A stretch of 32,000 nt of DNA. Origin: Dickeya dadantii NCPPB 898. GTDB taxonomy: Bacteria > Pseudomonadota > Gammaproteobacteria > Enterobacterales > Enterobacteriaceae. Numbering within the stretch: the stretch's first letter is position 1; the number at the start of each line of letters is the position of its first letter. Below are positions 1 to 32,000 of this stretch, in pieces. The notes under the pieces are model-generated. The model did not search any database. It was not told where the DNA came from and saw nothing but the letters and a program-made list of their open reading frames with translations. The stretch lies in contig NZ_CM001976.1 in assembly GCF_000406145.1 (NCBI RefSeq), positions 4,207,472 to 4,239,471 of the forward strand. The letters run 5' to 3'. The position numbers were made by a program, and so were the translations under genes.

Positions 1-101
1 CATTGCTGCCATTTCTGGCGCAGTTGTCGCCCTGTTTAATTGGTATGGAAGCCTGTGCATCAGCTCATCACTTCGCTCGTCGTTTGATGCAGTACGGCGC
101 T
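1..101 (+). pseudogene. IS110-family (IS1111-group-like) transposase, N-terminal-domain fragment
   Basis: The frame +3 translation LLPFLAQLSPCLIGMEACASAHHFARRLMQYG resembles, from memory, the conserved ..IAMEACGGSHF.ARKL..LGH block of IS110/IS1111 DEDD transposases. The similarity ends around 99-115, where nifQ-derived sequence begins on the other strand. It enters from the 5' window edge and the remainder of the transposase is absent. Confidence 0.5.
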
Positions 102-106
102 GACGG

Positions 107-538
107 TCAGGTTGATTTTTTCCAGCTCATGTTGTGCCGTGTGTTCAGCGGGATCAGCTCCGGGACGCGATCGCTTATGCAGAGGCGCATTTGTGCAGCG
201 GTAGTCCGACCCCAGATGCTGTTTTTGTTGCTGTGAAACGTAGCGAGGCAGCTGGCGATATTAGCTGATGCATACTGCGCGGCGTCCTGCTGATTCTGGT
301 AAGGGTTCAGCCAGCACGGCCAGCTTGCGGCCGCTCTTCTGGCCGAGTTCTGTTGTGGTTCATTGATCAGCGACTGGCGCTGATCCCGCGCGGCGTTCGC
401 TCCCGGCGCGGGCTGGTTCAGCCGCTGCCGCAGCGCCAGCCAGGCCGCCTCATCCAGCCCCATTAGCCGGGGGAAACAGGCTGCGCCGGCGTCATGTAGC
501 GTCAGCAGTCGCCGCAGCCAGAACTCCGCCCCGTCCAT
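107..538 (-). pseudogene. nifQ: nifQ, 3'-truncated (molybdenum-processing protein for FeMo-co synthesis)
   Basis: The ATG at 538-536 overlaps the nifB stop (TGATG). MDGAEFWLRRLL..CFPRLMGL.. and ..RHNMSWKK align with Klebsiella NifQ (..HNMRWKKFFYRQ..). The ORF stops two codons after WKK, so the C-terminal Cys-rich region is missing. Confidence 0.7.
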
Positions 539-1935
539 CACGCCGCACCCTGCGCACGTTCCCCGGCGGGGCGTGCCTGCTGACGTTGCCGCCACCAGCG
601 GCCCAGCACCTCGGCGACATTCTGCCAGGCCCCTTCCACGTTGGGCTGGATCCCCTGCTGCTCCAGCTTCTGCCACGGCGCATAGCCGATGCGGGCGCAA
701 AACACCGCCTCTACGTCCGCCAGCAACGCCAGCATCGCCGCCATGCGATCTTCGCTGTCGGCGGGTTCGCAGTCATCGCTGCCACGGCAATATTTAGGCG
801 CGAAACGTTCGTTGACCAGCACCACGCCCGCGGCCGACAGGCTGTAGATTTGAAAGCGTTCGGCATGGCCGAAATGGCAGTCGATCACCTCGCCGCCGGA
901 CGACGCCACCGCCACCAGACAGGCATCCGGCTCTTCGGATTCGCCCCGCGAGGCGATGCTGGCGTGTACCTGCGCGCGCTGGTGCAACAGCGGCAGATAA
1001 GGTTGCGGCTCAGCGGGCAACGATGACAGCCGGAACTGCTGGCTACGGTCTTCCCCCAGCATGCCGATGGCGTCCGCCCGGCACTGCTGACAATGCGCCA
1101 TCTGCGGCATCGCCGCGCCGCACTGCGTCCGCACCGCCGCCAGCGCGTCGGCGTCCGGTTCCGGCTGGCCGTTGAGGCCGAACACCGTGCCGTGTTCCGG
1201 TCGGGCGATCAGCGGCATGATGTTGTGCAAAAATGCCCCCCAGCGCCGCGCCTGCTGGCTGACCTCGAACAAATGCCGATCGTTGATGCCGGGGATCAGT
1301 ACCGAGTTGATCTTCACCAGCACGCCGTTTTCCGTCAGTCGCCGGATCCCCTCCTGCTGGCGCTCCAGCAGGATCATGCCCGCCTCACGCCCGGTATAGC
1401 GATCGCCATCCAGCCACAGCCAGGCATAGATCTGCGCCGCAATATCCGCATCGAGCGCGTTGACCGTCACCGTGACGTGATCGACGCCGACATCCAGCAG
1501 CCGATCCACCGCCTCCGGCAGCATCAGACCGTTGGTGGACAGGCATAGCTTGAGGTCCGGCAACTGCTCGCGCAGCAGCGTCAGGGTGCGGAAGGTGCGG
1601 GCGATATTCGCCAGCGGGTCGCCCGGCCCGGCGATGCCGACCACCGACAGCTGCGGGATGGCCGCCGCCACCTGATGCGCTTTCGCCACCGCCTGCTCCG
1701 GCGTCAGCAGTTCGGACACCACGCCGGGCCGGGATTCGTTACTGCAATCGTATTTGCGATTGCAGTAGTGGCATTGCAGGTTACAGGCGGGCGCTACCGC
1801 CAGATGCATACGGGCGTAGTGATGGTGCCCGCTCACCGAGTAGCAGGGGTGATGCGCCACCTTGCTGGCTTGCAGCGGAGTAAAACGGTCGGTCTGGTCG
1901 GAACGGCAGCCGGATGCGGAAGGGCAGGATGTCAT
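538..1935 (-). CDS. nifB: NifB, radical-SAM FeMo-cofactor biosynthesis protein
   Basis: MTSC..HHPCYS..APACNLQCHYCNRKYDCSNESRPGV.. is collinear with K. pneumoniae NifB, including the CxxxCxxC radical-SAM motif and the C-terminal NifX-like domain. Confidence 0.97.
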   Translation of the reverse strand: MTSCPSASGCRSDQTDRFTPLQASKVAHHPCYSVSGHHHYARMHLAVAPACNLQCHYCNRKYDCSNESRPGVVSELLTPEQAVAKAHQVAAAIPQLSVVGIAGPGDPLANIARTFRTLTLLREQLPDLKLCLSTNGLMLPEAVDRLLDVGVDHVTVTVNALDADIAAQIYAWLWLDGDRYTGREAGMILLERQQEGIRRLTENGVLVKINSVLIPGINDRHLFEVSQQARRWGAFLHNIMPLIARPEHGTVFGLNGQPEPDADALAAVRTQCGAAMPQMAHCQQCRADAIGMLGEDRSQQFRLSSLPAEPQPYLPLLHQRAQVHASIASRGESEEPDACLVAVASSGGEVIDCHFGHAERFQIYSLSAAGVVLVNERFAPKYCRGSDDCEPADSEDRMAAMLALLADVEAVFCARIGYAPWQKLEQQGIQPNVEGAWQNVAEVLGRWWRQRQQARPAGERAQGAA

Positions 1936-1975
1936 GGTTATGGCCTATGCGAAGAAAGAAATCATACCCGGAAGG

Positions 1976-1992
1976 TGCAAGAGCCATACCGC
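1976..1992 (-). promoter_or_regulatory. Sigma54 -24/-12 promoter of nifBQ
   Basis: The minus strand reads GCGGTATGGCTCTTGCA, with GG-N10-GC spacing and a TTGCA -12 element. It lies about 40 nt upstream of the nifB ATG. Confidence 0.6.
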
Positions 1993-2081
1993 ATGACATA
2001 AAAATTTATTGATTTAAAAACAATATGATGCGAATAAAACCGTCAGGCGGGTTTGTCGGGATTGTGGCATTCGGCCGACAA

Positions 2082-2097
2082 TGTGCCACATATCACA
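2082..2097. promoter_or_regulatory. NifA upstream activator sequence (TGT-N10-ACA) for nifB
   Basis: Exact TGTGCCACATATCACA, about 100 bp upstream of the nifB -24/-12 element. Confidence 0.65.
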
Positions 2098-2186
2098 ATC
2101 GGCCACACATTCATCCGCCCCACCACAATCTGCCACACTACAATCTGCCACACTACAATCGGCCACACACTCATCTGCCACACGCC
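2094..2186. repeat. Tandem array of 15-bp CAATC(T/G)GCCACAC-type units between the nifA stop and the nifB UAS
   Basis: caatcggccacacat (2096), caatctgccacacta (2126), caatctgccacacta (2141) and caatcggccacacac (2156). A 30-bp super-unit acaatcggccacaca(t/c)tcatc(c/t)gcc.cac is repeated at 2095 and 2155. The GCCACA core occurs six times, including once inside the UAS. Confidence 0.8.
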
Positions 2187-2203
2187 TTAATCCCGACGGC
2201 CGC

Positions 2204-3771
<1,568 letters not shown>

Positions 3772-3775
<4 letters not shown>

Positions 3776-5301
3776 TTTGAGCCTCCTGTTAGTGAAGGGG
3801 AGTGTCCTGTTAGTGACGCGGAAAGTCCTGTGGGTGAGGCTGATAGCGGGAAGCGCAGGGTCAGACAGGTGCCGCCGCCCGGACGGGAGGTCAAGTCTAT
3901 CGCCCCCTGATGATGGGCTACCAGCGTTTGAATCAGGCGCAGTTCCATGCCTTTGCCCGGCGAGGTGAGCGCGGTCTGGGTGCTGACGTAGCGCACCTGT
4001 TCCAGCGGCACGTTGTCTTCCAGATACAACGCCAGCCAGTCGCCGTCCTGCCGGGCGAACAGATGCACTGAAAGTGCGAAGGGTCGAATTTCTCCCGCCA
4101 GCGCCAGCGTACGATCCAGCCACAGGCTGAGGCAGGCCAGAATCTGGGTGCGCTGGCCGAATCCGACCAGTTGCGGCGTTTCCAGCTCGTAGCGCAACTG
4201 GTCGCCGTCGGTAAAGCGGGTGTGATACAGCGCGGCCAGATCCTCGGCCAGCGTGCCGAGCGGCCAGTCCGCCACGGGTTCGAAATCCAGCGACGGGCGG
4301 CAGGACTGTAGCCGCGCCACCGCTTCTTCGCCTTCGCGCCAGGCGGACTCCAGCGCCACGTTGCTGCGGTCTTCGCCGTTGAGCCGGCGGGCGGCCGCCA
4401 GCATGTTGAGCGGACAGTTGAGCTGAATCAGCGCCGCATCCAACGACTCGCGGATCGCCGCCAGCAGCTTGCCGTTGGTCATCTGCTGTTTGAGGCGGTC
4501 GATCCGCCCCTGCTGGTGTTGCTGCTGCTGTTCGGTGCAGTCGCTGATGACGAGCAGCGTGCGCGGCAGCGCGGTATCGGTGAAATAGCGGCTGGCTTCT
4601 TCATTGACGCCGGGCAGCGCCCAGCAGCCGAGCGTCAGCCAGCGCACCGCGCCGCGGACGGTGACCGGCAGCGCCGCGCCTTGCTGCAGCGCCGCTTTAT
4701 TGGCCGGATAATCCAGCACCGCCAGCAGCTCGCGGCCACCGCAGTCGGCGCACAGTGTCTTGTAAGCCAGATTATCCATGATCACCCGGTCCTGCTCGTC
4801 CACCACCACCACCGCCGCCGGAATGTTATTCAGCACCGCGGTGATCAGCGTCATGTGGTTGCGCAGCCGCTGCTCCAGCGCATAGCCGGCGCTGATGTCC
4901 TTGTGCATACCGAGGTAGTGCTCCACCTCGCCGCGGGAATTGAAAATCGGCGTGATGTCGATTTCGGCCAGATACAGGCTGCCGTCGCGGCGGCGGTTAA
5001 TCAGTTGACCGCGCCAGGCATTCCCCTGCAACAGCGTCTGCCATAGCGCCTGATACACCTCGGCCGGGGTTTGCTGGCTGGCGAGAATGCGATGATTCTG
5101 CCCGAGCAACTGCGGCAGGTTATAGCCGGTCAGGCGGCAAAACGCCGGGTTGGTGTACACGATATGGGCGTGCGGGTCGGTCAGGGAGATCGCCACCGAC
5201 GACTGCTCCACCACGGTGGAAAACAGCGACGGGTGCTGTCGGGACAGATGGCTGGCGATTTCGCCCAGCGGAAAAGATTCCGCCATCACATGCATGGACA
5301 T
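3772..5301 (-). CDS. nifL: NifL, PAS/flavin redox- and nitrogen-responsive anti-activator of NifA
   Basis: ..VEQSSVAISLTDPHAHIVYTNPAFCRLTGY..WRGQLINRRRDGSLYLAEIDITP.. is collinear with K. pneumoniae NifL. It is translationally coupled to nifA. Confidence 0.95.
3781..3843 (-). repeat. 3 x 21-bp in-frame tandem repeat at the nifL 3' end (heptapeptide S-[AP]-S-[PL]-T-G-x)
   Basis: Coding-strand units are tcagcctcacccacaggactt, tccgcgtcactaacaggacac and tcccct tcactaacaggaggc. They encode SASPTGL, SASLTGH and SPSLTGG. The last unit contains the nifA Shine-Dalgarno sequence AGGAGG. Confidence 0.75.
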
Positions 5302-5403
5302 AGGGTGACTCCCTTACGGTTTGGCGGCGGGGATGTCGGCTTTTCGACAATTTGTCGCAGGCTGCGACACCCCGTCCGGCTGGCGAATTACGGGGAATAA
5401 CCA

Positions 5404-5419
5404 TGCAAACACTGCACCT
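5404..5419 (-). promoter_or_regulatory. Sigma54 -24/-12 promoter of nifLA
   Basis: The minus strand reads AGGTGCAGTGTTTGCA (GG-N10-GC). This is similar to the Klebsiella nifLA promoter GGCGCACGGTTTGCA as I recall it. It lies about 100 nt upstream of the nifL ATG. Confidence 0.6.
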
Positions 5420-5537
5420 TTTATTGATTAAGAAGACTAAACATTGATCCGGATCCCTGTTTTGCCGCCAAAAACCGTCAAACCCCGCAACCATGCGCGT
5501 TTATCAGGGGAAAAAGCCGCCTCGCCAGTACAAAAAA

Positions 5538-5554
5538 AGCACAACAAAAGTGCA
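5538..5554. promoter_or_regulatory. NtrC-type enhancer site (GCAC-N7-GTGC dyad) upstream of the nifLA promoter
   Basis: aGCACaacaaaaGTGCa fits the TGCACC-N5-GGTGCA dyad class. It lies about 130 bp upstream of the nifLA -24 element. Confidence 0.45.
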
Positions 5555-5605
5555 GCCGTGCGCCATCAATGTGCAGAAAAATCCATGTGGCGCACCGGCC
5601 AAAAC

Positions 5606-5621
5606 TGGCACGGGATTCGCA
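5606..5621 (+). promoter_or_regulatory. Sigma54 -24/-12 promoter of nifF
   Basis: TGGCACGGGATTCGCA is a near-consensus TGGCAC-N5-TTGCA. It lies about 120 nt upstream of the nifF ATG. Confidence 0.7.
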
Positions 5622-5741
5622 CTAACAGAATTCGTAACAGGATTCACAACATGAACGAACGGCCTGATGCCTCCTTCCAGGAGCGCCGTTTTCTTCATTA
5701 CCGGTTTTTCTCTTCATCATCACGCTGTCAGGAGCATAACT

Positions 5742-6272
5742 ATGGCGAACATTGGCATTTTCTTTGGCACCGATACCGGCAAAACCCGCAAAATCGCCAA
5801 ACTGATTCATCAGAAGCTGGGCGAGGCGGCGGACGCGCCGGTCAACATCAACCGTACCTCGCTGGAGACGTTTCTGTCCTATCCGGTGCTGCTGCTGGGC
5901 ACCCCGACGCTGGGCGACGGCCAGTTGCCCGGCATCGAAGCCGGTTGCGAAGCGCCGTCCTGGCTGGAATTCGCCGATGAACTGGCGGGTGCCGACCTGA
6001 AAGGGAAAATCGTCGCGCTGTTCGGGCTGGGGGATCAGCAGGGCTACCCGGACAATTTCGCCAGCGGCCTGAAACCGCTCTACGACGTCATGACCGATCT
6101 GGGCGCGCGCGTGGTGGGCGACTGGCCGAGCGACGGCTACGAATTCAACGCCTCCGCCGCGTTGCAGGAAGACCGGTTTGTCGGTCTGGTGCTGGATCAG
6201 GACAACCAGCACGACCTGACGGAACAGCGCCTCGACAACTGGCTGGCGCAAATCAAGTCCACCATCCTGTAA
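5742..6272 (+). CDS. nifF: NifF, flavodoxin electron donor to nitrogenase
   Basis: MANIGIFFGTDTGKTRKIAK..LLLGTPTLGDGQLPG.. is nearly identical in pattern to K. pneumoniae NifF. The ORF-track start at 5667 was rejected. Confidence 0.95.
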   Translation: MANIGIFFGTDTGKTRKIAKLIHQKLGEAADAPVNINRTSLETFLSYPVLLLGTPTLGDGQLPGIEAGCEAPSWLEFADELAGADLKGKIVALFGLGDQQGYPDNFASGLKPLYDVMTDLGARVVGDWPSDGYEFNASAALQEDRFVGLVLDQDNQHDLTEQRLDNWLAQIKSTIL

Positions 6273-6322
6273 TGCCGCGCGGCAGCCTGTGCCGTGTGTC
6301 CTTTCATCCCACGTCATCCCTT

Positions 6323-6356
6323 CCCGGCCTGTTGCTCCGTCAGGGCAACGGCCGGG
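6323..6356 (+). terminator. GC-rich hairpin downstream of nifF (possible weak terminator or REP-like element)
   Basis: cccggcc-t-gttgc / gcaac-ggccggg forms a 12-bp stem with one bulge and a 9-nt loop. No U-tract follows. Confidence 0.3.
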
Positions 6357-6559
6357 TCGCCCGCGCCCGCCAACGGCGTTTCCCATCGTCGTGCGTCAAA
6401 AACCTAATTACTTGATATTAAAAGACCAGCCAGATCGCCACCTCGATTGAACGTGATAAAAATCACACTTAACCGCCACATTCATCATCCTGTTCCGAAA
6501 CGAGGAAGATTAACGCGCCGTTTTGCGATTAACTTAAGGCAACACACGAGGAACACGAC

Positions 6560-7924
6560 ATGAACGACACGGTGCTGACAATATGGCAACAGGCGAGGAT
6601 CAGCCGCGATCCGCGTTTTGACGGCACCTTTTTCGTCGCCGTCAAATCCACCGGTATTTTCTGCCGCCCCATCTGCCCGGCGTCGTTGCCGCTGGAGAAG
6701 AACGTCGTTTACTACCGCACCCGCACCGAGGCGATTCAGGCCGGTTTTCGCCCCTGCCTGCGCTGCAAGCCGGAATACGCGCCGCGCTTTGCCGAACTGG
6801 ACCGCAAACAGCTACTGCCGGTGCGCATCGCCGCCGCCATCGACAGCGGTGAACACCTGCTGTCGAAGGTGGAGCAGATTGCCGATGCCCACTTTCTCTC
6901 CAGCCGCTACCTGAACCGGTTGTTCCGCGAGCATTACGGCTGTTCGGTGAAGGAATACCAAAACATCGCGAAGATTTTTTTCGCCAAAAAGCTGTTCCAA
7001 AGCTCCAGCCTCAGCATCACCGATATCGCCGCATCGTGCGGATTCAGCGGCCTGAGCGGGTTTTATCAGCTTATCGACAAATACCTGAAAACCACGCCCA
7101 AACGGATGATGCTGTCGCCATCGGACAGCCGGAATAAGACCGAACACATCAGGCTGCGCCTGCCGGTCGGCGGGCGCTACCACTGGGATTATTTTCTGGC
7201 GTTCCAGTCGCGGCGGTTGATCGACGGCGTGGAATGGATCGAGGGCGCCACTTACGGCCGCCGCTTTAGCCTTAACGGCGAGAGGGGGTCGTTTCAGATA
7301 CGTCCGGCGACGGGCGGGTTTGATGTGACGATCGCGCTAAGCCGCCTGACGCTGTTGTCGCAGGTGCTGGAGCGGATCCGCAACCTGTTCGATCTCAACG
7401 TCAATATCGAGGCGGTCGAGGATCAGTTGCGTCGAGCCTATCCGACATTGCCGATCGTCCCCGGCATCCGCATTCCCGGCGTGTTCTCACCGTTTGAAGC
7501 CGCTCTCCGCGCCGTTTGCGGTCAGCAGGTGAGCGTATCCGCCGCCACCACGCTGCTGAACCAGCTGGTGTCGCTCTGCGCGATTGAGGAAGACGGCCAG
7601 CGTTATTTCCCAACGCCGGATCGCATTACGCCAGAGGTTGTCGGCCAACTGCGCACCATGCAGTCGAAAAAAGCCACGCTGGTGAATATCGCCGACTGGT
7701 TCTGCCACCACGACCTCAGCGAGATCGACAGGCTCACCGAGGTCAAAGGCGTCGGTCGCTGGACGCTCGATTATTTGAAACTGCGTTCGCTCAACGATCC
7801 CGATATCTGGCTTGGCGGCGATCTCGGCATCCGCAACGCTTTGCGCCAGTTGGGTGACATCGACCCGCAGCGGGCGGCGCCGTGGAAAAGCTACCTCACG
7901 CTGCATCTGTGGAACACGCTGTAA
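6560..7924 (+). CDS. Ada-AlkA fusion: Ada Zn-finger methylphosphotriester acceptor + AraC HTH + AlkA-type DNA-3-methyladenine glycosylase
   Basis: The N-terminus FVAVKSTGIFCRPICPA..GFRPCLRCKP carries the Ada Cys4 pattern. It is followed by an AraC-type HTH, then an AlkA_N / HhH-GPD region (..VKGVGRWTLDYLKLRSL..GGDLGIRNAL). The SD is gaggaa. Confidence 0.85.
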   Translation: MNDTVLTIWQQARISRDPRFDGTFFVAVKSTGIFCRPICPASLPLEKNVVYYRTRTEAIQAGFRPCLRCKPEYAPRFAELDRKQLLPVRIAAAIDSGEHLLSKVEQIADAHFLSSRYLNRLFREHYGCSVKEYQNIAKIFFAKKLFQSSSLSITDIAASCGFSGLSGFYQLIDKYLKTTPKRMMLSPSDSRNKTEHIRLRLPVGGRYHWDYFLAFQSRRLIDGVEWIEGATYGRRFSLNGERGSFQIRPATGGFDVTIALSRLTLLSQVLERIRNLFDLNVNIEAVEDQLRRAYPTLPIVPGIRIPGVFSPFEAALRAVCGQQVSVSAATTLLNQLVSLCAIEEDGQRYFPTPDRITPEVVGQLRTMQSKKATLVNIADWFCHHDLSEIDRLTEVKGVGRWTLDYLKLRSLNDPDIWLGGDLGIRNALRQLGDIDPQRAAPWKSYLTLHLWNTL

Positions 7925-7937
7925 ACATGCGCTATCC

Positions 7938-8067
7938 GTGGAAAAAGCATGCTGTGGAAAAAAACATGCAGTGGAAAAAGCATTCGGTGGAAAAACATGT
8001 TGAGGAAGAACATTCAGTGAAAAAACAGACCGTGGAAACACGTTTTGTGGAGGAACACCCTGTGAAG
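7938..8067 (+). repeat. About 8.5 degenerate tandem units of 15-17 bp (GTGGAAAAAnCATnn) between the Ada-AlkA stop and the conserved Ogt start
   Basis: Units start at 7938, 7954, 7971, 7987, 8002, 8017, 8032, 8047 and 8062. Unit lengths are 16, 17, 16, 15, 15, 15, 15 and 15. All units are purine-rich and stop-free in several frames. Confidence 0.85.
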
Positions 8068-8610
8068 ATGGCGACGCAACAACTGGACTGCCCGAACGGT
8101 TTCCCCTGGCGCTACGCCGACGTCACCGCCGCTGACGGCTGCGTGACCAGCGTGCTGTTCAGCAACGAGAAAAAAACCGCCCGGCCGGATACCGTCACAC
8201 AAACCTGCTGCCGGCAGTTGCAGGAATATTTCGCCGGCCAGCGCACCACCTTCGACCTGCCGCTGCATCAGGACGCCACGCCGTTCCGCCGGCAGGTCTA
8301 CGCCCGGCTGCTGGATATCGGCTACGGCGTGACCCGTAGTTACCAGCACGTCGCCATCGCCGTCGGCAACCCCAAAGGGTCGCGGGCGGTAGGCATGGCG
8401 TCGTCCAAAAACCAGATTTCCATCATCGTGCCCTGCCACCGGGTGATCGCGACCTCCGGCGCGCTGACCGGTTACGCCGGCGGGCTGGCGACCAAACAGT
8501 GGCTACTGGCGCACGAACGGCGTCATGCCGTTAAGACGGCAGCAGCGTCTGCAACCACTGTCGCTGCTGCTGATGCTGACGCTGTAAGCGCAGGTAATCG
8601 CCCGCTTTAA
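8068..8610 (+). CDS. ogt: Methylated-DNA--protein-cysteine S-methyltransferase (Ogt/AdaB type)
   Basis: It carries the active-site motif IIVPCHRVI and ..YAGGLATKQWLLAHE. The start is placed at ATG 8068 (MATQQLD..) after the GGAGGA. An alternative ATG at 7927 would translate the repeat array. The last roughly 28 aa run antisense into nifM. Confidence 0.85.
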   Translation: MATQQLDCPNGFPWRYADVTAADGCVTSVLFSNEKKTARPDTVTQTCCRQLQEYFAGQRTTFDLPLHQDATPFRRQVYARLLDIGYGVTRSYQHVAIAVGNPKGSRAVGMASSKNQISIIVPCHRVIATSGALTGYAGGLATKQWLLAHERRHAVKTAAASATTVAAADADAVSAGNRPL

Positions 8611-9343
8611 CCAGCGCCTCCGCTTCCGGCAGCGGCACGGCCGGACGAATCGCCTCACAGCGCAGCAGATGCAGGCCCAGTTCGGTCTCCACCGGTTCGC
8701 TCAGCTCCCCCACCGCCAGCGCAAACAGGCAACGCTCCAGCGCCGGAAACAACAGGCCGCGGCTGACCCAGCCCATCAGCCCCCCCTCCAACGCGGTCGG
8801 GCAGTGGGAATGGCGCTGCGCCAGCGACGCAAAGCCGTCCGGATCGGCACGCAACTGACGTAACATCCCCGCCACCTGTTGATCGACCGCCGGGCGGTTA
8901 CCATCGACAGTCAGCAGTAGATGGCGGGTCAGCCGCTGCTCCGGTCGGCGGAAACGGTCGGCGTGCTGTCGATACCAGCGCCGAACCTCCGCCGGTTGCG
9001 GTTCGTCGGCCTGCGCGCCGACGCTCGCCAGTTGCAATTCCATCAACGAGTGATGCAGCACAATGGCCCGCTGCTCGTCGGCGGAAAACCCGGCGCTAAC
9101 CAGCTCCTGCGCCAGCTGTTGCGCCACCTGCTGCAATTGCGCGCTTGTCGCGGTCAGCGACTGTTGGCAGGCCGCCGCCGCCACTGCCTGCTCCAGCGCC
9201 AGCTGGCGCAGCAGTTGACGCTCAAAACGCGGCAGCTCCGCCTCAGGTAGTTGCTCCGGTAGACAATGCCAACGGGTCTGCGCCAGCCGCAGGCGGCTAA
9301 AGCGCTGCCAGGCCGGCGGCGTCATGCTTTCTCGCCCGGTCAT
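8531..9343 (-). CDS. nifM: NifM, parvulin-type PPIase required for NifH maturation
   Basis: ..RPEQRLTRHLLLTVD..LAQRHSHCPTALEGG..GWVSRGLL.. matches K. pneumoniae NifM. The ATG at 9343 overlaps the nifZ stop (ATGA). The ORF-track extension to 9655 was rejected. Confidence 0.9.
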   Translation of the reverse strand: MTGRESMTPPAWQRFSRLRLAQTRWHCLPEQLPEAELPRFERQLLRQLALEQAVAAAACQQSLTATSAQLQQVAQQLAQELVSAGFSADEQRAIVLHHSLMELQLASVGAQADEPQPAEVRRWYRQHADRFRRPEQRLTRHLLLTVDGNRPAVDQQVAGMLRQLRADPDGFASLAQRHSHCPTALEGGLMGWVSRGLLFPALERCLFALAVGELSEPVETELGLHLLRCEAIRPAVPLPEAEALVKAGDYLRLQRQHQQQRQWLQTLLPS

Positions 9344-9783
9344 TCCGCCACCTCCAGGTTGTACAGCGCCGATACCGGCACCTGAAACTGCCGTTCGCCG
9401 AACAGCACGATGCAGCTGTCGCACCGCTCTCCCTGCGCGGTCGCCAGCACCTCGCCCTGCAGGCCCGCCGCCGCCACGATATCGCCGCCGATCGCCAGCG
9501 GCTGCACGCAGCGCACCCGGTCGCCGTACTGAAAATCCCCGGCCAGCCAGGGCCGATCGGCGTCGATCAGCTCTGACTCGCGGCAGCCGACGACCCGATC
9601 CCGATCGAGAAAATGCACCTGATAGATGATCTGATCCTGCAGAAATACCCCCCACTCGCGCACATACCCGACACTGCCGCGGCGCACCAGCAACTCACCG
9701 CGCGCCCGGCCGACGAACGTGCCGTCGTTACGCAGCGCGCGCACCACCCGCACGGCGTCACCGCACTCAAATTTCGGCGTCAT
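9340..9783 (-). CDS. nifZ: NifZ
   Basis: MTPKFECGDAVRVVRALRNDGT..GVFLQDQIIYQVHF.. is collinear with K. pneumoniae NifZ. Confidence 0.92.
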   Translation of the reverse strand: MTPKFECGDAVRVVRALRNDGTFVGRARGELLVRRGSVGYVREWGVFLQDQIIYQVHFLDRDRVVGCRESELIDADRPWLAGDFQYGDRVRCVQPLAIGGDIVAAAGLQGEVLATAQGERCDSCIVLFGERQFQVPVSALYNLEVAE

Positions 9784-10036
9784 CGCGACCTCCGCCCACC
9801 GATTGCTGATAACTCTCCGCCAGCAGCCGTCGTGCCAATTGCCAGTCGGCGTTCTGCACATCATCCAGCGCATTACGCAGCGGCACCGCCGCCATCAGCC
9901 GACGGCGAAACTCGCGCAGCACCGGCACCTGACACCGGCTTAGTCGGTCGGCGTCGTACGGCACCTCAAAAAAGGCAAAAAAAGCGTCGGCGCCCTGCAA
10001 CGCCTGTACCCCCGGCAAACGGTAGAACCATTCCAT
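9767..10036 (-). CDS. nifW: NifW
   Basis: MEWFYRLPGV..ARRLLAESYQQ matches K. pneumoniae NifW (MMEWFYQIPGV..ARRLLAESYQQ). The SD is GGGAGGG. It overlaps nifZ by 17 nt. Confidence 0.92.
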   Translation of the reverse strand: MEWFYRLPGVQALQGADAFFAFFEVPYDADRLSRCQVPVLREFRRRLMAAVPLRNALDDVQNADWQLARRLLAESYQQSVGGGRDDAEI

Positions 10037-10040
10037 CGTC

Positions 10041-11189
10041 TCACCCTCCCTGACAGCGCAACGCCCGTTCGTCGCCAAACAGATCCTGATAGATCTGCCG
10101 CAGCTCGCTATCCCGCGGGTTGCGCTTGCTGCTTTCGGCGAACAGCCGCACCGCGTCGAGCAGCGCGTCGACCTGTTGTGCCTCCAGCCCGTAGCCCAAG
10201 CGGGCGAACACGCCGCCCACCGCCTGACGGCCGGAGTGTTTGCCCAGCACCAGCCGGAACTCCCGCCCCATCAGATGCGGATCGATGCCCTGATAGCTTT
10301 CCCGGTCATGCAGCAGCGCCGCCACGTGCACCCCGGATTCATGGGTGAACACCTGCTCTCCCACCAGCGGTTGTTGCATATCGATCGGGCGCTGCGCCGC
10401 GTTCGCCACCCGCTGACACAACGCGGGCAGGCGCTCGAAACGGATGCCGCTTGAGCGCCCGAGACAGCGTTGCAACCCCAGCGCCACCGATTCCAGCGCC
10501 GCGTTGCCCGCCCGCTCGCCCAGTCCCAGCACGGTAGTGTTGACGTGGGTGGCTCCCGCCCGTACCGCCGCCAGCGTGTTGGCGGTCGCCAGCCCCAGAT
10601 CGTTATGGGCGTGCATCTCGATCTCGCCGGGCCAGCACTGGCGCAACGCCTGAATGCGATCGTAAGTGGCGAACGGGTCCAGCAACCCCAGCGTATCGGC
10701 GAAGCGCAGCCGTTGCGCACCCGCCGCCTGCGCCGTCTGCGCCAGTTGACGCAGGGTGTCGTCGCCGGCGCGCGAGGCGTCTTCACAGCCGATGCTCACC
10801 CGCAGCCCGCACTGACGCGCCAGCGCAATCAACGCCGCCAGCCGGGGCAGCAGCGCGGAAAGCGGCTGACGCAGTTTCTGCTGCCGCAGCCGATCGGACG
10901 ACGGCACCGAAATATCGACCCAGTCCATGCCCAGATCGGCGCTCTGATGGATTTCGTCTTCATTCATCCGGCACCAGGCCATCATCACGATGCCCGGCAG
11001 CCGCCGTCTGACCAGCGCCATACGTGAGCGCTCTTCCGGCCCCATCGCCGGGGTGCCGACCTCCAGCGCCGGCACGCCCGCCTCCGCCAGCGCCTCGGCA
11101 ATCGCCAGTTTTTCACTGGCGCAAAACGCCACCCCAGGGCTCTGCTCGCCGTCGCGCAGGGTGGTGTCGTTGATGATCACCTGCTCCAT
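10041..11189 (-). CDS. nifV: NifV, homocitrate synthase
   Basis: [49 protein letters not shown].. is collinear with K. pneumoniae NifV. Confidence 0.96.
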
Positions 11190-11201
11190 CGCCCGTTCCC
11201 C

Positions 11202-12446
11202 TTAGCCGTAGGTCGGCGCGAACGCCGTCCCGGCCAGCGCCGCCGGTTTGTCCTGCTGCCAGTAAGGCGACAGCGTTCTTAGCCGGGCGATAATCGGCGG
11301 CAATTGCTCAATCACGTAGTCGATCTCCTTTTCACGGGTATAGCGCGACAGCGAGAAACGGATGCTGCCGTGAGCGGCGGTGTAGGGAATGTCCATCGCC
11401 CGCATCACGTGCGACGGCTCCAGCGAGCCGGACGTGCAGGCGCTGCCGCTGGAAGCGGCGATGCCGACATGGTTCATCAGCAACAGAATCGCCTCCCCTT
11501 CGATGAATTCGAACGCCATATTGAGGGTGTTGGGGGTACGCGGTTGCCCGTCGCCCATCACCATTACGCTGGGAATGCGCCGCACCAGTTCATGCTGCAA
11601 GGTATCGCGCAGCGGTGCCACCGCCGCCGTCATCATCGGCAAGTGCACTTCCGCCAGTTCGCAGGCGCTGCCCATGCCGACAATCCCGGCGATATTTTCC
11701 GTGCCGGCACGCCGGCCGCGCTCCTGATGCCCGCCGCGCAGCAGCGGGCGAAAACGGGTGTTACGACGCAGATACAGGCAACCGACCCCTTTTGGGCCGT
11801 GAATCTTGTGCGCCGAACAGGAGAGCATGTCGATATCGGTGGTGGACAGCACCATCGGGATTTTGCCCACCGCCTGCACCGCGTCGCAGTGAAACAACAC
11901 GCCGTGTTCATGCGCCAGCGCCGCCATCTCCGGCACCGGGAACTGCACCCCGGTTTCATTGTTGGCCCACATCACGCTGACCAGCGCGACGCGATCGCTC
12001 AGCAAGCGGCGGTACTCCGCCAGATCCAGCGCGCCCTGCGGCGACACCGCCAGCCGGTGAATGGTATAGCCCTGCCGCGCCAGATGCTCGCACACCTCCA
12101 GCGTGGCCGGGTGCTCCACCGCGGTGGTGATGATTTCGCGCCGTTCCGGCGCCAGATTCACCGCGGAGTAAATCGCGGTAGAGGTGGCTTCGGTGGCGCA
12201 GGAGGTAAACAGGATCTCGCTGTCATAACGCGCCCCCAGCAGGCTGGCTACCTGCTGGCGCGCCCGCTCCAGCGCGCCGCGGCACGGTGTGCCGAAATCG
12301 TGAATCGACGACGGGTTGCCGTAGTGTTCGGTCAGAAACGGCAGCATCGCCTCCAGCACCATCGGGTCAAGCCGGGTGGTGGCGTTGTTGTCCAGATAGA
12401 TTTTTTTGTCTGAACCACTTTTTTTGTCCGGATACACGTTGTTCAT
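11202..12446 (-). CDS. nifS: NifS, PLP-dependent cysteine desulfurase
   Basis: ..IYLDNNATTRLDPMVLEAMLPFL..SCSAHKIHGPKG..SSGSACTSGSLEPSHV.. matches K. pneumoniae NifS. The start at MNNVYPDKKSGSDKK follows the SD GAGGA. The extension to 12578 overlaps nifU and was rejected. Confidence 0.95.
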   Translation of the reverse strand: MNNVYPDKKSGSDKKIYLDNNATTRLDPMVLEAMLPFLTEHYGNPSSIHDFGTPCRGALERARQQVASLLGARYDSEILFTSCATEATSTAIYSAVNLAPERREIITTAVEHPATLEVCEHLARQGYTIHRLAVSPQGALDLAEYRRLLSDRVALVSVMWANNETGVQFPVPEMAALAHEHGVLFHCDAVQAVGKIPMVLSTTDIDMLSCSAHKIHGPKGVGCLYLRRNTRFRPLLRGGHQERGRRAGTENIAGIVGMGSACELAEVHLPMMTAAVAPLRDTLQHELVRRIPSVMVMGDGQPRTPNTLNMAFEFIEGEAILLLMNHVGIAASSGSACTSGSLEPSHVMRAMDIPYTAAHGSIRFSLSRYTREKEIDYVIEQLPPIIARLRTLSPYWQQDKPAALAGTAFAPTYG

Positions 12447-12481
12447 GGTTTTTTCCTCATGCCTGTCTGCCTGACGACCAC

Positions 12482-13309
12482 TTACGCCGCCACCACGTCC
12501 ATATACTGCCCGGTGCGCTCCACCAGCTTCTGCTGCAGCCAGGCCAGCGTCATGTCGGTCATCATGCAGCCGTTGCAACTGCCGGACAGGCTCACCGTGA
12601 CCTGACGCTCGCTGACATTCACCAGTGACATATCGCCGCCGTCGGCCTGAATATGCGGCCGCAGCTCCGCCACCGCCTCCGCCACCTGTTGCCAGCGCGC
12701 ATCCTTCACCACTATCGCCGCCGCAGCCGGCGTCGCCTCGTGCTCGCTCAGGATCTGCGCCAGCGCCAGCTCGATCTTTTCATGGCAGGCGCTGCAACCG
12801 CCGCCCGCTTTGGTGTAGTTGATCACTTCCTGCAACGTCGTCAGGCCGTTAGCCACCACCGCGCGGCGGATCTGCCCTTCATCCACCGCAAAGCATTTGC
12901 AGATCAGCGCCCCTTCCTCGTGATCGTCTTCCAGCGTTTCGCCGCGGTAGTTGGCGATCGCCACCCGCAACGCTTCCTGACCCATCACCGAGCAATGCAT
13001 TTTTTCCGGCGGCAGACCGTCGAGATAATCGGCGATCTGTTGGTTGGTTACCTGTTCCGCTTCCCGCAGGGTGCGGCCGATGATCAGCTCCGTCAGCGCC
13101 GAAGACGACGCGATGGCGCTGCCGCAGCCGAACGTCTGAAACCCGGCGTCGAGGATGGTTTCGCTGTCCGGGTCGACGCGCAGCATCAACCGTAGGGCAT
13201 CGCCGCAGCTGAGCGAACCGACATCGCCCACGGCGTTGGCTTCCGCCACCACCCTGGCGTTGCGGGGATTAAAAAAATGGTCTTTCACTTTCTCGGAATA
13301 GTTCCACAT
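12482..13309 (-). CDS. nifU: NifU, Fe-S cluster scaffold
   Basis: [40 protein letters not shown].. follows the NifU domain order. Confidence 0.96.
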
Positions 13310-13400
13310 CTGCTCTGCTCCCTACTGAATGGGTGAAAACGCCGGGCACCCAGCCGCCCGGCGCTCACGCGCGTTGCATGGTCTGAGTAAGCAGAGTCAG

Positions 13401-13417
13401 AGCAAATGTGATGCCAG
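13401..13417 (-). promoter_or_regulatory. Sigma54 -24/-12 promoter of nifUSVWZM
   Basis: The minus strand reads CTGGCATCACATTTGCT (GG-N10-GC). Compare Klebsiella nifU CTGGTATCGCAATTGCT as I recall it. Confidence 0.7.
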
Positions 13418-13500
13418 TCACAGAAATAAATGCAGATCAACGAGATAGCCGCGACGGCCGCTAAAAAAACCACCACGAATGTCGCGGTTTATGTCGGGTT

Positions 13501-13516
13501 TGTCAGAGAGGTGACA
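13501..13516. promoter_or_regulatory. NifA UAS (TGT-N10-ACA) for nifU
   Basis: Exact TGTCAGAGAGGTGACA, about 100 bp upstream of the nifU -24/-12 element. Confidence 0.65.
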
Positions 13517-13773
13517 TTAATCAAAGGCTATCCTTCCAGTGCGAAAGCCTGACCGCAGGGAAATAGATTCTCACTTGGGGTGCTATTAAATAGCTTTTCC
13601 GCTTTTAGTTGGATCATAAAGAGAGTTTGCACAACACTTAACGCATACTGCATGAATGTGTATTCGATCTGAAAAATTATTTAACCATTTTAATTTTCAA
13701 ATATCTTATTTATGATATAAAATCATAAGGTTATAGGGCAGAGGGAAAATGGATTTTTTCATAAGGAGATGAT

Positions 13774-14577
13774 ATGAATGCTATTGAGTCATCCGTTGGC
13801 CTTGGCGGTATAAATAGGAAAAACGATGTTACTATCGTGCAACAGTTATTGAGGAACAGTGGCTTTCCATATTTACGCGTGGATGGAATTTGCGGGAGAA
13901 ACACAAAAAGAGCAATTATTGCTTATCAAAAGTACTTCCACTTCTCTCCTTATGGCATTATAGAACCCGGCGGAAAAACCATTGAAAACCTTACATCAAC
14001 TTCGCATACAGATTCTTTACCTAATCCTCATGGAGCGACAGGAATAAACCCCAGAGGTGAAAGAAAAAGAGCATCCCTCATGTCCCCCAGCTCTCAATGC
14101 ATTTATTTAATGAAGCAATATGAAAAACTGAAAACTAAGCCTTATGATGATCAGACTGGAAGGGAAACAACATTTTGGAAAGTAGGCGCCACAATAGGTT
14201 ATGGGCATTTAATTAGTGAGAATGAATTTGAACGATATAAGCAAGGAATAGCTCTTTCTGAAGCAGACACGTTATTCGCCCAAGATATTAGCAGATTCAT
14301 ACTAGCGGTTAGAAACTTTGTTAAAGTGGATATCACTCAAAATGAATTTGATGCACTCGTCATGCTATCTTTTAATATTGGAATAAAGGATAGACAGAGA
14401 CACAGAGGATTATATTACTCAACCGTCTTAAAAATCATAAATGGTGAATCGTCAGAAAACATAGATAACGCATGGATGAGATATACAATATCTCAGGGGC
14501 ACCAAATGCGGGGGTTAGTTAACAGAAGAAGAAGTGAACTAAATGTATATCACAAAGGTAATTATATAAAATTATGA
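13774..14577 (+). CDS. Peptidoglycan-binding domain + GH24 (T4/phage-type) lysozyme; candidate T6SS muramidase effector or endolysin-derived toxin
   Basis: The N-terminus DVTIVQQLLRNSGF..VDGICGRNTKRAIIAYQ is PG_binding_1-like. The C-terminus has ..QYEKLKTKPYDD..ATIGYGH..NEFDALVMLSFNIG..RGLVNRRRSE, the lysozyme E/D/T and core motifs. The SD AAGGAG is strong. Confidence 0.8.
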   Translation: MNAIESSVGLGGINRKNDVTIVQQLLRNSGFPYLRVDGICGRNTKRAIIAYQKYFHFSPYGIIEPGGKTIENLTSTSHTDSLPNPHGATGINPRGERKRASLMSPSSQCIYLMKQYEKLKTKPYDDQTGRETTFWKVGATIGYGHLISENEFERYKQGIALSEADTLFAQDISRFILAVRNFVKVDITQNEFDALVMLSFNIGIKDRQRHRGLYYSTVLKIINGESSENIDNAWMRYTISQGHQMRGLVNRRRSELNVYHKGNYIKL

Positions 14578-14978
14578 AGAAAATAATCACATCAATAATT
14601 GCAATTATGATTATTTCATTCAATGCATTCTCTAAAGAAGAGAATCCCGCCCTCCCTTTTTTCGAAGGAGAAACATATAATATTTATTTATCCTATGGTA
14701 AGTGTTCTCGACATGACATCGAATGCAGCGATATAACATATCATTCAATTAATAAAAAGAATAAAAGCGAGTTAAATATAAAAGGAAAAACATTAAATGT
14801 AGGGCCATCAAAAGACTTCAGAGGGTATATATTTAAAAATGGCTCATACACTTATACACTCACCCCTTCTCCAGAAGCAGATAATTATGATGACAGCATC
14901 TGGTTCCTGGATGTCTATAAAACAACAGACAATGGTGACAAATCTATTTTCAGAGAAAAAGGAAGGGTATCTGATTAG
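14574..14978 (+). CDS. Secreted (Sec signal peptide) small protein, candidate periplasmic immunity or lysozyme inhibitor
   Basis: Its start overlaps the lysozyme stop (ATGA). The signal peptide is MKKIITSIIAIMIISFNAFS/KE. The protein is 134 aa with two Cys. I recognise no family. Confidence 0.6.
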   Translation: MKKIITSIIAIMIISFNAFSKEENPALPFFEGETYNIYLSYGKCSRHDIECSDITYHSINKKNKSELNIKGKTLNVGPSKDFRGYIFKNGSYTYTLTPSPEADNYDDSIWFLDVYKTTDNGDKSIFREKGRVSD

Positions 14979-15007
14979 TAAAATAAAAAGAATAATTAGC
15001 CTACAGT

Positions 15008-15031
15008 AAAAGCCTGTAACAACAGGCTTTT
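15008..15031. terminator. Bidirectional rho-independent terminator between the convergent immunity-like gene and hcp
   Basis: aaaagcctgt-aaca-acaggctttt is a perfect 10-bp stem with A/T runs on both sides. Confidence 0.7.
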
Positions 15032-15059
15032 ACAAGATAAAAAATCAATTTAATATGAA

Positions 15060-15545
15060 TTAAAATTGATTATCATTCCATATACTATATCCTGATGTGC
15101 CTGCGGTTTTATGGGTCCATTCTATAGTGTTATACCGGAGCATGATAACTTCATATGGTAGAGAATCACTATCATTTAACGAATGCGGATAAGTTGCTGA
15201 TACTTCAACAATTCTGGCATCAGTAAGTTTTAATTCATAAAAAACCTCTAGTTGTCCAGCCAGGTTTGTCCGATAAAAGAAAAAAGTAAGCAGTAAGTGA
15301 TTCATTTGATGTAACAGAAACACCAAGCAAAGGAGAGGAGAGGATTTATCTATCGGTTTAATCAGCTGTATAGGATGATGGGCTATATTCTCCTCTCGGG
15401 TTATCGTATGGTTTAACCCCAACACCTGTATTTGGTCTTCATGCCCTTTCTGATAACGATTTCCAATAGAATCAAATGTTGAGCACCCCGAAGAAATTAG
15501 CCCCTGCTGATTACCTTCCAGAGTCAGATAAATAATATGTGACAT
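15060..15545 (-). CDS. hcp: Hcp, type VI secretion tube/chaperone protein (orphan copy)
   Basis: IYLTLEGNQQGLISSGCSTFDSIGNRYQKGHEDQIQVL..FYRT..IEWTHKTAGTSG matches the enterobacterial Hcp pattern (..IEGQTQGLITAGA.T.DSIG....GHEDE..). It is 161 aa. Confidence 0.85.
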   Translation of the reverse strand: MSHIIYLTLEGNQQGLISSGCSTFDSIGNRYQKGHEDQIQVLGLNHTITREENIAHHPIQLIKPIDKSSPLLCLVFLLHQMNHLLLTFFFYRTNLAGQLEVFYELKLTDARIVEVSATYPHSLNDSDSLPYEVIMLRYNTIEWTHKTAGTSGYSIWNDNQF

Positions 15546-15862
15546 TGATTACCATCCTTGTGAAAATAATATAATCGCACCATATTAATAGTGTTCATGG
15601 ATAGTACATCAAAAAAATTCAAAAAATAAATTAAATTAGCAAATAAGTATATAATCTCTTGGATAGTTTCCTATGGGTATACTGCATTCATTACTTAAAT
15701 AACGGCGATCAATTATATCAAGTGAGATTATAACTGCTGGCGTCGTTATAGGACTTGCTGCTGCCCTAACCCGGAACAATTTTAAAACCAGAGCCTCGAT
15801 TAAGGATGCGCCTATTTTTCGTGGGTAAAATCAAATTCACCGGCTAACCATGACAAGCAAAA

Positions 15863-16090
15863 CTATGTTTTCTTTTTCAAAAACACGCCAACCAGGTACG
15901 TTACGGCAAAAGATAAAACGGACGATATCAGTACCTTGATAACCAATACTGAAAAATAGAAATCATCCATCGCTTCTTCGCCATCGCCGCTGATAGTCAG
16001 GTGGCTCATAACAAAATCCCTTAATGCCTGTTCAGGCAGGATAGATGCGAACAAGAAGAGCAAAATAAGAAAATAAATTATATTTTTCAT
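15863..16090 (-). CDS. Hypothetical small two-TM membrane protein
   Basis: MKNIIYFLILLFLFASILP.. is followed by a second hydrophobic helix (VLVIKVLISSVLSFAVTYLVGVFL). There is no clear SD. The TTG start at 16114 in the ORF track is less likely. Confidence 0.4.
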   Translation of the reverse strand: MKNIIYFLILLFLFASILPEQALRDFVMSHLTISGDGEEAMDDFYFSVLVIKVLISSVLSFAVTYLVGVFLKKKT

Positions 16091-16161
16091 AAAATTACGC
16101 AAAAATTCCAACACAACGCCAGTCGGTCGCGTTTCGAACAGCGCAACGCCCTGGCCTCAGG

Positions 16162-16186
16162 GACAAGGCTCATGACGAGCCTTGTC
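16162..16186 (-). terminator. Perfect 10-bp hairpin downstream of nifX (possible end of nifENX transcript)
   Basis: gacaaggctc-atgac-gagccttgtc lies about 35 nt after the nifX stop. No U-tract follows. Confidence 0.35.
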
Positions 16187-16220
16187 ACGCGGCAACCCCA
16201 GAAGCTTACATAACCCTCAC

Positions 16221-16688
16221 TCACAACACATCATCCTCCTCGCTCCACTGCTGTTCGGCGATCAACCGATCGAAACGATCAGGGTCGCGCTGGCGGCGGG
16301 CAACGCGCTGATCGTCGTCGTGCCAGCACTGTTGAATTTGTTGTAGCAGTTGGGCGATCGGCGTGTCGGCCGGTACGCGCACCGCCCGCACCCCCACCTG
16401 CAGCAACTGGCGGAACACGGCGTCGCCAATCGCCACGCAATACAGCGTGACGCAATCTTCCAGTGCGTCGATGCGACAGGTGAGTTTGTCCTCCTGATGG
16501 CCGTAGCGCACGTTGAAATCCACCACTTTCAGCAGCGTGACCTGATCTTCCTTTACGCCGTAAACCACCAGCCGGGGCGTGGCGCCAAAGTGCTGATCGA
16601 CATGGTGATAGTCAGAACTGGCGAACGCCACCTTCATGGACCACACGCCCGCGCTGATGGCGCTGAGATGCCGGTTAATATGCTGCAT
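16221..16688 (-). CDS. nifX: NifX
   Basis: ..WSMKVAFASSDYHHVDQHFGATPRLVVYGVK..CVAIGDAVFRQLLQVGVRA.. is nearly collinear with K. pneumoniae NifX. The start MQHINR overlaps the nifN end. Confidence 0.93.
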   Translation of the reverse strand: MQHINRHLSAISAGVWSMKVAFASSDYHHVDQHFGATPRLVVYGVKEDQVTLLKVVDFNVRYGHQEDKLTCRIDALEDCVTLYCVAIGDAVFRQLLQVGVRAVRVPADTPIAQLLQQIQQCWHDDDQRVARRQRDPDRFDRLIAEQQWSEEDDVL

Positions 16689-18060
16689 GGTCCGCCTCCT
16701 GACGCCGCTGCGGCGCAAACTGCTGCTTGAGCGGCGAGTGGTAAACCGGCTGGTGATGATGGCGCGCCAGCATCAGGTTCGCCAGTTCAAACAGGGTGTC
16801 GCGCATACCGGCATAGCCCTGACGCGGCCGGCGGAATTCGCCGATCTTATCGAAGACAGGAAATCCGGCGCGGATCAGCGGGATGCCAAACTGCTCCGCC
16901 AGATCGGCGGCATGGGAATTGGACACCAGCATGTCGGCCGGGCTGTCGCACAGCTGATCCTGCAAATCCTCCAGATCGCCGATCAGCACCTGCTCCACCG
17001 GCAACGCCGCCAGGCTTGGCTGGTTGACCGGCGCCACCACCGGCCCCGGCGTTATCCCCTGGCTGATCGCAAAGTCGCACCAGCCCGCCAGTAGATCGCC
17101 CTCCGCCGCCAGCGCCATGCGCTGCCCTTGCAGCCACATGTGGCAGTCGATCATCGCGTCCTGCAACTGGCCGCGCTGGCGATCGATCCACGCCGGTACG
17201 TCGCGTCCGGCCAGCTGTTGCAGATGCCGGATGAAGCAGTCCATGTTCTCCAGCGTCATCAAATGCGGCAGGCTGAGCGACTGGCCGCGGCTGCGCATCG
17301 CCAGTAAGCTGGCGGCGCGGTTCAGCGACACGCCGATGGCGACGGTGCTCAGGCTTTGCCCCATCTGCTCGATGCCGCGCAACGGCGTACCGCCCTGCGT
17401 CACCGCCTGAAAATCGCCGCCGGCGAGATGCCCGTCCAGCGACTGCGAGAGATCCGGCAGGATCACCGGTTGCAGCCCGAACGCTTCAACGTAGCTGCGG
17501 ATCAGCTCGACATCGCCGGGATTGAGCAGATGGCTCAGCAGCAGATTGACGCGCCGGTTGCGCATCCCCACCGGCGGTTTGTCCGGCACCCACTGCTGGA
17601 TCACGCTCTCCACCACCGCGCTGAAGCCATTCTCCAGCGATCCGTAAAAGTCCGGCGTGTTGACCGTCAGGATCGCCACCGATTTAAAGCGCGGATAGTC
17701 GTCGCGGAACTGCCGCACCGCACGCGCCATGTCGCTGCCCTGCGCCTCGGACAACCCGGTGCTGACCAGCACGATCGCCTTTGGCGTATTGCGCTGGCAC
17801 AGCGTGGCGAGCGCGGTGAAGATATTGTCGTCCGCCCCCATGATGGTGGTGGTCGGGTCCATCGCGGTGGACTGCAACGGGATCGGCTCGTGAAAATGCT
17901 GGATGAAAAACACCTTGGCGAAGGCGCTGCAACCCTGCGCGCCATGCACCAGCGGAATGCTGTGCTCGATTCCCTGAGCGGCCAGAATCGCCCCCAGCGG
18001 TTGCCCGCTTTTAATCGGGCTGGTCGCCAGCGGTTTTTTATTGCGAATCACCTGTGCCAT
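16675..18060 (-). CDS. nifN: NifN, FeMo-co assembly scaffold subunit
   Basis: ..KPLATSPIKSGQPLGAILAAQGIEHSIPLVHGAQGCSAFAKVFFIQHFHEPIPLQSTAMD.. matches K. pneumoniae NifN. Confidence 0.96.
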   Translation of the reverse strand: MAQVIRNKKPLATSPIKSGQPLGAILAAQGIEHSIPLVHGAQGCSAFAKVFFIQHFHEPIPLQSTAMDPTTTIMGADDNIFTALATLCQRNTPKAIVLVSTGLSEAQGSDMARAVRQFRDDYPRFKSVAILTVNTPDFYGSLENGFSAVVESVIQQWVPDKPPVGMRNRRVNLLLSHLLNPGDVELIRSYVEAFGLQPVILPDLSQSLDGHLAGGDFQAVTQGGTPLRGIEQMGQSLSTVAIGVSLNRAASLLAMRSRGQSLSLPHLMTLENMDCFIRHLQQLAGRDVPAWIDRQRGQLQDAMIDCHMWLQGQRMALAAEGDLLAGWCDFAISQGITPGPVVAPVNQPSLAALPVEQVLIGDLEDLQDQLCDSPADMLVSNSHAADLAEQFGIPLIRAGFPVFDKIGEFRRPRQGYAGMRDTLFELANLMLARHHHQPVYHSPLKQQFAPQRRQEADHAAY

Positions 18061-18070
18061 CGGCTACTCC

Positions 18071-19444
18071 TTAGTGCCACGGGGCCCGTTGATGGGTTTG
18101 CCGCCAGATAGGGCTGTCCAGCGTCAGGCACAGCTGCTGCGCCAGCGCCACCAGCCCGCGATACCCGGCGAACGCGTGCTCGCGCTCCTGATTGATGTCC
18201 AGAAACGGCAGCCGCGCCTTGTACGCGGTGTACATGTTGCGCCCGCCGGCGATCATCATGTCCGCGCCGTAGCGATAGACCACATCCAGCAACGTGCGGG
18301 CGTTGCCCTCTTCCAGCATCAGCGCGTCGTCGCCCATCAGTTCGCGGATGCGCTGTTTGTCCTCCTCGGTGGATTTGCGGGTACCGGTAGCGACCACGGT
18401 AATGCCCAAATCCTGCAACGCCGACACCACCGACCAGGACTTGACGCCGCCGGTATACAGCAGCACCTTACGCCCCTGTAGGCGTTCGCGGTACGGCGCC
18501 AGCGCCTGCGCGGTCGCCGCCTCTTCGCGGGCGATCAGCGCGTCGGTGCGGGTCATCAGGTCTGCATCGCCGGTCATCGACGCCAGTTGCCGTAGCGCGT
18601 CGGACATCGCCCGCACGCCGTAGAAACTGCCTTCAAACCACGGAATGGCGTAGCGCTGCTCCAGTTGCCGGGCGACGTTGATCAGCGCCCGCGAGCACAC
18701 CAGCATGTTGGCTTCGGCCCGGTGCAGCGTCTGGATTTCGGCGAAACGGGCATCACCAGACAGGCTGCCCAACACCCGAATGCCCAGTTCGTCCAGCAGC
18801 GGCAGCACGTTCCAGAACTCGCCGGCGATATTGAACTCGCCAATCAGACCGATATCGTGCCGGTGCTCAGGGGCGAATGGGGTGTCCTGCGGCCAGGGCG
18901 CCGGTTCCCGTTGACCAATCACCTGTTTCACCATCACCTCGCCCGCCAGCCGGTTGCCGAAATTCTTGCTGCCGTAAAACCCGGCGGCGTCGATAGCGAT
19001 CACCGGCACGCCCACCGCTGTCGATGCGGCGCGACACACCGCCTCGATGTCGTCGCCCTCCATCGCCGGCACGCAGGTGTTGTAGATAAAGACCGCCGCC
19101 GGGTGATAACGGCTGACGATATGCCGCACCGCGTGGAACAGCCGCCGTTCGCCGCGCCCCATGATCACGTCCTGCTCGTTGAGGTCGGTGGTGAAACCGA
19201 GTCGGTTGAGCGTCGGGCCGGAACTCTGGCTGCCGCGGTTATCCCAGGAACTGCCGGTGCAGCCAATCGGCCCGTGTACCAGATGGGCGACATCCGCCAG
19301 CGGCAGCAGCGTGATCTGCGCGCCGTCAAACGCGCAGCCGCCCGCGGTAGCGCCGGGTTTAGGCGCGCTGCACCCCGACTTTTGCTTGTGGTTGTGTTCA
19401 CAGGCCGGCTCGTCGAACAACGCCAGAATCTCACTTCCCTTCAT
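18071..19444 (-). CDS. nifE: NifE, FeMo-co assembly scaffold subunit
   Basis: [48 protein letters not shown].. is nearly identical to the K. pneumoniae NifE N-terminus. The extension to 19486 was rejected. Confidence 0.96.
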
Positions 19445-19481
19445 CTCACCCTCGCCGCGTTTGTTGATATCACCCGGACGG

Positions 19482-19498
19482 TGCAAAACGCAGGCCAG
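19482..19498 (-). promoter_or_regulatory. Sigma54 -24/-12 promoter of nifENX
   Basis: The minus strand reads CTGGCCTGCGTTTTGCA (GG-N10-GC, TTGCA). It lies about 40 nt upstream of the nifE ATG. Confidence 0.7.
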
Positions 19499-19530
19499 CG
19501 CTGATATTTTGATTTATAAGGAAAAAGTGA

Positions 19531-19546
19531 TGTGAGGTTTACGACA
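19531..19546. promoter_or_regulatory. Candidate NifA UAS (TGT-N10-ACA) for nifE
   Basis: Exact TGTGAGGTTTACGACA. It is unusually close to the -24 element, about 35-40 bp upstream. Confidence 0.45.
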
Positions 19547-19892
19547 AAGCAGACAATTGGCGGAGAGGATCAGCACAGAGGGACGCGAATCATTGCGGGA
19601 CACAGTCTGACCTACATCAACGACCCTTCGTTATAAAACTATTAGGCTGTCCCTCCTATCAGGCCGGTGCGCCACCTCTGATAGGAAACACAGCGTAACA
19701 GGCTGCGGACTCGCGCATAGGCCCACTCTGCGCGCCGCTCTCCGCGTTGATAGCGGCGGGGCGGGTCTGCACCAGCGGCACACGTAATTATGGAACACAG
19801 CCTCTGCCTTACCGATATTGATTTCATGTCAGCAAGACGGAAGAAACCATAGCGGCAGGCAGGGAAAACCAGTCGTTTAAAGGAGATAGGGG

Positions 19893-21485
19893 ATGTTAGA
19901 AAAAATCAAAATAAAAAATGGGCTTTACTGCGTTATCGCCGTATTTGTGCTGCTATTACTTTCCATTTGCACGTACAGTCTGTATTCCTCCATGCAAAGC
20001 AACCTGTCGATCCGAAAGGTCAACAGCATTGATGGAGAACAGCTTATCCCCCTTTATTCCGCCTATTCGGAAATGCTCAATGCCAGACTGGCCGGCATCA
20101 ACGTCGCGCTGGCGATTGAGGAAAAAAAGGATAACGCCACGATCGACGCCGCATTGAACCGGCTTAACGGCTATATCGACGCCGCCAACGGTACGATGGC
20201 GGAACTGCGCAATATTCCGACGCTGACGTCGCAAGGCCGCGCGCTGCGCGGTGAAATCGATGAAGCCTTCAATGACTACATGAACAACGCCGTCGCCCCG
20301 ATGCTCACCGCGCTGCGCGAGCGCAACGTTGAGCGGTTCTACACCACGCTGGTGCCCAGTGCACTGGAGAAAGGCGCGACCTTCCGCCAGAAGCTGACGC
20401 AGTTTGTCACCTTCGCCAAAGGTATCGGGCATGAAGAGATCGCACAGGCGGACAGCTTCTATCAGCAAACATTAACGGTCCTGATCGCCACGCTGGGTGT
20501 GGTGGTGCTCATCAGTCTATTCACCCTGAAGTTCATCCGCACCGTGGTGCTGACCCCGATGCAGAAAGTCAGAACCTATTTCGGCATGATGGAACAAGGC
20601 GTACTGACGCTGGATATTCCTCCTCAGCACAATACCGAGATGGGCGGGCTGATGGTTTCGCTGAAAGACATGCAGCAGGCATTCCGCAAAATCGTGCTGG
20701 ATGTCAGAGACTCGGCCGGTTCCGTGGCGGCCGGCGCGGAACAGATCTCCGCCGCCAACCGGGATTTCGCCGCCCGTACCGAAGCGCAGGCGTCATCCGT
20801 CGAGCAAACCGCCGCCAGCATGGAACAAATCACCGCATCTGTGCAGGAAAACACCGCCAACACCGGCAAAGCCATGACTCTGACCAACTCCGTGGCGACG
20901 CTGGCGGAAAAAAACGCCAGCAACTTTAGCCAGATGATCGAACGCATCCAGCATATCGCCGACAGCTCCAACAAGATCAACGATATCATCAGCATCATGG
21001 ACGGCATCGCCTTCCAGACCAACATTCTGGCGCTTAACGCCGCGGTGGAAGCCGCCCGCGCGGGCGAAGCCGGTAAAGGCTTTGCGGTGGTGGCGTCTGA
21101 AGTGCGCAGTCTGGCGCAGCGCAGCGCCGGGTCAGCGCGAGAAATCAAAGAGTTGATCGAAAAAACGGCCAGTGAAATCGCTCTGGGCGAAAAAGTCGCC
21201 TCGCTCTCCACCCAGGATATGACGCGGCTGATGGATGAGATTAAACGCGTGAATGAATTCATGGCGGATATCTCGATGGCTTCATCAGAGCAAGCCAAAG
21301 GCATCGAACAGGTTAACACCGCCATCACCCTGCTTGAGCAAGCCTCCCAGCAAAACGCGGCGCTGGTCGAAGAGTCCGCCTCCGCCAGTTCCTCGCTGCA
21401 CGAACAGGCGAAAAATCTGGACGACACCATGACGTTTTTCAACCTGAGCGACAACAGCCCACTGGCTATCGCCGCGCCGCGTTGA
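19893..21485 (+). CDS. Methyl-accepting chemotaxis protein (four-helix-bundle periplasmic sensor, HAMP, MA signalling domain)
   Basis: It has two TM segments, a HAMP region and the conserved hairpin ..[41 protein letters not shown]... The SD is AAAGGAGA. Confidence 0.92.
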
Positions 21486-21493
21486 CGCTTTCC

Positions 21494-21509
21494 GGCCGCA
21501 ACCGCGGCC
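21494..21509 (+). terminator. Short GC hairpin after the MCP gene
   Basis: ggccgc-aacc-gcggcc is followed by a weak T-containing tail (tcttcgtc). Confidence 0.3.
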
Positions 21510-21733
21510 TCTTCGTCAGCCCGCTATCAACGGCGGGTTGATTTTCCCCCTATTTCGCCGGTAGACACAGCCGCTCACACCAATCAACGCGCTTGTTACA
21601 CCCGGCAAGCGATCTTTTACATCCCGCGACGATAATAGAAGTGAAGATAATCGAACTGTGTCCCGCAATGAGGCATGACACCGCCCAGCGTTAACAGCGA
21701 CTCTTACCTGCATCGGCCTTATCAGGAGACATC

Positions 21734-22108
21734 ATGGCGCTCAAGCCTGCCCGAACCGGCATCACCCCAACTAACGCGTTATTATCCTGGACACTGTTGC
21801 TATGCAGCATGCTGCTGTTGTCCGGTTGCCCTCGCAAGTCAGAATGGCCGCCGGCCAAACAGCCGATTCCCTACGGCAAGTGCGACAAAGTCGGCGACTA
21901 CAACATCCGGTTCGATCGCTTCGACGAAACCGCTCAGCAGATCGCCCACGCCACCGGTTGCGGCATCATCACCGACAACAGCACCGCCGCCGTCCGGCCT
22001 CATCCGGTGGTCGGCACCATGACCATCCGTCAGGCAGTGCAGATGGCGATTACCGGCACCCGGCTGCGGATCACGCATCAGGACGCAGAGAGCATCACGG
22101 TGGAGTGA
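21734..22108 (+). CDS. Lipoprotein with a stand-alone STN-like (secretin/TonB N-terminal) domain
   Basis: The lipobox is LLLSGC. The C-terminal half ..ETAQQIAHATGCGIITDNS..VVGTMTIRQAVQMAITGTRLRITHQDAESITV follows the STN pattern as I recall it. The SD is AGGAGA. Confidence 0.65.
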   Translation: MALKPARTGITPTNALLSWTLLLCSMLLLSGCPRKSEWPPAKQPIPYGKCDKVGDYNIRFDRFDETAQQIAHATGCGIITDNSTAAVRPHPVVGTMTIRQAVQMAITGTRLRITHQDAESITVE

Positions 22109-22119
22109 TAGCACGGAAC

Positions 22120-23331
22120 TTAATTGAATTTTTTCTTCTTATCATGACGGTACGGCTTCGCACTGTAAGCCGGCGTCATGACTGTCGATACCGCTTGTTT
22201 AATTGACTCTTTTAATCCTTTAAACAAGCTGATTTCATTTGAGATATCCAGATAATCACTGATCCCCTGAGCCAGGGACTCAATAATAGTTTGTGCGTCA
22301 CGAATACGGAAAGTAGACGACTCAGCCAGTTTCAGCAGACAGGCTTTATCCGGAAATACCTTACTGTTTGCCATCTTGAGCGCCATCTTATTATCAATGG
22401 CGTCATAAATCAGAGTATGGGTGATATCAAACGGCGGAGAAATAAATATCCGTTTCATGTCGGGCGTATATTGCAAGGCAAAATTTTTCAGATGAGCATC
22501 GCCATTACCGATCAAACAATTAAACACAATGTATTGATACATTTTGAATACTTCATCATAACTACCGGTGTAAAGATGCGTTGCTTTCAACAATGTCTCG
22601 TAGCTGCCACTATATTTCGCATCAGGATTGTTGGATTTTTTCAGCAATGTAGTGAAATCTTCATACCCCAATCGCTGCCCTTCTGGTTTATCGAAACGCG
22701 CAACAACAAAGGTTTCAAGATTCTCTGACAACCAGGTATCAGGCGGTTCTAAACCGCAATACCTCGCCGCCCCCATACATACAAATTCATTAACCGTCAG
22801 CAAAGGAAATAGCTCGTCAAACGATTTCACGATAAGCGCTTTCTGTTCCACCGTCCTGCCTGTTTCGGGCAGGCTAACCTTGGGCTGTACGCCGGCCAGC
22901 GTATTACTCAAGTAATATTTTTCCAGCAACTGGGGAAATAACGGCTCCGCGCCCTGATAATGCAAAATCTCGGATAACGAGATATTTTCAGTTTCAGAAA
23001 AATGTAAATCGCTTTGGTAATCCAGCATGCCAATACCATGCTCTCCCTGCAATGCAAGCAGATACATATCATTGACCCGCGCATAACGGGCCAGTTTTTC
23101 CGCGATATAACGTCGGTTAAATCCTTCAGGAAGGTTCTGCGCGAAAACAGGATGCAGGGCGCCGGATACATAGCCATCCAGCGTAGAGTTTGTCATGGTT
23201 AACGACACATGATGCTGAACCTGAGTGGGCTGATAATGATGAACCGAACCGTGCGTCAGAACGCCCAATGGCTGGCCTGATGAACACACGGTAATCTTGT
23301 CGATTTTTCCGGGCAGTTGCTCCAGCACCAT
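22120..23331 (-). CDS. hipA: HipA-family Ser/Thr kinase toxin
   Basis: It has GVQPKVS (P-loop-like), NGDAHLKNFAL (catalytic loop) and SPPFDITHT (Mg-binding Asp region). It is 403 aa and the gene is AT-rich. Confidence 0.88.
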   Translation of the reverse strand: MVLEQLPGKIDKITVCSSGQPLGVLTHGSVHHYQPTQVQHHVSLTMTNSTLDGYVSGALHPVFAQNLPEGFNRRYIAEKLARYARVNDMYLLALQGEHGIGMLDYQSDLHFSETENISLSEILHYQGAEPLFPQLLEKYYLSNTLAGVQPKVSLPETGRTVEQKALIVKSFDELFPLLTVNEFVCMGAARYCGLEPPDTWLSENLETFVVARFDKPEGQRLGYEDFTTLLKKSNNPDAKYSGSYETLLKATHLYTGSYDEVFKMYQYIVFNCLIGNGDAHLKNFALQYTPDMKRIFISPPFDITHTLIYDAIDNKMALKMANSKVFPDKACLLKLAESSTFRIRDAQTIIESLAQGISDYLDISNEISLFKGLKESIKQAVSTVMTPAYSAKPYRHDKKKKFN

Positions 23332-23588
23332 TATTCATCCTCCGCGAATAGCTTGTCGACCTCATCCCAGCCTGGCAGCCGATGCTGCTTCGTCATCAAT
23401 TCAAGCTGTAAACCGACCGCATCCAGATACCGTTCAAAAATATCCAGCGAGCCGGTAAACCGGCCGTTTTCAATCTCGGATAACGTGGTTTTGTTAATCC
23501 CCGTCTGTTCCGCCACTTGTTTTTGCGTCAACCCGCACGCCTTACGGGTACTGGCTATCGTTTTTCCCATACTCTCTCTGCTTGCCAT
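23331..23588 (-). CDS. hipB: HipB-like XRE-family HTH antitoxin
   Basis: ..TRKACGLTQKQVAEQTGINKTTLSEIENG.. is an XRE-family HTH. Its stop overlaps the hipA ATG (TAATG). An alternative start is MGKT at 23570. Confidence 0.8.
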   Translation of the reverse strand: MASRESMGKTIASTRKACGLTQKQVAEQTGINKTTLSEIENGRFTGSLDIFERYLDAVGLQLELMTKQHRLPGWDEVDKLFAEDE

Positions 23589-23644
23589 GCTCCGCCGCCG
23601 CTAACGTTATGCCATCGCTTATCAAGAGAATACCACCCAAAAAG

Positions 23645-23660
23645 TTAGCCATATAGCTAA
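23645..23660. promoter_or_regulatory. Imperfect palindrome TTAGCCATATAGCTAA, candidate HipB operator
   Basis: It shares the TAGCCATAT.GCTA core with the perfect palindrome 38 bp away. It lies 57 bp upstream of the hipB ATG. Confidence 0.45.
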
Positions 23661-23678
23661 TAAACGAGACAGAACATA

Positions 23679-23704
23679 AAAAGGTAGCCATATGGCTACC
23701 TTTT
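23679..23704. promoter_or_regulatory. 26-bp perfect palindrome AAAAGGTAGCCATATGGCTACCTTTT: candidate HipB operator and/or bidirectional terminator insulating hipBA from nifHDKTY read-through
   Basis: The dyad is perfect and is flanked by A and T runs. It lies between the nifY stop (23821) and the hipB start (23588). Confidence 0.5.
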
Positions 23705-23820
23705 ATCAAAAAAACCGGCATCACGATGATTACGCCGATCGACGGCGAGACACGATGTATAACAGCAAACACCAGCCACCAGGAAAAAACAGACCAATAC
23801 ACCGGTATGCTTGCCGGGCA

Positions 23821-24483
23821 TCAAAACACCCTATCCTCCAGCGGGTTGCCTTTCTCCAGCCGCTTGGCGAGCCACGGCGGCAGCGTGCCGGCCAGCAGGG
23901 TTTGCAACGCGTCGCGTTGAGGCTGAATCTGGGTGCCGGGCGCAATCTTCACCGGGTGAATATTGTGGCGAATGATGCGCGCCGCCGCCGGGCCGCCAAT
24001 CGCCTCGCAGAACAACAGGTGGCAATCGTTCAGCAGCGCTGAACGCACTTCGTTGCCTTCTTGCTCGCCCCCGGCGGGCTGATAGCGGCGCAGGTCGTGC
24101 AGCCAGGAACCGTCCTGATCGAACGCGTAGATAAAAAACAGCCGACACTGACCGAAATGGCCGTTAATGGTCAGCCCATCCTGCGACGCGAACGCCGCCA
24201 GTAGCTGCGGGCTGCGTCGGGAAGGCGCAACTACCGCCAGATGCGGCGGCAGCGCGCCGCGCAGGCAGTCCATTACCGAGCGCCAGCGCGCCGGGGTCAT
24301 GGCGTCGGCATCAACCGGAAAACGCGCCGCCAGTTGCGCCTGCGTCAGCGACGCCAGCCGCTCCGCATCCAGCGATGCCTCATCGCCGTCGCCGAGCCAG
24401 CCCAGCAGCCGGGGCGGCGGCAGCTCCGGCAGGCACTGGATCAGCGCGAACAGGCGCCAGAACAACACATCGTCATCAGACAT
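23821..24483 (-). CDS. nifY: NifY
   Basis: ..INGHFGQCRLFFIYAFD..LLFCEAIGGPAAARIIRHNIHPVK.. shows the NifX/NifY family core. Its position after nifT matches the Klebsiella order. Confidence 0.93.
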   Translation of the reverse strand: MSDDDVLFWRLFALIQCLPELPPPRLLGWLGDGDEASLDAERLASLTQAQLAARFPVDADAMTPARWRSVMDCLRGALPPHLAVVAPSRRSPQLLAAFASQDGLTINGHFGQCRLFFIYAFDQDGSWLHDLRRYQPAGGEQEGNEVRSALLNDCHLLFCEAIGGPAAARIIRHNIHPVKIAPGTQIQPQRDALQTLLAGTLPPWLAKRLEKGNPLEDRVF

Positions 24484-24495
24484 GCTCCTTTCTCC

Positions 24496-24714
24496 TTATC
24501 CAAGCTCAGCACGGCTGGCGCGCAAGCTGACCGGGAACACGGGTTTCGCGTCCTGAGGATTGACGTAATAGGCTTTGCCACCTTCCAGCTCGACGCGCCC
24601 GCCCCAGTAATCGTACCGATCAAACTCCATGCCCGTTACTTTGGCTTCCAGGTCCAGCTTGGCGATGTAGCAATACAGCTGCGCGTTGCGCTCACGAAAA
24701 ATCACCACCGGCAT
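24496..24714 (-). CDS. nifT: NifT
   Basis: MPVVIFRERNAQLYCYIAKLDLEAKV.. matches K. pneumoniae NifT (MPVVIFRERGDTLYCYIAKQDLEARV). The SD is AAGGAG. Confidence 0.93.
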   Translation of the reverse strand: MPVVIFRERNAQLYCYIAKLDLEAKVTGMEFDRYDYWGGRVELEGGKAYYVNPQDAKPVFPVSLRASRAELG

Positions 24715-24815
24715 CGGTTTCTCCTTAACGGAACAGGGCCGCCCGGACAACGCCGGGCGCCTGGTTATGGCAGAAGGTCGCGCGATCTCCCCGTCCGCAG
24801 GGAGACGCCGCTACC

Positions 24816-26384
24816 TCAACGGATCAGATCGAAGCTGTAATCGGTCTGGCCGAGCTTCATGGTGTCGTGATCCAGTTTCTCCAGCACCGTGTTCACCAGC
24901 GTGGTAAGGATCGACATCGCCCCCTCGTAGCCCCAGGTGGTCTGACGGTGCAGGTGGTGGCGGTCGAACAGCGGGAAGCCGAGCCGGATCAACGGCACTT
25001 CAAACTGCTCGCCCTTCGCCAGCGTGTCGCGCTGGATGAACTTGCCGTAGGAGTTGCCGATCATGAAATCCGGTTGGTTGGTGAACATCAGCGAGCGGAA
25101 ATGCCACAGGTCGCAGTTGATGTACACGTCGCTGTCCTGACCGTAGGGCGACGCTTCCAGCAATGCCTTCATCGCCTTCTGCCAGCGTTTGCTGCCGTTG
25201 TGACACAGAATCACCGTTGGTTCGCAGCCCAGCTCCAGCAGAAACTGGGTTAACCCCATGACAAAATCCGGGTCGCCGTACAGGCCGAAGCGCTTGCCGT
25301 GCAGCCAGGTGTGGGAGTCGAGCATCATGTCCACCAGCCGGCCGCGCTCCAGCGTCAGCGCCTCGCCAATCGGTTTGCCGGTCAGTTCGCTGACCGTCAT
25401 CAGCAGTTTGTCGGTCGCCGCCAGGCCGATCGGCACCGGCACCTCGCTGGCGGGCTGATTCCACACGTCCTGCACCATCTTTTTGGTTTTCACCAGATGC
25501 CACGGCTGTAGCAACAGCGTATCGATGGCGTTCGGCGCCTCGCGCATCTCCTGCTGGCTGGTGCCGCCGGCGTACATGCGGTAGTGGCCGTCGGCCGGGG
25601 TATCCAGCACCTCGGACGGGTCCGACAGCAGGCTGCACGGCACGTCCATCTGCGCCATCATCCGTTTCATCACCCGGAAGTTGCCGAGATAGGTTTCAAA
25701 CCCGGTAACCAGATTCAGCCGCGGCTGACTGCCGGGCTGGTAGTTTTTCCCTTCGCCGGTGGTGAAGGTGCGGGCGAACCCTTCGAACATGTTGTCCCAG
25801 CCGGTGACGTGGCTGCCGATAAAACTCGGGGTGTGGGCGTAAGGGATCGGCATGTCTGCCGCGACAAATCCGTCTTTCTTGGCGTTGGCGATAAAGGCCT
25901 GCAAGTCATCGCCGATCACTTCCGCCATGCAGGTGGTAGAGACGGCGATCATCTCCGGCTGGTAGAGCGCGCTGGCGTTTTGCAAGCCGCTGTTCATATT
26001 GTTATTACCGCCGAATACCGCGGCATCTTCGGTCATCGAGTCGGAAACGCAGGCGATCGGCTCTTTGAAGTGACGATTAAAATAGGTGCGAAAATAAGCC
26101 ACGCACCCCTGCGAACCGTGCACATAAGGCAAGGTATTGGCAAACCCGAGCGCGCACAGCACCGCGCCCAGCGGCTGGCAGGCTTTCGCTGGGTCGATGG
26201 TCAGCGCTTCACGCTGGAAATTCAGGTCCTGGTACTCTTGGGTGGTGGTCCATTCGAACACGTCGCGCACGCGCTGTTCGTCGTGGGCTTCCTCCATACC
26301 GCGCTTGTTGCGAAACAGCGTCTGGTACTCTTCCTGCTCAAACAACGGGTAGCAGGGCTGGGTTTTTTCAGCAGTTTGACTCAT
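24816..26384 (-). CDS. nifK: NifK, nitrogenase MoFe protein beta chain
   Basis: MSQTAEKTQPCYPLFEQEEYQTLFRNKR.. and the rest are collinear with K. pneumoniae NifK. The SD is GGGAGGAG. Confidence 0.97.
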   Translation of the reverse strand: MSQTAEKTQPCYPLFEQEEYQTLFRNKRGMEEAHDEQRVRDVFEWTTTQEYQDLNFQREALTIDPAKACQPLGAVLCALGFANTLPYVHGSQGCVAYFRTYFNRHFKEPIACVSDSMTEDAAVFGGNNNMNSGLQNASALYQPEMIAVSTTCMAEVIGDDLQAFIANAKKDGFVAADMPIPYAHTPSFIGSHVTGWDNMFEGFARTFTTGEGKNYQPGSQPRLNLVTGFETYLGNFRVMKRMMAQMDVPCSLLSDPSEVLDTPADGHYRMYAGGTSQQEMREAPNAIDTLLLQPWHLVKTKKMVQDVWNQPASEVPVPIGLAATDKLLMTVSELTGKPIGEALTLERGRLVDMMLDSHTWLHGKRFGLYGDPDFVMGLTQFLLELGCEPTVILCHNGSKRWQKAMKALLEASPYGQDSDVYINCDLWHFRSLMFTNQPDFMIGNSYGKFIQRDTLAKGEQFEVPLIRLGFPLFDRHHLHRQTTWGYEGAMSILTTLVNTVLEKLDHDTMKLGQTDYSFDLIR

Positions 26385-26445
26385 GGTGTTCTCCTCCCGC
26401 GTCACTAATCGGTGAACTGACGGGATATCAGGCTGGTTTTATTAA

Positions 26446-26501
26446 CAATCATCGCTAAACAATCACCGCTAAACAGTCATCGCTAAATAATCATCGTCAG
26501 G
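26446..26501 (-). repeat. 4 x 14-bp tandem repeat in the nifD-nifK intercistronic spacer
   Basis: Plus-strand units are caatcatcgctaaa, caatcaccgctaaa, cagtcatcgctaaa and taatcatcgtcagg. The last unit overlaps the nifD stop. Confidence 0.85.
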
Positions 26502-27945
26502 CGGACTTCAGCCACGGGGCGGTTAATTCGCTCCAGCTAGGGTTATTGAGCGTCATGTCCATGTCGCGGGCAAAAATGGCGAAGCCGTCATAGCCGTGGT
26601 ACGGACCGGAGTAGTCCCAGGAGTGCATCTGGCGGAACGGCACCCCCATCTTCTGAAAGATGTACTTTTCTTTGATGCCGGAACCGATCAGGTCCGGTTT
26701 CAGCGCCTTGACGAAGGCTTCCAGCTCGTAACTGCTGGCGTCGTCAAACATCAGCGTGCCTTCCTTCAGATCCGGCAACGTGCGGTCGTAATCGTCGTTG
26801 TGACCAAATTCGTAGCCGGTGCCGATGATCTCCATACCGAGATCTTCATACGCACCGATAATGTGGCGCGGCCGCAGCCCGCCGAGGTACAGCATCACCT
26901 TGCGCCCTTCCAGCCGTGGGCGGTATTTGGCGATCACCGCCTCGGTCTGGGCCTGATACCGGGCGATCACCGCCTCGGCGTTTTGCTGGATGCTGTCATC
27001 GAACTGCGCGGCGATTTTGCGCAGCGACTCGGCGATCTTGGTCGGACCGAAAAAGTTGTATTCCATCCACGGAATGCCGTGTTTTTCCTCCATGTGGCGC
27101 GAGATGTAGTTCATCGACCGGTAGCAATGCACCAGATTCAGCTTCACGTGGGGGGTGTTTTCCATCTCCACCAGCGTGCCGTCGCCGGACCACTGCGCCA
27201 CCACCCGCAGCCCCATTTCTTCCAGCAGAATGCGCGAGGCCCAGGCGTCGCCGCCGATGTTGTAGTCGCCGATAATCGCCACGTCATAGGGTGTGGATTC
27301 GAACGGTTTACCGTCGCGGTTATCCAGCACCCAGTCGCGGATCACGTCGTTGGCGATGTGGTGCCCCAGCGACTGCGACACGCCTCGAAACCCTTCGCAG
27401 CGCACCGGCACCACCGGTTTGCCGATGGCTTTGCGGCTGGCGTTGGCGACGGCTTCGATGTCGTCGCCGATCAGTCCTACCGGGCACTCCGACTGGATGG
27501 AAATGCCCTTGGTCAACGGGAACAACTGCTCCAGTTCCTCGATCAGCTTGGTGAGCTTTTTATCGCCGCCGAACACGATGTCTTTCTCCTGAAAATCAGA
27601 GGTGAAATTCAGGGTACTGAAACTGTTCACACCGCTGACGCCGGTGTAATAGTTGCGGCGTCCGGCGCGGGAATACTGCCCGCAGCCGATCGGCCCGTGA
27701 GAGATGTGGGCCATGTCCTTGATCGGGCCGAACACCACGCCCTTGGAGCCGGCGTAGGCACAGCCGCGCACGGTCATCACCCCCGGCTGGGATTTGCGGT
27801 TGGACACCAAGCATTTGCCCACGCCGTCCATCGCCGGGTCGGTCACCATCATGTGTTTTTTGCGCTCTTTGCGCGCTTTTTCAGGGAAAATCTCCAGCAC
27901 TTCCTGGATGATCGCCTGATTACGTTCACTGGTTGCGTTTGTCAT
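26497..27945 (-). CDS. nifD: NifD, nitrogenase MoFe protein alpha chain
   Basis: [70 protein letters not shown].. is nearly identical to K. pneumoniae NifD. Confidence 0.98.
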
Positions 27946-28004
27946 TCCGTCTTTCCTTCATGCTTCGCCAGGCGCCCGTCTCACGGCCGCCGGCGTGGGG
28001 GTCG

Positions 28005-28928
<924 letters not shown>

Positions 28929-28936
28929 TCAAGGAG

Positions 28937-28953
28937 TGCAGGGAACGTACCAG
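28937..28953 (-). promoter_or_regulatory. Sigma54 -24/-12 promoter of nifHDKTY
   Basis: The minus strand reads CTGGTACGTTCCCTGCA. This is essentially the Klebsiella nifH promoter (CTGGTATGTTCCCTGCA as I recall it). Confidence 0.8.
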
Positions 28954-28965
28954 CCGGGCCAAATC

Positions 28966-28978
28966 AATCAACTAATTG
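28966..28978. promoter_or_regulatory. Candidate IHF site between the nifH promoter and UAS
   Basis: AATCAACTAATTG fits WATCAANNNNTTR. It sits in an AT-rich tract between the -24 element and the UAS. Confidence 0.45.
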
Positions 28979-29047
28979 ATTTATTTTGGTTTTTAAAAAT
29001 CACCAGCCGCCGCGACAGCACAGAGACAAGACAATCGGCAGACCAAT

Positions 29048-29063
29048 TGTTGGAAAAGGGACA
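29048..29063. promoter_or_regulatory. NifA UAS (TGT-N10-ACA) for nifH
   Basis: Exact TGTTGGAAAAGGGACA, about 100 bp upstream of the nifH -24 element. Confidence 0.7.
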
Positions 29064-29083
29064 ATCGGGAAAGATGAGCGTGA

Positions 29084-32000
<2,917 letters not shown>

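Follow-up and report, generated by a model that had tools for sequence, protein, structure and literature searches.

The nif cluster of Dickeya dadantii NCPPB 898 carries a block of AT-rich DNA between nifX and nifU that encodes a lysozyme, an exported protein, Hcp, and a small two-TM protein, which raises the question of what these genes do at a nitrogen fixation locus and whether they are controlled by it. [quoted passage not shown] We consider it likely that the islet is a T6SS muramidase effector-immunity module, the secretion machinery for which is encoded elsewhere in the D. dadantii genome. It is a common type of bacterial weapon cassette that occupies an unusual site, and not a new kind of system.

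An AT-rich islet inserted between nifX and nifU

The window is the whole stretch of 32,000 nt that was analyzed, and all positions refer to it. The presence of an AT-rich island was confirmed by a GC profile, which gave 0.30-0.40 across approximately 13550-16100 versus 0.60-0.69 in the nif flanks, and by comparison with a Dickeya nifX-nifU allele that lacks the island (L015), the NifU of which is identical to that of the window and the flanks of which are 99.4-100% identical. BLAST and alignment against this allele placed the limits at 13519-16219 (2,701 bp) instead of 13560-16115 as previously proposed. The insert replaces 6 bp of the island-free allele (GCAGTC), begins 1 nt past the nifX stop codon, and stops 2 nt short of the NifA upstream activating sequence (UAS) of nifU, which is intact despite the insertion; NifU and NifX were identified on either side by profile matches. 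Neither a target-site duplication nor terminal inverted repeats were visible at the ends of the island in the alignment with L015. The Dickeya nif cluster thus takes foreign modules at operon junctions, leaving the flanking NifA site undisturbed.

The four ORFs lie where they were originally placed, and the domain calls for the muramidase and Hcp hold in Pfam and NCBIfam. The features of the islet and its edges are as follows.

13501-13516, minus strand: native NifA UAS (TGT-N10-ACA) of the nifU promoter (motif scan; also in L015)
13519-16219, no strand: inserted AT-rich islet (alignment against L015 and GC profile)
13774-14577, plus strand: gene for a 267-aa muramidase, a probable T6SS cargo effector (Pfam and NCBIfam, fold, conserved residues)
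13819-13959, plus strand: PG_binding_1 domain of the muramidase, aa 16-62 (2.4e-07)
14113-14538, plus strand: GH24 domain, Phage_lysozyme (PF00959), aa 114-255 (1.8e-23)
14574-14978, plus strand: gene for a 134-aa, predicted Sec-exported partner, with an ATGA overlap with the muramidase gene (linkage, hydrophobic N-terminus)
15006-15033, no strand: hairpin with a 12-bp stem at the convergent junction of the partner gene and hcp (folding and sequence)
15060-15545, minus strand: hcp (tssD), with +5 nt at 15331-15335 and +1 nt at 15288 (TIGR03344 and alignments)
15700-15833, plus strand: right-end relic of an IS3-family element, comprising the tail of orfB and then a terminal repeat ending ...GGGTAAAATCA (nucleotide matches)
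15863-16090, minus strand: orf75, encoding 75 aa with two TM segments (homolog family, pN/pS, context)
16110-16133, minus strand: weak terminator-like stem-loop followed by UUUUU in the gap between nifX and orf75 (consensus scan)
16162-16186, minus strand: stem-loop with a perfect 10-bp stem and no T-tail, shortly past the end of nifX (fold and conservation)

As initially noted, the window contains no T6SS core gene that was detectable by profile searches. There was no Rfam match in 13200-16400, and the island matched plasmids and E. coli genomes only at the IS3 relic and over a short part of hcp.

A muramidase and its exported partner

The 267-aa protein covers the whole Phage_lysozyme profile (83.7 bits versus a curated cutoff of 22.3), and its AF2 model (pLDDT 90.8) gave GH24 endolysins as the best Foldseek matches (E 3.5e-09, TM-score 0.80 when normalized to the target). 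The catalytic Glu, Asp, and Thr of GH24 are the equivalents of E11, D20, and T26 of T4 lysozyme. E117, D126, and T140 of the muramidase, which line up with FEG, YDD, and TIGYG in endolysins of known structure, were invariant among 27 homologs. The protein has no signal peptide and its N-terminus is not hydrophobic. Its ORF is intact in all eight of the D. dadantii copies, with a pN/pS of 0.09-0.17 (0.09 versus L108). Exact look-ups with the muramidase and P0001 gave no recorded contig, and genomic contexts were obtained through NifU and homologs instead.

The adjacent 134-aa protein has a hydrophobic N-terminus followed by AFS|KE and two invariant cysteines, C44 and C51, and its gene shows a pN/pS of 0.10-0.23. 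This distribution of signals, with an enzyme lacking a Sec signal and an adjacent partner possessing one, is that of an effector-immunity pair. A homologous partner directly follows the lysozyme in 23 of 80 related loci, and Rahnella carries partner paralogs in tandem; in the approximately 46%-identical lysozyme homologs examined, the partner is replaced by LprI lysozyme-inhibitor proteins. The family gave no match in Pfam, NCBIfam, PHROG, or the PDB, and its members scanned singly against Pfam also belonged to no family. A 17-sequence profile searched against the PDB found nothing (best E 2.1) and detected no link to known inhibitors. The AF2 model of the partner is poor (pLDDT 49) and is predicted to be β-rich rather than a coiled coil. 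Based on its linkage and N-terminus, the 134-aa protein is a probable periplasmic immunity protein, i.e., a lysozyme inhibitor, of an undescribed family. The hairpin between the partner gene and hcp (ΔG -17.8 and -17.9 kcal/mol, z -6.3 and -4.7 on the two strands) looks like a bidirectional terminator.

The two-TM protein orf75

The small ORF was previously assigned a GTG start at 16114; a comparison of alleles placed the start of the conserved ORF at the ATG at 16090. The 75-aa product has two hydrophobic segments, a long acidic loop with an invariant GDGE, and a basic C-terminus, and the gene is intact in every island allele (pN/pS 0.05-0.25). Its family comprises homologs of 69-78 aa, one of which in Enterobacter (P0132, 39% identical) is encoded directly downstream of a Tlde1_dom (PF10908) gene in T6SS clusters. 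No family was found for orf75 in PHROG or for its homologs in Pfam, and no Tlde1 gene or remnant was detected near orf75 in the window. Since its homologs are located next to Tlde1 effector genes in Enterobacter T6SS clusters, orf75 probably represents an orphan gene for immunity of the Tlde1-associated (Tai7/Tldi1c-like) type. The likeness to Tai7 follows the published description, in which Tai7 immunity proteins contain TM segments and have no annotated domain (bioRxiv 10.1101/2020.02.18.954545).

A small, two-TM protein with a basic C-terminus next to a phage-type lysozyme may also suggest the remnant of a lysis cassette from a prophage or gene-transfer agent, with an endolysin, a spanin-like partner, and a holin-like orf75. 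In PHROG, the catalytic domain falls into the endolysin family phrog_7 (1.7e-24); it also matches the gene-transfer-agent endolysin model BgtA, and phage endolysins are its best matches among solved structures. However, the score for BgtA (80 bits) is far under the cutoff of 315, neither the partner, Hcp, nor orf75 has a PHROG family, and the partner, albeit in a poor model, is not predicted to be a coiled coil. A holin function was rejected for orf75 because of the lack of a PHROG match, its long acidic loop, and the position of its homologs within T6SS clusters. Phage genes flanked none of the approximately 30 contexts examined, and viral contigs held no close relative of the muramidase, only catalytic domains that were 30-35% identical. 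We consider a lysis-cassette origin to be highly improbable.

Linkage of the module to the T6SS

The genomic contexts of the relatives link the module to the T6SS. Enzyme-partner pairs that are 57-61% identical adjoin PpkA-ClpV-TssG-TssF-TssE in two metagenome contigs and eight Pantoea/Erwinia species, and in the Pantoea species found, the pair is located at the PpkA/ClpV end of the T6SS cluster. Five Rahnella species keep the layout of lysozyme, partner, and convergent hcp at an enzyme identity of only 42-44%, and D. chrysanthemi Ech1591 has the lysozyme-partner-hcp layout at a non-nif site among chemoreceptor genes. Fusion to PAAR or proximity to VgrG is seen among related GH24 domains. An uncharacterized T6SS muramidase family that combines PG_binding_1 with a phage-type GH24 domain is indicated across Enterobacterales, together with two small immunity families without a Pfam model. 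One of these may consist of previously unrecognized protein inhibitors of GH24 lysozymes; since endolysins of the GH24 type are under development as antibacterials, this would be of practical value.

Two other roles for the enzyme need to be weighed against these contexts. It may be a T6SS-independent, pesticin-like bacteriocin with a periplasmic immunity protein, in the manner of Pim, the periplasmic immunity protein of pesticin, with release by lysis or another route and uptake by target cells. Pesticin is a T4-lysozyme-like muramidase, as cited in a previous study (PMC3942780), and T6SS genes are lacking within 8 kb at approximately half of the related loci. Against this, the N-terminal domain of the enzyme is a peptidoglycan-binding module instead of a receptor-binding or translocation domain, a lysis or release gene is absent, and the pair recurs in association with hcp, T6SS core genes, PAAR, and VgrG; a bacteriocin of this kind is very unlikely.

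Alternatively, the lysozyme may be a housekeeping enzyme of T6SS assembly that opens the producer's own wall in the manner of TagX or MltE and is not a toxin. TagX is reportedly a precedent for an assembly enzyme of the T6SS acting on its own cell wall, and the Pantoea/Erwinia copies are situated at the end of core clusters. However, the islet enzyme lacks both a signal peptide and a membrane anchor with which to reach the periplasm of the producer, and it is constantly paired with an exported partner, the family of which varies by lineage. D. solani keeps this partner after the loss of the enzyme, and the PAAR fusions of related domains also argue against a housekeeping role, the probability of which appears to be minimal.

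An effector-immunity module remains the preferred reading. Counting against it are the lack of T6SS genes near approximately half of the related loci and, for the partner, the poor model and the lack of a detectable link to any known inhibitor. None of the four contrary findings listed in the initial annotation was encountered: a T6SS as well as hcp and vgrG paralogs have been reported in D. dadantii (PMC3349551), the Hcp models match, the block was not found in relatives as part of a prophage lysis cassette, and the island is not universally conserved with native composition.

Regarding the mode of action, we infer T6SS-dependent export with Hcp as the carrier and neutralization by the partner. 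The muramidase, which lacks a signal peptide, would be synthesized in the cytoplasm and exported probably on or in the Hcp tube, for which the adjacent hcp is the likely dedicated carrier; the mass of the enzyme (30 kDa) is large for cargo of the Hcp lumen, which counts against carriage in the lumen. After being fired into the periplasm of a neighboring Gram-negative cell, the enzyme may dock on the cell wall of the prey through PG_binding_1, while its GH24 domain (Glu117/Asp126/Thr140) would cut the MurNAc-GlcNAc backbone. Sister cells would be shielded by the co-transcribed 134-aa protein, which is predicted to be exported by Sec to the periplasm and to block the enzyme there. orf75 may serve as a second, orphan immunity gene against the Tlde1-type L,D-transpeptidase-like effectors of other bacteria.

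The damaged hcp and the history of the islet

The ORF at 15060-15545 was confirmed to encode Hcp. Its 161-aa product matched TIGR03344 (1.3e-51, 174.8 bits versus a cutoff of 58.9) and T6SS_HCP (PF05638; 3e-19, 70 bits versus a cutoff of 23.5), with Hcp3 (3he1, 1.2e-25) as the best match in the PDB. The gene is nevertheless damaged in the source strain. The +5 and +1 insertions, both of which were absent from the seven other D. dadantii copies in an alignment that also included the Ech1591 copy, convert 13 conserved residues into 15 out-of-frame residues; residues 73-87 read CLVFLLHQMNHLLLT in place of the canonical GVSVTSNESLTAT, and an uninterrupted canonical core is absent. The frame is restored after the double insertion and not left broken. 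The other Dickeya copies are canonical and 157-159 aa in length (the intact 159-aa form is P0168), and a sister genome with the +5 insertion alone encodes a 98-aa product (P0280). The +1 insertion falls within an A-homopolymer, and may stem from a sequencing error in either direction. Hcp paralogs encoded elsewhere are 72-73% identical, and delivery in the source strain would depend on them or may not occur at all.

Four alleles were found at the nifX-nifU junction. One is full, another bears the IS scar and a damaged hcp, that of D. solani has lost the enzyme and hcp and retained only the two putative immunity genes (the partner gene and orf75), and the last is empty. All four island genes are under purifying selection (pN/pS 0.05-0.25). 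The L108-L110 allele is taken as ancestral. The islet is suggested to have been inserted between nifX and nifU in an ancestor shared by several Dickeya species, with later decay along different paths. D. dadantii would have acquired an IS3 insertion followed by a deletion, the D. solani branch would have dropped the enzyme and hcp, and hcp would have been crippled through frameshifts in the source strain. The series represents a compact natural case of a weapon lost and a shield kept.

The IS3 sequence was overlooked in the initial annotation. Approximately 135 bp of the right end survive, the orfB tail holds in-frame stops, and the segment matches IS3/ISEc16 ends at approximately 70-75% identity, with hits to more than 1,000 plasmids as well as 3,756 genomes of E. 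coli. It is missing at the same point in D. solani and L108-L110. Without orfA/orfB and two terminal inverted repeats, it is a relic and not an element.

This decay suggests another reading for the source strain, namely, that the islet is purely a defense (immunity) locus, the lysozyme of which is undelivered since Hcp is crippled and is heading for loss as in D. solani. The scramble of Hcp residues 73-87, the truncated product of the sister genome, the IS3 relic as a sign of decay in progress, and D. solani as an end state with just two small genes are consistent with this reading. On the other hand, the lysozyme ORF remains intact and constrained, the frame of hcp has been restored, other Hcp paralogs are present in the genome, and the homopolymer insertion may be a sequencing artifact. 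We regard a purely defensive locus as rather unlikely, and retain the effector-immunity module as our preferred reading.

Relation to known systems

Structures of Tse3 and Tge2 are present in the PDB. A phmmer search of the muramidase against all PDB chains (E<=0.01) returned only GH24 phage and fungal lysozymes and SpmX, with no Tge1 or Tge2, which were also missing from the top 50 of the fold search. Similar to the Tge/Tgi pairs (e.g., Tse3-Tsi3 of P. aeruginosa; PMC3792639), the islet has a bicistron for a signal-less muramidase and a probable periplasmic immunity protein predicted to be exported by Sec, linkage to hcp and T6SS genes, and predicted cleavage of the glycan backbone in the periplasm of the prey. 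It differs in that the catalytic domain is a phage-type (T4/P22-like) GH24 domain preceded by PG_binding_1, neither the enzyme nor the partner matches a solved Tge/Tgi chain, and the putative immunity family is undescribed.

The hcp islands of Pantoea/Erwinia (PMC3235180, PMC3942780, PMC9796082), with their predicted endolysin- or lysozyme-domain effectors and LprI-like or ACP-like immunity genes, also resemble the islet in organization. They are AT-rich and hcp-adjacent, and in Pantoea, effectors with endolysin domains are followed by immunity genes with signal peptides, with orphan immunity genes also being present (PMC9796082); the islet similarly has a wall hydrolase gene followed by a putative signal-peptide immunity gene and a probable orphan immunity gene, and the LprI-paired enzyme homologs offer a further likeness. 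In contrast to these islands, the islet is far from any T6SS cluster and within the nif regulon, and its partner is neither LprI-like nor ACP-like. The validated lysozyme-like effector of P. agglomerans (PMC9796082) was rejected as a relative because it is a VgrG glucosaminidase of a different family.

The Tlde1-Tldi1 superfamily (Tae5-7/Tai5-7) of Salmonella and other Enterobacterales, in which orphan immunity genes have been documented (bioRxiv 10.1101/2020.02.18.954545; PMC9638812), is comparable because orf75 homologs occupy the immunity slot after Tlde1_dom, whereas Dickeya orf75 is unaccompanied by Tlde1. The islet enzyme shares its fold and Glu-Asp-Thr triad with the phage GH24 endolysins of P22, phage 21 (R21), and FAHEc1 (PDB 2anv, 3hde, and 7m5i); unlike these, it has no holin, spanin, or phage context, is linked to the T6SS, and possesses the additional PG_binding_1 domain and an 8-residue insertion between Asp126 and Thr140.

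Regulatory signals on the nif side

If NifA or σ54 drives the islet genes, the expression of a T6SS weapon would be tied to that of nif, and diazotrophic cells would thereby arm or shield themselves. The stem-loop at 16162-16186 (ΔG -18.7 kcal/mol, z -3.5), which is also present in L107 and L108, was initially placed after nifX and outside the island; since it falls within the inserted segment, it is island DNA and not a native nifX terminator. The second stem-loop, at 16110-16133, folds weakly (ΔG -10.9 kcal/mol, z -1.3). A motif scan of the window found neither a σ54 -24/-12 motif nor a NifA UAS in the region from nifX to hcp or ahead of the lysozyme gene. Since the T-tailed stem-loop, orf75, and the IS3 relic are all located between nifX and hcp, the proposed control of hcp by NifA through read-through is unsupported, and the wiring of the islet into the control of nitrogen fixation appears extremely doubtful. 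hcp has σ70-like hexamers of its own within a segment that is common to the non-nif Ech1591 copy. The lysozyme gene and nifU are divergent in every allele, with the former approximately 260 bp from the native NifA site, and L108-L110 carry another copy of the NifA-binding site of nifU, together with its adjacent hairpin, approximately 300 bp upstream of hcp.

Limits and composition of the islet

The GC content in 400-bp windows was 0.30-0.40 over approximately 13550-16100 versus 0.60-0.69 in nifS/U and nifX/N, which bears out the AT-rich island inside nif described in the initial annotation; the remainder of the 32-kb window showed 0.57-0.67, except for a single dip at 22-24 kb. The four open reading frames proposed there were all found, their domain calls stand by profile matches, and the flanks matched the NifU and NifX profiles. 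The segment comprises the following:

13519-16219, inserted segment (2,701 bp)
13774-14577 (+), lysozyme gene, 267 aa, PG_binding_1 and GH24
14574-14978 (+), partner gene, 134 aa
15060-15545 (-), hcp
15700-15833, decayed right terminus of an IS3-family element, with a stop-interrupted orfB tail followed by the terminal repeat
15863-16090 (-), orf75

Limits were set by aligning the window to L015, an island-free Dickeya allele with an identical NifU and only 216 bp from nifX to nifU. The insert replaced 6 bp (GCAGTC), beginning one base past the nifX stop codon and ending two bases short of the NifA upstream activating sequence (UAS; TGT-N10-ACA, 13501-13516). These limits supersede the earlier ones of 13560-16115, and the GC-rich stretch 16115-16219 therefore belongs to the insert, as does the hairpin within it (16162-16186), previously regarded as a native nifX structure; the nifU regulatory region was left intact. 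Neither a target-site duplication nor terminal inverted repeats were seen at the islet ends in this alignment. Between the UAS and the σ54 promoter of nifU, within the native regulatory region, lies a terminator-like hairpin with a T-run (13472-13488, minus strand); in the island-free allele it may end the transcription of nifENX.

A putative effector-immunity module

In functional terms, the islet is predicted to combine a Tge/Tgi-like pair of muramidase effector and immunity protein with its dedicated hcp and an orphan immunity gene; we infer export, carrier and neutralization from gene linkage. The lysozyme, a 100%-identical copy of which is also recorded from D. dadantii, matched Phage_lysozyme over the full-length profile (1.8e-23) and PG_binding_1 (2.4e-07), and no hydrophobic N-terminus was found in this protein. 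Residues E117, D126 and T140 were invariant among 27 homologs and aligned with the catalytic motifs of GH24 endolysins whose structures are solved. The AlphaFold model built on the same alignment was confident (pLDDT 90.8), and its top solved-structure matches were the phage GH24 endolysins 7m5i, 9kbq, 6et6, P22 and R21, with target-normalized TM-scores of approximately 0.8. No solved T6SS muramidase was among the sequence or fold matches, only catalytic domains of 30-35% identity matched in the viral collection, and no phage genes were present in any genomic context examined.

The partner gene overlaps the lysozyme gene by ATGA, and its product has a Sec-type N-terminus, two invariant cysteines and a conserved FRGY motif. 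This family had no relative in Pfam, NCBIfam, PHROG or the PDB, and its structure prediction was poor (pLDDT 49); a homolog lay 3' of the enzyme gene in 23 of the 80 related loci examined. Among the enzyme homologs of approximately 46% identity that were examined, the overlapping downstream gene encoded an LprI lysozyme-inhibitor-family protein (PF07007) in place of the 134-aa family, and no T6SS genes lay within 8 kb of these two lysozymes:

L105 8720-9220, LprI gene after the lysozyme gene
L106 8765-9232, LprI gene after the lysozyme gene

The enzyme is thus always accompanied by a small exported partner of interchangeable family, a pattern typical of immunity genes. Two tandem partner paralogs follow the lysozyme gene in three Rahnella species (L040, L041 and L043, approximately 8810-9620), which suggests immunity-gene duplication.

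Enzyme-partner pairs 57-61% identical to those of the window directly adjoin PpkA-ClpV-TssG-TssF-TssE in two metagenomic contexts and eight Pantoea/Erwinia species, and more distant GH24 relatives are PAAR fusions (Halomonas, Billgrantia) or have VgrG neighbors. A T6SS marker lay within 8 kb in 18 of the 80 lysozyme loci and in 13 of the 23 with the partner family; many of the homologous pairs stand alone as orphan loci. A T6SS, along with hcp and vgrG paralogs, is reported for D. dadantii (PMC3349551). The layout of lysozyme, partner and convergent hcp is common to five Rahnella species and D. chrysanthemi Ech1591, in which it lies among chemoreceptor genes outside nif. Since the window is homologous to Ech1591 at the DNA level only over 13756-15641, exactly the three-gene unit with the hcp upstream region, this unit is the portable module. 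The effector-immunity cassette with hcp proposed from the first reading fits both the T6SS-adjacent pairs and this unit, as judged from linkage.

Similar arrangements have already been described or predicted in Pantoea/Erwinia hcp islands (PMC3235180, PMC3942780, PMC9796082) and for PF00959 proteins of C. jejuni (PMC8285248). Judging by the literature searched, four features are new: the PG_binding_1 plus GH24 family, the family of its 134-aa partner, the setting of the orf75 family, and the position of the islet within nif.

orf75 as a candidate orphan immunity gene

The 83-aa frame initially called in this region had no family match, as was also the case for the 134-aa protein. The conserved frame opens at ATG 16090 (MKNIIYF…KKKT, 75 aa), and the strain-to-strain indels that mislead gene callers are all upstream of this codon. 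It was intact in every island allele (pN/pS 0.05-0.25), and a full-database HMMER search retrieved 19 clusters of 69-78 aa from Enterobacterales and Burkholderia, sharing an invariant Pro and a GDGE motif between two hydrophobic segments. The Enterobacter homolog resides within T6SS clusters (DotU-TagL-Hcp-ClpV-[Tlde1_dom]-[75 aa]-VgrG-lipase-PAAR), in the slot that the immunity gene of a Tlde1 effector takes. The immunity proteins of one subfamily of these effectors (Tai7) are reported to have at least one TM helix and no annotated domain (bioRxiv 10.1101/2020.02.18.954545). Considering this slot and the absence of a Tlde1 remnant from the window, D. solani and L108 (another Dickeya allele), orf75 is best read as a putative orphan immunity gene; neither the Ech1591 nor the Rahnella loci contain it, which places it outside the portable module. 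On one Enterobacter replicon, an additional T6SS locus (L115, CP074179.1 165197-177424) retains the 75-aa gene with no Tlde1 gene called upstream, and this may be another orphaned immunity gene.

Damage to hcp and allelic states of the locus

The 161-aa hcp product matched T6SS_HCP (3e-19) and TIGR03344 TssD (1.3e-51). Canonical Hcp of 157-159 aa is encoded in all seven other D. dadantii copies and in those of other species; other Dickeya Hcp paralogs are 72-73% identical. Only the hcp of the window carries both a 5-nt insertion (TCCTC duplication, 15331-15335) and a 1-nt insertion in an A-run (15288), by which the frame is kept and 13 conserved core residues (GVSVTSNESLTAT) are replaced by 15 out-of-frame residues. 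On a 4,997,541-bp D. dadantii contig with an identical lysozyme, hcp has the 5-nt insertion only and a 98-aa product (P0280), which indicates that this insertion arose first; the 1-nt insertion is either a true compensating slip or a homopolymer sequencing error.

In three other Dickeya genomes (L108-L110), the islet occupies the identical site and boundaries at approximately 85% identity, and approximately 318 bp stand in place of the IS relic. They hold a second copy of window 13457-13520, the nifU UAS with its adjacent hairpin:

L108 8254-8317 (also in L109 and L110), second UAS and terminator-like hairpin, within the islet upstream of hcp

The tail of this copy (approximately 7440-7452) persists in D. 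solani (L107), and D. dadantii lost the copy via IS3 insertion and deletion. D. solani retains the partner gene and orf75, but its lysozyme gene (window 13691-14528) and hcp (window 14996-15834) are gone; approximately 140 bp of GC-rich DNA unrelated to the islet (L107 6814-6955) stand in place of the former. Allele comparison thus shows the locus in four forms: a full islet, a full islet bearing an IS scar (hcp also being damaged in the strain of the window), an immunity-only form and an empty site. Synonymous divergence between D. dadantii and L108 was 0.36-0.52 in the islet genes (13774-15545) versus 0.19 in nifU (12482-13309), an approximately twofold difference for which weaker codon constraint or a separate history are candidate causes.

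Regulation

It had been proposed that read-through past the hairpin after nifX could place hcp and the small ORF under NifA control. No σ54 -24/-12 motif or TGT-N10-ACA was found in the window from the nifX stop codon to hcp or upstream of the lysozyme gene, and nifX and hcp are set apart by a hairpin that lacks a T-tail (ΔG -18.7), a weak stem-loop that has one (16133-16110), orf75 and the IS relic. The absence of oxygen is the condition of nif expression. The D. dadantii T6SS is reportedly down-regulated without oxygen (PMC3349551), and, taken together, these points leave the NifA control that read-through would provide unsupported; given that L108-type alleles have a second UAS upstream of hcp, NifA control is kept as a small possibility. 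σ70-like hexamers lie 5' of hcp (15597-15568) and the lysozyme gene (13694-13723), with a match frequency not above chance in this AT-rich DNA, and the convergent partner and hcp genes have a strong hairpin between them (15006-15033, ΔG -17.8, z -6.3).

Other non-nif insertions occur at D. dadantii nif operon junctions (window 6560-8610, 19893-21485 and 22120-23331):

ada-ogt, between nifL and nifM
Tar-type chemoreceptor gene, between nifE and nifY
hipA toxin gene, approximately 45% GC

Follow-up and report, generated by a model that had tools for sequence, protein, structure and literature searches.

[quoted passage not shown]

Introduction

What does a lysozyme gene of phage-like appearance, overlapped by a gene for a small exported protein and facing an hcp gene, contribute in the middle of a nif cluster? 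This arrangement is found in a stretch of 32,000 nucleotides of Dickeya dadantii NCPPB 898 (NZ_CM001976.1, positions 4,207,472 to 4,239,471), hereafter called the window. [quoted passage not shown]

Several lines of previous work bear on this proposal. Proteins with PG_binding and pesticin/T4-lysozyme-like domains encoded in the T6SS-1 hcp islands of Pantoea were predicted to be Tge-like effectors (Shyntum et al., 2014; PMC3942780), and a similar predicted Pantoea muramidase was named "Pme" in 2023 (bioRxiv 10.1101/2023.03.17.533219). The small signal-peptide gene A7P61_RS17165, homologues of which lie downstream of effectors with endolysin domains, was predicted to be a lysozyme-inhibitor-like orphan immunity gene and was linked to the Neisseria ACP by HHpred with a probability of 92.95% (Carobbi et al., 2022; PMC9796082). 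Toxins in which PG-binding and pesticin-like domains are fused to VgrG have been validated experimentally (PMC9927483, PMC9620997). Because the predictions from Pantoea precede ours, the pair in the window has to be regarded as a member of an already predicted, unvalidated family and not as a new family. The alternative of a new lysozyme-inhibitor type is not a rival to the effector-immunity reading, as it describes the same thing from the immunity side.

Results

An AT-rich island in the nif cluster

The genome was analyzed within the window, and its remainder, including the T6SS core cluster, lies outside. The lysozyme gene, the partner gene, and hcp are all located in the nifU-nifX island of the Dickeya nif cluster, which is approximately 2.6 kb in length and is surrounded by nif genes with a GC content of 60-68% in the composition profile (Table 1). 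Its flanks are shared with D. solani up to position ~13565 on the left and from ~15835 on the right, and searches around the island yielded no convincing terminal repeats or mobile-element scars and no long terminal repeats. A NifA UAS (13501-13516) and a sigma-54 promoter (13401-13416, minus strand), both of nifU, are situated just beyond its left edge. Since a search of the plus strand ahead of the lysozyme gene found no sigma-54 site, and since nifU accounts for both the UAS and the -24/-12 element, the idea that the lysozyme is co-regulated with nif under NifA control was dropped. The promoter call for the lysozyme-partner operon is weak because the consensus scan did no better than chance expectation. 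As the terminator scan gave no flag at the hairpin, its likely role as a bidirectional terminator is only inferred.

Table 1. Coordinates of the features of the lysozyme-partner-hcp locus, as positions in the window
Feature	Position	Strand	Evidence or remark
AT-rich island, 31-37% GC	13520..16130		composition profile; flanked by the promoter region of nifU and the end of nifX
Putative promoter of the lysozyme-partner operon	13694..13768	+	consensus scan; sigma-70-like hexamers at 13694-13723
Shine-Dalgarno AAGGAG of the lysozyme-partner operon	13763-13768	+	read from the sequence
Candidate effector gene, 267-aa signal-less muramidase	13774..14577	+	ORF, Pfam, homologues, PDB GH24 matches
PG_binding_1 domain, residues 16-62	13819..13959	+	PF01471, E 2.4e-7, 31.3 bits vs cut-off 23
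GH24 / T4-type lysozyme domain, residues 114-255	14113..14538	+	PF00959, E 1.8e-23
Putative immunity gene for a periplasmic protein of 134 aa with a signal peptide at residues 1-20	14574..14978	+	overlap, family alignment, model
Hairpin AAAAGCCTGT-AACA-ACAGGCTTTT	15008..15031		between the convergent partner and hcp genes; read from the sequence
Orphan hcp (tssD), 161 aa, convergent with the lysozyme-partner pair	15060..15545	-	TIGR03344, E 1.3e-51; PF05638

The neighboring gene on the minus strand, which the original prediction had taken for Hcp, was identified as Hcp/TssD by TIGR03344. Residues 73-87 (15 codons) of this copy are out of frame relative to those of D. zeae and Ech1591, with insertions of +5 nt and +1 nt; the island hcp may thus be impaired, which makes the delivery route uncertain.

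The lysozyme

The ORFs were located in the sequence where they had been predicted, with the ATGA at 14574-14577 combining the start of the partner and the stop of the lysozyme in one 4-nt overlap. The 267-aa protein is a member of GH24/PF00959, as it scores 83.7 bits against Phage_lysozyme (gathering cut-off of 22.3) and carries the catalytic Glu-Asp-Thr. The residues E117, D126, and T140, the last of which lies in ATIGYGH, align with E11, D20, and T26 of T4 lysozyme and are conserved across all of the relatives aligned. Among the catalytic residues originally proposed, E117, T140, and D126 consequently stand, and D125 falls because D126 occupies the column aligned with D20 of T4. The proposed order of an N-terminal peptidoglycan-binding repeat and a T4-type core is recovered by Pfam (PF01471 and PF00959), and the PG_binding_1 domain is also present in a lysozyme homologue of a Pantoea hcp island.

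Matches of the GH24 domain in the PDB include 9kbq and 7m5i. A phmmer search of the lysozyme against all PDB chains, among which the solved Tge structures were assumed to be included, returned nine matches, every one annotated as a lysozyme, endolysin, or GH24 muramidase and none as a T6SS effector, which is in line with the earlier view that the enzyme is not of the Tge type. No N-terminal hydrophobic segment was found in the lysozyme. A direct reading of the sequence thus agrees with the predicted asymmetry of the pair, namely, an enzyme without a signal peptide and a partner with a Sec signal and two cysteines.

The partner protein

The N-terminus of the partner, MKKIITSIIAIMIISFNAFS/KEEN, is a typical Sec signal without a lipobox, and a hydrophobic, signal-like N-terminus was also present in all 23 of the rows displayed from the 67-member alignment of its family. 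The protein has exactly two cysteines, C44 and C51, which are the only invariant columns of this alignment and probably form a disulfide. The family comprises 86 clusters at 50% identity from Enterobacterales, Campylobacter, and Commensalibacter, all annotated as hypothetical, and no Vibrio source name occurred among the 21 clusters for which a source name was looked up or listed. An AlphaFold2 model based on the 67 sequences reached a pLDDT of 87 and predicted eight beta strands; an earlier model from a shallow alignment of nine sequences was unusable (pLDDT 47). A loop with the sequence DFRGY is also conserved.

The description of the partner as unrecognizable was upheld by the searches of Pfam, NCBIfam, PHROGs, and PDB sequences and by Foldseek. 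No family in Pfam, NCBIfam, or PHROG matched it, none of the 67 family members had a Pfam match, and PF09864, PF08816, and PF07007 (MliC/PliC, Ivy, and LprI) were absent from the window partner (E up to 1). Its profile found nothing meaningful among PDB sequences, including no Tsi or Tgi chain. When the model was compared with PDB and BFVD by Foldseek, the matches were no more than weak ones to generic beta-barrels, such as lipocalin and avidin (best E 0.012, TM <0.45), with none among solved immunity proteins or lysozyme inhibitors. A relationship to MliC was rejected because the hhalign result for E. coli MliC (36%) was aligned over the signal peptide only, and one to Pim of Y. pestis pPCP1 was rejected at a probability of 0.3%; a remote-homology check of this kind had been recommended for the partner, and no match to MliC, Ivy, LprI, or Pim was detected. 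The HHpred link between the Neisseria ACP and the Pantoea gene, an apparent orthologue of the partner, was not reproduced with the window partner family, for which hhalign against a single-sequence template gave a probability of 3%, and the ACP entry 5MY7 was absent from the Foldseek top 50. The genes downstream of PAAR-lysozymes in Halomonas and Billgrantia were also considered as relatives, and negative hhalign results assigned them to a different family.

Linkage to hcp and the T6SS

The ATGA overlap of 4 nt was kept in every enterobacterial pair examined, that is, in Dickeya, a Serratia MAG, Pantoea, Erwinia, Atlantibacter, Mangrovibacter, and isolate RIT714, down to a lysozyme identity of 42%; in the Campylobacter pair, the overlap is 7 nt. 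The trio of lysozyme, partner, and hcp occurs again at an unrelated locus, among genes for methyl-accepting chemotaxis proteins (MCP), in D. zeae and D. chrysanthemi Ech1591. A PpkA-ClpV-TssG-TssF block directly adjoins the pair in seven genome loci of Pantoea, Erwinia, and related MAGs, in two JGI contigs, and on a P. piersonii plasmid. Four Pantoea-like metagenome contigs have the order TssA-TssB-TssC-Hcp-(PG_binding_1+GH24)-(partner)-LprI-TagH, in which the lysozyme is 44% identical to that of the window over its full length, the partner is 31% identical, and the two genes overlap by 4 nt. By their position in the hcp-tagH slot and by description, the two genes may correspond to GQQ16_RS01780 (Pme) and A7P61_RS17165. 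GH24 domains fused to PAAR are 37-47% identical to the window lysozyme domain, and one such fusion gene sits between TssM and VgrG. No T6SS genes were detected within 8-10 kb of the pairs of Atlantibacter, Mangrovibacter, RIT714, and the Serratia MAG in a search that used few query proteins, and the search for related loci by close alignment returned no Dickeya loci.

Orphan partners and exchanged modules

At the nifU-nifX site of D. solani, only the partner is present, with approximately 48 nt of the 3' end of the lysozyme remaining upstream. Orphan partner genes were also found in Pantoea sp. alder81, Rahnella, and Commensalibacter (as a tandem fusion), and in P. agglomerans-type contigs with Hcp-Tae4-Tai4-(partner)-LprI-LprI-TagH arrays; the family thereby fills the Tai4-x-LprI-LprI-TagH slot described for A7P61_RS17165. 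In Erwinia, a family member lies downstream of a stand-alone muramidase of 199 aa with a Pesticin domain (PF16754), with no T6SS genes nearby, and in Campylobacter, one lies downstream of a protein of 831 aa that carries a GH24 domain at its C-terminus (hhalign probability of 99.6%). Conversely, sister lysozymes are paired with LprI-domain proteins, the genes of which take the place of the partner, or with unrelated small proteins.

Relatives in phages

The endolysin-like modular architecture noted at the outset is shared with phage proteins. Endolysins of the Acinetobacter phages AM24 and Mithridates are 26-28% identical to the window lysozyme over the full length, and the GH24 lysozymes of the phages FBKp34 (Klebsiella) and phiA009 (Aeromonas) are ~45% identical in the catalytic domain. 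Domain order and catalytic triad agree with those of the window lysozyme, and the FBKp34 enzyme also shares its insertion, which separates the catalytic Asp from the Thr. PHROG endolysin families match the lysozyme (phrog_7, E 1.7e-24), and its catalytic domain is equally close to some phage lysozymes (~45%) and to the PAAR-fused ones. Matches in the phage collections did not exceed 45% identity, over the catalytic domain. Unlike the window pair, these lysozymes are found in phage genomes without an adjacent gene of the partner family. Among 50,697 phage records, relatives of the partner were limited to one unverified 2-kb contig of low coverage, without annotated features or an ORF of the lysozyme family, which was judged unreliable and is possibly bacterial contamination; none were found in IMG/VR. 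Neither the island nor any of the approximately 20 distinct loci examined contained phage genes. A permanent residence of close homologues in prophage lysis modules, which would have spoken against the original prediction, was accordingly not observed, as no close relative is in a phage.

Discussion

The present results indicate, with a probability that we put at approximately 0.85, that the lysozyme and its partner constitute a bicistronic T6SS effector-immunity module. This reading is based on the conserved linkage to hcp and other T6SS genes, the 4-nt overlap, the orphan immunity genes, the shuffling of modules, and the lack of a phage context. Comparative genomics, and not the single locus from which the logic of effector and immunity protein was originally derived, now strongly supports it at the level of sequence. 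Three features of a periplasm-acting pair were observed: a signal peptide on the partner but not on the enzyme, linkage to the T6SS across taxa, and the retention of immunity genes as orphans.

Considering the same observations, a bacteriocin-type muramidase with its immunity protein, independent of the T6SS and comparable to pesticin and Pim of Yersinia pestis, needs to be weighed against this module. Its lysozyme would leave the producer by lysis or via another exporter and enter the target through an outer-membrane receptor, and the periplasmic partner would protect the producer. The catalytic fold is the same as that of pesticin, several pairs lack a T6SS neighbor within 8-10 kb, and the partner-family member that follows the stand-alone Pesticin-domain protein is not accompanied by T6SS genes; however, the N-terminal domain of the window lysozyme is of the peptidoglycan-binding and not of the receptor-binding or translocation type, the partner family is unrelated to Pim, and it would not be explained why linkage to hcp, PAAR, and T6SS core clusters arose repeatedly and independently, such that we regard a bacteriocin as distinctly improbable.

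Even less credible is descent from the lysis cassette of a prophage or tailocin, of which the pair would be a remnant, with the enzyme as an endolysin and the partner as a membrane-anchored accessory lysis protein similar to a spanin or holin. The combination of PG_binding_1 and GH24 is a common endolysin architecture, the phrog_7 match and the identities to phage enzymes agree with this origin, and the island is AT-rich. Nevertheless, phage genes are absent from the loci, the partner has no relatives in the phage or IMG/VR collections, the prediction for it is an all-beta protein whose signal is cleavable, in contrast to helical coiled-coil spanins and holins with multiple transmembrane segments, and an orphan lysis protein in T6SS hcp islands makes no sense. 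We attach the same very small likelihood to a housekeeping enzyme that remodels the wall to aid the passage of the T6SS, in the manner of TagX or the recruited MltE, and that would be regulated in the periplasm by the partner. The T6SS core genes adjoining the pair in Pantoea and Erwinia are compatible with such a role, but the enzyme has no export signal and, thus, does not reach its own periplasm unaided. Moreover, the distribution is patchy and varies among strains, deletions keep the partner alone, the genes occupy horizontally acquired islets rich in AT as well as the variable hcp island, and the PAAR fusions of the GH24 domain indicate cargo rather than machinery.

The effector-immunity module that we favor has close counterparts among known systems. 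The muramidases of the Pantoea hcp islands have the same two-domain architecture and a similar size (263-279 aa); in contrast to these, the Dickeya module lies outside T6SS clusters, in the nif cluster or among MCP genes, and has its own convergent orphan hcp. VgrG3cp-TsiV3cp of Vibrio cholerae, in which a PG-binding domain lies just upstream of the toxin (PMC9927483), and TssI2-TsiI2 of V. fluvialis (PMC9620997) are T6SS-delivered muramidases of the T4-lysozyme fold (pesticin-like), each neutralized by a small immunity protein encoded downstream. The Sec-exported TsiI2 has 127 aa and a Kd of ~1 nM, and the TssI2 toxin-immunity module is low in GC, as is that of the window (PMC9620997). The Vibrio toxins are C-terminal extensions of VgrG and belong to the Pesticin family, whereas the putative toxin of the window is a free-standing PF00959 protein, a candidate cargo, beside hcp. 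Tge1-3/Tgi1-3, such as Tse3-Tsi3 (Whitney et al., 2013; PMC3792639), belong to the same functional class, in which a T6SS glycoside hydrolase acts in the periplasm and is matched by an immunity protein located there; the PDB searches with the lysozyme and the partner profile showed no sequence relationship to them.

In the mechanism that we envisage, the 267-aa protein, which has no signal peptide, would be synthesized in the cytoplasm and most likely be loaded onto the T6SS, probably via an Hcp tube protein such as the adjacent one, rather than via VgrG or PAAR. Tse3 is generally described as Hcp-dependent. Once fired into the periplasm of neighboring Gram-negative cells, the effector would be anchored on the sacculus by its PG_binding_1 domain, and its GH24 domain would cut the MurNAc-GlcNAc strands, with Glu117 as the acid and with Asp126 and Thr140 positioning the water, which is expected to result in lysis. 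The partner would be exported by Sec and probably fold as a small all-beta domain with the C44-C51 disulfide, and it would most likely protect the producer and its kin by binding and blocking the muramidase in their periplasm.

In its candidate role, the partner is comparable to MliC/PliC, Ivy, LprI, the Neisseria ACP, and Pim, which are small periplasmic proteins or lipoproteins that bind lysozyme. MliC/PliC and ACP form beta-barrels of eight strands and contain a disulfide. Eight strands are also predicted in the model of the partner, and its putative disulfide would close a short C-x6-C loop, in contrast to the long-range link of the lysozyme inhibitors. A wider and improbable proposal is that the family is an uncharacterized class of inhibitors dedicated to GH24 lysozymes of the T4 and pesticin types, structurally distinct from Ivy, MliC/PliC, PliG, PliI, and LprI, with the orphan copies of D. 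solani, P. agglomerans, Rahnella, and Commensalibacter conferring cross-immunity against T6SS attack and perhaps inhibiting related phage lysozymes, at ~45% identity in the catalytic domain, and thereby interfering with phage-mediated lysis.

The module does not overturn current ideas and fills in a predicted family. If it is confirmed, Dickeya, a genus of soft-rot plant pathogens, would gain a T6SS effector that targets the cell wall besides the Rhs nucleases that have been studied in D. dadantii (cited in PMC3942780). Confirmation would also open to experiment, for the first time, an effector-immunity family known until now only from predictions in Pantoea, and the partner family would become a named family of immunity proteins or GH24-lysozyme inhibitors, through which arrays of orphan immunity genes may be annotated better. 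Taken together with the presence at one site of the full module in D. chrysanthemi and of the immunity gene alone in D. solani, this reading predicts one-way killing between two Dickeya species.

Results

The nif cluster and its AT-rich island

The window holds the Dickeya nif cluster, with closest protein matches from D. chrysanthemi; nifB, nifA, nifL, nifM, nifZ, nifW, nifV, nifS, nifU, nifX, nifN, nifE, nifY, nifK, nifD, and nifH are on the minus strand and nifJ, unlike the other nif genes identified in the window, is on the plus strand. The nif genes have a G+C content of 60-68%, which drops in the composition profile to 31-37% at approximately 13,520-16,130, an island that encodes a lysozyme, its partner (a putative immunity protein), and Hcp. 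The nifU promoter and a NifA upstream activator sequence lie just beyond its left edge, which indicates that the island was inserted without disturbing the control of nifUSVWZM. The window contains 11 TGT-N10-ACA sites, an enrichment over the 4.4 expected.

Positions of the features discussed in the text
Feature	Position	Strand	Description
Lysozyme ORF	13774-14577	+	267 aa, island
Partner ORF	14574-14978	+	134 aa, island
hcp ORF	15060-15545	-	161 aa, island
Doubtful ORF	15863-16114	-	83 aa, AT-rich, island
nifU sigma-54 promoter	13401-13416	-	TGGCAT-N5-TTGCT
NifA upstream activator sequence	13501-13516		TGT-N10-ACA
ada-ogt	6560-8610	+	DNA alkylation repair, between nifL and nifM
Methyl-accepting chemotaxis protein gene	19893-21485	+	Between nifE and nifY
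HipA-family toxin kinase gene	22120-23331	-	HipA_C, E = 3e-39

Regarding the 83-aa ORF between nifX and hcp, which has two hydrophobic segments and no family match, its status as a gene is doubtful. Its start overlaps a terminator-like hairpin (16110-16133), and the DNA at 15835-16300 is 93% identical to D. solani, in which the sole called ORF is 48 aa. The ada-ogt and chemotaxis protein genes, both on the opposite strand to nif, are also present in D. solani, which indicates that the Dickeya nif cluster tolerates several between-operon insertions. The HipA gene, located between the chemoreceptor gene and nifY, occupies a second low-GC patch (44-50%) within the cluster; at this position, D. 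solani instead has a gene for a 130-aa product without a Pfam match.

The lysozyme and its partner

The lysozyme comprises PG_binding_1 (residues 16-62) and Phage_lysozyme/GH24 (residues 114-255) domains, both above the Pfam gathering scores, and its top sequence matches in PDB are GH24 lysozymes of the phage type. E117, D126, and T140 align with E11, D20, and T26 of T4 lysozyme and are conserved throughout the clade, in agreement with the peptidoglycan-binding repeat and T4-type core of the original prediction; the lack of a signal peptide that it had stated was also borne out.

The partner, as had been described, has an N-terminal Sec-type signal (MKKIITSIIAIMIISFNAFS, before K) and two Cys, and had no match in Pfam, NCBIfam, or PHROGs. 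When 1.84 billion representative proteins were searched with a profile, a family of 86 clusters at 50% identity was obtained. Its members, wherever named by a source, are called "lipoprotein" or a "hypothetical", "secreted", or "exported" protein. The two Cys are the sole invariant columns of a 67-sequence alignment, with G71, G84, and Y94 being nearly invariant. The AlphaFold2 model from a deep alignment is confident (mean pLDDT 87, pTM 0.74); the signal peptide is followed in it by eight beta strands, with C44 and C51 in the loop joining the second and third, and these two Cys are inferred to form a C-x6-C disulfide. In Foldseek searches against PDB and BFVD, all matches were weak (E >= 0.012, TM < 0.45) and of the lipocalin, avidin, or calycin type, and the partner profile matched no PDB chain. 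A remote-homology comparison with lysozyme inhibitors, proposed at the outset, was run with hhalign against E. coli MliC, Neisseria ACP (a single template), and Y. pestis Pim, and no relation was found. Since single-template hhalign is less sensitive, and an HHpred probability of 92.95% was reported between ACP and a Pantoea gene in the partner-family slot (Carobbi et al., 2022, PMC9796082), a remote MliC/ACP-type relationship may still exist.

Coupling of the two genes

The lysozyme and partner genes are joined by ATGA at 14574-14577, and the sequence observations behind the original prediction proved correct in every detail. For a test of pairing, loci encoding relatives of either protein were collected. 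Among these, every enterobacterial locus with both genes in succession has an identical 4-nt overlap, even where lysozyme identity is as low as 42%; the loci come from Dickeya, a Serratia MAG, Pantoea, Erwinia, Atlantibacter, Mangrovibacter, and isolate RIT714. The overlap is 7 nt in Campylobacter, in which the first gene encodes an 831-aa protein with GH24 at its C-terminus and the second a 119-aa protein, a clear partner-family member (hhalign probability 99.6%, E = 5e-24).

The Campylobacter 831-aa gene lies on plasmid NZ_CP040614.1 (L034, 4383-6878), approximately 680 of its N-terminal residues have no Pfam match, and an EexN entry-exclusion lipoprotein gene is located approximately 4 kb upstream; the protein may be delivered by either T6SS or a system of the conjugation type. 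In two Serratia MAG copies of the locus (L005, 7537-8004; L018, 9372-10004), the partner is intact and the lysozyme gene call is just 155 aa, or 210 aa if read from the first in-frame start, and, thus, a full-length gene that includes the PG-binding domain is apparently lacking. Tblastn nonetheless aligns all 267 lysozyme residues at 61% identity, and the short form may reflect a start-site problem, a frameshift problem, or a decaying effector.

Linkage to T6SS

The 161-aa ORF of the island encodes Hcp/TssD (TIGR03344, E = 1.3e-51). In D. zeae and D. chrysanthemi Ech1591, the trio (lysozyme, partner, and convergent hcp) lies among chemoreceptor genes at an unrelated site, which indicates that the three genes travel together. 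In comparison with these strains, hcp of the window has a 5-nt insertion and, approximately 50 nt later, a 1-nt insertion (15240-15380, minus strand, codons ~73-87), such that 15 codons are out of frame (CLVFLLHQMNHLLLT versus GVSVTSNESLTAN) before the frame is restored; this could reflect either the decay of an orphan hcp or an error in the assembly. At the Dickeya site among the chemoreceptor genes, a 301-307-aa gene lies approximately 320 nt upstream of the lysozyme gene on the same strand (L011, 4775-5680; L002, 5956-6879). It has no Pfam match and no counterpart in the island of the window, and could be an accessory/adaptor gene or unrelated.

PpkA-ClpV-TssG-TssF is the immediate neighbor of the pair in seven genome loci (Pantoea sp. 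SMAGNO104, Ca. P. formicae, Erwinia sp. S63, P. rodasii, Ca. P. communis, P. rwandensis, and an uncultured MAG), two JGI contigs, and a P. piersonii plasmid, with identities of 57-61% for the lysozyme and 44-46% for the partner. Four Pantoea-like metagenome contigs carry, on one strand, TssA-TssB-TssC-Hcp-[PG_binding_1+GH24]-[partner]-LprI-TagH, in which the 263-aa lysozyme (44% identical) and 123-aa partner (31% identical) genes overlap by 4 nt; this gene order is the textbook one of hcp, effector, and immunity gene. In Halomonadaceae, GH24 domains 37-47% identical are fused to PAAR, and in one case the fusion gene is flanked by tssM and vgrG.

Orphan partners

The nifU-nifX gap of D. solani lacks the lysozyme and hcp and has the partner gene alone, preceded by approximately 48 nt homologous to the lysozyme 3' end with an indel. 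Pantoea sp. alder81, Rahnella victoriana, and Commensalibacter also carry orphans, and a subfamily of the P. agglomerans type (169 sequences in one cluster) is located in the array Hcp-Tae4-Tai4-[partner]-LprI-LprI-TagH, predicted to comprise orphan immunity genes within the T6SS-1 hcp island. The 240-aa protein of Commensalibacter intestini, an acetic-acid bacterium of insect guts, consists of two tandem partner-family domains (L032/L033, 8001-8723); its gene stands alone between housekeeping genes with no lysozyme nearby, and resembles an orphan immunity gene that has been duplicated, far beyond Enterobacterales.

Discussion

The modular-endolysin architecture, to which the original prediction had drawn attention, is real and raises the question of a prophage remnant: Acinetobacter phage endolysins are 26-28% identical over 93% of the lysozyme length, and the catalytic domain is approximately 45% identical to the lysozymes of Klebsiella phage FBKp34 and Aeromonas phages, with which it shares an insertion between the catalytic Asp and Thr. 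However, although an invariable location of close homologues in prophage lysis modules had been named as contrary evidence, there were no phage genes in any locus examined; IMG/VR held lysozyme relatives at <=35% identity only and no partner relatives, and the sole "phage" match to the partner was an unverified 2-kb contig without annotation. The GH24 domain is probably an ancient acquisition from phages, and the lysozyme gene is, on this evidence, not a prophage remnant.

The T6SS linkage, conserved overlap, and orphans argue for the effector-immunity part of the original prediction, and we regard the lysozyme and partner as a well-supported predicted T6SS effector-immunity module (probability of approximately 85%). 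The most likely delivery route is by Hcp, at slightly better than even odds, and is rated lower because hcp is convergent here and carries a compensated frameshift. Peptidoglycan glycoside hydrolases that are delivered by T6SS and paired with periplasmic immunity proteins form a well-established class, including Tge/Tgi (PMC3792639), VgrG3cp-TsiV3cp (PMC9927483), and TssI2-TsiI2 (PMC9620997).

The suggestion of a possible new family did not hold in view of Pantoea predictions from 2014, 2022, and 2023. PG_binding proteins with pesticin-like folds in the hcp-tagH interval of P. ananatis T6SS-1 were proposed as Tge-like effectors (Shyntum et al., 2014, PMC3942780), and a P. agglomerans protein fitting that description was named Pme in a 2023 preprint (bioRxiv 10.1101/2023.03.17.533219). 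A small signal-peptide gene between the tai4 and LprI genes was described as a lysozyme-inhibitor-like orphan immunity gene, homologues of which were found downstream of endolysin-domain effectors (PMC9796082). Loci L047 and L064, which carry lysozyme- and partner-family members, match these published layouts, the two being equated by layout and description. The family has, thus, been seen before, computationally only; our literature search turned up neither experiments on the two protein families nor any account of the Dickeya copies. The module belongs to this predicted, experimentally unvalidated family.

Within and around this family, effectors and immunity genes are exchanged: a Pesticin-domain muramidase in Erwinia is followed by a partner-family gene, sister lysozymes by LprI-domain proteins, and PAAR-fused lysozymes by unrelated 156-163-aa proteins. 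Such module swapping is what would be expected of polymorphic toxin-immunity cassettes.
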